From: Candidatus Tayloriibacteriota bacterium
Lineage (GTDB): Bacteria > Patescibacteriota > Minisyncoccia > Phycocordibacterales > SIBU01
Reading direction: 5' to 3'
Assembly (NCBI GenBank): GCA_016188455.1
Contig: JACPHR010000021.1
Location: forward strand, 1-56,733
Length of the DNA: 56,733 nt
Part shown: positions 1 to 56,733 of the stretch, one piece after another
How positions within the stretch are numbered: position 1 is the stretch's first letter
Layout of the letters: each line of letters opens with the position of its first letter
Notes under the pieces: model-generated
Seen by the model: only the letters and a program-made list of their open reading frames with translations
Told to the model about the DNA's origin: nothing
Database searches by the model: none
Made by a program: the position numbers and the translations under genes

Positions 1-1029
1 AAACGCACTATTGAGCGTGACCGATATGGAGATATAAAGAAAACTGTGGAAAGAGACGGCAAACGTTATGCCGTAAAGCGAGACGGTAGCGAAGGACCGG
101 AGATTCCAGAAGCGCCCGAATTTCCCTCAGCGCTTAGAAAATGGGCGAGAAACGACATGACCCAGAGAGGCTACGAAATTATGTCTCTTATAAGACCGGA
201 GGCGCTCAAAATTCCAGCTCTTGCCCAAGTCATCCGCTATCCAATGATCTTTCAAAATATCCGTTACAACGAAAATGTTGCGTACCCAATTCGTAACGAC
301 CTGACCATTCGGAAAGATTACAAACTCTGGCGCTTCAGAGAGGACAATAAGCATCATGTACCGCCAAACACTGACATTGAAAGGGCTCGCGCTCTAAAGC
401 TTGCTAGAGAAGCTGCCCAAAAAGCTAGAAATGAGGCAAGAAAAATAGCAGGAAAATCAGCAACTGATATTGAAAACGCGGCCCGGGAAGCTTGGGAAGA
501 GACTATGGTTAACGAACTGCCTAATGACACTTTGAGGATGGCATATCTTAGAGATTGGCAAAATGATCGGGCGGCAAACGAAACACCTCGTGGAGACTTT
601 AGGAATCAAGGTTGGTGGCATCAAATATTGGATAGTAGCTCATATCTGGTTTATGCTCCAAAAGACGCTAGCGATATTGTAAGAGCCCAGGCCAGTATTC
701 TCGCCGCGTACATTAAAGATATTAATGGAGTGGCTGAAATGACCCAGGAAAATAAGGACGCCATAAACATATGGTTTGCCGACCGAAGAGGCAGGCAGAT
801 GCCAACGCCAAAACTTACTGGCGGGGAAGTAGAAGCTCTGGGATATAAAAATGGCATGGTTGAAATTGTTGATGAACACGGAAATAAAAAAGAGGTGTCA
901 CTCCAAGAAGTGCGTGAAAGACTTAGCCGAGTGGTGAAAATCGGAGACAAAATTGCTTTTGCGAGCGACCAAGCGAAGATTGGACTGCCAACGGCTGGCA
1001 TAGAGATTGGATCAGTAATCCCAAAATAA
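1..1029 (+). CDS. hypothetical protein, probably 5'-partial (ORF track lists 46..1029)
   Basis: Frame 1 has no stop from base 1 to the TAA at 1027-1029. The first listed start is GTG at 46, so the gene may begin upstream of the window. No family motif recognised. Confidence 0.4.
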   Translation, partial: KRTIERDRYGDIKKTVERDGKRYAVKRDGSEGPEIPEAPEFPSALRKWARNDMTQRGYEIMSLIRPEALKIPALAQVIRYPMIFQNIRYNENVAYPIRNDLTIRKDYKLWRFREDNKHHVPPNTDIERARALKLAREAAQKARNEARKIAGKSATDIENAAREAWEETMVNELPNDTLRMAYLRDWQNDRAANETPRGDFRNQGWWHQILDSSSYLVYAPKDASDIVRAQASILAAYIKDINGVAEMTQENKDAINIWFADRRGRQMPTPKLTGGEVEALGYKNGMVEIVDEHGNKKEVSLQEVRERLSRVVKIGDKIAFASDQAKIGLPTAGIEIGSVIPK

Positions 1030-1044
1030 TAAATAAGTAGAAAA

Positions 1045-2514
1045 ATGACGAACTATATTGACTATGTATTTAAATTGAAAGACACTCTGCAGCAACTGCC
1101 GCAAGCCGCACTTTTACCGTTCTCGGACGATGAGCCGATAATGGTTATCCGAGATGTTGGCTTAACTCATGAACTCATTATGCATGATGTGGGAGTGCTA
1201 TGCGAGGCAATTCGGCAAGTTATCACCAAAGAAATCGTAGTGGAAAACTTTGAAGAAACTCTGCGAGAGAAATTCTCTGATGATGGGCAGGAAAAATTGG
1301 CGGGCGTAGTCGCAGATATTAACGAGAAAATTTTTGTCAAACTCCTACCGGCCTTAGGCATGAAAGCCCTGCCGATAGTGCCGAAACCTGCGGTTGTTCC
1401 TGCGGCGGCGGAGTCCGCGACGCCGACGCCGCCTCCCCACGAGCCAGTAGTCTTCAAAGGATTCATTGGGCAACCGCGCCAAATCTACCAACAGCCGGTG
1501 AAAACCGCTACGGAGCCGCCAAGGCCGAAACCGCCGATTGTGGAAGTGAGCCATGAAAGAATGTCCGAAAAACCTTTGGATTCCTTTTTGAAAATGCTCT
1601 CGGATAAATTAAGCGAAAGGGAACTGCAGAACCGCTTTGACAAACTGCCTTACACCCTGAAGACCGCTTTGCGCTCCGTGGATTCGGCCAAAAAAGTGGT
1701 GGACATCGGCCGAAAATACGCTCTGCATGTGGACCAGCTCGGCGAACTGGGCGCGGAAACCGGTTTAGTGATTTTGGGCATCAGCCATCCGGCCCAATTC
1801 CTGCCGCGGCTCACAAGAAAGCTCGCCTTAAGCGAGGAAAAAGCCCGGCCAATCGCCCAAGAAATCAACACTGAGATATTTCTTAAAATCCGCGAGGCCC
1901 TAAAACAAATCAATGAGGAACCCGTACAGCCGCTTCAGGGCCTTCGGCCTGCCGCGCCGGCGCAAACAACGGGCGCTTGGCGCCCTTCGCCGCCGCCAGA
2001 ACATCAAGGTTCAACCTTGATGAAACCACGGCCTTCTCTTTCTTCTCCCCGACTTTCAAACTTGCGCACCAGCAACTTTCAAACTTCCGAGGCTTCTGAA
2101 GCCGAGGAGTCCCTTAACCGCGAAGCCATTTTGAAAGGCATTGAAAACCCGGTGCCGACTCCTTCGTCGCAAAACTCCTCAGGATCTCCGGCGAGTACGT
2201 CTCCGACCCGCCTAACAACTAACAACTCTGAACTAAAAACTGCTCCGGTTCCGCCGAATCTGCCGGGAGAAACCGAGGCGCCGCCGTTTACTGCCCAAAC
2301 CGCGCCCCAACCTCAAAAACCCCCCGAAGCCAAGCCCGAATCTCCAGTGCCTCCGTCTTCAGACTCTTCGCAACTTTCTAAACTTGCGGACTTACGCACT
2401 TCTCCAACTACTTCTGATGCAAACATCGTGGACCAGAAGCTTTCCGCCGTTGTCGCCGCCCCGAAATCCGAGAGTCAGTACGCGATGGACCCCTACCGCG
2501 AGCCGCTCGGCTGA
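1045..2514 (+). CDS. hypothetical protein with Pro/Ser/Thr-rich C-terminal half
   Basis: 489-aa ORF starting 15 nt after the previous stop. The N-terminal part looks globular and the C-terminal ~200 aa are low-complexity P/S/T-rich. No family recognised. Confidence 0.45.
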   Translation: MTNYIDYVFKLKDTLQQLPQAALLPFSDDEPIMVIRDVGLTHELIMHDVGVLCEAIRQVITKEIVVENFEETLREKFSDDGQEKLAGVVADINEKIFVKLLPALGMKALPIVPKPAVVPAAAESATPTPPPHEPVVFKGFIGQPRQIYQQPVKTATEPPRPKPPIVEVSHERMSEKPLDSFLKMLSDKLSERELQNRFDKLPYTLKTALRSVDSAKKVVDIGRKYALHVDQLGELGAETGLVILGISHPAQFLPRLTRKLALSEEKARPIAQEINTEIFLKIREALKQINEEPVQPLQGLRPAAPAQTTGAWRPSPPPEHQGSTLMKPRPSLSSPRLSNLRTSNFQTSEASEAEESLNREAILKGIENPVPTPSSQNSSGSPASTSPTRLTTNNSELKTAPVPPNLPGETEAPPFTAQTAPQPQKPPEAKPESPVPPSSDSSQLSKLADLRTSPTTSDANIVDQKLSAVVAAPKSESQYAMDPYREPLG

Positions 2515-2530
2515 AAGCCAGAGCGGCTTC

Positions 2531-2587
2531 GAAATGGAAAGTGGAAAAATTAAAATGGAAAATGACAAATCAAAATTTAAAATTGAA
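2531..2587. repeat. family-C inverted-repeat element, left arm (loaded copy)
   Basis: GAAATGGAAAGTGGAAAAATTAAAATGGAAAATGACAAATCAAAATTTAAAATTGAA. Its reverse complement matches the right arm at 2927-2982 and the arms at 6500-6617 and 47803-47936 (core TGTCATTTTCCAyTTTrAT). Confidence 0.7.
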
Positions 2588-2926
2588 TTCCGAAAACGTT
2601 TATATTCCTGGGTTCTGAAATTGATTAAATTTATAGACAAACTGCCAAGAAATTCCGGCAGTGATGTAATGGGAAAACAATTGTTGAGAAGCGGGACAAG
2701 TGTTCTTGCTAATTACATAGAAGCGGGTTCCGCGAGTTCTAAACGGGATTTTATAAACTTTTTTACTCATTCACTTAAATCAGCAAACGAGTCGGAAATC
2801 TGGCTTAACCTCTTAAGAGATACGAATAATGGCGATAAAATATAATCTGATTTCCTGTTAAGGGAACTGAAAGAAATTAGTAACATAATTGCCTCAAGTA
2901 TTTTGACCATGAAAGAGAAACGATAA
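2534..2926 (+). pseudogene. four-helix-bundle protein (23S rRNA intervening-sequence protein family) interrupted by an in-frame TAA
   Basis: The translation from ATG 2534 (..FRKRLYSWVLKLIKFIDKLP..GKQLLRSGTSVLANYIEAGSASSKRDFINFF..SANESEIWLNLL) resembles the intact paralog at 11620..11994. There is a TAA at 2843-2845, and the same frame continues SDFLLRELKEISNIIASSILTMKEKR to the TAA at 2924-2926, which is the expected C-terminal helix. Confidence 0.6.
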
Positions 2927-2982
2927 TTTTTCATTTTTTCAACTGTCATTTTCCACTTTAATATTTTATTTTTCATTTAAAC
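2927..2982. repeat. family-C inverted-repeat element, right arm (loaded copy)
   Basis: TTTTCATTTTTTCAACTGTCATTTTCCACTTTAATATTTTATTTTTCATTTAA, complementary to 2531-2587. Confidence 0.7.
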
Positions 2983-2985
2983 AAC

Positions 2986-3414
2986 ATGCGCTTCCAAGTC
3001 CCACAATTCATTGAGGTTGAAGACAAGATTTTCGGACCGCTGACGGTCAAGCAATTCATTTACCTGGCCGGCGGCGCCGGGCTCTGCTTTATCATCTATA
3101 CTTATCTGCCCTTCTACCTCGCCATCTTAGCCATTATTCCCGTGGCGACGCTCGCCGTCGCCTTGGCGCTCTACAAAGTCAACAACCGCGCTTTCATTTT
3201 CGTCATTGAAGCGGCTTTCAAATATCTTCTGGCGAACAAGCTTTACATCTGGAAGAAAACGGACAGAAAAATAGAAACCAGAAAAATAGAAAAAGAAGCG
3301 CCGGCAGTTTACGTGCCCAGACTCTCCGACAGCAAGCTCAAAGACTTGACTTGGAGTTTAGACATCAACGACAGCGCCAGCCTAGGAGCATCGGAGACGA
3401 TGCGGAAGGGCTAG
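2986..3414 (+). CDS. PrgI-family small membrane protein (T4SS-associated)
   Basis: The N-terminus MRFQVPQFIEVEDKIFGPLTVKQFIYLAGG followed by two adjacent TM helices is the signature I recall for PrgI-family proteins of Gram-positive conjugation loci. It lies upstream of a VirB4-like ATPase. Confidence 0.6.
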   Translation: MRFQVPQFIEVEDKIFGPLTVKQFIYLAGGAGLCFIIYTYLPFYLAILAIIPVATLAVALALYKVNNRAFIFVIEAAFKYLLANKLYIWKKTDRKIETRKIEKEAPAVYVPRLSDSKLKDLTWSLDINDSASLGASETMRKG

Positions 3415-3416
3415 CG

Positions 3417-3465
3417 CATTCATACCAATATACGAATTATACGAATGCTACAAATAACTACTAAT
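3417..3465. repeat. family-A (ATTAGTA/ATTCGTA-type) inverted-repeat element, left arm (loaded copy)
   Basis: CATTCATACCAATATACGAATTATACGAATGCTACAAATAACTACTAAT. It aligns with the left arms at 4575, 7580 and 46539, and is complementary to 3860-3908. Confidence 0.75.
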
Positions 3466-3846
3466 AAGGGGAAAAAGGTAGAGCTACTATACCCTGAACT
3501 ATCCTATAAGATAACTGGCGTTTGTTTCGCCGTACATAACGCGTTGGGACAATTCGCCCGAGAGAAACAGTATGGCGACTTGCTGGAGAAAAAATTTGCC
3601 GAAGCCGGAATGATATTTCAGAGGGAATTACTCGTTGGAAATATCGGCAACATTCTGGATTTTGTAGTAGAAAATAAAATCATTGTTGAACTTAAAGCGA
3701 AACGGCTGATACTTGCCGAGGATTATCGCCAACTGCAAAATTACCTCCAAGAATCCGGGCTACAACTCGGCTTGCTCATAAATTTCAGAAATAAATATCT
3801 AAAACCCGCACGGGTCGTTAGAATAGAAAAATATGTGGTAAAATAG
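3445..3846 (+). CDS. GxxExxY protein (PD-(D/E)xK-like; family known from 23S rRNA intervening sequences)
   Basis: ELLYPELSYKITGVCFAVHNALGQFAREKQYGDLLEKKF...VVENKIIVELKA...YRQLQNYL..GLQLGLLINF is the typical layout and ExxY core of this ~130-aa family. The first 7 codons lie inside the left repeat arm. Confidence 0.75.
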   Translation: MLQITTNKGKKVELLYPELSYKITGVCFAVHNALGQFAREKQYGDLLEKKFAEAGMIFQRELLVGNIGNILDFVVENKIIVELKAKRLILAEDYRQLQNYLQESGLQLGLLINFRNKYLKPARVVRIEKYVVK

Positions 3847-3859
3847 AAAAGCAATTTCT

Positions 3860-3908
3860 GTATCATTCGCAGTTATTAGTAGTATTAGTATAATTCGTAT
3901 ATTGGTAT
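3860..3908. repeat. family-A inverted-repeat element, right arm (loaded copy)
   Basis: GTATCATTCGCAGTTATTAGTAGTATTAGTATAATTCGTATATTGGTATG. Its last bases supply the ATG of the next ORF (3907). Confidence 0.75.
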
Positions 3909-4554
3909 GGCCAGTCCCACAAAGGCGACGCAGGAGTTCGTGCCGGTCAAAGAAGTCCGCGACGGCATTATCATTCTCAAAGACGGCTCGTTCCGCGCCG
4001 TTCTTATGACATCGTCCTTAAATTTCGCCCTCAAATCGGAGGATAATCAAAACGCCATCATCTTGCAGTTTCAAAACTTCCTCAATTCGCTTGATTTTTC
4101 CATCCAGCTGTTTATTGAATCCAGAAAGCTGGACATCAGGCCGTATCTGGCGCTCCTGGAAGGCCGATACAAAGAACAGGCGACCGACCTGATGAAGGTC
4201 CAGACCAGAGAATACATAGAATTCATTAAAAATTTCACGGAGAACGCGAGCATCATGACCAAAACTTTTTTCGTGGTCGTACCTTACGCGCCGGCGCCGC
4301 TCCAAGCCAAAGGCGGAGTGGTGGAGCTGGCCGGCAAACTGCTAACGCGTAAGGAGGCCGAAGAGAAAGTGGAGAAAAAGCAGGATACCTTTGAAGAAAA
4401 CCGCAGCCAGCTTTTGCAGCGGCTATCGGTGGTGGAGCAAGGCTTGCTGCGCTGCGGCATCAGGGCCGTGGAGCTAGGCACGGAAGAAGTGGTTGAGTTG
4501 TTTTATAAGATTTTCAATCCCGGCGACACCGAGAAGCCCATTCAGATAAATTAG
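3907..4554 (+). CDS. hypothetical protein resembling the N-terminal (non-ATPase) domain of Gram-positive VirB4/ConE proteins
   Basis: ATQEFVPVKEVRDGIIILKDGSFRAVLMTSSLNFALKSEDNQNAIILQFQNFLNSLDFSIQLF resembles the N-terminal region of conjugative VirB4-type ATPases. It has no Walker motifs and lies directly upstream of the ATPase gene. Confidence 0.45.
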   Translation: MASPTKATQEFVPVKEVRDGIIILKDGSFRAVLMTSSLNFALKSEDNQNAIILQFQNFLNSLDFSIQLFIESRKLDIRPYLALLEGRYKEQATDLMKVQTREYIEFIKNFTENASIMTKTFFVVVPYAPAPLQAKGGVVELAGKLLTRKEAEEKVEKKQDTFEENRSQLLQRLSVVEQGLLRCGIRAVELGTEEVVELFYKIFNPGDTEKPIQIN

Positions 4555-4574
4555 TCCCTAATTTATCTGAAGTT

Positions 4575-4682
4575 GATACCAATATACTAATGCATACGAA
4601 TCTACAAATAACTGCGAATGGAACTCACTCTTTTTCACATTAGTAGTTATTCGTAGTATTAGTATAATTAGCAGATTAGTAT
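4575..4682. repeat. family-A inverted-repeat element (empty, ~17-nt loop)
   Basis: Left arm GATACCAATATACTAATGCATACGAATCTACAAATAACTGCGAATG and right arm CATTAGTAGTTATTCGTAGTATTAGTATAATTAGCAGATTAGTAT. It fills the 3907..4554 / 4681..6501 spacer, and the ATG at 4681 lies at the arm end. Confidence 0.75.
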
Positions 4683-6501
4683 GAGTTTTTTAAATAATCT
4701 ATTCGGTAAAAAACAGAAGGCACCGGACATCGCCTCCATTTTACCTCAGGAAATCTACGAGGCCGGCGTGCTGGAGCTCAAAGACGTCATCGCGCCGTCG
4801 GCTTTGAAAGTAACCCCTAGGGCGCTTAACCTCGGCGACAAAATCGTCCGCACCTTTTTCGTCATTTCCTACCCGCGATTTCTTGCCGCCGGCTGGTTCT
4901 CGCCCATTATCAACCTTGATAAGGCCTTTGACATCGCCATCTTCGTCCACCCGATTGACACTGCCACGGTGCTCCGCCAGTTCCAGAAAAAAGTGGCCGA
5001 GGTCCAAAGCCAAATCAGCGGCCGGGAAAAGAAAGGCCTGGTCCGGGACCCGATGCTTGACACCGCTTATCAAGACCTTGAGCGGCTGCGCGACAACTTG
5101 ATGCAAGCGCAGGAGAAGCTCTTTGACGTCGGTCTCTACATTTCAATCTACGGGGACAACGAAACGGAGCTGGACAAGCTTGAATCAGAAATAAAGTCCC
5201 TTCTGGAATCAAAGCTAATCTACCTCAAACCCGCCCTCTTCCAGCAGGAGCAGGGTTTTAGGAGCGTTATGCCTATAGCCCAAGATGAGCTGATGATTCA
5301 TTCCAAACTCAACTCCGCGCCGCTCTCCTCTCTGTTTCCATTTACCTCTTTTGACCTGACCTCCGACAAAGGCATTCTCTACGGCATCAACCGGCACAAC
5401 TCTTCCCTGGTGCTCTTTGACCGTTTCAGTTTGGAAAACTATAACTCAATCGTGTTCGCCAAGAGCGGCGCGGGCAAGAGCTATATGGTTAAGCTTGAGA
5501 TTCTCCGAACACTGATGTTTGACACCGAGGTCATCGTCATTGACCCGGAGAGGGAGTACGAGTACATGGCCGAAGCCACCGGCGGCAAATACTTTACCAT
5601 TTCGCTCAACTCGCCCCACCACATCAACCCTTTTGACCTCCCCATACCTCGGGAAGACGAATCCAGCACGGACGTCTTGCGCTCCAATACCATAAATCTC
5701 GTCGGCCTCTTCAGAATTATGTTGGGCGGGCTGACCCCGGAAGAGGACGCTTTGATTGACCGCGCCATCAGCGAAACTTACGCTCTCAAAGACATCACGC
5801 CGGACTCTGATTTCAAAAACGTGGAGCCACCGCTGCTATCGGACTTTGAGCTGGTGCTCGCCGGCATGGAAGGCGGGGACTCGCTGGTCCAGCGCTTGAG
5901 CAAGTACACCCGAGGCACTTGGGCCGGCTTCATCAACAGGCCGTCAAACATAGATATTGATAGCAAATTCATCGTCTTCTCGCTCCGCGACATGGAAGAC
6001 GAACTCAAACCGGTGGCCATGTACATCGTGATGCACCACATTTGGACTGCCATCAGGAAAAACCTAAAGAAGCGGCTTATGGTTATTGACGAAGCCTGGT
6101 GGATGATGAAATCCGACGACACGGCCTCGTTTTTGCTCAGCTTGGCCAAGCGGGGACGCAAATATTACTTGGGTCTCGCCACTATCACCCAGGACGTGGA
6201 CGACTTCCTGAAATCCTCCTACGGCTTGCCCATCATCACCAACTCCTCCATTCAGATGCTTTTGAAGCAGTCGCCATCATCCATTGACCGGGTGCAAAAA
6301 GTCTTCAACCTCACCGACGAAGAAAAATACCTTTTGCTGGAGTCGGATGTCGGCGAAGGCATCTTTTTCGTCGGTCTGAAGCATGTGGCCATTAAAGTCA
6401 TCGCCTCATACACCGAAGACCAGATTATCACTTCCGACCCGTCGCAACTCTTGGCCATCAAAGAGGCGAAGAAAGACCTAGAGACATCGCAGGGGAATTG
6501 A
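4681..6501 (+). CDS. virB4: VirB4/TraC/ConE-like type IV secretion ATPase
   Basis: Walker A AKSGAGKSYMVK, Walker B-like RLMVIDEAWWMM and a long N-terminal VirB4-type domain (YPRFLAAGWFSPIINLDKAFDIAIFVHP). 606 aa. Confidence 0.8.
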   Translation: MSFLNNLFGKKQKAPDIASILPQEIYEAGVLELKDVIAPSALKVTPRALNLGDKIVRTFFVISYPRFLAAGWFSPIINLDKAFDIAIFVHPIDTATVLRQFQKKVAEVQSQISGREKKGLVRDPMLDTAYQDLERLRDNLMQAQEKLFDVGLYISIYGDNETELDKLESEIKSLLESKLIYLKPALFQQEQGFRSVMPIAQDELMIHSKLNSAPLSSLFPFTSFDLTSDKGILYGINRHNSSLVLFDRFSLENYNSIVFAKSGAGKSYMVKLEILRTLMFDTEVIVIDPEREYEYMAEATGGKYFTISLNSPHHINPFDLPIPREDESSTDVLRSNTINLVGLFRIMLGGLTPEEDALIDRAISETYALKDITPDSDFKNVEPPLLSDFELVLAGMEGGDSLVQRLSKYTRGTWAGFINRPSNIDIDSKFIVFSLRDMEDELKPVAMYIVMHHIWTAIRKNLKKRLMVIDEAWWMMKSDDTASFLLSLAKRGRKYYLGLATITQDVDDFLKSSYGLPIITNSSIQMLLKQSPSSIDRVQKVFNLTDEEKYLLLESDVGEGIFFVGLKHVAIKVIASYTEDQIITSDPSQLLAIKEAKKDLETSQGN

Positions 6502-6617
6502 AAATTAAAATATTAAAAATCAAAGTGACAATGAAAAGTTAAAAATTACTAATTCCTCGTATCCAGAAGTTTTTAATTTTAATCTGTCATTTTCCATTTT
6601 GATATTTCATTTTTCAT
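6500..6617. repeat. family-C inverted-repeat element (empty)
   Basis: Left arm GAAAATTAAAATATTAAAAATCAAAGTGACAATGAAAAGTTAAAAATT and right arm GTTTTTAATTTTAATCTGTCATTTTCCATTTTGATATTTCATTTTTCAT. It fills the virB4 / 6630 spacer. Confidence 0.75.
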
Positions 6618-6629
6618 ATTCACCTAGTT

Positions 6630-7574
6630 ATGGCACAAAAACTTTGGTCTGAAAACAAAGAGAAAAAGAAAGATGGACCAGACATCTCCAACACCGAGTG
6701 GGGTATGGTAATCTCGCTTCTTTTTATAGTTGACGGCATTCAAATCGGTCTTGACCTCTTGTTTCAAATAGGCGTTATTGTCAACCGCTTTATTGATGTC
6801 GTGGTGGGGTTCGCCTGGCCGACTTACCTCTACTTGCGCGGCGTGAACTTGAAAAGCGTGAAGGTGGTCGGTAGTATACTGCTGACTTTTTTCCTTGAGG
6901 AAATCCCCGATGTGGACGCTTTGCCGCTTTGGGGCGCCGACGGGCTCTTCGTGCTTTCTGTCACCAAAGCGGAAGAAAAAATTAAAGAGGAAACGGGGGT
7001 TGATGTTGAAAAAGCCGCGGCGCTTGCCGGAGGAGGGGGCACGGTGGAAAGTGAGGGGGGCGGTTTGGCCGCGGGCGAAGCGGCGGAAGCAGGCGGCGCG
7101 GCGGCCGAGGGGACGGCAGGGGCAAGAGGGGAAGCTGAAACTTTGGCAGAGGGTGAAGGGGTTGGAGCGGCTGAAGGAGGGGAAAGGGGCGGAGTGGAAG
7201 CCGAAGGGCCTCCTGGAGCGGCTGAAGGAGAAGGTGAAGAGGAAGAACAAAAAGAGGGAACGCAAGAACAAGCAAGAGAGAAAAAAGAAAAGGAGGGTGA
7301 GGAAACGCCGGAAGAAAAAAAGAAAAAAGAAGGAGAGGAAAAGGCTAAAGGGGAAGACAAGAAAAGACCTCGAGCTCGCGAGGAAGGTTTTGGTTTCGGC
7401 GGAGGTCAAGGGAGGAGGGAAGGCGCGGCGGGAGCGGGTTCCGACCCTCTCAATTTGCGAGGGGGGCCAGACGAAAGGCGAAAATCTGAAAAAGAGTCCG
7501 AGCGCTTGCACAGCAACCTTTTGGACCTGTCGCTCTCCTACGGCGAACGGAAGAAGCGGCAGGAAGAGGAGTAG
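6630..7574 (+). CDS. membrane protein with long Gly/Ala/Glu/Lys-rich disordered tail
   Basis: The N-terminal ~110 aa contain 3-4 hydrophobic helices. The remainder is GA-rich low complexity (GEAAEAGGAAAEG.., EEKKKKEGEEK). Operon context supports this frame; the other open frames here are artefacts of the purine-rich tract. Confidence 0.5.
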   Translation: MAQKLWSENKEKKKDGPDISNTEWGMVISLLFIVDGIQIGLDLLFQIGVIVNRFIDVVVGFAWPTYLYLRGVNLKSVKVVGSILLTFFLEEIPDVDALPLWGADGLFVLSVTKAEEKIKEETGVDVEKAAALAGGGGTVESEGGGLAAGEAAEAGGAAAEGTAGARGEAETLAEGEGVGAAEGGERGGVEAEGPPGAAEGEGEEEEQKEGTQEQAREKKEKEGEETPEEKKKKEGEEKAKGEDKKRPRAREEGFGFGGGQGRREGAAGAGSDPLNLRGGPDERRKSEKESERLHSNLLDLSLSYGERKKRQEEE

Positions 7575-7579
7575 ATAAA

Positions 7580-7690
7580 CATACCAATATACTAATGCAT
7601 ACAAATCTACGAATGGCTACTAATGTTACAACTGAGAGTCTGATTCGTAGTTATTAGTAGTATTAGTATAATTCGTATATTGGTATTGGT
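7580..7690. repeat. family-A inverted-repeat element (empty)
   Basis: Left arm CATACCAATATACTAATGCATACAAATCTACGAATGGCTACTAATG and right arm GATTCGTAGTTATTAGTAGTATTAGTATAATTCGTATATTGGTATTGGT. Confidence 0.75.
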
Positions 7691-7715
7691 GCCTGCCAAG
7701 TGATAAAATAGAACC

Positions 7716-8747
7716 GTGATGAAATACTTCTTTATTGCACTTTTGCTAATATCCGCCACATTAGTACCGAATGGTGTCTATGGACAGGCCTTCCAAAGCC
7801 TCGGCGGCGAGGCAAGTAATGTGACTGTGCGCACCGAACCGCCAGCGCCCGGGCCAAACCAGTTTGTCAGCGCCATTATTGAAAGTTACGCCACGGACCT
7901 CAACCGCGCCGACATTGCTTGGTTCCTCAACAACAAGTTGGAAAAGGAAGCCGTCGGCGCAAAAACCTTTCTGTTCAAAACCGGCAGAGCCGGCAGCGTC
8001 TCAAATATTTTGATTGTCATAAAAACGGCCGAAGGCGAAACTCTCCAGCAAGTTCTCAACATCCGGCCCGCGTCGCTTGACCTCGTCTGGGAGGCCCAGT
8101 CCTACACGCCGCCTTTCTACCGCGGCAAAGCCCTTTACCCCTATCAAGGAACGGTCAAGCTCGTGGCCATGCCGAATATCGTAACTGAAACCGGCGCGAC
8201 CGTAAGCGCTAAAAATCTTGTTTATACCTGGTCAGTGGATGGCGATGTTGTCACCAGACTTTCAGGCTACGGTAAGAATTTCATATTTTTTAACGGCTCT
8301 ATACCGCTCGGCCCCGCGACCATTGAAGTGGAAGCGGCGTCACTTGACAAAAAATACAAAGCCACGGGCTCGGTGACACTCAGCCCGCAGGGCTCGGAAG
8401 TTTTGGTTTATGAGGACAATCCGCTCTACGGCGTGCTTTACAATAAAGCGCTCGGGGGCAATGTCACGCTCCAAAACGAGGAGATTAAACTAGCCGGCAT
8501 CCCTTATTTCATCGGGGTGAAGGAGCGGGAGAACGCCGGTCTCGCTTACGAATGGCGGCTGAACAACGAGCTGGTCAGCGGCGGGGCCAAAAGCAGTCTG
8601 GCCTTCAAACAGAGCGGCGGCGCGGGCGGCACAGCCTTGGTCTCGCTTCAAATTTCCAATCCGGCTAAAATTTTCCAATTTGCCAACGTCAGTCTTTCCT
8701 TGTCCTTCGGCCAAAAATCAGCCCCCAACTTATTTGGAGCGCCATGA
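7716..8747 (+). CDS. secreted hypothetical protein
   Basis: Signal-peptide-like N-terminus MKYFFIALLLISATLVPNGVYGQA. Its stop overlaps the next start (ATGA at 8744-8747), indicating translational coupling with the pilin-like gene. Confidence 0.5.
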   Translation: MMKYFFIALLLISATLVPNGVYGQAFQSLGGEASNVTVRTEPPAPGPNQFVSAIIESYATDLNRADIAWFLNNKLEKEAVGAKTFLFKTGRAGSVSNILIVIKTAEGETLQQVLNIRPASLDLVWEAQSYTPPFYRGKALYPYQGTVKLVAMPNIVTETGATVSAKNLVYTWSVDGDVVTRLSGYGKNFIFFNGSIPLGPATIEVEAASLDKKYKATGSVTLSPQGSEVLVYEDNPLYGVLYNKALGGNVTLQNEEIKLAGIPYFIGVKERENAGLAYEWRLNNELVSGGAKSSLAFKQSGGAGGTALVSLQISNPAKIFQFANVSLSLSFGQKSAPNLFGAP

Positions 8748-9679
8748 GATTAAAAAAGCGTAAAAAAATATCAGAAAGGCTGGCGATATTCGGCTTCCTT
8801 ATTTTATTTTCCAGCATTTTGTCGGTGCCTGTGTTTTCAGCCTACGGCTTAGACTATGTGCCGCTGGCACCGATAGAGGGCACAACACTGACCTGCGCAC
8901 AACCTCCCTGCGGCACAAACTTAAGTTATTACCTCACCGGCCTATTTAAAGTCGGCATCGCCGTGGCGGGTGTTTTGGCGTTTCTGGTGATTGTCTGGGG
9001 CGGCTTCACCTATCTTTCCACCGATGTCATTACCGGCAAGGAGGAAGGCAAGGCGAGAGTGGAGCGCGCCTTAGGCGGCCTTATCATTGCCCTCGCGGCC
9101 TATATTCTTCTCAACACTATCAACCCGCAATTAGTTAAGCTTAACCTCAATTTCGGCCCGAGGGCGGAGCTGAGAGAGGGCTTGGCCAGACCAGCTGACC
9201 TTATTTCCGAGAACACGAATCTAAGAAGTATAGAAACGTTGACGGCGGATAGGGCTGAATTTAGAGGAATGAACGCGGCCCGGTTGAATCAAGAGATTCA
9301 GGCTTTGAACGCAGTTTCACAAACAAGAGGCTTAACAGCCGAGGAAGAAGAAAGACTGGTAGAGCTTGGCATAATAAGGGACGGTAGCACAGCAATGAAT
9401 AAAATTGACGAAGTACAAGGCACTATCACTTCTGGATTAGGTAGCTCTGGTTTACCCTCATCACTAGCCAGAGACGCGCGCGCTGCTTTAGAGCAGCTCC
9501 GGATTGAAGTCAACACACGCATAGCGGCAATGGCGGCTACCGGGGCAACCGTGGGACAAATGCAGGCAGTCCGAGACAGATTTAACACAGCAGCCAGATT
9601 GATAGAAGCCTGTATTACTTACAGAAAGAATATTGTAAATGACAATGCGCGGGCCAATTTCAATCGTTTCTGCAAATAA
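8744..9679 (+). CDS. T4SS pilin-like protein (TrbC/VirB2-type, CPR pilin family) with C-terminal extension
   Basis: Signal/TM region, a Cys pair (CAQPPC), then YLTGLFKVGIAVAGVLAFLVIVWGGFTYLSTD..GKEEGKARVERALGGLIIALAAYILLNTINP: two TM helices around a charged loop, as in VirB2/TrbC-like pilins. An extra ~180 aa follows. Confidence 0.6.
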   Translation: MRLKKRKKISERLAIFGFLILFSSILSVPVFSAYGLDYVPLAPIEGTTLTCAQPPCGTNLSYYLTGLFKVGIAVAGVLAFLVIVWGGFTYLSTDVITGKEEGKARVERALGGLIIALAAYILLNTINPQLVKLNLNFGPRAELREGLARPADLISENTNLRSIETLTADRAEFRGMNAARLNQEIQALNAVSQTRGLTAEEEERLVELGIIRDGSTAMNKIDEVQGTITSGLGSSGLPSSLARDARAALEQLRIEVNTRIAAMAATGATVGQMQAVRDRFNTAARLIEACITYRKNIVNDNARANFNRFCK

Positions 9680-9693
9680 CCTGTGTCAAAAAT

Positions 9694-9741
9694 ATGTCCA
9701 AAAAAACCGCCTTCATTATCATAATTATATTTGTCCTCCTT
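9694..9741 (+). repeat. direct repeat: duplicated first 16 codons of the gene at 10354
   Basis: ATGTCCAAAAAAACCGCCTTCATTATCATAATTATATTTGTCCTCCT matches 10354-10401 (ATGTCCAAAAAAACCGCCGCAATTATTATAATCGTCTTCGTCCTCCT) at about 40/48 positions. This copy hits TAA after 16 codons. Confidence 0.8.
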
Positions 9742-9748
9742 TAACTTC

Positions 9749-10249
9749 ATGACTGCGCCCAAACACAACTTTGCGTTTATAGATGCCCAGAATGTCCATT
9801 TGGGCATCCAGTCGCTCGGCTGGGAGCTTGATTGGGGACGATTCAGAGTGTATCTGCGGGATAAATACAAAGTAGCCGAAGCCTATTTGTTTCTTGGATA
9901 TGTACCTGACAATCAAAAACTGTACGAGTATTTGCAAAAATCCAGTTTCATTCTAATCTTCAAACCGCTAGTTTGGAACAAAGACGGAACCGTAAAAGGA
10001 AATTGCGATGCTGACTTAGTACTTCACACGATTCTTAAAATCAATGAGTACGATAAGGCAATTATTGTAACAAGCGACGGAGATTTTTACTCGCTCGTAA
10101 GACACCTTTACGAAAATGGTAAGCTACTTTTTGTCTTGAGTCCGTATGTAAAAACTTGCTCAAAACTTCTGCGAAGGGAAGCTAAAGAGAAAATTTACTC
10201 GATGGATAATCTGTGGCAGAAACTTGGACGAGAAAAGTTTAGAAAATGA
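9749..10249 (+). CDS. NYN (LabA-like, PIN-related) domain protein
   Basis: NFAFIDAQNVHLG...AYLFLGY...NCDADLVLH...AIIVTSDGDFYSLV is the typical acidic-residue pattern of NYN/LabA ribonuclease-like domains. Confidence 0.7.
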   Translation: MTAPKHNFAFIDAQNVHLGIQSLGWELDWGRFRVYLRDKYKVAEAYLFLGYVPDNQKLYEYLQKSSFILIFKPLVWNKDGTVKGNCDADLVLHTILKINEYDKAIIVTSDGDFYSLVRHLYENGKLLFVLSPYVKTCSKLLRREAKEKIYSMDNLWQKLGREKFRK

Positions 10250-10353
10250 AAACGCACCGCGCAGACACAAAGACTGCGAGATGCGTTTCCTTATGGATAC
10301 TGGAATAGTAGCAAACTGCAGAAAGAAGTCAAGCAAAAAGGTATAATAAACCC

Positions 10354-11589
10354 ATGTCCAAAAAAACCGCCGCAATTATTATAATCGTCTTCGTCCTCCT
10401 CATCGCCGGAGGTTTCCTGGCTTTCTATTTTTACGCCAACCAAGACCAGGACAACAACATCGTCGGGCCGGAGAGTCGCGGCAATATTTTCCCGACCAGC
10501 CCCGCCGCCGGAGGCGCCCAAACTCAGGGTGGCGCGGCGCCAAGCCCGCAACCGCCCGCCGAAAGCGGCACCCGGGCGGCACCGGTGCTTAAAGAACTTT
10601 CAGAGCGCCCTAGTGCTGGGGCGGTGGCGCTGGCCGCATCATCAACCGTACTCGTGCGTTTTGTTGAACGGGGCACGGGCAATGTCTATGAGGTCGGGCC
10701 GGCGCGAGATGGTGAAACCCGCCTCTCCAATACCACTGTGCCAAAAATAGAAGAGGTCTTGTGGCATAAGGACGGCAGAAAAGTCATCCTCCGTTACGCC
10801 GGCGATGACGGCGACTCCATCAAAACTTACAGCGCCTCTCTCGCCGCCAAAGCCTCAGGGGAAGCCGAGGACTCGCTCCAAGGAGCCTTTCTGACTGAAA
10901 ATATCCGGGCGGTGGCGGCAAATCCCGACCAAAACAAGCTGTTCTATCTCTTGCAAGACGCGGGCGGCAGCACCGGCATCATAGCAGAATTTGACGGCGC
11001 CAGAAAAACCCAAATCTTTGATTCGCTCCTACAGGAATGGCTTGTGGCATGGCCGACGCCAACGACTGTTGCCCTCACGAGCAAACCTTCCGCGGGGGTC
11101 CCGGGCTTTTTGTTTCTTTTGAACACCCGAACCGGCGCCCTGACTCGGGCCATATCGGGCATCAAGGGTCTAACGGCTCGGGTCAGCCCGACCGGCTCGC
11201 TGGTCCTTTATGGGGAAAGTCTCCCCCAAGGGCTTTCCTTAAAAATTTATCCTTTTAGTAACGCATCCTTGCGAGAAACGGCCGTGGCCACCCTGCCCGA
11301 AAAATGCCTTTGGTCAAAAAACGACCCGGGGGCTTTATACTGCAGCGTGCCGTCGTACCTGCCAACCGGCAACTACCCCGACGACTGGTACAAAGGGCTG
11401 GTGGCGTTCTCGGATGACATTTGGAAAATTGACAGCCGGACGGGGGCGGGAGAACTACTGGCAAAGCTTAAAGATAACACTGCAAAAGACATAGACGGCA
11501 TCAACCTGTTTATGAGCCCGAGAGAAGATTATCTTTTCTTCATCAACAAAAACGATTTTCATCTATGGAGTTTGCGGATTCAAAACTGA
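10354..11589 (+). CDS. membrane-anchored hypothetical protein (possible beta-propeller ectodomain)
   Basis: N-terminal TM helix (AAIIIIVFVLLIAGGFLAFYF), a Pro/Ala-rich linker and a ~330-aa beta-rich region. No family recognised. Confidence 0.5.
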   Translation: MSKKTAAIIIIVFVLLIAGGFLAFYFYANQDQDNNIVGPESRGNIFPTSPAAGGAQTQGGAAPSPQPPAESGTRAAPVLKELSERPSAGAVALAASSTVLVRFVERGTGNVYEVGPARDGETRLSNTTVPKIEEVLWHKDGRKVILRYAGDDGDSIKTYSASLAAKASGEAEDSLQGAFLTENIRAVAANPDQNKLFYLLQDAGGSTGIIAEFDGARKTQIFDSLLQEWLVAWPTPTTVALTSKPSAGVPGFLFLLNTRTGALTRAISGIKGLTARVSPTGSLVLYGESLPQGLSLKIYPFSNASLRETAVATLPEKCLWSKNDPGALYCSVPSYLPTGNYPDDWYKGLVAFSDDIWKIDSRTGAGELLAKLKDNTAKDIDGINLFMSPREDYLFFINKNDFHLWSLRIQN

Positions 11590-11624
11590 ATAACTTATGA
11601 CTAACAACTGAATTACTGAATGAC
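11585..11624. repeat. family-B (CTGAATGAC-type) inverted-repeat element, left arm (loaded copy)
   Basis: CTGAATAACTTATGACTAACAACTGAATTACTGAATGACC, complementary to 11994-12033. Same family as 14284-14379. Confidence 0.7.
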
Positions 11625-11994
11625 CATGAGAAGATTTAGATTTTTGGATTGGGATGTATACAAAGACGCACGACGATTGTTTGTTGTTATTCTGTCTATC
11701 GTAAAGAAACTCCCAAAAGAATATCGCTATGAAATAGGTAGCCAAATTATCCGTGCTTGTTTCTCTGTGGTACTAAACATTGCGGAGGGAAGTGGAAAAC
11801 ACTCTGAAGCTGAACTTAATCGTTTTTTTGATATAGCCCTTGGTTCTTTGTTTGAAACACTGGCTGCGGTAGATGTATTACGCGAATGCACCTTAGTTGA
11901 AGAAAAAGTATTTTTTGAAGTTGAAAAATTAGCAACAAGTATTTCCAACCAACTTGGTGGATTCAAAAAACACATACGAGGGGGTTCCATCTAG
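11620..11994 (+). CDS. four-helix-bundle protein (23S rRNA intervening-sequence protein / Avd-like family)
   Basis: 124 aa. F.FLDWDVYKDARRLF..I..KLPKEYRYEIGSQIIRACFSVVLNIAEGSGKHSEAELNRFFDIALGSLFETL..L is the characteristic pattern of this family. Confidence 0.8.
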   Translation: MTMRRFRFLDWDVYKDARRLFVVILSIVKKLPKEYRYEIGSQIIRACFSVVLNIAEGSGKHSEAELNRFFDIALGSLFETLAAVDVLRECTLVEEKVFFEVEKLATSISNQLGGFKKHIRGGSI

Positions 11995-12033
11995 TTATTC
12001 AGTCATTCAGTAATAAGTCGTTTGTCATTCAAT
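11994..12033. repeat. family-B inverted-repeat element, right arm (loaded copy)
   Basis: GTTATTCAGTCATTCAGTAATAAGTCGTTTGTCATTCAAT. Confidence 0.7.
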
Positions 12034-12498
12034 ATTTCTCTCGATATATTTAATCACCACTCTTCGCGACGCCCCTTGGCCGGTTGATTCCGTTTTAATA
12101 TCAGGCGACCCCGCCAGAAAGGAGTGAACGAGCATGCGCTCGTAGGCAGACATGGGGTCAAGCTCTATATCCACCTTGAAAGACCGCGCCCGTTCGCACA
12201 TCACTTTGGCCTTGGCTTTCAGGACTTCCAAGGTCTTATCATGGTAATCGTTGACGTCAATAAAAAACTTTTCAGGCGCCTCATCTCCGGCCTGTTTGGC
12301 CGCAATCCTGCGAACAATGTAATTGAAAGCCCCCAAATGCTCGCCGTTCTGGCCGATAAGCAAAGGCGACTCGTCGGTGCGCACCAGGAAACGCACGTGG
12401 TTTGATTGCGGATTTTCAATCCGCTCAATGCTTTCAAAGCGCACATTCATGAGCTTTAAAAGACCTTCCATGATTGCCTTGGCGTCGGGGCCTGCCAT
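12025..12498 (-). CDS. jag: Jag/KhpB-type KH + R3H RNA-binding protein
   Basis: KH-like LLIGQNGEHLGAFNYIVR and C-terminal R3H region (ERMLVHSFLAG..IKTESTGQGASRRVVI). Conserved position downstream of yidC. Confidence 0.75.
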   Translation of the reverse strand: MAGPDAKAIMEGLLKLMNVRFESIERIENPQSNHVRFLVRTDESPLLIGQNGEHLGAFNYIVRRIAAKQAGDEAPEKFFIDVNDYHDKTLEVLKAKAKVMCERARSFKVDIELDPMSAYERMLVHSFLAGSPDIKTESTGQGASRRVVIKYIERNIE

Positions 12499-12534
12499 GG
12501 CACCACTATACTACAAGGCATGAGAAAACGCCCG

Positions 12535-12641
12535 TCCCGTTAGAAAGTCCTGCAAAATTACTGTTCACTGTATACTAAAGCCGCGGAAGAAAAAACAAGA
12601 GAGCTGCGGCCAAATTTTTGTTGGTGAGACTTCTAACGGGA
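12535..12641. repeat. family-E (CCCGTTAGAAG-type) stem-loop element
   Basis: Arms TCCCGTTAGAAAG (12535-12547) and ACTTCTAACGGGA (12629-12641). Related copies at 14476-14588 and 32612-32732. Confidence 0.6.
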
Positions 12642-12683
12642 CCCGTATTGTTAAAAGCCCTCTAAAATCGTGAAATTGAACGG

Positions 12684-12716
12684 CTGACCAGTCAACCTGG
12701 CAGGTTGACTGGTCAC
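12684..12716 (-). terminator. hairpin immediately downstream of yidC
   Basis: CTGACCAGTCAACCTGGCAGGTTGACTGGTCAC has a 13-14 bp stem starting 3 nt after the yidC stop. There is no clear U-run, so its terminator function is uncertain. Confidence 0.4.
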
Positions 12717-12718
12717 TA

Positions 12719-13510
12719 CTAATTCTGCTCTTTCTTATTCGTAGCTATTAGCATATTAGTATCCATTGGTATATTGGTATGGCGTGAGCCAAAAAAAGAC
12801 CGCCTGACGTAAAGCTCCTGGCCAATGGCAAAAAGGTTGCTGGTAATCCAGTAAAGAGAAACCGCGCCAGGAAGATTGAAAGCAAAGACCCCGACAAGGG
12901 CTGGCAGGAAGTAACGCATTTGGAAATTAAGGTTTCTGGCGAAATCATCCTTCATAGAAACTCCAGGCGCTTTAGGCTTTATGGCCGGCATAGAGAATCG
13001 AACTTGAAAATACTGGCTGACGGAAACCAGAATCGCAAGCAAGAGAGAGCCTTTGGTAATATCAACAAAGCCCAAAAAATACATGGTAACTTTAGGGGCG
13101 GAAACTAAAGGGTACAGCAAGTCAGTTTTAATTTCAGGCAAGCCGCCGCTGTAAAAAATATAGTAGAGGGCAAAAATGATGGGGATTTGGATAAGCACCA
13201 GAAAAAAAGTGGAAAAAGGGTTAACCTTTTTTTCTTTGTAGAAAGCCATGGTCGCCTTGGCGTGGGCTTCTCGGTCGCCTTTGTGTTTTTCTTTCAGAAG
13301 AGCGAGGTCGCTTTCAAGCGCTTTCATCTTAAGCTGGGTCCTCGTGGCTTTTTGTGAAAGCGGAAAGAGAATGAGCTTGACTAGGAAGGTAAAAACAACC
13401 ACCGAGATTCCGGCGTCGGCCCAGGGCATGATACTCATGAGAAAAATCAGGCCGTTGTAGAGTGGTTGGTATACGACAAGATTAAAAAAATGACTGAGCA
13501 TGACAAACAC
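12719..13510 (-). CDS. yidC: YidC/Oxa1-family membrane protein insertase
   Basis: Short Gram-positive-type YidC: VVFTFLVKLILFPLSQKATRTQLKMKAL, PFSTFFLVLIQIPIIFALYY, NLFAIGQ. Conserved rnpA-yidC-jag order. The last ~20 codons are encoded by a family-A repeat arm. Confidence 0.85.
   Translation of the reverse strand: MFVMLSHFFNLVVYQPLYNGLIFLMSIMPWADAGISVVVFTFLVKLILFPLSQKATRTQLKMKALESDLALLKEKHKGDREAHAKATMAFYKEKKVNPFSTFFLVLIQIPIIFALYYIFYSGGLPEIKTDLLYPLVSAPKVTMYFLGFVDITKGSLLLAILVSVSQYFQVRFSMPAIKPKAPGVSMKDDFARNLNFQMRYFLPALVGVFAFNLPGAVSLYWITSNLFAIGQELYVRRSFFGSRHTNIPMDTNMLIATNKKEQN
12735..12782. repeat. family-A repeat, solo right-arm-type copy overlapping the yidC 3' end
   Basis: TTATTCGTAGCTATTAGCATATTAGTATCCATTGGTATATTGGTATGG aligns with the right arms at 3860, 7642, 33212 and 53422. 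Confidence 0.7.
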
Positions 13511-13560
13511 TATAATACTAAAATAAGAATTATACTAATCCTACAAATAGCTGCGAACTA
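13511..13560. repeat. family-A repeat, solo left-arm-type copy
   Basis: TATAATACTAAAATAAGAATTATACTAATCCTACAAATAGCTGCGAACTA resembles the left arms at 4575 and 7580. Confidence 0.5.
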
Positions 13561-13564
13561 TAGA

Positions 13565-13678
13565 GCACAAAACACAATATCCAAAATCCAAACAAAACAC
13601 AGATGTTCAGAACACGAACCAAGCATTGTTTGTGAAATTTGGAATGTTTTGTGTTTTGTTTGGATTTTGTGTATGTAC
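13565..13678. repeat. family-D stem-loop (AAAATCCAAACAAAACACA-type) in the rnpA-yidC spacer
   Basis: The left arm ..CCAAAATCCAAACAAAACACAG is complementary to the right arm TGTTTTGTGTTTTGTTTGGATTTTGTG (19-nt perfect core). Confidence 0.6.
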
Positions 13679-13708
13679 GCGCTTTGCGTTTTGTTGATAA
13701 TGTGAGTG

Positions 13709-14050
13709 TCAACCAATAACCCCCGACTTTTTTAATATCGTTTGTATCTCAGGATTTAACCCCGAGAGTGCCCGAGCATCAATTTTCTTTTTGATAAAGA
13801 AGGCGGACAGACTACCCGGCCTGGCGATAGGAAGAAACGAGTGGAGAACGCCGTAGACTCGGCGTTTTATGCCGTTTCTCCTGACCGCGCTTTTCTCAAG
13901 TTTTTTAGGCACCGCCACGGAAAATTTCGCCGGCTTATCGTTGTTGCCAAAAAAAACCCGAAGCGAAAAACCTGCCGAGTGATAACTTCGGCCTTTTCGC
14001 ATAAGAACCTTGAAAAGGTCCCGGCTGACCTTTCGTTTCGCGGGAATCAT
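13709..14050 (-). CDS. rnpA: ribonuclease P protein component
   Basis: 113 aa and basic. FSLRV..., KFSVAVPKKLEKSAVRRNGIKRRV is the RnpA signature region. Located between rpmH and yidC. Confidence 0.8.
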   Translation of the reverse strand: MIPAKRKVSRDLFKVLMRKGRSYHSAGFSLRVFFGNNDKPAKFSVAVPKKLEKSAVRRNGIKRRVYGVLHSFLPIARPGSLSAFFIKKKIDARALSGLNPEIQTILKKSGVIG

Positions 14051-14148
14051 CGGAGTAGAATAAAGATTAAAGAATCGCGATTCAAGAATAAAACAAGAAA
14101 AACCCGCCTCCAGTTATCTCTTACTTGAATCTTAAATCGTGAATCTGT

Positions 14149-14283
14149 TTATATCGCAAGTTTCTTTCGGCCTTTTTGCCGCCGCCGAGCGACTATTGCT
14201 CGGCCGCCCGGTTTTTTCTGCCGCGCCAAAAAGCCGTGGGTTCTGGCGCGCTTCTTCTTTTTAGGTTTGTAGGTGAAGCTCAT
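14149..14283 (-). CDS. rpmH: 50S ribosomal protein L34
   Basis: Not in the ORF track (44 aa). Hand translation gives [44 protein letters not shown], the classic L34 pattern (..R..THGF..R......GR.V...RR.KGRK.L). It lies upstream of rnpA. Confidence 0.85.
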
Positions 14284-14379
14284 GATGAATGACAAATCAC
14301 TGATAACTGAATGACTGAATGACAAACACCTTTATTGTGTGATTCAGTAATTCAGTTATAAGTTATCAGTTATTCAGTG
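14284..14379. repeat. family-B inverted-repeat element (empty) in the rpmH-dnaA spacer
   Basis: Left arm GATGAATGACAAATCACTGATAACTGAATGACTGAATGACAAAC and right arm GTGTGATTCAGTAATTCAGTTATAAGTTATCAGTTATTCAGTG. Confidence 0.7.
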
Positions 14380-14387
14380 TCCCCACT

Positions 14388-14426
14388 TTGTCCACATATT
14401 ATAAACATATCTGACGATTTTCCACA
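14388..14426. promoter_or_regulatory. DnaA-box-like 9-mers upstream of dnaA
   Basis: TTGTCCACA (14388-14396) and TTTTCCACA (14418-14426) each have one mismatch to TTATCCACA. Confidence 0.45.
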
Positions 14427-14475
14427 AGTTTGACGGCGGTTAAATAAGTATATAATGGGAAACACTTTAACATGG

Positions 14476-14588
14476 TCCCGTTAAAAGCTTACAAACAGCC
14501 CTTATAACATTTTTATGCCAAGCCGCGCAGATTTAATAAATAATAAAGCGTACGGAAACGACTGGGTCGTTCCCCGCTTCTAACGGGA
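14476..14588. repeat. family-E stem-loop element ending at the dnaA start codon
   Basis: Arms TCCCGTTAAAAGC (14476-14488) and GCTTCTAACGGGA (14576-14588). The last A is the A of the dnaA ATG. Confidence 0.55.
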
Positions 14589-15934
14589 TGGACAACGAGC
14601 AACTCTGGAAAAATGTGTTGGTGGAAATTGAACTGGCGGTCTCAAAAGCCAATTTCAATACCTGGTTTAAAGACACCCGGATCCTCAAGCAAGAGGAAGG
14701 GGTGGTCTTCGTATCGGTGCCCAACACCTTCGCCAAAGACTGGCTTTTCAACAAATACCACAAGATAATCATGAAAGCTTTGCGAAATCTGGCGGAGCAT
14801 ACCCGGGCGCTGGAATACGTCATTACCAAAGAAGAGCCGAAACAGAAAGAGCTTGAGCCGGCTCGGGGTGCTTTCTTGGCGGGCGCGCCGGAGCTGCCGC
14901 TTCAAGATTTTTACGTTGATAAAGACAACAATTTAAACCCCAGATACACTTTTGAATCTTTCGTGGTGGGGCCTTTCAACGAACTGGCCCACGCGGCGGC
15001 CCAAGCGGTGGTGAAAAAACCGGGCGCCGCCTACAACCCGCTTTTTATTTACGGCAACACCGGCCACGGCAAGACTCACCTTATCCAGGCCATCGGCAAT
15101 TACATTAAAAATCAAACCGCTGGCAAAAAAGTCTTTTACGTCACGTCGGAAAAATTCACCATTGATTACGTCAATTCGGTTCAAGCCAACAAGGCCAACC
15201 TCTTTAAAGAGCGGTACAGAAAATACGACGTGCTTATCATGGACGACATTCAATTTTTCTCCAACAAGGAACAAACCCAGGAGGAGCTATTTCATCTTTT
15301 CAATTCAATGTACGAGAGCAACAAACAAATCGTTTTTTCCTCCGACAAGCACCCCAACTTTATCCCTAATCTGGCGGACCGCTTGAAATCCCGCTTCGCG
15401 GCCGGCATGATTGTGGATATTCCGACCCCCGATCGCGAATCCCGCTTGGCCATTCTCAAAACAAAAGCGCGGCTTTCTGCCGTGTCCATCGCCGATGAAG
15501 TGCTGGAGCATTTGGCAACCACGATTGACGGCAACATCCGCGAACTGGAAGGCATGCTCAATGTTTTGGTCTGCCAATCACAGCTCAAAGGCAAAGAGCT
15601 CGGCTTAGGTGAAGTGAAACATCTCATTAAGAACAGCGCCAAACCGAAAAAGGCGGTGTCGGTAAAGGAGGTGACCAAGGCCGTGGCCAGCTTCTTCAAT
15701 ATTGAGGAAGAGGATATCTACGAAAAGACCCGCCGAAAGGAAGTGGTAAAGCCCCGCCAGCTCGTGATGTACATCCTGCGGGAAGATTTCAGCGTGTCTT
15801 ACCCTTTGATCGGCCAAAAGCTAGGCGGCCGCGACCACACGACAGTTATTCATTCCTGCGAGAAAATAAAAAATGAGTTGAAGTTAAACGCGGCGCTCGG
15901 CCAAGAGATTGACCAGATTCGAACCTTGCTCTGA
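14588..15934 (+). CDS. dnaA: chromosomal replication initiator DnaA
   Basis: AAA+ Walker A GNTGHGKTHL, Walker B VLIMDDIQF and the C-terminal DNA-binding signature SYPLIGQKLGGRDHTTVIHSCEKI. Confidence 0.95.
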   Translation: MDNEQLWKNVLVEIELAVSKANFNTWFKDTRILKQEEGVVFVSVPNTFAKDWLFNKYHKIIMKALRNLAEHTRALEYVITKEEPKQKELEPARGAFLAGAPELPLQDFYVDKDNNLNPRYTFESFVVGPFNELAHAAAQAVVKKPGAAYNPLFIYGNTGHGKTHLIQAIGNYIKNQTAGKKVFYVTSEKFTIDYVNSVQANKANLFKERYRKYDVLIMDDIQFFSNKEQTQEELFHLFNSMYESNKQIVFSSDKHPNFIPNLADRLKSRFAAGMIVDIPTPDRESRLAILKTKARLSAVSIADEVLEHLATTIDGNIRELEGMLNVLVCQSQLKGKELGLGEVKHLIKNSAKPKKAVSVKEVTKAVASFFNIEEEDIYEKTRRKEVVKPRQLVMYILREDFSVSYPLIGQKLGGRDHTTVIHSCEKIKNELKLNAALGQEIDQIRTLL

Positions 15935-16161
15935 CAAGACGCCAAGGACAGCCTGGGGAAAAGTTTTGGGTAAAATGTGAACAAAAGATGTGAACAAAAG
16001 TTATCCTGGCTGGCGTTAAAACCAATCTCAACATCTTACCCCTCGCTTTCCCCAGATTATCCTTATCACCTTTTCCCAAAAACCTCTGCTAAACAAAGTT
16101 ATGTTAGGTAAAAACTATTTATCCCCAATGTTAATAGTAGTAACTGTATTTAATAAAGAAT
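15935..16161. promoter_or_regulatory. candidate oriC (dnaA-dnaN spacer with DnaA-box-like repeats and an AT-rich tract)
   Basis: TGTGAACAA occurs twice (15976-15984 and 15989-15997; reverse complement TTGTTCACA), plus TTATCCTTA (16057-16065) and TTATCCCCA (16119-16127). An AT-rich tract runs from about 16100 to 16160. Confidence 0.5.
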
Positions 16162-17259
16162 ATGAAAGTTGAATGTGTACAGAATAAACTGAGCGAGGCT
16201 TTGTACCAAGCGGAAAAAATTACCGGCAAAAATTTAAACCTGCCGGTGCTCTCGTGCGTTTACATTGAAGCGAAAAAAGGCCACCTTTTGTTGCGCGCCA
16301 CCAATCTAGACCTTGGCTTTCAGAGTACTGTGCCGGCCAAAGTGGATGCTGAAGGAATAGTAGCTGTGCCGGCCGGCGCCTTAAGCACCTTCATTGCCAA
16401 CCTTCCGCGGGAAAAAAGCGTTAAACTGGAAAGCAGCAGCACGCTTTCAGTCATTACCCATAAAAGCCGAAGCACCATCAAATGCCTGCCTCACGAGGAT
16501 TTCCCGACGATTCCCGAACTGCCGAAAACCGAAGTCCGCGAAATGCCAGCCAAGGATTTTGTTTCGGGCCTTAAGGCGGTCTGGTACAGCTCGTCAATTT
16601 CAAGCATTAAGCCGGAGCTCTCCAGTGTGTGCGTCTACCCGGAAGAACATGAGATGGTTTTCGCGGCTACTGATTCTTTTCGGCTGGCCGAAAAAAAGAT
16701 AAAGACCAAAGGACTAAAGGAATTTGAGCGCGTGCTCATCCCTTTCAAAAATGTGGCGGAAATTATCAGAGTGCTCGAGCGGGCGGAAGGGGTGGTTGAA
16801 ATCCGCTTCAGCAAACACCAGATAGCTTTCGCTTTTGACGGCACCTATCTCACCTCCCGGGTGGTTGACGGCACCTTTCCCGATTACCGCCAGATTATTC
16901 CCAAAGAATTTAAAACCGAAGCGGTGCTCTTGAAGGAAGACCTGATACAATCTCTGAAAATCAGCACCATTTTCAGCGACGCTTTCAACCAGGTGAGCAT
17001 GTCCATCGCGCCGAGCGCGAAGCGTTTTTCCCTGACCGCCAAAAACGCCTCTCTCGGAGAAAATACCACCACCCTTGACGCCGCCCTGTCGGGCGCCGAT
17101 GCCGAAGCCAATTTCAATTTCCGCTACATAGCCGACTGCCTCCAGGCCATCGGTGCCGACAGCGTCTCTCTCTCCTTCGCCGGCCCGAGCCGGCCAGTGG
17201 TCATCCGCGGGGTTTCGGACAAGAGTTTTACTTATCTGGTGATGCCGATGAACAGGTAG
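16162..17259 (+). CDS. dnaN: DNA polymerase III beta sliding clamp
   Basis: 365 aa, three-domain length, canonical position after dnaA. LRATNLDLG, DSFRLAE and the C-terminal ..YLVMPMN.. are typical of DnaN. Confidence 0.9.
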   Translation: MKVECVQNKLSEALYQAEKITGKNLNLPVLSCVYIEAKKGHLLLRATNLDLGFQSTVPAKVDAEGIVAVPAGALSTFIANLPREKSVKLESSSTLSVITHKSRSTIKCLPHEDFPTIPELPKTEVREMPAKDFVSGLKAVWYSSSISSIKPELSSVCVYPEEHEMVFAATDSFRLAEKKIKTKGLKEFERVLIPFKNVAEIIRVLERAEGVVEIRFSKHQIAFAFDGTYLTSRVVDGTFPDYRQIIPKEFKTEAVLLKEDLIQSLKISTIFSDAFNQVSMSIAPSAKRFSLTAKNASLGENTTTLDAALSGADAEANFNFRYIADCLQAIGADSVSLSFAGPSRPVVIRGVSDKSFTYLVMPMNR

Positions 17260-17327
17260 TATGCGAATGGCGTTCACTAATACGCACCCTCGAACAAGCT
17301 TAGTTTGGCATTCGTATCATTCGCATA
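17259..17327. repeat. family-A-like short palindromic element downstream of dnaN
   Basis: GTATGCGAATGGCGTTCACTAATACGC...GGCATTCGTATCATTCGCATA. Confidence 0.5.
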
Positions 17328-17361
17328 GAGATTTTTCATACTTTCTCTACCCCCTATACCT

Positions 17362-17401
17362 GTCCATTGATAAGATTGCTATAGCAATCTTATCAATGGA
17401 C
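17362..17401. terminator. 40-bp perfect palindrome between convergent dnaN and PBP1A
   Basis: GTCCATTGATAAGATTGCTATAGCAATCTTATCAATGGAC. Its position fits a bidirectional terminator, but there is no U-run. Confidence 0.45.
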
Positions 17402-17567
17402 GGTTGACGGCTTGTCAGTTTGTCGGGAGGAGATTTACCTTAAACGGGGATTTGGCCTCCCCGCGGTTGAGGACGCTGTCGTAAACCACAACCCGGATTT
17501 CATTTTCGGCCGAGAGGTTTTCCATATCGGCCGGCGCGAAACTGAGACTCCACGGGAGGCGGTTGGC

Positions 17568-20045
17568 CTAGCCGATGAAGTTATCGTTTATGAAATAGTC
17601 AATTTTTGCCACGGGGAACTTCCCCGTGATGTTTAGGGCAATAACCGCGTTTTGATTTTTAGAGTAAACCAGATTCGGGTTCGGGTTAATGAAGCTAACT
17701 TTTGGCGCGAACTCCGGACGGTGCATGGAGTCTTCCGCCGTCGGCATAACCGCCGACGTTTCCTCAACGATATGGTTTTCTGCCACCCATTTTCTTATCG
17801 GGTATTCCCAAAGCTTGAACTGCGGGTCGTCCGCCGGATTGCTTGGCGGCGGTCCGTTGGGGTTGTTTTTATCGAGCCAATAGAGAATGGAATGAATTTG
17901 TTTGACCACCCGCTCCTCGCGCAGCTCCAGCGGCGTAAACTCGGTGGCCCTTTCGCCGGAAAGTTTGTTGACGAAGTAGGCCTGACCGCCCTGCCAGAAG
18001 CCGTTGAGCACCGGCTTCAGTGCCGTTTTATCTTCAATCGCCGCCGGTTTCTTCCAAGTTTCCACCGGGTATTGTTTAAGCGTCTCTTTGATAAAGGCGT
18101 TCCAAAACGGCGCCACGATAAAGCCGGCGATTTTTTTCACCATCGGGCTGTTGTCGTTGTTGCCAGCCCAGGCTCCCACGGCGAGGTTCGGCGTGTAGCC
18201 CAGTATCCAGGCGTCGCGGTAGTCGTTGGTGGTGCCGGTTTTGGCGGCCACGGGCCTGCCTTCTATGTACAACGTTCCGTGAACTCCGAATTCAGGAGCG
18301 CGCGCCGCGTCATCGCTTAAGATGTCATTTATCAAAAGGGCGGTTTGCTCGGGCAGGACCTTTATGGGGCGCGGTTCAAAGGATTCCAGTACTTTGCCGG
18401 TCTTATCCTCAACGCGCAAAATTCCTTGGTACGGATTTCTGAAGCCGCCCGCCGCCAACACCGAATAGGCTTCGGTCATATCCATCAAAGACACTTCGCC
18501 GCCGCCCAAGACCAAGGTCAGGCCGTACTGGCCGACGTTGGTGAGGCTTTTGATGCCCATGTCTTTCGCCAGACGGAGCGAATCTTTGAGGCCGGCGAGA
18601 TAAAGCACTTTAATGGCGGGGATGTTTCTTGATTGCGCCAAGGCGTTTCGGAGGCTGATGGGGCCGAGATATTTACCGTCAAAATTTTCCGGCATGTAGC
18701 ATTTGTCCTCGTTGCCTTTGATTATCGGCGCGCCGTCTGGGTTACAGTCGGTGTCAAATTCGGTGGCCAGGTCAAAAACCATCGTATCTGGAGTGTAGCC
18801 TTTATTGAAAGCTTCGGCGTAGACAATCGGCTTAAAAGACGAGCCGGGCTGGCGATGGGCGAGGGCGACGTTAAAGTTGCCGTCAATTTCTTTGTCAAAA
18901 TAATCCCGCGAGCCGAGCATCGCGAGAATTTGGCCGGTTTTCGGGTCAAGTGCCACCAAGGAGAGGTTTTCGGCGTTGAAATTTTTCTTATTGTCCGGGG
19001 CGAACTGCTTGGCCAGCGCCTCGGCTTTTTGTTGCAGGCCGTAATCAAGGGTGGTCGTAACCCTAAGGCCGCCTCGCTCAATGGCGGCTTGGCCGTAAGT
19101 GTCCTCCAGGTATTGGCGGATGAACATCACGAAGTGGGGCGCCTTAATGCCGAGATTTTCCTGCGATCTGAAAGTGGATGTACACCTTGTTACCGGTTCT
19201 TTAATAGAAGGGATGGATTTTTCCGCCGCAGCCCCAACGTATTTCTGGTTAGTTGTTGAACTAGGGAAACAAACAACCTCTTTTTTTGCGCTGTCATATT
19301 CAGCTTGACTTAGGAATTTCTTTTCAAGCATTTTTGAAAGAACCAGATTTTTTCTGTCCTCAAGCTGTTGTTTGTTGTTGCCGTAAGGAGAGTAATAACT
19401 GGGAGCGTTGGGCAGAGACGCTAGGTAAGCCGCCTCGGCGATGCTCAGGTCCAGGGCTTTTTTGCCGAAATAAGTTTCGCTGGCTTCTTCAATGCCGTAG
19501 ACAGTGCCGCCGTAAGGCGCGTCGTTTAGGTACAAATCCAGAATCTCGGTTTTTGAAAGCAACCGTTCAAGCTTAAACGCCAAAATCCACTCTTTGAGCT
19601 TTCTGGAAATCTTTTTTTCCGTGGTCAGCAGGGAATTTTTCACCACTTGCTGAGTGATGGTTGAACCGCCCTGGCTGAAGCTCCCCGCCCCGATGTTGGC
19701 GAGGACGGCCCGGAAGATTGAAGTGAGCTTGATGCCGCGGTGCTCGTAAAAATCGCTGTCCTCAATCGCCACCGTGGCGTTTTTGATGTTTCGGGAAATC
19801 TCATTGTCCAAAACGACGCTTCTTTTGACACCGCGATTGAGGTCGTAGAGGAGGATTTCGCCCGTGCGGTCGTAGATTTTGGTTGATTGGCTGACCTTGC
19901 GCTCGCTGAAGGCGGAGAGGTCGGGGAGGGTGAAGGTTGAAACCCATAAGAAAAGAGTGCCGACGGCAAAAAAACCCAAAACCCCCGTCCACAAGGCTAT
20001 TTCCTTAAGGCGATGTTTCCGTAGTTTGAGAATGCGGCGGCGCAT
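17568..20045 (-). CDS. bifunctional class A penicillin-binding protein (PBP1A-type glycosyltransferase/transpeptidase)
   Basis: N-terminal TM helix, GT51 motifs (EDSDFYEHRGI, GGSTITQQ, RKLKEW) and transpeptidase motifs SSFKP (SxxK), SRN and KTGTT. Confidence 0.9.
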   Translation of the reverse strand: MRRRILKLRKHRLKEIALWTGVLGFFAVGTLFLWVSTFTLPDLSAFSERKVSQSTKIYDRTGEILLYDLNRGVKRSVVLDNEISRNIKNATVAIEDSDFYEHRGIKLTSIFRAVLANIGAGSFSQGGSTITQQVVKNSLLTTEKKISRKLKEWILAFKLERLLSKTEILDLYLNDAPYGGTVYGIEEASETYFGKKALDLSIAEAAYLASLPNAPSYYSPYGNNKQQLEDRKNLVLSKMLEKKFLSQAEYDSAKKEVVCFPSSTTNQKYVGAAAEKSIPSIKEPVTRCTSTFRSQENLGIKAPHFVMFIRQYLEDTYGQAAIERGGLRVTTTLDYGLQQKAEALAKQFAPDNKKNFNAENLSLVALDPKTGQILAMLGSRDYFDKEIDGNFNVALAHRQPGSSFKPIVYAEAFNKGYTPDTMVFDLATEFDTDCNPDGAPIIKGNEDKCYMPENFDGKYLGPISLRNALAQSRNIPAIKVLYLAGLKDSLRLAKDMGIKSLTNVGQYGLTLVLGGGEVSLMDMTEAYSVLAAGGFRNPYQGILRVEDKTGKVLESFEPRPIKVLPEQTALLINDILSDDAARAPEFGVHGTLYIEGRPVAAKTGTTNDYRDAWILGYTPNLAVGAWAGNNDNSPMVKKIAGFIVAPFWNAFIKETLKQYPVETWKKPAAIEDKTALKPVLNGFWQGGQAYFVNKLSGERATEFTPLELREERVVKQIHSILYWLDKNNPNGPPPSNPADDPQFKLWEYPIRKWVAENHIVEETSAVMPTAEDSMHRPEFAPKVSFINPNPNLVYSKNQNAVIALNITGKFPVAKIDYFINDNFIG

Positions 20046-20107
20046 ACCCGCCTATCATAACATGAGGACAGGAGATTTTAACAAACATTTTGTGTTAGAA
20101 TGGCGGG

Positions 20108-21307
20108 ATGGAAAATCAGGATAAAATTGACGAACTTCTTACCCGCGGGGTGGAGCGAGTTTACCCAAGCAAGGAATTTCTTAAAGCAAGGCTAGAGAGC
20201 GGTCAACAATTGACCATATATTATGGTATTGATCCGACTAGCCCGACTCTTCATCTGGGGCACGCCGTCAACTTGCTAAAATTGCGGGCCTTTCAAGATT
20301 TGGGCCACCAGGTTATCATTCTTTATGGAGGCTTTACCGCTCAAATCGGAGACCCTACTGACAAATTGGCCACGCGTCAGCCGCTTTCCTCGGGGCAAAT
20401 TAAAAAAAACGTATCTAGATACAAAAAGTTGATCGGCAAAGTGCTTAATTTGAAGAAAGCCAATATCCGATTTTTAGACAACGAGCAATGGAGTAACAAA
20501 CTTAAACCAAGGGATTTAATGGATCTGGCATCAAAGTTTACGGTGCCGCAACTCTTGGAGCGCGACATGTTTCAAGAGCGGATCAAACAAGGGAAAGAAA
20601 TCCGCCTGCATGAGTTTCTTTATCCGTTATTCCAAGCTTATGACGCTGTTACCATGGATGTTGATATCCAGCTTGGCGGTAATGACCAGACCTTCAACAT
20701 GCTCGCCGGGCGGACCTTGATGCGTAAAATGAAGAACAGAGAAAAAGCCGTGCTTGCCATGAAGATGCTGGTGGACCCAACGGGTAAAAAGATGGGCAAG
20801 ACCGAAGGTAACATGGTTTCTCTAGATGAAAAACCCGATATGATGTTCGGTAAAATTATGAGCTGGCCGGACGACATGATTGTCCTGGGTTTTGAACTAT
20901 GCACGGCCACTCCACTCGCGGAGGTTACTCGGGTAAAAACCGATTTAGCCGGGGGTAAAAACCCACGCGACTCAAAACTTTTGCTAGCCGAGTCTGTTGT
21001 GGCAATTTATCACGGCGTTCCCAAGGCGAAACGCGCCAGAGAAAATTTTCTCAAGACATTCAGCGAAGGGAAAACTCCCGATGACATCAGGGAGTTCAAA
21101 TCCACTGCTGGCTCGCTCCTTTCCGACTGCCTGCTAACGGCGGGAATCATTTCTTCCAAAGCAGAGTGGCGGCGGCTTGTTGGCGAGAATGCCGTAAGCA
21201 TGATTTCACCGGACGGGACGACGAAAATTGCCGACTTTAATTTTAAAGTCGGCAATTCCGCGGTTTTTAAAATCGGCAAGCACCGGTTTTTGAGAATTGT
21301 CTCATAG
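20108..21307 (+). CDS. tyrS: tyrosine--tRNA ligase
   Basis: HIGH motif (PTLHLGHAV), GDPT.K, KMSKS-type KKMGKTEGN and a C-terminal S4-like domain. Confidence 0.9.
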   Translation: MENQDKIDELLTRGVERVYPSKEFLKARLESGQQLTIYYGIDPTSPTLHLGHAVNLLKLRAFQDLGHQVIILYGGFTAQIGDPTDKLATRQPLSSGQIKKNVSRYKKLIGKVLNLKKANIRFLDNEQWSNKLKPRDLMDLASKFTVPQLLERDMFQERIKQGKEIRLHEFLYPLFQAYDAVTMDVDIQLGGNDQTFNMLAGRTLMRKMKNREKAVLAMKMLVDPTGKKMGKTEGNMVSLDEKPDMMFGKIMSWPDDMIVLGFELCTATPLAEVTRVKTDLAGGKNPRDSKLLLAESVVAIYHGVPKAKRARENFLKTFSEGKTPDDIREFKSTAGSLLSDCLLTAGIISSKAEWRRLVGENAVSMISPDGTTKIADFNFKVGNSAVFKIGKHRFLRIVS

Positions 21308-21395
21308 CCTTTTCTCATAGCCCTTGGAAAAATTCCCTCCTTTCTATTTGAATAAATAAACCATGGTCTAGTTATTCAAATAAGGTGAAAGAACC

Positions 21396-21420
21396 AAAAA
21401 CTCCCCATGGGGAGTTTTTT
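21396..21420. terminator. rho-independent terminator (bidirectional shape)
   Basis: AAAAACTCCCCATGGGGAGTTTTTT is a GC stem flanked by A- and T-runs. It lies downstream of tyrS and of the small minus-strand ORF at 21423..21518. Confidence 0.7.
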
Positions 21421-21422
21421 GA

Positions 21423-21518
21423 TTACAGCAAGTCCACCTCCTCCTCGTCGCCTAAATCTGGCGACGCTTCTTCCATCAAATCGGGGTCCAACGGCTTGTC
21501 CTCATCCTCGCTATCCAT
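21423..21518 (-). CDS. possible 31-aa highly acidic peptide
   Basis: Hand translation gives MDSEDEDKPLDPDLMEEASPDLGDEEEVDLL*. The stop is directly followed by the terminator at 21396-21420. Not in the ORF track (<60 aa) and no homology assessed. Confidence 0.25.
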   Translation of the reverse strand: MDSEDEDKPLDPDLMEEASPDLGDEEEVDLL

Positions 21519-21677
21519 AGGCAAGAGATTAATTGGTAATGGATTATTTTCTCTGAGCCGAAAAATTTTCTAAGAAAGTAACCCTAGTGCCATAGTTGTA
21601 TCAAAAATAGTTTTTTTTGCAAACAAAGGGTACCTGTGGATAAGGTCGCTCGCGTACTTGCCCGCGAGGACGCGGAT

Positions 21678-21710
21678 AAATCCGCCCCGACGCACGTCGG
21701 GGCGGATTTT
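21678..21710 (-). terminator. terminator hairpin directly after ruvC
   Basis: AAATCCGCCCCGACGCACGTCGGGGCGGATTTT has an 11-bp GC-rich stem with a flanking T/A run. Confidence 0.65.
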
Positions 21711-21711
21711 C

Positions 21712-22206
21712 CTACGCTCGGCTTGCCATTGTCAAATGTTTTTCTCGCGCGAAGTAGGTAAGACCCAAGGCGATGGCGTCGTACTCGTCGTCCTCTTTGA
21801 TTTTTTTCTTGACCGCCAAGAGTTTCTCCACCATAAATTTCACCTGCTCTTTGGTGCATCGGCCGTAACCGGTAACCGCCACTTTCACTTCAAGCGGCGT
21901 GTACTCGGCGACTTGGAGTCCGGCTCGCGACGCTTCGTAGATAATGGCGCCGCGGGCTTCGGAGACGAGCATGGCGGTTTTTTGGTTGCCGGCGAAGAAA
22001 AGTTTTTCAATAGCGAGGTATTTGGGCTTGAATTTTTTTATAACGCGCACGATTTCTTTTCCAAGCACCGCCAAGCGAGCAGGGTGTTTCTCCTCTCGCA
22101 ATGTCTTGAAGCATTCCGAAAACAGTAAAACTTCCTTGACGGATATTTTTTCCAGCACGGCCAACCCTATTTTTTCATAGCCAGGATCCACTGCTAAAAT
22201 TCTCAT
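21712..22206 (-). CDS. ruvC: crossover junction endodeoxyribonuclease RuvC
   Basis: MRILAVDPGYEKIGLAVLE.., ..AIEKLFF.., ..DDEYDAIALGL.. are the RuvC catalytic acidic motifs. Confidence 0.9.
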   Translation of the reverse strand: MRILAVDPGYEKIGLAVLEKISVKEVLLFSECFKTLREEKHPARLAVLGKEIVRVIKKFKPKYLAIEKLFFAGNQKTAMLVSEARGAIIYEASRAGLQVAEYTPLEVKVAVTGYGRCTKEQVKFMVEKLLAVKKKIKEDDEYDAIALGLTYFAREKHLTMASRA

Positions 22207-22305
22207 AAGAGAATTTTAGCAGTAACCGGCGACAATTAACAATTGACCTTTGACAGTCAAATATTAAAGATTAATGGTCAAAAGCAGAAGTTTTCATAAA
22301 GGCAG

Positions 22306-22872
22306 TCATTCCGCGTTTATGAAAACTTCCTGCACCTCGTCATTCTCCTCAAGTTCCTCCACCAGTTGCTGAAGCCTTTTCAAATCGGTTTCTTCCAGGG
22401 GTATAGTGATTGTCGGTTTCCATTTCCCGTAATTATTCGTGTCATTCGCGCCCATTAGTGCATTGGTGTCGTGTTTTTTGAATGCCCACAGGGCGCTTCC
22501 TTGTCCGGCGAGCGTGAAGCCGTGCTTCCCCAGAATAAATTTAATTTCCTGAGCCGCCTTGTTGCGGTTCTCGGTCAGGGCTTCAATGATAAGCGCGCAT
22601 CCGCCCGGGCCATAAGCCTCGTATGTAATTCCTTCAAGCACCGCAGAATTATCAGTGGCTTTTTTAATCGCCCGCTCGATATTATCATTTGGCATGTTCT
22701 CCGCCTTAGCTCGCTCAATCATGGCCTTTAGCCCGGGTGATTCTCGATTGCCTTTGGCTTTTTTCGCCTCCGCCGCTATCAGTTTGCCGTACTTAGAAAA
22801 TGCCCTGCTCTTCTGAGCGTCGGTTTTTTCCTTTTGTCTTTTTATCTGCGACCATTTATTATGCCCGGACAT
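22306..22872 (-). CDS. yebC: YebC/PmpR-family transcriptional regulator (short form)
   Basis: MSGHNKWSQIKRQK..D..K...F.K........A.., ENMPNDNIERAIKKA, YEAYGPGGCALIIEALTENRN. The C-terminal domain is shortened and contains a repeat-like insert (see findings). Confidence 0.85.
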   Translation of the reverse strand: MSGHNKWSQIKRQKEKTDAQKSRAFSKYGKLIAAEAKKAKGNRESPGLKAMIERAKAENMPNDNIERAIKKATDNSAVLEGITYEAYGPGGCALIIEALTENRNKAAQEIKFILGKHGFTLAGQGSALWAFKKHDTNALMGANDTNNYGKWKPTITIPLEETDLKRLQQLVEELEENDEVQEVFINAE

Positions 22873-23015
22873 GGAATAGTTGATAGTAAGTAGCCTTAGC
22901 TCACCTTATTAGCAGAGCTTTTCAAGTTTTCACCAGGACTTCCCTTTGTCGTTTCTCTTTTTTGAATTACAGTGCATTCTGATGTTCTCAAGAACATCAG
23001 AACATGCTTGAAATT

Positions 23016-23213
23016 TCAATTTGAGAGCCGTTCTACCGCTTCTCGGATTTTTTCCTGCCACTGTCCGGTATGAACAAAGCGCCTAACATTTGGGATATCT
23101 CTTAAAAGTTGGCCTCGCGTTCTTACTTTTTTTGCTATAGCAGCCCAAGTTGTCTCAAGAATACGGTCAACCGCTTCTTCGTCAAGCGATTCAGGTTTTA
23201 CATTAACGCGCAC
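23016..23213 (-). CDS. hypothetical protein (start uncertain; frame open further upstream)
   Basis: 65-aa ORF with a GTG start. The same frame stays open well upstream and overlaps 23264..23608. A hairpin at 22978-23003 follows the stop. Confidence 0.3.
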   Translation of the reverse strand: MRVNVKPESLDEEAVDRILETTWAAIAKKVRTRGQLLRDIPNVRRFVHTGQWQEKIREAVERLSN

Positions 23214-23263
23214 GGTAAGCGGAATGGCGAAACCGGCATTGCCAATCCATTCGCAATCAATTA

Positions 23264-23608
23264 CTACAACCGAATTCTTTCCGCATGTTGCTTCGGAGTT
23301 TCTTGGGCATTTGCACCAGATTCTTTTTCTTTGGTGTCCAGCGGCGCGCTCGGGACGGATTTTTCTTCTACGGCGACCCTAAACACTGCTATATCTTTAG
23401 CTTCTTTGGCCGTTTGTTCTCTGACGGAGACGGCGAGACCATGCTCCTGGCAGAAGTCTTGAAACGCGTTCGCTTCTTCTCTTGTGCTGAAAGTAAGGGT
23501 GCCGGTATGAACGTCAATGTTGTCCGCCGAGCCGAGGTCGCGGGCCAAGGCGAGCATTTGTTTTGTTTCCGTCTTTTCAATTTCCGGTGTTGAGATTTGT
23601 TCTCGCAT
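23264..23608 (-). CDS. hypothetical protein
   Basis: 114-aa ORF between ruvB and yebC on the same strand. No family recognised. Confidence 0.35.
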   Translation of the reverse strand: MREQISTPEIEKTETKQMLALARDLGSADNIDVHTGTLTFSTREEANAFQDFCQEHGLAVSVREQTAKEAKDIAVFRVAVEEKSVPSAPLDTKEKESGANAQETPKQHAERIRL

Positions 23609-23681
23609 AGAGATACATTATCACACCTCGTTTGTGTGTTGCAACCCCTACCTTCCTTTGCGGCGCATAGAGAGGTGTGAC

Positions 23682-24734
23682 TTACAAAAGCGTCCGTTTG
23701 ATGCCGTTTAGATGTTCAAAAGCTTTGGGAGTGGCGGTGCGGCCGCGCGCCGTGCGTTCAATGAGGCCGAGCTGCAGGAGGTAGGGTTCGTGCACCTCTT
23801 CAATGGTTGATTGTTCTTCTGAGAGCGCGGCCGAGAGAGTGTTCAGTCCCACCGGCCCGCCGCCGAATTTTTCAATAATGGTTGAAAGCAGCGCCCGATC
23901 AGAGGGTTGAAGTCCAAGCGCGTCCACTCCCAAAAGTTCAAGTGCCTTTTCGACGGTTTGCATATCAAGCACGCCGCGTTGTATCTGCGCAAAGTCGCGA
24001 CAACGTTTGAGAAGGTAATTGGCGGTGCGCGGGGTAAATCTGCTTCTCTTGGCGATTTCTTTTGACGCCGTTTTTTCCACTTCCACTCCCAGAATTTTAG
24101 CCGAGCGCTTGATAATCTCTTCAATTTCTTCCGGCGTATAAAATTCCAGCCGAAAAACGCCGCCGCCGAAGCGGGAGCGAAGAGGGGAGGAGAGAAGCGC
24201 GATGCGAGTGGTGGCCGCAATCAAAGTAAAAGGAGGCAATTCAAGCTGAATGGTTCGGGCTGATGGCCCTTTGCCGATAATAATATCAAGCTTTCCCGAT
24301 TCCATGGCGGGGTAGAGAATTTCCTCAATGGCTTTATTCAAACGATGAACTTCGTCAATAAAAAGCACGTCGCCCGGCGAGAGATTGGTGAGTACTGACG
24401 CAAGATCGCCGACTTTTTCAATAGCGGGGCCCGATGTGACTTTGATTTGGGCGCCGATTTCTTTGGCAATGAGATGGGCGAGGGTGGTTTTGCCAAGACC
24501 GGCTGGGCCGTAGAAGAGCAGATGCTCCGGCGGGTGTTTTCGCTCGCCGGCGGCGGTCAAAAGTATCCGCAGATTTTCCTTAATGTTTTTTTGGCCGATA
24601 TAATCGTTCCAACGGCTCGGTCTAAGGGCCTGGTCGAGGAAGATTTCTTCACCCAAAAGGGCTTTTTCCGCCGGGGGGTCCTCGATTTTTTCACTCTTTT
24701 TGCTCACACGAGACCTGTTAAGGATTCTTGACAT
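23682..24734 (-). CDS. ruvB: Holliday junction branch migration helicase RuvB
   Basis: Walker A GPAGLGKTTLA, Walker B LFIDEVHRL, sensor regions and winged-helix C-terminus (PRGTPRIANRLL-type: TPRTANYLLKR). Confidence 0.95.
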   Translation of the reverse strand: MSRILNRSRVSKKSEKIEDPPAEKALLGEEIFLDQALRPSRWNDYIGQKNIKENLRILLTAAGERKHPPEHLLFYGPAGLGKTTLAHLIAKEIGAQIKVTSGPAIEKVGDLASVLTNLSPGDVLFIDEVHRLNKAIEEILYPAMESGKLDIIIGKGPSARTIQLELPPFTLIAATTRIALLSSPLRSRFGGGVFRLEFYTPEEIEEIIKRSAKILGVEVEKTASKEIAKRSRFTPRTANYLLKRCRDFAQIQRGVLDMQTVEKALELLGVDALGLQPSDRALLSTIIEKFGGGPVGLNTLSAALSEEQSTIEEVHEPYLLQLGLIERTARGRTATPKAFEHLNGIKRTLL

Positions 24735-25398
24735 AAAAACTTTTGTGTGCTAAACTCTTCTCGGTTAGAGATTTGTCGCGTCTGACGTATTTTTTGGAAA
24801 ACTTCCACTTCTTCCTTCCAAGATATAAATCTCTAAGCAATTGCCCCCCACTTTTGATTTCACCCTCACAAGGGAGAAATTGAGTTGTCTCACAAACAAA
24901 GGCAAAGATGAAATCAAAAGTGGGGGGTTCCTAGTATTTTTTTGAGGACATTCTGGTTACCCCGTTCGCGGGGTTGGCTGGGGTTATCCTTGGGAATCTA
25001 CTTAACTTTTAGTACGGATATTAAAAGCATTGCTTAGAGATTTATGTTTTGGAAGACCTGCCCGCCCAAGTTTTGTCTGACAAAACTTGGGCGGGGTGAT
25101 TTCTTCGGCCTCTCCTATAGTACCCCCGCCATTTTCTAAAGGCAACGGCTAAAAACTTTCTAACAGGAAAAATACGCAGGGGCAAGTTCTCTGTCCTTTC
25201 TTCTTTTTATCAAGTTTCTTAACTTGATATTCCAGCGAGGGTGGTTCTCCGAGCGGGTTAGCGGAGCAATCGTAAAAAATCAGAAAATTTTAGGAAAATG
25301 AAACTGTTTGACCCCGCATTGCAGGGGGGGGTTCATTTTCGGTCAAGAAATTTTCTTGATTTTTGAGATTGCGGAGCGCTTCAAAGAACTATCCAAGC
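24735..25398 (+). other. 664-bp non-coding island with nested long helices (candidate structured RNA or nested palindromic elements)
   Basis: There is no credible ORF. The outer helix 24816-24844 / 25027-25055 (~29 bp with two G-U pairs valid only on the plus strand) encloses a 19-bp perfect hairpin (24844-24862 / 24909-24927) and a C(UUCG)G hairpin (24960-24973). Further hairpins lie at 25059-25097, 25208-25228 and 25293-25341. Confidence 0.35.
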
Positions 25399-27075
25399 CT
25401 ACTCTTTCTCCAAATCCACCACTCTTCCAAGCTCTTTAAGCGAGGTAACGCCCGCCAGCACTTTCATAATGCCGTCCTCTTTCATGGTCAGAATGCCTTG
25501 GGGCAAGGCGGCCTTTTGAATTTCCCGCTCGCTTGGGTTTTGGCGGACGACCGCTTCTATGGCTTCGTTCATCAAAATGGCCTCGTAAATGCCGATTCTG
25601 CCCTTAAAACCGGTGTGGTTGCAGGCATCGCAGCCGACCTCAATCCACATTTTTGTCCGATTCGCAATCGTCGCCTTGTTTTTGATTAGAGCCAGAGCAT
25701 TGTCAATCAGGATTTTCTCTTTGCCCGCGATTGTCGCCTCCTTTCGGCATTCAACGCAGAGTTTGCGGACCAATCGTTGGGCCATGGAAACATTGATGGC
25801 CGAGGACATCGTCTTGACGTTGACGCCCAGGTCTATCAGGCGGGGGAAAGTGCCGGCGGCGGTGTTGGTGTGGAGGGTGGAAAAAACCAAGTGGCCAGTC
25901 AGGGCGGCGTTGACGGCGATTTCGGCCGTCTCGTTGTCGCGAATTTCGCCGACCATGATAATGTCCGGGTCTTGGCGCAAGGCGCTCCGCAAGCCCTCAA
26001 GAAACGAGTAGCCCTTTTCAACGTTAGTCTGGGTTTGCACAATGCCGGGCAGGTGGTACTCAATCGGGTCTTCAATGGTGATGATTTTTATGTCCGCGGT
26101 GTGGACTTTACGCAGGAAGGCGTAGAGCGTCGTCGTCTTGCCGCTGCCGGTGGGTCCGGTGGTCAATATCATGCCGTAGGGTTTGGCTATCTCATGCTCA
26201 AGGGTGGCGAGCAGTTTCGGTTCAATGCCCAACTCTTCAATCGGCACGGCGATTGATTTTGGGTTTAGGATTCTCATGACAATGGACTCGCTGTAAGCGC
26301 CCGGCAGGAGCGAAGTCCTGATTTCAATATCGTCCTCGTTTATTTTGACGCTGAAACGACCGTCCTGGGCTTCGGTTTTGACGTTAAGTTTCAGTCCCGA
26401 GAGCAGTTTGATGCGCGAATTTATCAGGGCGTAGGTTTCTTTGTCAAACTTCAGGATGTCGTTTAACACTCCGTCCAGGCGATAACGCAGTCTCGCGTAA
26501 TCCTCCTCCGGCTCTATATGAACGTCGGAGGCTTTGGTGGCCAGCGCGCCCGCCAGGATAATTTCAATCAAGCGGGAAATTCTGTAGCTCTTTTTTTCCG
26601 CCAAAATGCCTTCAATCAGTTTGGCGATATCGCTTATGGAGTGAACCTTGCCTAAAAAAGCAGCGATTTCATCACTCGACACATCAAGGGCGCCAGCGGT
26701 GGACTCGGTTGAGTAGGACAGTTCCTTGTAGTGGCTCCAGGCTTTCGCCAGACTTTCACCAGTGGCGGTAAAGACGGTGACGAAGAAGCCGGCCTCGGTG
26801 AGAGCTTTGAGAGCGGTCTTGGTTTCTTCGGCGGCGGGGGAGATGACGGCCACCTGGACTTTTTTCCCGACCAGATTGAAAGCCGCGACCCCGGCCCTTC
26901 GGGCGGTTTCTTCTTTGATGAGCCGGAGGGCGTCGGTGTTGATGGGCATCAGGGCAAGGCTGATGTATTCAACGCCGTACTTCTCGGCGATTATTTTGGC
27001 AAAATCCTCCTCTTCTTTCTTGCGCCACTCTTCCAATTTTTGCTTTTGTTTGTCCTCGTCAAATTGGATTGTCAT
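25399..27075 (-). CDS. pilB: type IV pilus assembly ATPase PilB (GspE family)
   Basis: Walker A GPTGSGKTTTLY, Asp box, Walker B IIMVGEIRD, His box LVFSTLHTN and the tetracysteine CVEC..C.AC. Confidence 0.9.
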   Translation of the reverse strand: MTIQFDEDKQKQKLEEWRKKEEEDFAKIIAEKYGVEYISLALMPINTDALRLIKEETARRAGVAAFNLVGKKVQVAVISPAAEETKTALKALTEAGFFVTVFTATGESLAKAWSHYKELSYSTESTAGALDVSSDEIAAFLGKVHSISDIAKLIEGILAEKKSYRISRLIEIILAGALATKASDVHIEPEEDYARLRYRLDGVLNDILKFDKETYALINSRIKLLSGLKLNVKTEAQDGRFSVKINEDDIEIRTSLLPGAYSESIVMRILNPKSIAVPIEELGIEPKLLATLEHEIAKPYGMILTTGPTGSGKTTTLYAFLRKVHTADIKIITIEDPIEYHLPGIVQTQTNVEKGYSFLEGLRSALRQDPDIIMVGEIRDNETAEIAVNAALTGHLVFSTLHTNTAAGTFPRLIDLGVNVKTMSSAINVSMAQRLVRKLCVECRKEATIAGKEKILIDNALALIKNKATIANRTKMWIEVGCDACNHTGFKGRIGIYEAILMNEAIEAVVRQNPSEREIQKAALPQGILTMKEDGIMKVLAGVTSLKELGRVVDLEKE

Positions 27076-27168
27076 ACTGACATTCTAGCGTCTTTCACCT
27101 TCCCGCACAACGGCAATTATTTTTAGACGGCTCACGTTAACAGGTTAATTAAAATCAATTTCTAAAAC

Positions 27169-27208
27169 ATGCTACCTAACTCAGGCGTACGCCTGAGTTA
27201 GGTAGCAT
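27169..27208. other. 40-bp perfect palindrome in the pilB-upstream divergent spacer
   Basis: ATGCTACCTAACTCAGGCGTACGCCTGAGTTAGGTAGCAT. It could be an operator or a stem-loop element. Confidence 0.4.
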
Positions 27209-27371
27209 AGCGGGAGTTTCCCAATGAGAAAGTTTCCAATTTAGCCGGCCCAGGTTAACATATTGACAGCAACGATAAACTATGATAGTATTTCAGCAGT
27301 AGTAAACGGCAGAAATTCATTTAAACCGGGTGCCGATAAATGGCACCCACATCCCAGAAAGGCGGTTGCAG

Positions 27372-27599
27372 GTGAAAAAGTTTTTGTTCCTCGCATTTGT
27401 TTTGGCAATGGTTTGCGCCGCCGGCGGTTGCGCCTGCGGTCCCTACTCTGGTTCGGGTTACTACCCGACGTACGGGCCATATGAATACGTCTACCCGAGT
27501 TATGGGTACCGTTACCACTCCTACTATCCCAGCTACGGCGGGCATCATAACCACAGCGGGCATCACCACGGCGGGGGTCATCACGGCGGGCATCGCTAG
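27372..27599 (+). CDS. small secreted/lipoprotein-like Tyr-Gly-His-rich peptide
   Basis: GTG start with signal peptide VKKFLFLAFVLAMVCAAGGC. The mature ~55 aa are GPYSGSGYYPTYGPYEYVYPSYGYRYHSYYPSYGGHHNHSGHHHGGGHHGGHR. A terminator follows at 27616-27642. Confidence 0.5.
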   Translation: MKKFLFLAFVLAMVCAAGGCACGPYSGSGYYPTYGPYEYVYPSYGYRYHSYYPSYGGHHNHSGHHHGGGHHGGHR

Positions 27600-27615
27600 C
27601 CAAAAGTTTCGCAGG

Positions 27616-27642
27616 GCGTCTCGATTTTCGGGACGCTTTTTT
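27616..27642 (+). terminator. rho-independent terminator
   Basis: GCGTCTCGATTTTCGGGACGC followed by TTTTTT. Confidence 0.7.
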
Positions 27643-27646
27643 CTTT

Positions 27647-27716
27647 CCCAGTAGTATAAATTGGCATCGCAAGGCGAAGCCTTGCTTGGAATATAATGCC
27701 AATTTTCACTACTGGG
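27647..27716. repeat. 70-nt compound hairpin upstream of tsaE
   Basis: The outer arms are CCCAGTAGTATAAATTGGCAT and ATGCCAATTTTCACTACTGGG. The inner hairpin is GCAAGGCGAAGCCTTGC. Confidence 0.5.
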
Positions 27717-27735
27717 TTTGTGCTACAATCTCGGA

Positions 27736-28200
27736 ATGGAATTTACGAGCACAAGCTCGGCGGACACGAAAAAGTTTGCCGCCGAATTTATCAATAAAAA
27801 AAAAGCCCCGCCCCCGCCCGCGGCGGGCGGGGGCGGGGCCACTGTCGTCGGTCTTTACGGCAACCTCGGCTCGGGTAAGACCACTTTCGTTCAGTGTGTC
27901 GCCGAACTTTTAGGCGTTGCCGAGCCCGTTACCAGCCCGACTTTTGTCATTCTAAAAACCTATAAACTAAAAACTAAAAACTATAAACTTCTCCATCACC
28001 TTGACGCGTACCGATTGAAAAGCGGGGACGATCTCCGCAAGCTTGGGTTTGAAAAACTGCTCCGCGACAAAACCAGCCTTATTCTTATAGAATGGGCCGA
28101 CCGCGTCGCGGGTATCCTTCCGCCCGGCCATATCAAAGTTTATTTTGAGTTTGTGGATGATAAGACTCGCCGACTCAGCTTCGTGTCAGGGGTCAGTTGA
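27736..28200 (+). CDS. tsaE: tRNA t6A37 biosynthesis ATPase TsaE
   Basis: Walker A GNLGSGKTTF, SPTFVI and HLDAYRL are the YjeE/TsaE signatures. It contains a GC-palindrome-encoded insert (APPPPAAGGGGA). Confidence 0.8.
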   Translation: MEFTSTSSADTKKFAAEFINKKKAPPPPAAGGGGATVVGLYGNLGSGKTTFVQCVAELLGVAEPVTSPTFVILKTYKLKTKNYKLLHHLDAYRLKSGDDLRKLGFEKLLRDKTSLILIEWADRVAGILPPGHIKVYFEFVDDKTRRLSFVSGVS

Positions 28201-28259
28201 CGCACGGTTATATTTCTGATAGAACAAGTGAAGTAAACACCGAAAGAGTGAAAGGACGG

Positions 28260-28604
28260 ATGAAAACTCTATGCGGCATGATTACTTGGTTACTTCTCTG
28301 TGGCTGCGCACCCATCCATTATATTACCGTGCACAATGGCACTGGCAAGTACGCGGACATTGAGCAGACGGGCGGGGGGAAAAGAAAAATACCGGTCAAA
28401 AATTTGCAGGCAGGTGACTTATACACGATAGAACTGCGATTACATCCCCGGCAACGCACTGTTTTCATAGCCACGCTTCACAACGGAGATTCCCAGCGCC
28501 ACTTTTGCCGTTTGGAGGTTTCCTGCGGCTCAAAAGAATACCACACCGTTAATCTTTGGGAAGTTGACCAAGGAGTCCCTCTCACGCGGATAGAGTGGCC
28601 CTAA
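28260..28604 (+). CDS. hypothetical protein with signal/lipoprotein-like N-terminus
   Basis: ATG 28260 is preceded by AAAGGA. The N-terminus is MKTLCGMITWLLLCGC. A terminator lies at 28634-28658. Confidence 0.45.
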   Translation: MKTLCGMITWLLLCGCAPIHYITVHNGTGKYADIEQTGGGKRKIPVKNLQAGDLYTIELRLHPRQRTVFIATLHNGDSQRHFCRLEVSCGSKEYHTVNLWEVDQGVPLTRIEWP

Positions 28605-28633
28605 GGCTCTCTTGGCAAAGAGCGCGCGCCTGG

Positions 28634-28658
28634 CCGAACCGTAATGGTTCGGTTTTTT
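28634..28658 (+). terminator. rho-independent terminator
   Basis: CCGAACCGTAATGGTTCGG followed by TTTTTT. Confidence 0.7.
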
Positions 28659-28708
28659 ATTTATTGTCTACAGCATATCCGCCGCTGAAGTTTTTATGGA
28701 AAGTTTGC

Positions 28709-28981
28709 CTAGAGGTGGTGGCGCAGAGCGTTCTCCAGTTTTTCAATGTGGTCTGTTGAGAGGTGGTGTTGGCCCGGATGTTCCTTAAGCCAGTTGATGC
28801 CTTTTTTCAACTCATCTTTACTGATGCCAGAACCCGAGCCTTCCTCGTCAATATCGCCGCGAAAAGTTTCCTTTATCTGTCCCAGTTGGTGTTCCGAAAA
28901 ACCCTCCTTGTCTTTCAAGTGGTAAAGCACTTTTTTGAATTCGTGATGCGAAACGCGGTCACTACCGCCAAAAATTCCCAT
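28709..28981 (-). CDS. hypothetical protein (His-rich; possible EF-hand-like acidic loop)
   Basis: 90-aa ORF. DIDEEGSGSGISKDEL is a loosely EF-hand-like loop. No firm family. Confidence 0.4.
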   Translation of the reverse strand: MGIFGGSDRVSHHEFKKVLYHLKDKEGFSEHQLGQIKETFRGDIDEEGSGSGISKDELKKGINWLKEHPGQHHLSTDHIEKLENALRHHL

Positions 28982-29234
28982 AGTTTTTGAATGATTACTC
29001 CTATTAGCTTAAGTATATCATTTCAAGATATTTTGTCATGGGTTAATCGGAGAATTATTTTGCTCTCTTTAACTATAAGCTAATTCGCACGAATTAGCCT
29101 AGGCGTATAAAAACCTAAAACCTAAAAACAAAATCGACTTTTTTATTTGCCGCGGAGTGCTAAAATTGTCATATGGCTTTATTCATAATTCCTTATTGCC
29201 ATTTCCACCTACGCCGAGGCTTCGGCGGACAAGC

Positions 29235-31799
29235 ATGATTCATGATTCTAAAACTAAACTCCGTTTAGTTTTGCTTGACGCCCACGCCATTTTGCACCGG
29301 GCCTATCACGCTCTGCCTGATTTTTCGTCGAGCAAAGGCGAACCGACGGGAGCACTTTACGGCCTCTCGAGCATGCTCATCAAAATTATCGCCGACTTGA
29401 AGCCGGACTACATGGCGGCGGCTTATGACCTGCCCAAAGCCACCTTCAGGCACGAAGCCTACAAGGAGTACAAAGCCGGCCGCGCCAAAGCCGACCCGGA
29501 ACTGGTTTCCCAAATCAAGCGCTCGCGGGATATTTTTGAAGCCTTTACCATTCCCATATACGACAAGGAGGGATTTGAAGCCGACGACATTCTCGGTACC
29601 ATAGTAGAATTGGTCAAAGGTCAAAGGTCAAAGGTCAAAGGTTTTGATTTGGACATTATCATCGCTTCGGGGGACATGGATACGCTTCAACTGGTAGATG
29701 ATAAAAAGGTGCGGGTCTATACTTTGAAAAAGGGCATTGCCGATACGATTCTTTATGACGAAGACTCGGTAATTAAGCGCTTTGGTTTTCCGCCCAAGCT
29801 TTTACCCGACTATAAGGGCTTGCGAGGCGACCCGTCGGACAACATTATTGGCGTCAAAGGTGTCGGCGAGAAGACTGGCGGCATTTTAGTCAGCCGCTTT
29901 GGCACCATTGAAGAGCTGTACGGCAAGCTCAAAAAAAGCGACAACAGTTTTAAGGCCGCGGGTATCACGGACAGAGTCATCGCCCTGCTCAAAGCAAACG
30001 AAGAAGAGGCCGAGTTTAGTAAAATGCTGGCGCTCATCCGCCGTGATGCGCCGATTGATTTTGCCTTGCCGGAGAAGCCCTGGCGGCAGTCGCTTGATAT
30101 GGGCAAAGTCATCAAGCTTTTTTCAGAGCTTGAGTTTCGGACGCTCGGCGCCAGGCTCACGCAAGCGCTTGTCGGGAAGAGTCAGGAAAAGAATCAAGAA
30201 TCAGGAATCAAGAATTACGAAAGAGAAAAGGAGGGTCAGCAGAAAGAGGGAAAAGGTGCAAAAGGAGAAGTGGCAAATGCCGCGGACGGAGGGCTTTTTA
30301 CAAATATTGCGAATACCATTCCGGCACCCGACCCCGAATCCCTTGCCGAGACCGCCATAGCTTTATGGCTCATCAATTCCAACATCACCAACCCGACATT
30401 AGAGGATATTTTAAACTTTAGCGGCGCCAAGAATTTCGCCGAGGCAAGGACAGCCGTTTTTAAACGACTGGCAGAACTAAAACTTACCGCCGTCTTTGAA
30501 ACTATTGAGAAGCCCTTGATACCCGTTGTCCGCGGTATGAAAGAGCGCGGTATCGGCGTTGACGCGGCGCAGCTTAAAAAACTTTCCAAAGAATACCACC
30601 ATACTCTCGCGGGCCTGCAGAAAAAAATCTGGAAGCTGGCGGGGGAAGAATTTAACGTCAGTTCGCCGAAGCAGCTTGCCGTCGTGCTTTTTGAAAAGCT
30701 TGGTCTCAAAGCCAAAAACCAGAAGAAAACCGGCACGGGTTTGCTTTCCACCAAAGAGTCCGAGCTTGAAAAACTGCGCGAGGCGAACCCCATCATCAAT
30801 CTTATTTTGGAATATCGCGAGCTCGCCAAACTGCTAGGCACCTACATAGACCCTGTAGCGCTCGCGGACTCGCACGGAGCAGGCGCCATTCCCTGGGCGA
30901 TTGATGAGAGGGGTCGTTTACACGCCACCTTTTTGCAGGCGGGCACTACCACCGGCCGGATGGGTTGCGAAAATCCCAATCTTCAGAACATCCCGAACAA
31001 AACCGAGCTCGGCAGAAAAATCAGGCGCGCTTTCGCGGCCGCGCCCGGTTTCTCCTTGGTCGCTTTTGACTATTCTCAAATTGAACTGCGCATCGCCGCT
31101 TTTCTTTCCGGCGACCGGAAACTTATTGAGATTTTCAAACAAGGCGCTGACGTGCACACGGCGGTGGCCTCCGAAGTGTTCGGCGTGCCCGGCGACAAGG
31201 TCCACCCGGAGATGCGCCGCAAGGCCAAAGTTATCAACTTCGGCGTGATGTACGGTATGGGCGTCAACGCTTTGCGGGCCAATCTGGGCGGCGACCCGTC
31301 TGCGGGTTCAGGGCAGGCCAGCCGCGAGGAGGCCCAAAAGTTTTACAACGACTATTTTGCAAAATTCTCCGGCCTGGCTCGCTACCTTGAGGCGGTCAAA
31401 GCGGAGGCGAGACGGCGCGGCTTTACCGAAACTTTTTTCGGCCGCCGCCGCTACTTCCTGGGCATCACTTCCAAGCTGCCTTTTATCCGCGCCTCGGCCG
31501 AGCGGCAGGCGGCGAACGCGCCGATTCAGGGCACCGAAGCCGATATCATCAAGCTCGCCATGATAAATGTTGACCGCTTCATTGAAAAATCTGGATTGCG
31601 CGGCAAGGCCTATCTTTTATTGCAGGTGCATGATGAACTGGTCTATGAGATTGAGGCGGGGCTGGTGAAAAAAACGGCTCCCGAGATTAAAAAAATAATG
31701 GAGAACGTTTTGCCGCCCAAGGACATCAAGGGCGTGCCGATTGCGGTGGACGCCTCGGTGGGGAAGAATTGGGGTAGCATGCTTCGCCTCGCGGACTGA
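29235..31799 (+). CDS. polA: DNA polymerase I (5' nuclease + polymerase; vestigial/absent 3'-5' exonuclease domain)
   Basis: 5'-nuclease N-terminus (LLDAHAILHRAYHAL, GVKGVGEKT) and polymerase motifs A DYSQIELR, B RRKAKVINFGVMYG and C LQVHDELV. The start is taken at ATG 29235 (the ORF track starts at 29157). Confidence 0.9.
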   Translation: MIHDSKTKLRLVLLDAHAILHRAYHALPDFSSSKGEPTGALYGLSSMLIKIIADLKPDYMAAAYDLPKATFRHEAYKEYKAGRAKADPELVSQIKRSRDIFEAFTIPIYDKEGFEADDILGTIVELVKGQRSKVKGFDLDIIIASGDMDTLQLVDDKKVRVYTLKKGIADTILYDEDSVIKRFGFPPKLLPDYKGLRGDPSDNIIGVKGVGEKTGGILVSRFGTIEELYGKLKKSDNSFKAAGITDRVIALLKANEEEAEFSKMLALIRRDAPIDFALPEKPWRQSLDMGKVIKLFSELEFRTLGARLTQALVGKSQEKNQESGIKNYEREKEGQQKEGKGAKGEVANAADGGLFTNIANTIPAPDPESLAETAIALWLINSNITNPTLEDILNFSGAKNFAEARTAVFKRLAELKLTAVFETIEKPLIPVVRGMKERGIGVDAAQLKKLSKEYHHTLAGLQKKIWKLAGEEFNVSSPKQLAVVLFEKLGLKAKNQKKTGTGLLSTKESELEKLREANPIINLILEYRELAKLLGTYIDPVALADSHGAGAIPWAIDERGRLHATFLQAGTTTGRMGCENPNLQNIPNKTELGRKIRRAFAAAPGFSLVAFDYSQIELRIAAFLSGDRKLIEIFKQGADVHTAVASEVFGVPGDKVHPEMRRKAKVINFGVMYGMGVNALRANLGGDPSAGSGQASREEAQKFYNDYFAKFSGLARYLEAVKAEARRRGFTETFFGRRRYFLGITSKLPFIRASAERQAANAPIQGTEADIIKLAMINVDRFIEKSGLRGKAYLLLQVHDELVYEIEAGLVKKTAPEIKKIMENVLPPKDIKGVPIAVDASVGKNWGSMLRLAD
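29612..29641 (+). repeat. tandem heptamer (GGTCAAA x4) inside polA
   Basis: GGTCAAAGGTCAAAGGTCAAAGGTCAAAGG encodes VKGQRSKVKG in frame. Confidence 0.85.
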
Positions 31800-31889
31800 C
31801 GTGGACTAACCCTCCTTCGTCCAAGACTTCGGACGGGCACGGCGCGGACTGACGCGGAAGGGGAAATGGCGGGCTTTTTCTTATCCTCG

Positions 31890-31938
31890 CATTATTCGTA
31901 TTGATTAGTATCATTCGTGCCATTAGTATATTAGTATC
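31890..31938. repeat. family-A repeat, right-arm-type copy immediately upstream of ATG 31942
   Basis: CATTATTCGTATTGATTAGTATCATTCGTGCCATTAGTATATTAGTATC. Confidence 0.65.
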
Positions 31939-31941
31939 TTT

Positions 31942-32586
31942 ATGTTGTATCTTATTCACGGTTCCGACACGGACAAAACCCGCGAGAAGGCGCGGGAGCT
32001 TGTCGCGAGCTTGCAAAAGAAAAAGCCGGAGGCAGAGGTTTTCCGGCTGGGTTCGGATAATTGGAACGAGGCGCGGTTTGATGAATTTATTTCCTCGCAA
32101 GGTTTGTTTGAGCGGAAGTTCATCGTTTTTGCCAATCGGCTGCTTGAAAACAAGGAAGCCAAGGCGGCAGTGACGGAAAAACTGCCCGCCATTCAGCAGT
32201 CCGAGAACATTTTCATTTTTCTTGAAGGGGCTGTAGACAAAGCAACCCTGCTGGAAATTGCCGAGGCGGCCGAAAAAGTCCAGGTTTTTGAGAAAACTGA
32301 GAAAGAAAGGTTTAACGTCTTTTCTCTGGCCAACGCTCTGCGGGCGCGCGACCGCCGAGGACTTTGGGTCAGCTATCAAAAAGCCGTGAGAAACGGCGCC
32401 TTGCCCGAGGAGTTGTCCGGCGTCTTGTTTTGGCAGATTAAGACCTTGTTGGCAACGGGCTCCAGAAATTTTTCTCCGGCGGAGCTTGAAACTTTGGCTC
32501 TAAATATAGTCAGGCTTTATCACGACGCCCACCGCGGTCTCGTTGACTTTGAAACCGGCCTTGAGCGTTTTGTCTTAACCGTGTAA
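31942..32586 (+). CDS. probable DNA polymerase III delta subunit (short HolA-like)
   Basis: MLYLIHGSD....R.KA.EL...L.......EVFRL and its length resemble the short delta subunits of reduced genomes. The similarity is weak. Confidence 0.45.
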   Translation: MLYLIHGSDTDKTREKARELVASLQKKKPEAEVFRLGSDNWNEARFDEFISSQGLFERKFIVFANRLLENKEAKAAVTEKLPAIQQSENIFIFLEGAVDKATLLEIAEAAEKVQVFEKTEKERFNVFSLANALRARDRRGLWVSYQKAVRNGALPEELSGVLFWQIKTLLATGSRNFSPAELETLALNIVRLYHDAHRGLVDFETGLERFVLTV

Positions 32587-32611
32587 AATATATTCTAATG
32601 GATCCCGTTAG

Positions 32612-32732
32612 TCCCGTTAGAAGCCGCGGTCACGGTATAAGTAGTCAAAAATATAAAATGAAATTTGGTAAAAATGTTTATCAATATAACCTTAGCAAGA
32701 GCGCGCTGACCGCGACCTGCTTCTAAACGGGA
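32612..32732. repeat. family-E stem-loop element ending at start codon 32732
   Basis: Arms TCCCGTTAGAAGC (32612-32624, with an extra TCCCGTTAG at 32603) and GCTTCTAAACGGGA (32719-32732). The inner stem is CCGCGGTCA / TGACCGCG. Confidence 0.55.
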
Positions 32733-33136
32733 TGGAACAAATACGGTTTGTTTGGAATATGATGTATCGCGTCTGGCCGCCATGCATCAGGACGGCGGAG
32801 CGCCTCGGTTTTCACAATTTCCGGCAAAAGTATTTTCTCGGCCATTTGAACGCCAATTACAACAAGGACAATTTTATCGCCTTTCTCGCGGCGCAGGGCT
32901 TTGAACGCGCCAAAATCGCCTGGCGCGACCCCGGAGAAGTCTTGAGCATGAGAAAAATCCACCGCGACATTTTTCAGTACCACATTAGGCTCTTCATTGA
33001 CGGCGAAATCCGCGCCCACTACGAATACTCGCCCGAATCTCATCCGCTTGACCACTTTTTTGAAGTTCGTTTTGACCCGGAAACCGAATTTTTTAAGCGA
33101 CTTTTAGGGGACTACCTGATTGTCTCGGAAAAGTAA
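32732..33136 (+). CDS. hypothetical protein
   Basis: 134-aa ORF. Its start ATGGAACAA mirrors the dnaA start context ACGGGATGGACAA. No family recognised. Confidence 0.4.
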   Translation: MEQIRFVWNMMYRVWPPCIRTAERLGFHNFRQKYFLGHLNANYNKDNFIAFLAAQGFERAKIAWRDPGEVLSMRKIHRDIFQYHIRLFIDGEIRAHYEYSPESHPLDHFFEVRFDPETEFFKRLLGDYLIVSEK

Positions 33137-33211
33137 AGTTTAAGAGCGACACCGCAGGGCATTAACCCTGCGGGTAGCCCCGAACTCACCCTGCGCTCCG
33201 CGCAGGATATT

Positions 33212-33258
33212 GAATTCGTAGCTATTCGTATCATTCGCACCATTTGTATATTGGTATG
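33212..33258. repeat. family-A repeat, right-arm-type solo copy
   Basis: GAATTCGTAGCTATTCGTATCATTCGCACCATTTGTATATTGGTATG. Confidence 0.65.
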
Positions 33259-33316
33259 TTTGTCTAATAAAAAGACCTGTCTGACACAGGTCTCGCGCTA
33301 TCGTCAACTATAACCA

Positions 33317-34456
33317 TTAACACACCGCTTCCTCGCGCCACGGAATTTTTTCGCCGTGCAGTATCGGCACCACTTCGCCGATTTTCTCCGGCATGGTTGA
33401 AGGCCTGGCGGCGCATTTGGTGAGCCGAATTTTCTTTTTGCCCGGCGGCAGGCGATACAAACCGCAAGGAATGTTTCGGCAGGCGAAATTTTGGAAATGT
33501 TCAAACGAGCCGATTGCCTCAAATCCCATGGCATAAATGGCCAATGCCAATCGGCCGGGGTAACAGCCGCCGCAACCGTCCTCGCAGGCTTTCGCTTTGT
33601 CAAAATCGTGCGGCGCCCTGTCGGTGCCGAGCCCTATCCGATTATTGCCTCCGGCAACCTGCTGGAGCAGTTTTTGCCGATGTGGTTCTTCCCTCTGCAA
33701 AAGCGGCCAGCAGACGAATGAAGGGTTGGAACCGCGTCTGAATGTACCCTCTCGCACCGAGCCGCGCTGGAAAATCCTGTTGCGGCTGTAGACGAAGTGC
33801 TGCGGCGTCAACGTGGCCCATGTGGGCTCGTTGTTTCTCTCGGCTTCCGCCATGTAATCCGCCGCCGTTCCGTCAGTGATGTGTTCAAGACAAACCCGCA
33901 GTTTGGGGAAACGCTTTCGCAGTTCGGGCATTTCTTCCGAAATGAAGACGCGCGGCGCGTCAAACGGGTCAATGCGGTCGCCTACCGTCTCGGCGTGAAG
34001 CAGCAGGGGTATGTCCTCCTCTTCCATCCTTTCGTAAATAGGATAGCCGTTTCGGAATCGCGTCAGCGCCCTGGCCGTGTTGGTTGAACCGTTGTTCGGC
34101 ATGTATTTGCAGGCTCGCCAAATTCTTCGCCTGTAACCCTCAACGATTTCATCAGCCTTGGCTTCGTCGGTGAGGTAGTAGGTAAATAGGGCGTCAAACT
34201 CGGCGCCGGCCGGCAACTCCGAGAGCACTTCGGCGCGGTAATCGAGGCCCAGGCGGATGGAGGTTATCGGCGGTTCGGTATTGCACATGATAAGGGCGCC
34301 GCCGAACTCGTCTAGCAGGTCGGGCAGGGTGAGCTCTAGCAAGCCTGTTTTTTTCTGGCGCAAGTGGACATGGCCGTCAAATGTGCCGGTCAGTTCCACT
34401 GTTGTTCCGTCTGGGATTTTGTTCATAGTTTTGCAAGGTTCAATTTTTTCTAACAC
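33317..34456 (-). CDS. pyrC: dihydroorotase (class II, E. coli PyrC-like)
   Basis: DGHVHLR, ..KYMPNNGSTN.., LLLHAE, LEHITD, ATLTPQHF, GLGTDRAPH and GCGGCY are colinear with homodimeric-type PyrC motifs. The alternative start ATG 34426 is likely. Confidence 0.8.
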   Translation of the reverse strand: MLEKIEPCKTMNKIPDGTTVELTGTFDGHVHLRQKKTGLLELTLPDLLDEFGGALIMCNTEPPITSIRLGLDYRAEVLSELPAGAEFDALFTYYLTDEAKADEIVEGYRRRIWRACKYMPNNGSTNTARALTRFRNGYPIYERMEEEDIPLLLHAETVGDRIDPFDAPRVFISEEMPELRKRFPKLRVCLEHITDGTAADYMAEAERNNEPTWATLTPQHFVYSRNRIFQRGSVREGTFRRGSNPSFVCWPLLQREEPHRQKLLQQVAGGNNRIGLGTDRAPHDFDKAKACEDGCGGCYPGRLALAIYAMGFEAIGSFEHFQNFACRNIPCGLYRLPPGKKKIRLTKCAARPSTMPEKIGEVVPILHGEKIPWREEAVC

Positions 34457-34523
34457 TTAATCCATACTAACTTTTGCAAAAGAAAAAGCAAGCTGTGGAA
34501 GCTTGCTTGTAAGACTAGATAAT

Positions 34524-35633
34524 TCAGGAGCGGTTGACGGAGATGTTTAAGTCGCCGATTGATTTGACCCCATCGCACTCCATGAATTTCAAGAGTCCCT
34601 TATTAATCCGCCGCGGCAGGCCCGGTCCCTCATAGATGAAGCCGGTGTAAACTTGAACTAGGCTTGCGCCTGCCGCTATCTTATCCCACGCATCCTCGGC
34701 GCTAAAGATGCCGCCCACGCCGATGATGGGAAGCGACGGAAACTGCTTGTGAATGTGCTTGACGATTTCCAGTGACTGGCGACGAAGCGGTTTGCCGCTT
34801 AAACCGCCGACCTCTTTAGCAACTTCGCCGTTTGTTTTGAGACCGTCCCGACTGGTAGTGGTGTTTGTGGCCACGATGCCGTCAATGCCGACTTCGTTTA
34901 TCACCGTGAGAATGTCATCAATTTCTTCAACCGTGAGGTCCGGGGCGATTTTGACCAGAATCGGCTTTGGCCTCTCATGTGGCCGCCTCGGCGCTTTGAG
35001 ATTTTGCCTTTGGATTCCTTCAAGCAAGGCCTTGAGAGCCTCCCGTTTCTGCAGACTGCGAAGCCCGGGGGTGTTTGGCGAGCTGGGATTGATCACGAAG
35101 AAGTCGCCGTAATCATAGAGCTTTAAAAACGTGTAGCAATAATCAGCGACCACCGCCTCCAGGTCGTCCACCGGCACTATTTTTGATTTGCCGATATTGA
35201 TGCCGAGCGGCACGCCGGGCCGGCGCGCGCGGCCGAGACGGTAGGCAACCTCTTCCGCGCCCGGGTTGTTGAAGCCCATGCGGTTTATCAGCGCTTCATC
35301 TTCCGGCAGGCGGAAAATGCGCGGCTTCGGATTGCCGTCCTGCTTCATGGCGGTGATACCGCCCATCTCCAGAAAGCCAAAGCCGAGCGATTCAAAGCCG
35401 CGGAGCGCTAAGCCTGCTTTGTCCATGCCCGCCGCCAAGCCGACCGGATTGGCGAAAGTCAGATCAAAGAGTTTTTGCTCCAGCCTTTTATCGTGGACGG
35501 TGTGGGCGCTTCTTACGAGAGCGCTGAGAACGGGCGTGTTGCCGACCCGTCTGAGCATTGACAGGACGCGGTCGTGAATTTCTTCCGAGTCATGCTGGAA
35601 GAGCAGGGGACGAACCAATTTGTCATAGAACAT
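34524..35633 (-). CDS. pyrD: dihydroorotate dehydrogenase, class 2 (quinone-type)
   Basis: Close colinearity with E. coli PyrD: N-terminal extension, NPVGLAAGMDK, RIFRL..EALINRMGFNN, catalytic-Ser region INPSSPNTPGLR, KIAPDL and GGLSG. Confidence 0.9.
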   Translation of the reverse strand: MFYDKLVRPLLFQHDSEEIHDRVLSMLRRVGNTPVLSALVRSAHTVHDKRLEQKLFDLTFANPVGLAAGMDKAGLALRGFESLGFGFLEMGGITAMKQDGNPKPRIFRLPEDEALINRMGFNNPGAEEVAYRLGRARRPGVPLGINIGKSKIVPVDDLEAVVADYCYTFLKLYDYGDFFVINPSSPNTPGLRSLQKREALKALLEGIQRQNLKAPRRPHERPKPILVKIAPDLTVEEIDDILTVINEVGIDGIVATNTTTSRDGLKTNGEVAKEVGGLSGKPLRRQSLEIVKHIHKQFPSLPIIGVGGIFSAEDAWDKIAAGASLVQVYTGFIYEGPGLPRRINKGLLKFMECDGVKSIGDLNISVNRS

Positions 35634-35724
35634 AGAAACTCCTCCGTTTTGTTGTGATTACAGTCGTTTCCGCTAGCCGGGCTATTTTTAGCACCCCAGG
35701 GAACAAAAGTCAATTTTGCCTTTA

Positions 35725-35758
35725 TTCTACTATCCAAGCGATCGCCTGGATAGTAGAA
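35725..35758. repeat. family-F palindrome centred on GCGATCGC
   Basis: TTCTACTATCCAAGCGATCGCCTGGATAGTAGAA. The second copy at 48614-48647 has a paired A/T to T/A exchange. Confidence 0.7.
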
Positions 35759-35801
35759 ATCTTTAGCGAAGTGGTTGGCGAATTTGTAAAGAGTCAGATT
35801 T

Positions 35802-35876
35802 TGGTGCCTCTGGTAGGAATCGAACCTACATAACTGGCTTAGAAGTCCAGTGTTCTATCCATTAAACTACAGAGGC
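35802..35876 (-). tRNA. tRNA-Arg (anticodon TCT), CCA encoded
   Basis: Hand fold: GCCTCTG TA GTTT AATGGATA GAAC A CTGGA CTTCTAA GCCAG TTAT GTAGG TTCGATT CCTAC CAGAGGC A CCA. Confidence 0.85.
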
Positions 35877-36063
35877 GTCAGGTGAGTCGGGCGGGCCCGC
35901 CCGAACGACCGGAGTCATCCGGTCGGGCGGGAAGCCCGCAGTTCTAGCCATTGAACCACGAGGGCGGGTAAACCGACAACTACAACTTACAACAAAAACT
36001 GCGAAAACAAAAGCTTACCACATTGTTTGGTTATCCAGTTATAAGTTACCGGTTAGAGATTTT

Positions 36064-36396
36064 TCATCTTGACGGGTCAACCGAGGGGGGATTTTTTCTC
36101 AACTGGTTAAAGGCGGCGCTTTTAGTTTTGAAAAAACCGGCGGTTTTATCAAGAAGCGCCGCTGTTGCAGTCGCCGAGTTGCCCGAGGCTTTTTTCTCCG
36201 CCGGCAAAAACTCGCCCCGGCTGATGTCCCGATAGATTAAAAAACTGCTGATGAATGCCATAATCGCAAGAAGCAAAAAAGCGACCACCATGATTTTCCA
36301 ATGAAAGAGAATCCTGACTTCGCGCGGCATGGGTGCCGGCTTATTGCCGTGATAAAATTTTTCCCAAACCGCCTGAAAAAAATTATTGAAAGTCAT
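36064..36396 (-). CDS. hypothetical single-pass membrane protein (last gene of the pilMNO cluster)
   Basis: 110 aa with one TM helix (IMVVAFLLLAIMAFISSFLIY). It starts 8 nt after the pilO-like stop. Confidence 0.4.
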   Translation of the reverse strand: MTFNNFFQAVWEKFYHGNKPAPMPREVRILFHWKIMVVAFLLLAIMAFISSFLIYRDISRGEFLPAEKKASGNSATATAALLDKTAGFFKTKSAAFNQLRKNPPSVDPSR

Positions 36397-36404
36397 AAAT
36401 TAAA

Positions 36405-36992
36405 TTATTTCAGTTTTAAAACGGCGATATCCAGAGTGCCTTTCCAATGTGGAGCGAGAAGGCTGGGCTTTTTTGAAGCACCGGCGGCTGTTTCGCCGGA
36501 AACTTTTTCCAAATCGACTCTGCCTAGATTCACTTTGAAAGGCAAAAGCTCAACCAGCGCCGCAAAACGGTAGACGTCAGACCAAGTGCCCCCGACTTCA
36601 ACGGTGGCGTTCACCGCCTCAAAAATATCGGGCGACAGAGGGGCGGCCGGGCCAACCGACACGGAAAGAACTTGCGGCGCGAGATTGTTTTCGGCGCCTA
36701 AAGACTCAATTGAATCCAGAAACTCCACCACGCCGTCCTTGGGGATGAAGTGTCCGTCGAGCTGCTCGCGCAAAGAGGCCGTTTGGGAAAAAGTTTCCTT
36801 GACTGATTTCAGGTTCGCTTTTTCTTCGTTGAAAGTCTCAACTGCGCTGGTCAGTGCCGCCAGTCGCTGATTTTTTTGCCTGACCGTTACGAATAGATAA
36901 GAATAAACGGTTACCAATAGGAGGTTCAGGCCTAAAGCCAGTAAAAAAACTCTCCAAGCTTTTTCTTTGATGATTGTGTTTAAAATGTTCAT
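36405..36992 (-). CDS. pilO: PilO-like type IV pilus assembly protein
   Basis: The start is taken at ATG 36992, 1 nt after the pilN stop. It has an N-terminal TM helix, a coiled-coil and an alpha/beta domain, and follows pilM-pilN. Confidence 0.55.
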   Translation of the reverse strand: MNILNTIIKEKAWRVFLLALGLNLLLVTVYSYLFVTVRQKNQRLAALTSAVETFNEEKANLKSVKETFSQTASLREQLDGHFIPKDGVVEFLDSIESLGAENNLAPQVLSVSVGPAAPLSPDIFEAVNATVEVGGTWSDVYRFAALVELLPFKVNLGRVDLEKVSGETAAGASKKPSLLAPHWKGTLDIAVLKLK

Positions 36993-36993
36993 G

Positions 36994-37530
36994 TTACTTG
37001 GTTTTGGCCATAATGGAAAAATTAATATCGGCGGCGGACACAAAGTTGGACACCGGCACGGACACTTCGGCAAAAGTCTTTTCCCGCTTGAGCGTCCGCT
37101 CGAACGACAACAACGCCTCTCTGTCTTTCGCCACTCCCAAGACGGCGACTGCCGGGCTCCCGCCTTCGGCGCGCTTGATGCTGACCCCCATGATTTTAAT
37201 GCCCGCTGTTTTTTGGCGGGTGATATCGCGGATCAGTTCGTAGAAATAAAAAACCGGTCGTTCCTCCTTAAACACCGCCGCCTTTTGGCCGGTGAGCTTT
37301 AAAAGGCTTGCCGAATTATCCCTGCCCCCCGTAGCAATCTCCGCTTTGAGAACGTCGGCTCTTTTAAGAATGACCGCCTCCTTCTGAAACGACAGAAAAA
37401 GCGAAGGCAGCAGGGCGACAGAAGCCACGGCGGAGAGGGCGGCGAGAAAAAGCAAACTGGTAGCGGCCAGCCTCAGCCGGTACTCGCGGTTTATCGCCTG
37501 CTGTTCTTCCTGGGGTAAGAGGTTAAACAT
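36994..37530 (-). CDS. pilN: PilN-like fimbrial assembly protein
   Basis: MFNLLPQEEQQAINREYRLR followed by a TM helix is the canonical PilN N-terminus (INLLP motif). Confidence 0.65.
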   Translation of the reverse strand: MFNLLPQEEQQAINREYRLRLAATSLLFLAALSAVASVALLPSLFLSFQKEAVILKRADVLKAEIATGGRDNSASLLKLTGQKAAVFKEERPVFYFYELIRDITRQKTAGIKIMGVSIKRAEGGSPAVAVLGVAKDREALLSFERTLKREKTFAEVSVPVSNFVSAADINFSIMAKTK

Positions 37531-37649
37531 GGTATGCGAATAGCCTTAACGAATAGGCACACACGAATAATTCAACACTCGTTTCATTCGCATCCATTCG
37601 TAAATTAGTATTATATATTCGTATCATAGAATCAATTCTTATATTGGCA
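37531..37649. repeat. family-A-type palindromic element filling the pilM-pilN spacer
   Basis: GGTATGCGAATAGCC..ACGAATAATTC..TTTCATTCGCATCCATTCGTAAATTAGTATTATATATTCGTATCATAG..TATATTGGCAT. Confidence 0.6.
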
Positions 37650-38729
37650 TCATATATCTTGCGGTAACGCCAAGCCAATGGCGCTGGCGTAATCAAGGGA
37701 GTCAAGAAAAGGGATGGCTGGGATGTGGCGGTCATAGGCGAAAGCGTTCCGCCAAACATCCGCCACTTCAACCGGAATCTGCACGGCCGTTGAAAGATAT
37801 TCGTCAAAGCCAGCCAAACTGGCGTCTCGGCCGCAGAGAATTATTTTCTCGATTTTTCTGTCAGCCGCGCCTTGGGGTTTTTGGCGTGTTTGCCAGTAGA
37901 TAAAAAGCTTGTTGACCTCGTCTTTGATGGCGGAAACCGTGTTCATGAGAGAGAAAAATAACTCCATGTTTTTGCGATTTTTTACGAAACCCCGCTCCTC
38001 TTTCAGCCGCCGCGCGGCTTCCGCGTCTACCGAGAAATGTTTTTCAAGCGCGGCGGTCAAAGCGTCGCCGCCGATGGCAACCGACAAATTAAATTGCACC
38101 GCGCCGCGGCTGGCAATGGAGAGGTCGGTACCGGTTTCCCCGACGTTAACAATCAAAAAGGTGCCGAGGTCGCCTTTGGCAATCACCGCTCTGCTTGCCG
38201 CGGCGGAGCCAATGCTGAAAGCAAGCGGTTTTAAACCGGCCGATTTGATAATCTCAAGATAAGTTGCCACCATCTTCTTGGGCAAAACTGAAACACTGAC
38301 CTCAATGCGGTCCGCATCGGCGGAGTCCGGAATGACAACGTAATCAAAGACGGCGTCAGCCGCCGACATTGGCACATTTTCCTCAAGCCGAAGCTCAATG
38401 GCTTGGCGGAGGTCGGTAACGGCTCTTTTCGGCAATTCGGTTTTGAAAAGATAGGCTTTTTCTTCGGGCAATGAGACACTGACAAATTCCATGGAAAGTG
38501 CCTTTTGGAGCGAACGGAGGCTCTCCGTCACGGCCGATTTGTCGTTGATGTAGCCTTCTTTTATGGCGCCCGAAGGAATGGCCCGCGCGCCAAAGCGGCC
38601 CAAGACCAAGCCCCGGCGAACCTTGGCGAACTCAATGGCATGCGCCGCCCGCTCGGAGATGGCGAGACCCATCGGCCGCATTGCCAAAAACGCGGGAACC
38701 GGAAAAAAATCTGAAAAACTGCTTTTCAT
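37650..38729 (-). CDS. pilM: type IV pilus assembly protein PilM (actin-like ATPase)
   Basis: 359 aa with an actin/FtsA-like fold pattern (GLAISERAAHAIEF.., VNVGETGTDLSI.., GGDALT.., ILCGRDASLAGF). Confidence 0.85.
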   Translation of the reverse strand: MKSSFSDFFPVPAFLAMRPMGLAISERAAHAIEFAKVRRGLVLGRFGARAIPSGAIKEGYINDKSAVTESLRSLQKALSMEFVSVSLPEEKAYLFKTELPKRAVTDLRQAIELRLEENVPMSAADAVFDYVVIPDSADADRIEVSVSVLPKKMVATYLEIIKSAGLKPLAFSIGSAAASRAVIAKGDLGTFLIVNVGETGTDLSIASRGAVQFNLSVAIGGDALTAALEKHFSVDAEAARRLKEERGFVKNRKNMELFFSLMNTVSAIKDEVNKLFIYWQTRQKPQGAADRKIEKIILCGRDASLAGFDEYLSTAVQIPVEVADVWRNAFAYDRHIPAIPFLDSLDYASAIGLALPQDI

Positions 38730-38772
38730 GTGAAGAGCCAGCGAGCCGGCGAGGCTCGAGGCTTCGGATATA

Positions 38773-39405
38773 TTATACTATGTCGTCAGTTTCCGCGGAA
38801 TGGGGACTCTTGGAAGCCCGCCGACCTTTGACGAAGTCCGCGAGGTTGGGAAGCATGGAAAAAAATATAATGATAAGGACTATAGGCAAAATGTAGCGGT
38901 CAATGTCGGGGATAAATTTGCCCAAACCGTAGCCGAGCGTGAGCAGACCGACGCTCCAGCCCAATCCCCCGATTATGTTGTAGAGGAGAAATGTCCTATA
39001 AGACATGAGGCCGACGCCGGCGAGTATCGGCGCGAAAGTGCGGACAATCGGCACGAAGCGCGCCAGCACAATGGTTTTTTTGCCGTGCCGCTTGTAGAAA
39101 ACTTTGGTGCGCTCCAAATAGATTTTTTTAAAAAATCGCGAGTCCTCTCGGCTGAAAAGTTTCGGCCCGACCTTGCGCCCGAAGCCGTAGCCGACGGAAT
39201 CGCCCGCTATAGCGGCAACGGCCGCGCCGACAAGCAGCACCCAAAAATTGAGATAGCCTTGGGAGGCGACAAGACCGGCGGTAAAAAGGAGCGAGTCGCC
39301 CGGCAGAAAAAAGCCGAAGAAAAGTCCCGACTCGGCGAAGATAATGGCAACGATACCGAGCGTGCCGAGGGTTTTAATGAGAAAGATGGGTTCTAAAAAA
39401 TGCAT
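38773..39405 (-). CDS. DedA-family (VTT domain) membrane protein
   Basis: FAESGLFFGFFLPGDSLLFTAG...AAIAGDSVGYGFGRK.G is the DedA signature. Confidence 0.85.
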   Translation of the reverse strand: MHFLEPIFLIKTLGTLGIVAIIFAESGLFFGFFLPGDSLLFTAGLVASQGYLNFWVLLVGAAVAAIAGDSVGYGFGRKVGPKLFSREDSRFFKKIYLERTKVFYKRHGKKTIVLARFVPIVRTFAPILAGVGLMSYRTFLLYNIIGGLGWSVGLLTLGYGLGKFIPDIDRYILPIVLIIIFFSMLPNLADFVKGRRASKSPHSAETDDIV

Positions 39406-39486
39406 ATACGATGCTAATATACGAATTGATGTGAATGATACGAATCAAATCTGAAAATCATGATTCGTGATTCCTAATTCTTGATT
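39406..39486. repeat. family-A-related palindromic element in the spacer between dedA and the tRNA-binding protein gene
   Basis: ATACGATGCTAATATACGAATTGATGTGAATGATACGAATCAAATCTGAAAATCATGATTCGTGATTCCTAATTCTTGATTC. Confidence 0.6.
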
Positions 39487-39825
39487 CTATTTTGCTCTAG
39501 TTCCGGGCGGCACATATACTGACGGTTCAAGGAGCGAAAATCCGCCGTCATCCGTTGAGACGGCCAAAAGCATGCCGTTACTTTCATGGCCTTTGATAAC
39601 TCGCGGCTCCAGGTTGGCGACGAACAGGCACCGCTTGCCCACCAAGGCCGTCGGCTCGGGGAAATAAAGCGCGATGCCGGAGATAACCTGCCGCGGTTTT
39701 TCTTCTCCGAGATTAACCCTGAGACGCAAAAGTTTATCGGTTTCCGGCACTTTTTCAACCGAAAGAATTTGCCCGACTCGGATGTCAACTTTTTTGAAAT
39801 CCTCCAACGATATTGAAGTTGTCAT
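39487..39825 (-). CDS. tRNA-binding domain protein (CsaA/Trbp111/EMAPII-like OB fold)
   Basis: F.KVDIRVGQILSVEKVPETDKLLRLRVNLGEE.PRQVISGIA..Y.PE.LVGKR.LFVANL.PR...G..S.GMLLA is the typical pattern. Confidence 0.8.
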   Translation of the reverse strand: MTTSISLEDFKKVDIRVGQILSVEKVPETDKLLRLRVNLGEEKPRQVISGIALYFPEPTALVGKRCLFVANLEPRVIKGHESNGMLLAVSTDDGGFSLLEPSVYVPPGTRAK

Positions 39826-40202
39826 TTTTTCTTTTCTAAAAAACTTTTCAGGATAAGCGCCGCCGCGGAGGCGTCATGCATCGCGGTTTTGCCTTGAAGG
39901 CGCTTCGCTTCCGCGCTGGTCATAAACTCGGGCTCAAAAAAAACCGGCAAACCGACCGCGCTCTCCAACGCACTCTTAAACCGCCGTACGGCTTCCATAA
40001 TAACATTGTCTTGGCCTTTGAAATTTTTGGACTCGCCCAAAACGACCGCGCCGATTTTTTTATTGTTAACAATTTTTTTAATATCCGCCAGAACTTTTTT
40101 ATCGTTCGGCAAAACCAAAAGAGGCAGGGCGAACCGCCCCTCCTCGTCTGAAACTGCTACGCCCACCCGCTTTGTGCCGTAATCAATACCGAGGTAACGC
40201 AT
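39822..40202 (-). CDS. ruvX: Holliday junction resolvase-like pre-16S rRNA nuclease RuvX/YqgF
   Basis: MRYLGIDYGTKRVGVAVSDE... and ..VVLGESK..G.. are YqgF motifs. Confidence 0.85.
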   Translation of the reverse strand: MRYLGIDYGTKRVGVAVSDEEGRFALPLLVLPNDKKVLADIKKIVNNKKIGAVVLGESKNFKGQDNVIMEAVRRFKSALESAVGLPVFFEPEFMTSAEAKRLQGKTAMHDASAAALILKSFLEKKK

Positions 40203-40422
40203 ACCAAGACATTATACATGGTAGGCAAAACTTACCCCAGCACCAAAAGTCATACGGGCTCGCGCTTCGCCCGGCAAGGGATGTGGCTATTCGCCACCCG
40301 CGCTCACCCTGGTATTGGTGCGGGGTTATTATCCACAAACCACATAACACCGCCGAAGCGGCGGATTCTGTGGGCGGATAATAAATTGCAAATAGGGTTT
40401 TTTTTGCTATCATGCAAATCAT

Positions 40423-40507
40423 GGAAGGGTCGGATAATGGTATTCCACCGGTCTTGAAAACCGGCGCCGGCAACGGCTTGCGAGTTCGAGTCTCGCCCCT
40501 TCCGCCA
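40423..40507 (+). tRNA. tRNA-Ser (anticodon TGA), long variable arm, CCA encoded
   Basis: Hand fold: GGAAGGG TC GGAT AATGGTA TTCC A CCGGT CTTGAAA ACCGG (variable arm CGCCGGCAACGGCTT) GCGAG TTCGAGT CTCGC CCCTTCC G CCA. Confidence 0.85.
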
Positions 40508-40657
40508 TGAACCGAGAGGACTGCTAAACGCAGTCCGAGCGGCTCATCATTAGCGTGATAGAGGCGAGACTCGAACGGCAGAGCAAAATTTTCAGCAGAA
40601 AATTTTGGGAGCCGGTGCCCAGACCAATTTTTGCGGCGGCAAAAATTTAGTCGCGGG

Positions 40658-40679
40658 CGAGTCTCGCCCCTTCCGCCAT
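40658..40679 (+). repeat. 22-nt direct repeat of the tRNA-Ser 3' end (att-like)
   Basis: CGAGTCTCGCCCCTTCCGCCAT is identical to 40487-40508. The intervening 150 nt contains an inverted T-arm copy (GGCGAGACTCGAAC, about 40563-40576). Confidence 0.8.
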
Positions 40680-40723
40680 TAAATATTTAGTATCGTATAG
40701 ACCCGAGTGCTATAATTAAAAAT

Positions 40724-42151
40724 ATGGCGATAATTTATTTGGTACAATCCACTCTTGATAAAACAAAAATCTACATCGGAAAAACCGATAGATCTTTGGC
40801 GGAAAGAAGAAAAGAACATGAGGATAAAGCAGCTAATCATAGTTCTACTAAGTTTCATTGCGAATTATTAAGGAAAGGGCTTGATAATTGGGAGTGGCGG
40901 ATACTTGAAACTCTCGATCCTGCTGCAAATGTTTTTGAAAGAGAAAAATATTGGATGCAAAAATTTGATGCACTTCCAATTGATCTATTAAATACAGCAT
41001 CAACAAATAGCAACACTGAAACGAAGCGTAAAAAAGCAGATACTCTCGCTCGTGCTGTTGGAGGTAAGAATGTTTGGAAAAGCGCCAGTGCCAAGAAATG
41101 GATGATATTGTCTGGAAAATTGAAACCGCTAGAGAATACTGAAACAAAGATTAAGTATGAAGGATTGCTTGATGCTGAGCGAAAAACTGGAGAAACAAGG
41201 GGTGCGATCAAAAAATCCTGTGATACAGGAATACCAACTTCTCGTGGCAAGCTTTATGCGTGGTTAGATATCAAGGGAAATCTAAAACTAACCGAAAACC
41301 ATATTAAGAAAGTTCCTAGGTTAAAGAGAGTTAAAAACAAAACCACGGGAGAAATTTATAATTCATTAGCAGATGCTGCCAAAAACATCGGCGTATCAAT
41401 GAACATAATTAGAGACGCATGTAATGGTAAATACAAAACTACAAAAGGTCAGATAGTTTGTTTTTTGGATGACAATGGGAACGAAGTATTAACCGAAACT
41501 CACAAAAATACCTTACTTCGGTTAGAAGAAAAAAAGAAAATTGGATTTGTGGCTTGGCGTATAGAAGATAAAAATCGCAGTAAACCTTATATATTTGACT
41601 CAATTCTTGAATTGATAAACTCAATAAAAAGGGACTCTGGCGAGGAGCTTTCTCGGAGTCATATCCTTGATATTTGCAAGGGTAAAAGACAGCACGACCA
41701 AGGTTGGAGAGTAGCATACTACGACAAAGAAAAGAAAGAACCTATTTTCAGAAACAAGCATCTACTACCAATTAGGGAAAAAATTCGTGGGGTAATCTGT
41801 TTAAATGATAATAAAGTTTTTTCAAATGCAACTGAGGCTGGCAAATTTTACAATTTAGAAAGTGGCCAAATACTGCTTTGTTGCGCCCGGAAATTAAAAA
41901 GTACAGGGAGAAATTTAAAAACAAAATACAAGTTTGCACACACCGACAAAGAAGGAAAACCGATCTTAACCCCATTACACAGTGAATCAGATTCCTGGCT
42001 CGGCAAGAAAATATTTTGCCCCGGGTTGGGAAAAGAATTTAGATCTGTGGCAGAATTTTGCAGAGAAACAAATATCCCAGCGAAACGTGTAAGTAAATAC
42101 CTAAAAGGGAAAAATATTGATCTTGGTGGCCTAACACTTGTTCAGGTGTAA
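40724..42151 (+). CDS. GIY-YIG homing-endonuclease-like protein with about five NUMOD1/HTH-like DNA-binding repeats
   Basis: The N-terminus has IIYLV..(11)..IYIGKT, R..EH and E.EKYWM (GIY-YIG). Repeated ~35-aa modules follow (..F.S...A.K..G.S...I...C.GK..). The gene is markedly AT-rich relative to its surroundings. Confidence 0.7.
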   Translation: MAIIYLVQSTLDKTKIYIGKTDRSLAERRKEHEDKAANHSSTKFHCELLRKGLDNWEWRILETLDPAANVFEREKYWMQKFDALPIDLLNTASTNSNTETKRKKADTLARAVGGKNVWKSASAKKWMILSGKLKPLENTETKIKYEGLLDAERKTGETRGAIKKSCDTGIPTSRGKLYAWLDIKGNLKLTENHIKKVPRLKRVKNKTTGEIYNSLADAAKNIGVSMNIIRDACNGKYKTTKGQIVCFLDDNGNEVLTETHKNTLLRLEEKKKIGFVAWRIEDKNRSKPYIFDSILELINSIKRDSGEELSRSHILDICKGKRQHDQGWRVAYYDKEKKEPIFRNKHLLPIREKIRGVICLNDNKVFSNATEAGKFYNLESGQILLCCARKLKSTGRNLKTKYKFAHTDKEGKPILTPLHSESDSWLGKKIFCPGLGKEFRSVAEFCRETNIPAKRVSKYLKGKNIDLGGLTLVQV

Positions 42152-42320
42152 TTTAGTCGAGCCTACTCTTTATATTATAGTCAATGATATCTCTTTCTTT
42201 GTTTAATTTTGGTTTCGGTACCTCAAATCACTCCGGATGCTCTTTGTAGGTGACTCTTAATTTCCGTATACTATTGTCAATATCCCCGAATTTAAGAAGG
42301 GGATTTGATAAAATAAATTT

Positions 42321-42566
42321 ATGCACAAAGTGCCGGCGGATTTACGAAAAGTCCTTGCCTCTTCCAAAGCGGCGAGAGCCGCATGGGAGGATAGTACGCC
42401 ACTTGCGCGCAATGAGTGGCTCTGCTGGATTCTGTCCGCGAAGTATGCAAAGACGCGAAGCCGCCGGACCGAAAGGACGCAGAAGGAACTTATAGACGGA
42501 AAACGCAGGCCTTGTTGCTTCGCAGGTTGTATTCATCGCTCCAAATATGTTGAAAACAGCAAATAA
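42321..42566 (+). CDS. YdeI/OmpD-associated family protein
   Basis: VPADLRKVLASSKAARAAWEDSTPLARNEWLCWILSAKYAKTRSRR.E......L..GKRRPCCF is the typical pattern of this small family. Confidence 0.65.
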   Translation: MHKVPADLRKVLASSKAARAAWEDSTPLARNEWLCWILSAKYAKTRSRRTERTQKELIDGKRRPCCFAGCIHRSKYVENSK

Positions 42567-42581
42567 TATCACACAACATTT

Positions 42582-42890
42582 ATGAAGCCGCGAATTTCAG
42601 TGTTAACAATCGGCGTGAACGACCTGAAAAAGTCGCTTAGATTTTATCGTGACGGACTTGGGTTGAAAACAGAAGGTATTGTCGGAGAGGAATACGAGTA
42701 CGGAGCAGTGGTATTTTTTGATTTGCAACACAGCATAAAGCTGGCGCTTTATCCGAGAAAAAACCTCGCCCGCGATGTGGGCATTAAAGAAACCCTCGCA
42801 AGCGCAACAGAATTGAGCATCGGACATAATGTGAATAGCAAAAAAGAAGTTGACGCCGTGATGGCGCGAGCAAAAAAAGCCGGCGCTCAA
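42582..42890 (+). pseudogene. VOC (glyoxalase/bleomycin-resistance) family gene, 3'-truncated
   Basis: The first ~103 aa (ISVLTIGVNDLKKSLRFYRDGLGL.., ..VFFDL.., ..SIGHNV.SKKEVDAVMARAKKAGAQ) fit a VOC fold. After about 42890 the ORF continues to 43127 as unrelated sequence that overlaps a minus-strand ORF. Confidence 0.5.
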
Positions 42891-42978
42891 GCACGAGTAC
42901 CGGCAACAGGTTTGCCTATCTTCCCTCCTCTTAATCTGTCAAAAGAGTGGTGCATGAAACGTCGTCGTGACGGCAGCT

Positions 42979-43206
42979 CTACTCGGTGCCAAAATGCTTC
43001 TCTTGCAAGACTCGCACTTCGTCAGAGCTCAAACCCTCCAGAACCGCCAACCGTCCGGAAGTGTCTTCATAGAGCATTCCCGATCCAGAGGGTAACGCGC
43101 CAAGCGCTCGTTGTGCGCTTGCTCTGATCGCGTCACCAGTGTCTTTATTCTGAATCGTGATACCCTCGCCAAAGTCTGGATGCCATACTGAGATACTGGG
43201 ATTCAT
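42979..43206 (-). CDS. hypothetical protein
   Basis: 75-aa ORF with no family recognised. It lies in a decayed region. Confidence 0.25.
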   Translation of the reverse strand: MNPSISVWHPDFGEGITIQNKDTGDAIRASAQRALGALPSGSGMLYEDTSGRLAVLEGLSSDEVRVLQEKHFGTE

Positions 43207-43300
43207 TGCTTATCCTTTCTTTTTGAACCTTTGAACCAGAATCAGCTTAACAATTATAACCCGCTTGTCAATATTTACTTACTACCTGCAAGAAGGTATA

Positions 43301-43675
43301 ATGTCTTCAGAAAAAGAGAGAAAGGTTAAAAGTATGTGCATCTCATATATACCCCCAAAGTTAGGCTTACTTGACAGACCGCTCCCAACTCATGAACCTT
43401 TGACAAGAGATACCATCCCCAGACTCCGATTCCCCGATGCGTTTGCAAAATTCCGGGATCATCTTGGACTTTTGCATTTGCCATCACCGCGGAGGCTGGA
43501 AGATGACAATCTCCGATGGGCTGTTGCTGAAATGCAACTTGAGAGAAAACGGGAAAGAGAAAAGGAGGAAGCGAGAAGACGCGAGAGTCTAGACGCATTC
43601 CTAAACCTAAACAAACAAGCAGCGAAAGACTTCGATGTACGAATAGCTGAATACCTCATTCTCAAAAAGAAATGA
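43301..43675 (+). CDS. hypothetical protein
   Basis: ATG 43301 is preceded by AGAAGG 4 nt upstream. It encodes 124 aa, and a strong terminator follows at 43701-43729. Confidence 0.45.
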   Translation: MSSEKERKVKSMCISYIPPKLGLLDRPLPTHEPLTRDTIPRLRFPDAFAKFRDHLGLLHLPSPRRLEDDNLRWAVAEMQLERKREREKEEARRRESLDAFLNLNKQAAKDFDVRIAEYLILKKK

Positions 43676-43700
43676 TGGTGAAACGAAGGTGGGTCAGACA

Positions 43701-43729
43701 CAAAAGAGACTGTTTTCAGTCTCTTTTTT
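43701..43729 (+). terminator. rho-independent terminator
   Basis: AAAAGAGACTGTTTTCAGTCTCTTTTTTT. Confidence 0.75.
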
Positions 43730-43846
43730 TAATCCGAGAAGACCAATCCTGCTATATCGTGTCTTAGCATGAAAAGGCCGATGTATTAGTGCGTGAACTG
43801 TTGCACTGTCGTCTCTTTTTCACCGCATAGGTCATAGAATGAACAA

Positions 43847-43885
43847 CCACGCCACCTGCCTGCCTACGGCAGGCAGGTGGCGTGG
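43847..43885. other. GC-rich 18-bp-stem perfect palindrome
   Basis: CCACGCCACCTGCCTGCCTACGGCAGGCAGGTGGCGTGG. Confidence 0.5.
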
Positions 43886-44457
43886 TGCTCTGCGGGCGGC
43901 ACTATTGTTCTCATCATGCTCGCTGTCTTCCTCGCTGTTTTTGCACTGTCCGCCGTCGAAGGCACAGAGTTTAGAGTTACCACTAAACGCGGATATGGGT
44001 GCGCCTCGGTCGCCGTGAGGACGGAGAAAAGAGCAATCAAAAATGATAAACTAATAGTGCTCTTTTCGGAGACTGAAACGGCGAAGCAAAACCAAAAATT
44101 TCCCTTCCATTTCTTTTTCCGCTTCGCGGCGGAGGAATCCGCGCGGGCGAGTCCGTCGCCCCGCCTCCTTCTCCTTACAGGAGCAGTACACCTTTTGGAT
44201 ATTTTGTTTCGCTTCGCTCACAAAATCTCTCAAAAGGTCTTGCGAAAGTGTCCCACACTTTCTTACCCCAGAAAAATAGTGGCGGGGCGCATCATTTCAG
44301 ATTTCGCTCTTTGCCCTTCCGTAGCTTTATGCGAAGGAGGGTTTTGGATTTGTGTATCAGATTTGGTAAAATAATTTCAAGAGTTTGCGAGGGTTTTAAT
44401 TCGGGAGCAATCGTGGACGAACAAACTCCGTTCGAGCCATCTTTAAGATACGCCGCA

Positions 44458-44925
44458 ATGAAAATTTCTGTTAAAGCCATAATCTTTGACTGGGGCAGAA
44501 CACTTTTTGATTCGGAAACCAAAAAAGAATTTTCGGAAGCGGAGAAAATATTGGCGTTGTGCAAAGGCCGAGGGTATCGGCTTGCTGTCGGTTCGCTCAC
44601 AAGTATTCATTCAAACGCGACTCTGGAGGAAAGAAAAAAACAAATAGAAGACTTCCCACTCCGAAAATATTTTGAAATTGTTGCCGTGACAGACACCGAC
44701 AAAGACAAAAGTTTTGATGAAATTGTCCAAAAGTTTAATCTGCCGAGGGAGGAAATTTTAATTGTTGACGATAGAACGGTCCGAGGCATACAGTACGGTA
44801 ATTTAAGAAATCATCCTACTGTATGGCTGCAGAAAGGAAAGTTCGCGAACGAGTTGCCAAATGAAGAAACAAAATCTCCGACATTTATTATTCACTCTCT
44901 TGAAGAATTGCTAGACATTATCTAG
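44458..44925 (+). CDS. HAD-like hydrolase
   Basis: The start is taken at MKISVKAIIFDWGRTLFD (degenerate motif I). RLAVGS.. and ILIVDDRTVRG (motif IV-like) are also present. The upstream part of ORF 44248.. looks non-coding. Confidence 0.6.
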   Translation: MKISVKAIIFDWGRTLFDSETKKEFSEAEKILALCKGRGYRLAVGSLTSIHSNATLEERKKQIEDFPLRKYFEIVAVTDTDKDKSFDEIVQKFNLPREEILIVDDRTVRGIQYGNLRNHPTVWLQKGKFANELPNEETKSPTFIIHSLEELLDII

Positions 44926-44929
44926 AGAC

Positions 44930-46024
44930 ATGAAATCTCGCTGGTTAAAAGTTAAAAAACTGCTCAAAGCGGAAAAATGTGACGCGCTTTTGGTGATAAA
45001 CGCCGAAAACAACGGACAGCCGGGGACGAGATATCTCTCGGGCTTTTCGGGGTCATCGTCGGTGTTGCTGATTACAAAAGAGAAAAAAATACTGGTGACC
45101 GACAGCCGTTACACTGTGCAGGTGCGACAGGAAGCGAAGGGATTTGAAGTAACAATTTTAAAGCCGCGCGAAACTTTTAGGGTTATTTTGAAACATCTCG
45201 CGGCAAAACTTCACCTGAAAAAAATTCTCATTGACGGCGGCATCACTTCCTACGCTTCAGTTGAGAGCCTAAAAAAAGCCGTGCCGAAAATGAAGGTGAC
45301 TTCAAAAAACGGGCTCCTTCAAGAATTGCGGATTGTTAAAGACAAGCAGGAAATCGCTCTTCTTAAAAAAGCGGCGGCTATCGCTTCACGGGCTTTCCTA
45401 AAATTTCTGCCGTCAGTCAAAGCGGGCGTGTTGGAAAAATCCCTTGCGGCACGGCTTGAAGCGATTTGCAAAGAAGAAGGCGCGGACAAAATGGCTTTTG
45501 ACACCATTGTGGCCTCGGGCGGGCGGGCCGCTCTGCCCCACGCCCGCCCTTCGGGCAAGAAACTCCGAAAAGGAGAACTGGTGGTGATTGACTGGGGTGT
45601 CCGCTACCAGGGCTATGTTTCGGATATGACCCGTACGATAGCCATCGGCAAAATTGCTCCGCGCTTGCGCGAGATTTACGAGGCGGTGCGCGGGGCGCAG
45701 GAGAGGGGATGCCAGGCGGCGCGGGCGGGGCTACCCGCCCGCGCCCTTGACGCCGCCTGCCGGGAAACTCTTAAAGAACACGGGCTTGAAAAATATTTCG
45801 CCCATGCCGCGGGCCACGGCATCGGCATGGAAATCCACGAACTGCCGGTGGTTGGACCGAAACAAAACGAGCCGCTTCCGGCGGGCGCCGTCATCACCTG
45901 CGAGCCGGGCGTTTATATCCCACGGCTTGGCGGCGCGCGGATTGAAGACAGTCTTATTATCACCAAACGCGGAGTAGTCAGTCTCACAAAAGCATTAACG
46001 AAAAAGCTTATAATTATCAACTGA
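44930..46024 (+). CDS. M24-family Xaa-Pro aminopeptidase (PepP-like)
   Basis: Creatinase-like N-domain plus pita-bread metal ligand motifs: DWGVRYQGYVSDMTRT, HAAGHGIGMEIHE, CEPGVY and RIEDS. Confidence 0.9.
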   Translation: MKSRWLKVKKLLKAEKCDALLVINAENNGQPGTRYLSGFSGSSSVLLITKEKKILVTDSRYTVQVRQEAKGFEVTILKPRETFRVILKHLAAKLHLKKILIDGGITSYASVESLKKAVPKMKVTSKNGLLQELRIVKDKQEIALLKKAAAIASRAFLKFLPSVKAGVLEKSLAARLEAICKEEGADKMAFDTIVASGGRAALPHARPSGKKLRKGELVVIDWGVRYQGYVSDMTRTIAIGKIAPRLREIYEAVRGAQERGCQAARAGLPARALDAACRETLKEHGLEKYFAHAAGHGIGMEIHELPVVGPKQNEPLPAGAVITCEPGVYIPRLGGARIEDSLIITKRGVVSLTKALTKKLIIIN

Positions 46025-46056
46025 CAACTACAAACTTTTGCTGTAAACTTATAGGC

Positions 46057-46527
46057 ATGACTCCAGCGAAAAAAGAGCCTCTTGTTTGGGAAACGTTTGA
46101 GTACGTCTATCGTGAAAAAAGCGCTGATTGGTATTGGGCGGTGAGCATCATTGCCGTTTCCATGGCCGTTACTTCGGTTTTGTTTAACAATGTACTCTTC
46201 GCCATCTTCATCGCCTTGAGCTTTTTCACCTTGATGCTATACGCCAAGCGCAAGCCTCATCTGTTGCAGATAAGACTGGACGAGCGAGGCATCCAGGAGG
46301 GCCGAGCGCGCCACCCTTACTCGTCCATTGAATCGTTTTGGGTTGAGAGCCGATTCGGCGATTTCAAAATTATCATAAAGTCCAAAAACAAAGCCTCGCC
46401 TTACATCATCATCCCGATTGAAGACGTCAACGCCGATGAAGTGCGGAATCATCTCAAAAAATATCTGCCGGAGGAGGAACACAGCGAGCCGCTGGCGAAG
46501 AGGATTATGGAATACCTCGGTTTTTAA
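46057..46527 (+). CDS. hypothetical membrane protein (two TM helices + small C-terminal domain)
   Basis: WYWAVSIIAVSMAVTSVLF and NVLFAIFIALSFFTLMLY are followed by a ~85-aa soluble domain (possibly bacterial PH-like). Confidence 0.5.
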   Translation: MTPAKKEPLVWETFEYVYREKSADWYWAVSIIAVSMAVTSVLFNNVLFAIFIALSFFTLMLYAKRKPHLLQIRLDERGIQEGRARHPYSSIESFWVESRFGDFKIIIKSKNKASPYIIIPIEDVNADEVRNHLKKYLPEEEHSEPLAKRIMEYLGF

Positions 46528-46538
46528 GAAAAAACCCT

Positions 46539-46585
46539 GATACCAATATACTAATTGGTACGAATCTACGAATGGCTACGAAAAT
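46539..46585. repeat. family-A repeat, left-arm-type solo copy
   Basis: GATACCAATATACTAATTGGTACGAATCTACGAATGGCTACGAAAAT. Confidence 0.65.
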
Positions 46586-46661
46586 AAGAGAAAGGAATCC
46601 CCTAAAGGCGATTTCTTTTTTGGTTTTACATTTTTCGCTTTTCGTTTTACACTTCACAGAC

Positions 46662-46733
46662 GCCCTCATAGTTTAATGGATAGAATGCAAGATTGCGGAT
46701 CTTGCGATCGAGGTTCGATTCCTCGTGGGGGCA
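46662..46733 (+). tRNA. tRNA-Arg (anticodon GCG), CCA not encoded
   Basis: Hand fold: GCCCTCA TA GTTT AATGGATA GAAT G CAAGA TTGCGGA TCTTG CGAT CGAGG TTCGATT CCTCG TGGGGGC A. Confidence 0.8.
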
Positions 46734-46865
46734 CCCGACCAGAAAATGTCAAGTTCTCTCGGCATTTTCTGTGTCGCTGGAGGACCCCGAGGAATCGAAG
46801 GACGGAGCGAGCGAAGGCGAGCGAGTCGGGGTCGCGGGCGAGTACAGCAGTGCGAGACCCGTGAC

Positions 46866-46885
46866 CGATTCCTCGTGGGGGCACC
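46866..46885 (+). repeat. 20-nt direct repeat of the tRNA-Arg(GCG) 3' end
   Basis: CGATTCCTCGTGGGGGCACC is identical to 46716-46735. The 130-nt insert contains an inverted T-arm copy (CCCCGAGGAATCGAAGG, about 46786-46802). Confidence 0.8.
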
Positions 46886-46912
46886 GAAAAAGGTGGCTGA
46901 TACCTTTAATTT

Positions 46913-47503
46913 ATGGCACGGATACCAATTAAAGAACTGAAAAAAGACATTGTCCTAAAAACCACGCTTTGCGGGACGCCTTTTACCTTTCATACCACAT
47001 GGGGACTTTTCAGCCCGGAAAAAATTGATGAGGGCACCATGGCGCTCTTGGAGCATGTTGTTGTCAAAGAGGGCGACGCTATTTTAGATTTGGGTTGCGG
47101 CTACGGCGCTCTCGGCATTCCGCTGGCGAAATTGGCTTCGGGTGGTACCACGCATATGGTAGATAAAGATTTTGTGGCGGTGGAATACGCGGAGAAAAAC
47201 GCCTTGCTTAACAATGTAAAAAATGTTGAGGTCTACTTAAGCAACGGCTTTGACCAAGTGCCTCGGGACACCCGTTTTGACACTATCGTCTCCAATCTTC
47301 CCGCCAAGATAAGCAAGGAATTTTTCTGGATACTGTTTGAAGAAGCCCGTCAGCGACTATCGCCCGGAGGCACTTTTTATGCGGTTACCATTGCCGGTCT
47401 CCGCCGATTCGTGGAAAGAAATTTCAAAACGATTTTCGGCAATTATGAACTGCTGGCGAGCAAGGGCACATATTTCGTGGCCAAAGCGCAAAACAACTCA
47501 TGA
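46913..47503 (+). CDS. class I SAM-dependent methyltransferase (MTS / RsmC-RsmD-like small-domain type)
   Basis: ILDLGCGYGALGI (motif I), VDKD..AV (motif II) and FDTIVSNLP (NPPY-like motif IV). Confidence 0.8.
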   Translation: MARIPIKELKKDIVLKTTLCGTPFTFHTTWGLFSPEKIDEGTMALLEHVVVKEGDAILDLGCGYGALGIPLAKLASGGTTHMVDKDFVAVEYAEKNALLNNVKNVEVYLSNGFDQVPRDTRFDTIVSNLPAKISKEFFWILFEEARQRLSPGGTFYAVTIAGLRRFVERNFKTIFGNYELLASKGTYFVAKAQNNS

Positions 47504-47504
47504 C

Positions 47505-47535
47505 AAACGCCCCCCCGCAAAGCGGGGGGCGTTTT
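47505..47535. terminator. bidirectional rho-independent terminator between the methyltransferase gene and rpsT
   Basis: AAACGCCCCCCGCAAAGCGGGGGGCGTTTTT. Confidence 0.8.
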
Positions 47536-47545
47536 TCCATTTTGC

Positions 47546-47800
47546 TTATTTGAGCAAGCGCGCCATTTGGGACTTTTTTCTGGCGGCGGTGTTTTGGTGG
47601 AGGGTGTGCATCTTAGCCGCCTTATCAATAGCCTTGTAAACTTGCGGCAGAAGAGCTTTGGCTTCGGCCACTTTTTTCGCCGCCGCCAGCTTTTTAATTT
47701 GCTTGGTCAGTTTTCGGACGGCTTCCGCTCGGCGCGCGTTAAACACCCGCCTGCGAAGCGAGGCTCGATGGGCTTTTTTGGCTGAAGAAGTAATGGCCAT
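47546..47800 (-). CDS. rpsT: 30S ribosomal protein S20
   Basis: MAITSSAKKAHRASLRRRVFNARR.......K........A........KAIDKAAK.....N.AARKKS is the S20 pattern. Confidence 0.9.
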   Translation of the reverse strand: MAITSSAKKAHRASLRRRVFNARRAEAVRKLTKQIKKLAAAKKVAEAKALLPQVYKAIDKAAKMHTLHQNTAARKKSQMARLLK

Positions 47801-47802
47801 AT

Positions 47803-47936
47803 AAAAACTTAAAAGTTAAAAATCAAGATTTAAAATTGAGTACCCAGCAATCTAACATGTCTCTTGGTAAAAAACAAGGTCTCAAAATTTTTAATTTTAA
47901 TCTGTCATTTTTCACTTTGATATTTACATTTTGAAT
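47803..47936. repeat. family-C inverted-repeat element (empty) upstream of ruvA
   Basis: The right arm CTCAAAATTTTTAATTTTAATCTGTCATTTTTCACTTTGATATTTACATTTTGAAT is nearly identical to 6569-6617. The left arm is AAAACTTAAAAGTTAAAAATCAAGATTTAAAATTGAG. Confidence 0.7.
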
Positions 47937-47954
47937 TATGTTACTATGTATATC

Positions 47955-48530
47955 ATGATTTCCCATCTTAAAGGAAGAATAATGGACGCGGGAGAGCGAT
48001 TTGTAGTTTTGGAAACCAACGGGGTAGGCTACAAAGTTTTCGTGACGTCGGAGACTCTGCGCGTCCTGCAAAAGCCGTCCGGCGAAACGAGCCTGTGGAC
48101 TTATCTCGCCGTGCGGGAAAACGCTCTGGACCTCTACGGCTTCACGGCCAAAGACGAACTTGAATTTTTTGAACTGCTCATTACCGTCTCCGGCATCGGT
48201 CCGAAAACCGCCCTTGGCATTTTAAGCGTTACCACTATAAAAAATCTCCGCCAGGCCATCGCCTCGGGCGAAACGGCGCATCTGACAAAAGTGTCCGGCA
48301 TTGGCAAAAAAGTGGCGGACAAAATCGCGCTTGAGCTCCGCGACAAGCTTGATTTTCTAGAGAGCGAAAAAGATACAGGCGACATGCGCGACGAATCGGA
48401 CACCATTGAAGGACTCAAGGCTTTAGGCTACAGCGAGCGCGAGGCGCGAGAGGCGCTGAAGAAACTGCCGAAAAAAATCTCTGGCACGAGCGAAATGGTG
48501 AAGCAAGCGTTAAAATTGCTCGGGGAATAA
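47955..48530 (+). CDS. ruvA: Holliday junction DNA helicase subunit RuvA
   Basis: MISHLKGRI......VVLETNGVGYKV, HhH motifs (LLITVSGIGPKTALGIL, KVSGIGKKVADKIALEL) and C-terminal domain III (GLKALGYSEREAREAL). Confidence 0.9.
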   Translation: MISHLKGRIMDAGERFVVLETNGVGYKVFVTSETLRVLQKPSGETSLWTYLAVRENALDLYGFTAKDELEFFELLITVSGIGPKTALGILSVTTIKNLRQAIASGETAHLTKVSGIGKKVADKIALELRDKLDFLESEKDTGDMRDESDTIEGLKALGYSEREAREALKKLPKKISGTSEMVKQALKLLGE

Positions 48531-48613
48531 CGGCGAAGAGTTTTGGGAAATAAATATCCTCTGAACTTAAGCTGACACTTTACTCTGAAAGCATAATTTT
48601 GTCCAAGAGAATA

Positions 48614-48647
48614 TTCTACTATCCTAGCGATCGCCAGGATAGTAGAA
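48614..48647. repeat. family-F palindrome centred on GCGATCGC (second copy)
   Basis: TTCTACTATCCTAGCGATCGCCAGGATAGTAGAA. Confidence 0.7.
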
Positions 48648-48704
48648 TAAAAGAAAGGCCTCGCGACGAATCGCAAGGCCGTTGTGAATGAAAGAGTACG
48701 ATGC

Positions 48705-48929
48705 TTAGAGGTCGAATTCTCCTCCTTTGACACCCTTAATGAAGGCGGTCCATTCATTATGAGTGAAGAAAAGAGTTTTCCTGTGCTCGTCCTTACTATC
48801 GCGCAGGGCAACTCCCTGTTCCTTCATAGCCACCTGAACGCACCAGTGATCATGTCTGCGGTTGGTCCAGGAGGATGTACGAAAATCAGAATCTTGGACG
48901 GGGAATTCCTTTTTTTCTTTGTTTTTCAC
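48705..48929 (-). CDS. DUF397-like small protein
   Basis: FRTSSWTNRRHDHWCVQVA....GVALRDSKDEHRKTLFFTHNEWTAFIKGVKGGEFD matches the W.KSS.S...CVEVA...V.VRDSKDP....L.F....W..F....K.GEFD pattern I recall for actinobacterial DUF397 proteins. Confidence 0.6.
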   Translation of the reverse strand: MKNKEKKEFPVQDSDFRTSSWTNRRHDHWCVQVAMKEQGVALRDSKDEHRKTLFFTHNEWTAFIKGVKGGEFDL

Positions 48930-49090
48930 GCTAAGTCCTTTCTATGTTTTTGTTGAACTGCCAATATAAAACTAGCAGAAAATGTCGCGAAAAGATGCAT
49001 TTCTGATATAATTGAGGGCATAGAGCGGGAATATCCTATAATCATAGGCACACTTAAGAGATTTAATATCCGACCTTTTCGCCGACAAGA

Positions 49091-49822
49091 ATGCTTGAAC
49101 ATCACTTAAAAGCAGCCGGATTGAACGAAAAAGAAGCCAGCGTGTACCTGGCGATTCTTGAACTGGGCGAATCATCCGTCCAGAGAATCGCCGATAAGGC
49201 GGGTATAAAAAGAACGACAGTATATGATGTCATTGAATCTCTGAAGGAAAAAGGACTGATCGGCAATACTCTTAAAGGCAAGCGGCGAAAATTCTTTGTG
49301 GACGATCCACGCGGAATTTTAAGGATGCTTGACGAGAAGAGAAATAAAATTGAGAAAATCATTCCTGATCTGCTTTCTAAGTCGGGAGCGTTCGATAAAA
49401 AACCCCGTTCCCGTTTCTTCGAGGGAATCGAGAGCATGAAGGAGATCTATCATGACATTCTCAAGCACTCCGATGCTCCAATAAAATCCTGGATGACTGA
49501 AGCATCCCTTGATATGTTTGATCGGGATTTCATTGAATTCTTCAACTCAAATCGCATTAAAAACAAAATATGGGCGCAGATGATCGGCCCTGACACGCCG
49601 CGACTGCGGGAATTTCAAAATCAAGATGCGAAATTCTTGAGAAAAACAATTCTGGACCGGCACAAAGTGTTTCCTTTCGGAGTAGAAATTACTTTATACG
49701 GCAATGGGTCAATAGGCATGATTTCCTTTGAGGAAAAAATCGGACTGATTTTTGAAAGCCAGAAACTCTCTTTGGCTTTGCAAAATGCGTTCGACGGGCA
49801 TTGGACATTCCTTGGAGGGTAG
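49091..49822 (+). CDS. TrmB-family HTH transcriptional regulator
   Basis: L...GLNEKEASVYLAILELGESSVQRIADKAGIKRTTVYDVIESLKEKGLI is the TrmB-type winged helix, followed by a C-terminal effector-like domain. Confidence 0.65.
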   Translation: MLEHHLKAAGLNEKEASVYLAILELGESSVQRIADKAGIKRTTVYDVIESLKEKGLIGNTLKGKRRKFFVDDPRGILRMLDEKRNKIEKIIPDLLSKSGAFDKKPRSRFFEGIESMKEIYHDILKHSDAPIKSWMTEASLDMFDRDFIEFFNSNRIKNKIWAQMIGPDTPRLREFQNQDAKFLRKTILDRHKVFPFGVEITLYGNGSIGMISFEEKIGLIFESQKLSLALQNAFDGHWTFLGG

Positions 49823-49850
49823 TCAACAGGAATAAAAGAAAAACGGCCCC

Positions 49851-49993
49851 GCGACGAATCGGACGCCATTGAAGGACTCAAGGCTTTAGGCTACAGCGAG
49901 CGCGAGGCGCGAGAGGCGCTGAAGAAACTGCCGAAAAAAATCTCTGGCACGAGCGAGCGCATCAAGCAGGCGCTGAAAATTTTAGGGAAATAA
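49851..49993 (+). pseudogene. orphan duplicate of the ruvA 3' end (domain III fragment)
   Basis: 143 nt align to 48388-48530. The first 106 nt have a single mismatch and the last 37 nt are diverged (SERIKQALKILGK* versus SEMVKQALKLLGE*). The terminator at 49997-50021 follows. Confidence 0.8.
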
Positions 49994-49996
49994 TAA

Positions 49997-50021
49997 ACGC
50001 CAGGTGTGGTTAACCTGGCGT
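49997..50021 (+). terminator. terminator hairpin after the ruvA-3' duplicate
   Basis: ACGCCAGGTGTGGTTAACCTGGCGT followed by a TT tail (weak). Confidence 0.5.
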
Positions 50022-50039
50022 TGATCATGCAATGGGGTA

Positions 50040-50357
50040 TCATTGCATGACAATATACTGTTCTGGCATTATCGTTTTGGGCGTAATCAAGCGGGTGGCA
50101 ACGAACCGGTCCCCTTTCTTGAGGCTGGGGAACCTTTGTTGGTCAATCTTCGATGTCACCACAATGTAACCAAGCAACGTGTCCTTGAGAACCGAAGTTG
50201 CGGTGAGGACATGGTTGGACCCAATAACGGTGTACTCCATGTCGGGATGCAAAACCCGGACGGCATGACTGGCAGCAACGAAATTCAGAAAAATGAGTTC
50301 CGCCGTGAGCGCGAGACAGAGGCCTTTGAGTAGTGTTTTGAGTACTATTTTTTCCAT
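50040..50357 (-). CDS. hypothetical protein with N-terminal hydrophobic segment
   Basis: The start is taken at MEKIVLKTLLKGLCLALTAELIFLNFVAA. 105 aa, no family recognised. Confidence 0.35.
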   Translation of the reverse strand: MEKIVLKTLLKGLCLALTAELIFLNFVAASHAVRVLHPDMEYTVIGSNHVLTATSVLKDTLLGYIVVTSKIDQQRFPSLKKGDRFVATRLITPKTIMPEQYIVMQ

Positions 50358-50485
50358 AACTGTACTTTCGAGGTTGAGGTTTATCAAAAACGAAGCCATT
50401 TTTAAGAGCTTCCACAGAAAGGATAGCATACCCAATAAGTATTGTCAATACCTTATAAAACCTTTATTTAGACTATTATTACGCT

Positions 50486-51772
50486 ATGGAAAAACTGCGA
50501 GGACTTATTAAAAAAATCATACCGAGAAAATTGTTTTTAACACTTCAGTCTCCGTACCATTATTTATTGGCTTGGCTTGGAGCGATTGTTTATCGCTTCC
50601 CCTCCCGCTATATTAAAGTGGTGGCGGTAACGGGCACCAAAGGCAAAAGCTCGGTGGTGGAATTGGTAAACGCCGTTCTTGAAGAGGCCGGTTTCAAAAC
50701 GGCGCTTCTCGGCACCATCAGGTTTAAGGTGGGCGACGAAAGCAAGCCCAATCTTTACAAGATGACCACGCCGGGGCGGTTTTTCGTTCAGCAATTTTTG
50801 CGCCGGGCGGTTGACGCGGGCTGTCAATACGCCGTCATTGAAATGACTTCGGAGGCGGCGCGGCAGTTTCGGCACAAGTTCATTACCCTTGACGCCCTGA
50901 TTTTCACCAACCTGTCGCCCGAGCACATTGAATCGCACGGCTCGTACGAAAAATACGTGGAAGCGAAACTGGCTATCGGGAAAGCCTTGGAAACTTCCTC
51001 AAAAAAGAATCGGGTGCTTGTGGTGAACGGCGATGAAAAAGAAGCGGTAAAATTTCTGGCGCTCGCTATCCCGCGAAAACTGACCTACTCGCTTGCCGGT
51101 GCCCAGCCCTATGAAAGCCATGCGGGCGGTTTGTCGCTTACCTTTGAGCGACAGAAAATTGTCTGCCGGCTAGAGGGCGTTTTTAATATTTACAACTGCC
51201 TCGCCGCCGCCGCCTTCGGACAAAGTCAGAACATCTCGCCAAAAATTATTAAAAGCGCTTTGGAAAAAGTGGTGGTCATCAAAGGGCGGGTTGAGCATAT
51301 TGATTGCGGCCAGAATTTCACGGTGATTGTTGACTACGCCCACACGCCGGATTCGCTTGAGAAGCTCTATCAGGCTTTCCCGAGCGGCAAAAAAATTGCC
51401 GTGCTGGGAAATACTGGTGGTGGCAGAGATGTGTGGAAACGGCCCGTCATGGCGGGCATTGCCGAAAAGTATTGCGATGAAATAATCCTCACTAACGAGG
51501 ACCCGTACGACGAAAACCCGCGGGCAATCGTGGCACAAATGGCGGCCGGCATGAAAAAACACAAGCCGGAAATTATCATGGACAGGCGGCAGGCGATTAG
51601 TGCCGCCCTTCGACTCGCCCAGAGGCTCGCTCAGGACACTAATCAAAACAATCCGATCGTTTTGATTAGCGGCAAGGGTACCGATCCGTTTATCATGGGG
51701 CCAAACAGCAGTAAAATGGTCTGGGACGACGCGACGGTGGTACGGGAAGAGTGGCAAAAATTGGCGCGCTAA
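50486..51772 (+). CDS. murE: Mur ligase, most likely UDP-N-acetylmuramoyl-L-alanyl-D-glutamate--2,6-diaminopimelate/L-lysine ligase
   Basis: P-loop VTGTKGKSS, TSEA.., DYAHTPDSLEKLY and a short N-terminal domain. The amino-acid specificity is not determinable by eye. Confidence 0.8.
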   Translation: MEKLRGLIKKIIPRKLFLTLQSPYHYLLAWLGAIVYRFPSRYIKVVAVTGTKGKSSVVELVNAVLEEAGFKTALLGTIRFKVGDESKPNLYKMTTPGRFFVQQFLRRAVDAGCQYAVIEMTSEAARQFRHKFITLDALIFTNLSPEHIESHGSYEKYVEAKLAIGKALETSSKKNRVLVVNGDEKEAVKFLALAIPRKLTYSLAGAQPYESHAGGLSLTFERQKIVCRLEGVFNIYNCLAAAAFGQSQNISPKIIKSALEKVVVIKGRVEHIDCGQNFTVIVDYAHTPDSLEKLYQAFPSGKKIAVLGNTGGGRDVWKRPVMAGIAEKYCDEIILTNEDPYDENPRAIVAQMAAGMKKHKPEIIMDRRQAISAALRLAQRLAQDTNQNNPIVLISGKGTDPFIMGPNSSKMVWDDATVVREEWQKLAR

Positions 51773-51774
51773 AT

Positions 51775-52035
51775 TTACTGCTCGTTATACTGATGCAAAA
51801 TTGACGCAACCAAGGTCTGATACGGCAGGCCTTTTTCTGCCGCTTTCACTTTGAGTTTATGGAGGTCCCGTTCCGCCAAACGAATATTGATATTTTTTGA
51901 CCTATTGGAAGAACCGCGCGCGTAAGAACGGTAGCGTTCCATTTCCTTCTTCACATTCGGCACAGACTTAAAACTGCCCCGTTCAATGGTTTCAAGCAGC
52001 TCCTTTTCCTCTTTGTCCAGTTCGTAGTATTTCAT
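51775..52035 (-). CDS. brnA: BrnA/CopG-type RHH antitoxin
   Basis: LDKEEKELLETIERGSFKSV... and NINIRLAERDLHKLKVKAAEKGLPYQTLVASILHQY are typical of antitoxins paired with BrnT. Confidence 0.65.
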   Translation of the reverse strand: MKYYELDKEEKELLETIERGSFKSVPNVKKEMERYRSYARGSSNRSKNINIRLAERDLHKLKVKAAEKGLPYQTLVASILHQYNEQ

Positions 52036-52045
52036 AATTTTGTTT

Positions 52046-52327
52046 TTATTTTTTACGCTTCACTATATATTTCTTTTTCGCTTTGCGGCTCGGGATAATT
52101 GTTTTAAGAAAAATCCTTTCTTTATCCTCCGCGAAAGGCACCAGATACGCGTAGCCGCCGACTGCCACCACAAAAACTTTTTGTCCCGGATACCGCCTAG
52201 TATTGGGGTTCGGAATAATATCGAGCAGCCCCCCTTCCTCAAGCGCTACCCGAATGTCTTCAAATCCGATTTCCCGTTCGCGCCGAAGCCGTTCGTTCTT
52301 CTCCGCGTTCCAGTCAATATATTTCAT
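52046..52327 (-). CDS. brnT: BrnT-like (DUF497) ribonuclease toxin
   Basis: The start is taken at ATG 52327. IDWNAEKNERLRREREIGFEDI.. and ..RIFLKTIIPSRKAKKKY resemble the BrnT pattern F.WD..KN..N..KHG.SFEE...RIISAR.A.K.E...Y. The toxin lies upstream of the antitoxin with a 10-nt gap. Confidence 0.55.
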   Translation of the reverse strand: MKYIDWNAEKNERLRREREIGFEDIRVALEEGGLLDIIPNPNTRRYPGQKVFVVAVGGYAYLVPFAEDKERIFLKTIIPSRKAKKKYIVKRKK

Positions 52328-52458
52328 TATACAGCCAATGATATACAATCCATATGAATTGTCAATATATACGTTGTGGATAAAACCGAGATGGAGAGTG
52401 TCCATCTGCGGCTTTTTAAAACTTGCGGCTAAAAGTTATAAGCTATAAACTTTTCGAT

Positions 52459-53397
52459 ATGCCCGAATTGCCCGAAGTGCACACCACAGCCACTATGCTT
52501 CAAAAGCTCTTGCCGGGCTTGCGCATTAAAGCCGTCTGGACCAATTATGACAGTCCTCATCAGAGAGGCAAAGACAACATCAAAGACCCGAAATTTTTCA
52601 GGCGCTTCGCCCGAAAAATTTCGGGCGCCCGTTTCAAAAAAATTTATCGGCGCGGCAAAAATGTCTTACTTGACCTGGACAACGGCCAAACTATTTTAAT
52701 TCACATGAAAATGACTGGACATCTTTTGTACGGAAAGTACAAAAAAATAACCAATAACCAAAAAACAATAACCAAAAAAGAAGAATGGCGGGTGGTGGAG
52801 GAGGGGCCCCTACAAGATTTAAAAAATCAGTTTATCCGTTTTGTCATCGCTCTTTCAAACGGCAAACATCTGGCCCTCTCCGACATGAGAAGATTCGCCA
52901 AGGTCACCATTATTGCCACTAAAAAAATCACAGAGTCGGAACATTTAAAAAAGCTCGGCCCTGAACCGCTTGACCCAAAATTTACTTTCGCCAAGTTTCG
53001 CCAGCGACTTATGACTAACCCGCGCGGCAAAATCAAGCAGGTTTTAATGGACCCGAAAGTGGTCGCCGGCATCGGCAACATTTACTCGGACGAGACGCTT
53101 TACCTAGCCAGCATTCATCCTTTAAGTATTGTCGGGAAGGTGCCCGAAAAAGCTCTCCGCGAGCTTTTTCGGGCCATGAAAAAAATTCTGGCCAAAGGCA
53201 TTGACTTAGGCGGCGACTCAACTTCAGACTACCGAAACCCGTTTGGCGTTCACGGAAAATTCCACCATCACCATCAAGCCTACCGAAACACCGGCAACCC
53301 CTGCTCCAGAAAAAGTTGCGGCGGCACAATTCACCGCGTCAAACTCGGCGGCCGGAGCGCCCACTTTTGCAATATTCATCAGTACGAGTATAATTGA
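52459..53397 (+). CDS. mutM: formamidopyrimidine-DNA glycosylase (Fpg/MutM; Nei not excluded)
   Basis: N-terminal MPELPEV, H2TH region (LMDPKVVAGIGNIYSDETLY) and the C-terminal zinc finger C..K.CGG.I......GGRS.HFC..HQ. Confidence 0.85.
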   Translation: MPELPEVHTTATMLQKLLPGLRIKAVWTNYDSPHQRGKDNIKDPKFFRRFARKISGARFKKIYRRGKNVLLDLDNGQTILIHMKMTGHLLYGKYKKITNNQKTITKKEEWRVVEEGPLQDLKNQFIRFVIALSNGKHLALSDMRRFAKVTIIATKKITESEHLKKLGPEPLDPKFTFAKFRQRLMTNPRGKIKQVLMDPKVVAGIGNIYSDETLYLASIHPLSIVGKVPEKALRELFRAMKKILAKGIDLGGDSTSDYRNPFGVHGKFHHHHQAYRNTGNPCSRKSCGGTIHRVKLGGRSAHFCNIHQYEYN

Positions 53398-53421
53398 TAA
53401 CAATAATAATTTCGCATTTAA

Positions 53422-53472
53422 CATTAGTAGTTATTCGTAGCATTAGTATGATTCGTATATTAGTATCGGTAC
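53422..53472. repeat. family-A repeat, right-arm-type copy immediately upstream of ATG 53476
   Basis: CATTAGTAGTTATTCGTAGCATTAGTATGATTCGTATATTAGTATCGGTAC. Confidence 0.65.
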
Positions 53473-53475
53473 TTT

Positions 53476-54474
53476 ATGCATGAAGACGTAAAATGGCTCT
53501 TCGGCCTTCTCATCCTCTTCGCCGCCTTTTGGCTGGCCTCGGGCGGTTTGAGCAAATCCGCCTCCCCCAAACCATTTCTGGAACCGGTAATAGAGAGTGG
53601 TGGCAACGGCGCGGTTTTTAACTTCGCCCATATCGGCAACAATTCGGCCGACTCCATAAACTACGTCTCTCGGACAAATACGACGCAAAGCCGCCAGGGG
53701 CTGGCCAAGAAACTGACCGCCCTAGATGAAATCAAGCAGGTCATCCTTGATGCCGGCATCCAAGCGAGTGAAATTCAAAAGGAACTTAACACCTTGGAAG
53801 AAGCCAGCCACGCTTCTCCCTTGACTGGCAAGCTTGCCATTGTCGGCAGAGCCGCCGGTGCGGGCGCCGCCGGCGAATATATCGCTCTTCGGGCGTCACC
53901 CCAAAATAAAGACAAGGTTCTCCTTACCGGCCTGCGTCTTCAAAGCTCGGCGAGCGGCCAAGGCGCCGATATCCCGAAGGCTGCGCCTCTTGTCTTCCAA
54001 AATCAACTTAACCGAGAAGAACCGGTGTACCTGAAACCCGGCGATAGCGCTTACATCATCACCGGCCGCTCGCCTTTGGGCCTCTCTTTTAGGCTCAACA
54101 AATGCACGGGCTTTTTCAGCCAGCATCAAACCTTCAATCCGAGCCTGCCCAGCCGATGCCCGAAGCCGCGGGAAGAAGACCTGCCGGTAAGCGGTACCGT
54201 CTACAATGATGCTTGCCGCAACTACATCAACTCGCTTTCAAGCTGCCGCGTCGTTACCTCTCCGCCGCTGACCCTCTCGCCGGAATGCCAACGCTATGTT
54301 ACCGAAGAAATCAACTACACCAAATGCGTGGAGCGCCACAAAAATGACGCCGACTTTTACGACCCTTCGTGGCGCGTCTATCTCAACCGCGCCGACAAGC
54401 TCTGGAAAACCAGCCGCGAGCTGATTCACCTCGTTGACCAGAACGGCAAAGTGATTGACGCCATCACCTATTAA
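53476..54474 (+). CDS. secreted hypothetical protein (possible lamin-tail-domain-like region, Cys-rich C-terminus)
   Basis: N-terminal TM/signal (WLFGLLILFAAFWLASGG). ..GEYIALRASPQNKDKVLLTGLRL.. resembles LTD motifs. Several Cys residues lie in the C-terminal third. Confidence 0.45.
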   Translation: MHEDVKWLFGLLILFAAFWLASGGLSKSASPKPFLEPVIESGGNGAVFNFAHIGNNSADSINYVSRTNTTQSRQGLAKKLTALDEIKQVILDAGIQASEIQKELNTLEEASHASPLTGKLAIVGRAAGAGAAGEYIALRASPQNKDKVLLTGLRLQSSASGQGADIPKAAPLVFQNQLNREEPVYLKPGDSAYIITGRSPLGLSFRLNKCTGFFSQHQTFNPSLPSRCPKPREEDLPVSGTVYNDACRNYINSLSSCRVVTSPPLTLSPECQRYVTEEINYTKCVERHKNDADFYDPSWRVYLNRADKLWKTSRELIHLVDQNGKVIDAITY

Positions 54475-54959
54475 CGATTGAGTATTCGGGCCAAGGCAAT
54501 GCCCGCGGCAACTGAAACGTTGAAGGACTCTTTCAAACCGCGGGTGACAATTTCGGCCACCGCGTCGCATTGCTTCAGGACGGCGCGGGGAATACCCAGA
54601 ACCTCATTGCCAAAAATAAATGCCGCCGGATAACGAGGTTTAATTTTTCTGTAATCTCCGGCGTTTGCCGTCTGTTCAAGAGCGACGATAAACGTCTGGC
54701 GACTCTTGAGAAACCGGAGGGCTTGCGAGATTCGCGGAAAGTGTTTCCAGGCGACGGTTCGCTCGGCGCCCAAGGCGGTTTTAGCGAAATCCTTGCGCCA
54801 CCGGCCAAAACGGTCCACAGGCAAAGGGCTGAGACCCGTGAGCAGTATGGCCGATACGTCAAGGCAATCCGCGGTGCGGAAAATCGAGCCGACGTTATAG
54901 ACGCTGCGCAGGTTATGGAGCACTATGAATACTTCTTTGTTTCTCGGGGTTAATTTCAT
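54471..54959 (-). CDS. SpoU/TrmH-family RNA 2'-O-methyltransferase
   Basis: VLHNLRSVYNVGSIFRTADC.., FIFGNEVLGI.. and ..IVTRGLKESFNVSVAAGIAL are SPOUT motifs 1-3. Confidence 0.85.
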   Translation of the reverse strand: MKLTPRNKEVFIVLHNLRSVYNVGSIFRTADCLDVSAILLTGLSPLPVDRFGRWRKDFAKTALGAERTVAWKHFPRISQALRFLKSRQTFIVALEQTANAGDYRKIKPRYPAAFIFGNEVLGIPRAVLKQCDAVAEIVTRGLKESFNVSVAAGIALARILNR

Positions 54960-54998
54960 GCTAAACCATACTATGATATAATCGGCTGTAAGAAAAGC

Positions 54999-55406
54999 AT
55001 GTTAAGCGTTTTCCCCAGCTTGTTTTCATACGCCCTGGTCGTGCCGCTCGCTTTCAGACTGATCGTCGGGCTGACTTTTCTTTGGTTTGGCTTTTCCAAA
55101 CTGACCGGCGAGCGGCGAAAGAACAAAACGGCAATGTTTGAAACCGTCGGCCTGAAGCCGGGAAACTGGTACCTGTGGGCAGTCGCTGTTTTGGAAATCC
55201 TCGGCGGCCTCGCGCTCGTCATCGGCTTTCTGACGCAGGCGGCCACTTTGGTTTTGTCCGCCATCGCTTTGGGAGCCATCGGCATCAAACGCCGACAGCC
55301 CGCTAAAATTTCCAGCAGTCTCGGTTTTCTGTGTCTGCTTTTCGTCATCACGCTCTCGCTTTTGTTTTTAGGCCCGGGTTTTTACGCCTTTGATTTGCCG
55401 CTCTAG
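54999..55406 (+). CDS. DoxX-family membrane protein
   Basis: Four TM helices. R...G..F...G..K and LEILGGLALVIGFLT are DoxX-like. Confidence 0.75.
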   Translation: MLSVFPSLFSYALVVPLAFRLIVGLTFLWFGFSKLTGERRKNKTAMFETVGLKPGNWYLWAVAVLEILGGLALVIGFLTQAATLVLSAIALGAIGIKRRQPAKISSSLGFLCLLFVITLSLLFLGPGFYAFDLPL

Positions 55407-55536
55407 AGACTTGAATAAAGCGGCTTTTTCCAGTATCGTGTTCCAATCGCGCCCATAGCTCCCGCCTTCGTCCCGCACAATGCGGGACTATGGACGGGCA
55501 AGCAGTTTGACCTCGCTATGGGCTTCATAAGAATAC

Positions 55537-55609
55537 GCGCCCATAGCTCAGTTGGTAGAGCACCTGCCTTTTAAGCAGAGGGTCGCAGGTTCGATTCCTG
55601 CTGGGCGCA
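55537..55609 (+). tRNA. tRNA-Lys (anticodon TTT), CCA not encoded
   Basis: Hand fold: GCGCCCA TA GCTC AGTTGGTA GAGC A CCTGC CTTTTAA GCAGA GGGTC GCAGG TTCGATT CCTGC TGGGCGC A. Confidence 0.85.
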
Positions 55610-55660
55610 CACGCCAGAAAAATCTTCACTGCTGAAGATTTTTCTGGACGTGCGCGGGAC
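55605..55660 (+). repeat. 56-nt tRNA trailer hairpin, copy 1 (after tRNA-Lys)
   Basis: GCGCACACGCCAGAAAAATCTTCACTGCTGAAGATTTTTCTGGACGTGCGCGGGAC has one mismatch to 56142-56197. It starts inside the acceptor 3' strand. Confidence 0.85.
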
Positions 55661-56072
55661 AGAGGCATGTTCGGTCAGCGGGCCGAACAGCCGAGTCCGG
55701 GTCGGGAAATTTTACTCGTGACGACGAGTAAAATATTCCTGACCACAAGACGAAAGATCTAAACTGCTTTAGATTTTTCGATAACGGTGTGAGCCGGAGC
55801 AGTGTTCGGCGTTTCGCCGAACCGCGAGGCGGAGTCGCGAGTTCCGAGACCGACGGGGCGAGGAAACTTGTGACCACAAGTGAACCTAATAAAATTGACA
55901 ATTAGTGATTCTGTTCCAACCGTGGAATATTACAGTAAAAATTATTATTTATGCCAAAATTAACTAATCAAGAAATTAAGGAGAATGGGTATTACTGGAC
56001 AATTAGCAATATGACCCCCCACCAGAAAATATGCTTATAACAATCTCTTGTTCGGCGCACCATTAAAAATAC

Positions 56073-56146
56073 GCGCGTTTAGCTCAGTTGGTCAGAGCAC
56101 CTCGTTTACACCGAGGGGGTCGGGAGTTCAAATCTCTCAGCGCGCA
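56073..56146 (+). tRNA. tRNA-Val (anticodon TAC), CCA not encoded
   Basis: Hand fold: GCGCGTT TA GCTC AGTTGGTCA GAGC A CCTCG TTTACAC CGAGG GGGTC GGGAG TTCAAAT CTCTC AGCGCGC A. Confidence 0.85.
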
Positions 56147-56197
56147 CACGCCAGAAAAATCTTCACTGCTGAAGATTTTTCTGGACGTGCACGGGAC
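56142..56197 (+). repeat. 56-nt tRNA trailer hairpin, copy 2 (after tRNA-Val)
   Basis: GCGCACACGCCAGAAAAATCTTCACTGCTGAAGATTTTTCTGGACGTGCACGGGAC. Confidence 0.85.
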
Positions 56198-56253
56198 GAG
56201 TCGGGTGAGAAGCTTCGTGGCCACTGAATTAATATTAATCCAAAAAATAAATT

Positions 56254-56550
56254 ATGCTCCGCCAAATTGAATGTATCATATCGGGCCGAGTCCACGGCGT
56301 GCTCTATCGGGATTTCGCCCGCCGCAAAGCTCGCGGCCTCGGCCTTGTCGGCATGGTGGAAAATCTGCCAGACGGCACGGTGCACGTGGTCGCCCAAGGG
56401 GACGAGTCCGAACTCAATCGTTTTATCGCGGACTTGGAGCGAGGCAGTATCTTTTCCCGCGTTGATAAGGTTATAGTAAAGTGGTCCAACGCCGAACAGG
56501 CTTTTTCCGACTTCACTATTCGTTATAATAACCTTTCCGACCGATTTTGA
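56254..56550 (+). CDS. acyP: acylphosphatase
   Basis: ISGRVHGVLYRDFARRKARGLGLVGMVENLPDGTVHVVAQG is the V.G.VQGV.FR...........G.V.N..DG.V signature. Confidence 0.85.
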   Translation: MLRQIECIISGRVHGVLYRDFARRKARGLGLVGMVENLPDGTVHVVAQGDESELNRFIADLERGSIFSRVDKVIVKWSNAEQAFSDFTIRYNNLSDRF

Positions 56551-56599
56551 TAGGCAAACATGCGAATATACGAATTTATAACAATTTATAACAAGGTAA

Positions 56600-56733
56600 T
56601 TAGACGGAAACGTAACCAAAATAGACGCTGATAAAGAGTTTGAATAAGTTGTCGTTTCGATGATTGAATCGGTACTCCACCTCTTTAAGATACATCGGGA
56701 AATGATATTTGGAAACCCCGCGATAATTGTAAA
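56600..56733 (-). mobile_element. 3' end of an IS1595-family (ISXO2-like) transposase gene, running off the window
   Basis: The minus-strand translation from the window edge is YNYRGVSKYHFPMYLKEVEYRFNHRNDNLFKLFISVYFGYVSV*. The ..GVS.K.L..YL.E.EFR.N.RN.. motif is the conserved C-terminus I recall for IS1595 transposases. Confidence 0.5.

Follow-up and report, generated by a model that had tools for sequence, protein, structure and literature searches.

The hairpin-forming sequence that follows both the tRNA-Lys(UUU) and the tRNA-Val(UAC) genes of the window, i.e., the whole stretch of 56,733 nucleotides analyzed here, is, as judged from sequence comparison, the 5' module of a non-coding unit of ca. 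135 nt composed of three hairpins (H1, H2, and H3), and not a tRNA-specific trailer. We favor, with a probability of roughly 0.55, the reading that such units are an insertion-derived and possibly base-pair-addressed element whose first hairpin also serves as a terminator. The family turned out not to be catalogued in Rfam or in the literature searched. The original prediction had treated the shared sequence as a 56-nt trailer; it corresponds to the first third of the unit, which belongs to a large family.

The layout of the locus is given in Table 1. Two points of the original prediction were confirmed by ARAGORN, Rfam, and the sequence itself: the 56 nt are common to the two trailers, and neither tRNA encodes CCA. 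The 3' ends of both tRNAs read GCGC-A-CACG. Behind tRNA-Lys two units stand in tandem, and both unit borders read CAC/A. Unit 1 is 98% identical to the first unit behind tRNA-Lys(CUU) on contig C20, and unit 2 has the same junctions as unit 1 and other hairpin sequences, sharing 70% identity with unit 1 and 82% with the unit that abuts tRNA-Lys(CUU) in genome G004. No open reading frame with a family match was found in 55611-56072. The miniature unit behind tRNA-Val is a deletion derivative that has lost the upper part of H2 at GGGAC/GAGTC and retains a vestigial H3; in genome G005 a full unit lies behind the same tRNA-Val, ahead of the same acylphosphatase gene. A search of sequencing runs listed none from RNA that contained the stretch; four DNA runs, all of a single groundwater study, have contigs spanning the layout in pieces. 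Two joints seen in such contigs (55656 to 55825 and 55743 to 56145) were considered as alleles and rejected, since they match the paralogous array on contig C20, and no allele of the tRNA-Lys locus lacking unit 1 was seen.

Table 1. Features of the tRNA-Lys/tRNA-Val locus. Positions are those of the window; R1 is a covariance model built from 12 units
Feature	Positions	Strand	Basis or remark
Orphan copy of tRNA-Lys positions 1-13 (GCGCCCATAGCTC)	55449-55461	+	exact 13-mer
75-nt insert between the 5'-end copies	55462-55536	+	sequence; fold z = -5.9
Insert, hairpin GTCCCGCACAATGCGGGAC	55470-55488
Insert, antisense copy GCTATGGGC	55515-55523
tRNA-Lys(UUU)	55537-55610	+	ARAGORN (end 55609/10); Rfam RF00005, 75.7 bits; no encoded CCA
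tRNA-Lys, 5' end (GCGCCCATAGCTC)	55537-55549
tRNA-Lys, acceptor 3' strand	55602-55608
tRNA-Lys, discriminator A	55609
Shared 56-mer, Lys copy	55605-55660
Element unit 1	55611-55746	+	R1, E = 6e-39; fold
Unit 1, H1 core	55614-55647		34-nt palindromic core
Unit 1, tRNA-end complement CGTGCGC	55649-55655
Unit 1, H2	55658-55697
Unit 1, H3	55701-55743
Unit 1, tail CAC	55744-55746
Element unit 2	55747-55877	+	R1, E = 8e-32
Unit 2, tail CAC	55875-55877
tRNA-Val(UAC)	56073-56147	+	ARAGORN (end 56146/7); Rfam, 69 bits; no encoded CCA
Shared 56-mer, Val copy	56142-56197
tRNA-Val, discriminator A	56146
Miniature unit behind tRNA-Val, 77 nt	56148-56224	+	R1, E = 9e-10; sequence
Miniature, H1 core	56151-56184		intact; complement segment also retained
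Miniature, tail CAC	56222-56224

The two copies of the 56-mer start at acceptor position 69 and differ by a single G/A substitution, and their 34-nt palindromic core (CCAGAAAAATCTTCACTGCTGAAGATTTTTCTGG) is identical, a match obtained in 0 of 100 shuffles. The similarity between the Lys and Val loci continues past the 56 nt, which had been missed in the original prediction. The core is present in the 893-kb genome in four copies (directly after tRNA-Lys(UUU), tRNA-Val(UAC), and tRNA-Lys(CUU), and in unit 2 of the tRNA-Lys(CUU) array), all of them in arrays behind tRNAs ending in GCGCAC; genome-wide, the trailer is thus not a sequence lying mostly away from tRNAs. A comparison of the genome with itself showed 55528-55912 to have its homolog on contig C20, in the stretch that follows tRNA-Lys(CUU), and revealed internal repeats in the sequence behind both tRNA-Lys genes. 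By nhmmer and R1, tRNA-Lys(UUU) carries two units, tRNA-Lys(CUU) three, and tRNA-Arg(UCG) one. The module formed by H1 and the following junction (H1+J12) is 92 to 98% identical among four copies in this genome, and only 63 to 77% identical to the units at the same tRNAs in other genomes, even though tRNA-Lys itself is 97% identical there. Because identity is so much higher within than between genomes, the 56-mer shared by tRNA-Lys and tRNA-Val reflects recent copying or conversion in this genome, where one unit lineage has been copied or homogenized among three tRNAs with the common end GCGCAC.

A complete unit runs through H1, the junction GNGCGNGNC-RGAG, H2 with a GGA/GA internal loop, the junction CGAGNCNGGG, H3, which begins with GUCGCG and ends with GUGAC, and a short tail. 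The conserved junctions (GGAG ... CGAGNCNGGGUCGCG ... GUGAC) were recognized by R1 in units 1 and 2, and the Val copy is truncated. Between units the junctions stay constant while the hairpin sequences vary by compensatory changes. In 49 matches from other genomes, paired cells made up 91.3% of the stems, compared with 65% in shuffled and 34 to 48% in slid controls; the alignment used here was fitted to R1, which favors structure, and the margin is large. Compensatory change was found in 30 of 31 stem pairs. G·U combinations outnumbered A·C combinations in the stems by 93 to 21, one G·U pair of H3 being nearly invariant (41 of 47), and the predicted fold is therefore that of the tRNA-sense strand only, be it RNA or single-stranded DNA. 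A closing helix, P0, forms between the three bases following the H1-side complement and the three following GUGAC, in the combinations GUG/CAC, UCG/CGA, UUG/CAA, AUG/CAU, and GUC/GAC. P0 was paired in 88% of cases, versus 67% in shuffles. H2 and H3 are therefore attached to a three-way junction, in whose closing helix the sequence is a copy of the target and not the element's own. Three further resemblances, all judged by eye, were discarded: relatives do not conserve the kissing contact that the loops of H1 (CUGC) and H2 (GCAG) could make, and neither the reading of the GGA/GA loop as a K-turn nor that of the core as hammerhead-like could be upheld.

The stretch composed of tRNA-Lys and its two units folds with z = -11 relative to shuffles, the cloverleaf remaining intact. 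The H1 hairpin has here a perfect 15-bp core plus CACG/CGUG, and its extension by GCGC/GCGC into acceptor positions 69-72 is possible. The folding energetics, whose comparison had been proposed with the original prediction, gave a minimum-energy structure of -59.1 kcal/mol with a whole cloverleaf and a hairpin starting from nucleotide 74, and -54.6 kcal/mol when invasion of the acceptor stem was forced. The suggestion that the trailer could compete with acceptor-stem folding thus stands in part: pairing with the tRNA end is conserved and compensatory in relatives, but in the present copies invasion is disfavored by 4.5 kcal/mol.

This pairing involves the segment CGTGCGC, which is complementary to GCGCACG of the tRNA end. 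Units abutting a tRNA have, at a fixed position, an 8-nt segment perfectly complementary to the final five bases of the tRNA and the three trailer bases that follow, and six co-varying types of it were found: CGCAC/GTGCG (many), CGGAC/GTCCG, GGCAC/GTGCC, CGCAT/ATGCG, TCCAC/GTGGA, and TGGACCAC/GTGGTCCA. The predicted pairing with the acceptor end is a conserved, compensatory feature across genomes. The tail after GUGAC likewise tracks the tRNA end, being CAC after GCAC, GAC after GGAC (in four of four cases), and CAT after GCAT. Longer relatives have a complement of 13 to 21 nt, covering T-arm and acceptor strand, and a tRNA-end repeat of 15 to 22 nt. Such fuller variants occur at tRNA-Lys in G003, G006, and G027 and at the Arg, Asp, Trp, Cys, and Ala tRNAs of the present genome; in some of them the complement is split into two halves by H1, and behind the core the tRNA end is present once more. 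At two loci the repeat reaches into the trailer (CACAGTAGA in L030 and CACAAAA in L066). Altogether, behind such an element 16 tRNAs of this genome have their own 3' end repeated over 11 to 22 nt. The Lys and Val copies have just CAC (3 nt) as flanking repeat and a complement of 6 to 7 nt, a similarity that, within this genome alone, could be chance. Exact complements of at least 6 nt to the last 12 nt of the tRNA were found for 6 of the 45 tRNAs here, compared with 13% of foreign pairings, i.e., with no enrichment in this genome; the case for pairing rests, for this reason, on the position-specific covariation in relatives.

The family is large. R1 gave 18 matches in this genome, 15 of them, by tally, in tRNA arrays; of the other three, one belongs to the insert that precedes tRNA-Ser(CGA) and two are outside tRNA arrays, one of these at a protein-gene end that is itself duplicated and the other probably likewise at a protein-gene end. 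Of 61 genomes of this order of Patescibacteria, 53 gave matches, more than 500 altogether and as many as 39 in a single genome. Units occur singly or in tandem directly 3' of tRNA genes, on the strand of the tRNA: in ca. 52 of 69 fetched loci (tally) a same-strand tRNA lies just upstream, many isoacceptors being represented. More than 15 different tRNA species carry the ca. 135-nt fold behind them, with a repeat and an antisense copy that match the tRNA in each case, and about 20 of the 45 tRNAs of this genome bear an element (tally). The distribution varies from genome to genome. For tRNA-Lys(UUU), abutting units were found in G000, G001, and G002 and a full variant in G003 and G006; for tRNA-Lys(CUU), three units in G000 and G004, a full variant in G006, and none in G003; for tRNA-Val(UAC), the miniature in the present genome and a full unit in both G003 and G005. 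The same tRNA has, in sister genomes of the genus, zero to three units or a different variant. Copies of this genome outside the Lys/Val lineage are 65 to 82% alike, about as close as they are to copies in other families; this range is unlike a recent burst and would fit elements kept in place by selection. Confirmed copies were also detected in metagenome-assembled genomes (MAGs) labelled Saccharibacteria, Taylorbacteria, and 'Patescibacteria group', in three Elusimicrobia MAGs, where copies occur without a tRNA, and in one IMG/VR contig. Only matches confirmed by R1 were kept, since the pattern GGAG..CGAGBCNGGGTCGCG gives mostly chance matches in GC-rich genomes. A scan of 54800-56733 against Rfam 15 (E <= 1) returned only the two tRNAs and sub-threshold matches at chance level, with no ribozyme among them, and full-text literature searches yielded no account of such an element.

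At the other end of tRNA-Lys, the 5' end is duplicated, with an inverted copy and a hairpin between the two copies, just as had been predicted. GCGCCCATAGCTC occurs exactly twice in the window (ca. 0.02 expected), which was the case in 0 of 100 shuffles. The 75-nt insert has no second copy in the genome and no R1 match. The ortholog in G001 shows the same arrangement with a shorter hairpin (12-nt copy, hairpin, GCTATGGGC, spacer, tRNA), and in the G002 ortholog, by alignment, a promoter-like block leads straight to the tRNA. Because it is present in two of the three orthologous loci (G000 and G001) and G002 is without it, the 5' duplication represents an insertion polymorphism. It is probably a separate insertion with the layout of the 3' elements, namely copy, hairpin, antisense copy, and gene. 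Two candidate explanations of the insert were rejected: its similarity to the termini of GIY-YIG inserts at tRNA-Asn and tRNA-Ser was not significant (shuffle p = 0.08 to 0.7), and a candidate promoter, TTGACC-16-AAGAAT, leaves a gap of just 2 nt to the tRNA, too short for it to drive tRNA-Lys.

Inserts with copies of a 5' end are found at other tRNAs of this genome as well. The one ahead of tRNA-Ser(CGA) combines an 18-nt copy with a CUGC-loop hairpin and a weak R1 match, and tRNA-Ser(GCU) and tRNA-Asn have 16- and 13-nt 5' copies around small GIY-YIG genes.

If the units are insertion-derived, their layout can be read as H1, a short complement of the target end, H2, H3, GUGAC, and a second copy of the bases with which the target ends. 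A unit would arrive by insertion where its internal complement matches, the matched bases being duplicated in the process, and repeated insertion at one tRNA end would produce arrays in which the unit closest to the tRNA is the most recent one. That older units are pushed downstream is something we infer, as unit 2 is just 69% identical to the abutting unit of G002. The mobilizing enzyme is probably not encoded by the element. The Y1 transposase (PF01797) is present in 39 of the 61 genomes, compared with 53 of 61 for the element, and does not track it, being missing from the element-rich G003, G004, G011, G034, and G049; reverse transcriptase, present in 24 of the 61, does not track it either, and element-rich genomes have neither enzyme. 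No IS110-type DEDD recombinase (PF01548) was found in this 98%-complete genome, and its single tyrosine recombinase is one PF00589 hit on contig C15.

An ordinary intrinsic terminator or REP-like palindrome, brought behind similar tRNAs by chance duplication, would suit the order A-run, stem, CUGC loop, stem, and U-run (of at least four) seen for H1 in 31 of the 34 abutting copies, and also the paralogy of the tRNA-Lys(UUU) and tRNA-Lys(CUU) loci, which extends over ca. 280 nt. It would leave unexplained, however, why the conserved unit runs ca. 100 nt past H1 through two more covarying hairpins, why complement and tail track the tRNA end, why the 34-mer, in each of its four copies, is found in a tRNA array, and why the CUGC loop, needless for a terminator, is kept in 56 of 89 copies (25 of the 34 abutting ones). 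Besides, genes for Y1/RAYT do not track the element, and a scan of 55200-56400 found no terminator, the H1 copies here failing the G-C criterion (UUUUU follows a stem with 2 G-C pairs). We regard this explanation as largely refuted and very improbable. Termination as one role of the element is another matter: H1 probably also causes transcription of the tRNA gene to stop or pause. In line with the terminator proposed in the original prediction, it is terminator-like in most relatives; the scan of the present locus found no terminator. Hardly any weight can be given, either, to the idea that the units are decayed attL/attR scars of phages or islands integrated at tRNAs by tyrosine integrases and later deleted. 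The repeat in related copies does span the T-loop to the tRNA 3' end, and this is reportedly the usual identity block of integrating elements of the T-loop sublocation class. A scar would not be expected, though, to maintain its stems by compensatory changes or to appear as a single ca. 135-nt fold behind so many tRNA species, each time with its own repeat and antisense copy; the Lys and Val repeats are only 3 nt long, no integrase gene adjoins the units, and the genome has one tyrosine recombinase in all. Among 72 candidate viral contigs, none had an integrase island with the module at attP, and one contig carried two copies without open reading frames.

More is to be said for the main rival, a cis-acting RNA module of the host devoted to tRNA 3' ends, even if we hold the odds to be clearly against it. 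H1 would terminate transcription, and the folded core, a three-way junction of P0, H2, and H3 with conserved purine junctions, would be cut by RNase III or RNase P or cleave itself; the repeated tRNA ends would be there to form the closing helix and would not be insertion scars. The enzyme content agrees with this. RNase Z (TIGR02651) exceeded the curated cut-off in none of the 61 genomes of the order, with only 23-bit partial matches here, and RNase E/G was not found in this genome, which does have RNase III and a CCA-adding enzyme and in which 29 of the 45 tRNAs lack an encoded CCA. The strand-specific fold with its conserved G·U pair and near-invariant junction bases suits a working RNA as well as a mobile element, and the covariation of P0, the constant orientation of the units with the tRNA, the CAC/A at both borders, and the persistence of the fold in copies diverged to 65 to 80% identity all speak for the module too. 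On the other hand, the eight genomes of the 61 without an element match are also without RNase Z, only about 20 of the 45 tRNAs here bear the element, and one and the same tRNA may have from none to three units or different variants within a genus. Copies at protein-gene ends, the Elusimicrobia copies without a tRNA, the truncated Val copy, and the failure to match any ribozyme or other family of Rfam point the same way. Nor does the element follow the absence of CCA, as had been thought possible: ca. 7 of the 20 element-bearing tRNAs encode CCA, compared with ca. 9 of the 25 element-free ones (tally), so the two features are unrelated. The idea that the trailer directs processing by RNase Z fails, because the enzyme was not found in the 61 genomes. 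A host module and an insertion origin are not mutually exclusive. Of the options named in the original prediction, that of a mobile hairpin associated with tRNA ends comes nearest to our findings; the tie to tRNA ends was upheld, and the hairpin is not a lone one.

The insertion reading invites comparison with several known systems. Transposons of the IS200/IS605 type with single-strand transposition, PATEs, and REP/BIME sequences with RAYT are also small, hairpin-based, and strand-specific; bases by the hairpin foot pair with the flank of the insertion point, insertion takes place 3' of a short specific sequence, and tandem mosaics form in intergenic DNA. The present element differs in that Y1 genes do not track it, it has no GTAG-type REP head, its complement reaches 13 to 21 nt, the target is duplicated over 3 to 22 nt, and conservation resides in a three-hairpin core with its invariant junctions and not in the palindrome as such. 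With integrative elements of the T-loop sublocation and CIMEs it shares the site at the tRNA 3' end, the restored gene end, the tandem accretion, and, in family relatives, the displaced direct repeat from T-loop to 3' end; unlike them, it measures ca. 135 nt and not kilobases, has no integrase, uses one fold for many tRNAs, and holds an internal antisense copy of the target, with a repeat of 3 nt at Lys and Val. Intrinsic terminators with an A-tract resemble H1 in standing right after the gene and, in most abutting copies, in the A-run, short stem, and U-run; the conserved CUGC loop, the stem entering the acceptor strand, and the two additional hairpins set the element apart. The bridge (seek) RNAs of IS110/IS1111 are likewise folded non-coding RNAs, of ca. 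150 nt, with target-complementary stretches, but no DEDD gene was found here, there is no sign of an RNA acting in trans, and the element has one target complement and a target duplication in place of two bispecific internal loops. A MITE was rejected, as the unit has no terminal inverted repeats (its ends read ACGCCAG... and ...CTGACCAC) and the length of the target repeat, 3 to 22 nt, is not fixed.

A bolder proposal, which we put forward as speculative and rather doubtful, is that the three-way-junction core is the active part of a re-addressable insertion system or, alternatively, a new self-cleaving or nuclease-guiding RNA that makes tRNA 3' ends. In the former case the site would be chosen by pairing over 5 to 21 nt, exactly the paired stretch would be duplicated, an enzyme of the host or one acting in trans would be used, and the core would be closed by a helix of the internal complement and the target copy. 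This would amount to a protein-less, programmable mobile element of an undescribed kind. In the latter case, tRNA 3' ends would be made by such an RNA in bacteria without RNase Z and RNase E.

The locus adds to the family a minimal form of the element, with a 5- to 8-nt complement and a 3-nt repeat, and a recently copied lineage at three tRNAs with one common 3' end. On the practical side, displaced copies of tRNA ends and tandem hairpins break assemblies at such loci and can be mistaken for island scars or pseudo-tRNAs. Two questions are raised, namely, how an element without genes would find and duplicate its site by base pairing and how Patescibacteria finish their tRNA 3' ends without a recognizable RNase Z. 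If the insertion reading holds, a large group of ultra-small bacteria would carry hundreds of copies of a folded, hitherto undescribed element attached to the ends of tRNA genes, each with a matching 'address'.

The elements behind tRNA-Ser(UGA) and tRNA-Arg(GCG) in the window are the fuller variant of the three-hairpin unit, with a long complement of the tRNA end and a copy of that end after the core, and belong to the same family as the tRNA-Lys and tRNA-Val units. The copies of the tRNAs' own 3' ends (22 and 20 nt, respectively) are exact. A protein gene, too, has a full unit right behind its stop codon; after the unit come a diverged copy of about 42 nt of that gene's end, containing the exact 15-mer AAACTCGCGAAGTAA, and a fragment resembling a tRNA 3' end.

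Locations of the features (contigs of the source genome unless stated otherwise)
Feature	Location	Remark
tRNA-Ser(UGA), element, and copy of own 3' end	window 40423-40700
tRNA-Arg(GCG), element, and copy of own 3' end	window 46662-46885
Full unit behind protein-gene stop codon	C20:22300-22560	locus L003
tRNA, anticodon UUA	contig C7 of relative G040, about 172,900	locus L074; ARAGORN label "Stop"
tRNA-Arg(UCG) with CCA-adding-enzyme gene	C22:23420-24185
RNase P RNA match (RF00010)	C3:4199-4683	485 nt, unusually long
-10-like boxes before tRNA genes	window 55525-55536; window 56061-56072; C20:43840-43851
tRNA-Ser(GCU) with 5'-end copy and insert	C8:13118-13520	locus L282
tRNA-Asn with 5'-end copy and insert	C26:28013-28400	locus L283

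Beyond Patescibacteria, cores scoring 33 to 53 bits were confirmed by the covariance model (R1) at three loci in Elusimicrobia MAGs (L163, L165, and L230) and on an IMG/VR contig (L085), the latter carrying two tandem copies with T-loop-like flanks; no tRNA lies near any of these four loci. In a relative of the same order, a unit abuts a tRNA with the anticodon UUA and a Lys-like 3' end; this tRNA could be a suppressor or else a tRNA-Lys altered by mutation.

As regards tRNA 3'-end enzymes, none of the 61 genomes examined in the order (the source genome and 60 relatives) had an RNase Z (TIGR02651) match above the cut-off, and a whole-genome search of the source genome found no RNase E/G. That genome has RNase III and an open reading frame of 530 amino acids for the CCA-adding enzyme, and 29 of its 45 tRNAs lack an encoded CCA. 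The gene for the CCA-adding enzyme precedes tRNA-Arg(UCG), a tRNA with an abutting unit, by about 150 nt. The sole RNase P RNA match was weak (42.7 bits versus a gathering score of 100).

At the 5' side of several tRNA genes, an A/T-rich -10-like box (TAAGAAT, TAAAAAT, or TAAATAA) ends just 2 to 3 nt ahead of tRNA position 1; the transcripts would have very short leaders or none. Upstream of tRNA-Ser(GCU) and tRNA-Asn, at a distance of about 305 to 315 nt, there is a 16- or 13-nt copy of each one's own 5' end, and the inserts contain a GIY-YIG nuclease open reading frame of 84 to 88 amino acids (PF01541, E value of about 1e-15). These inserts are a second insertion type that restores a tRNA end.
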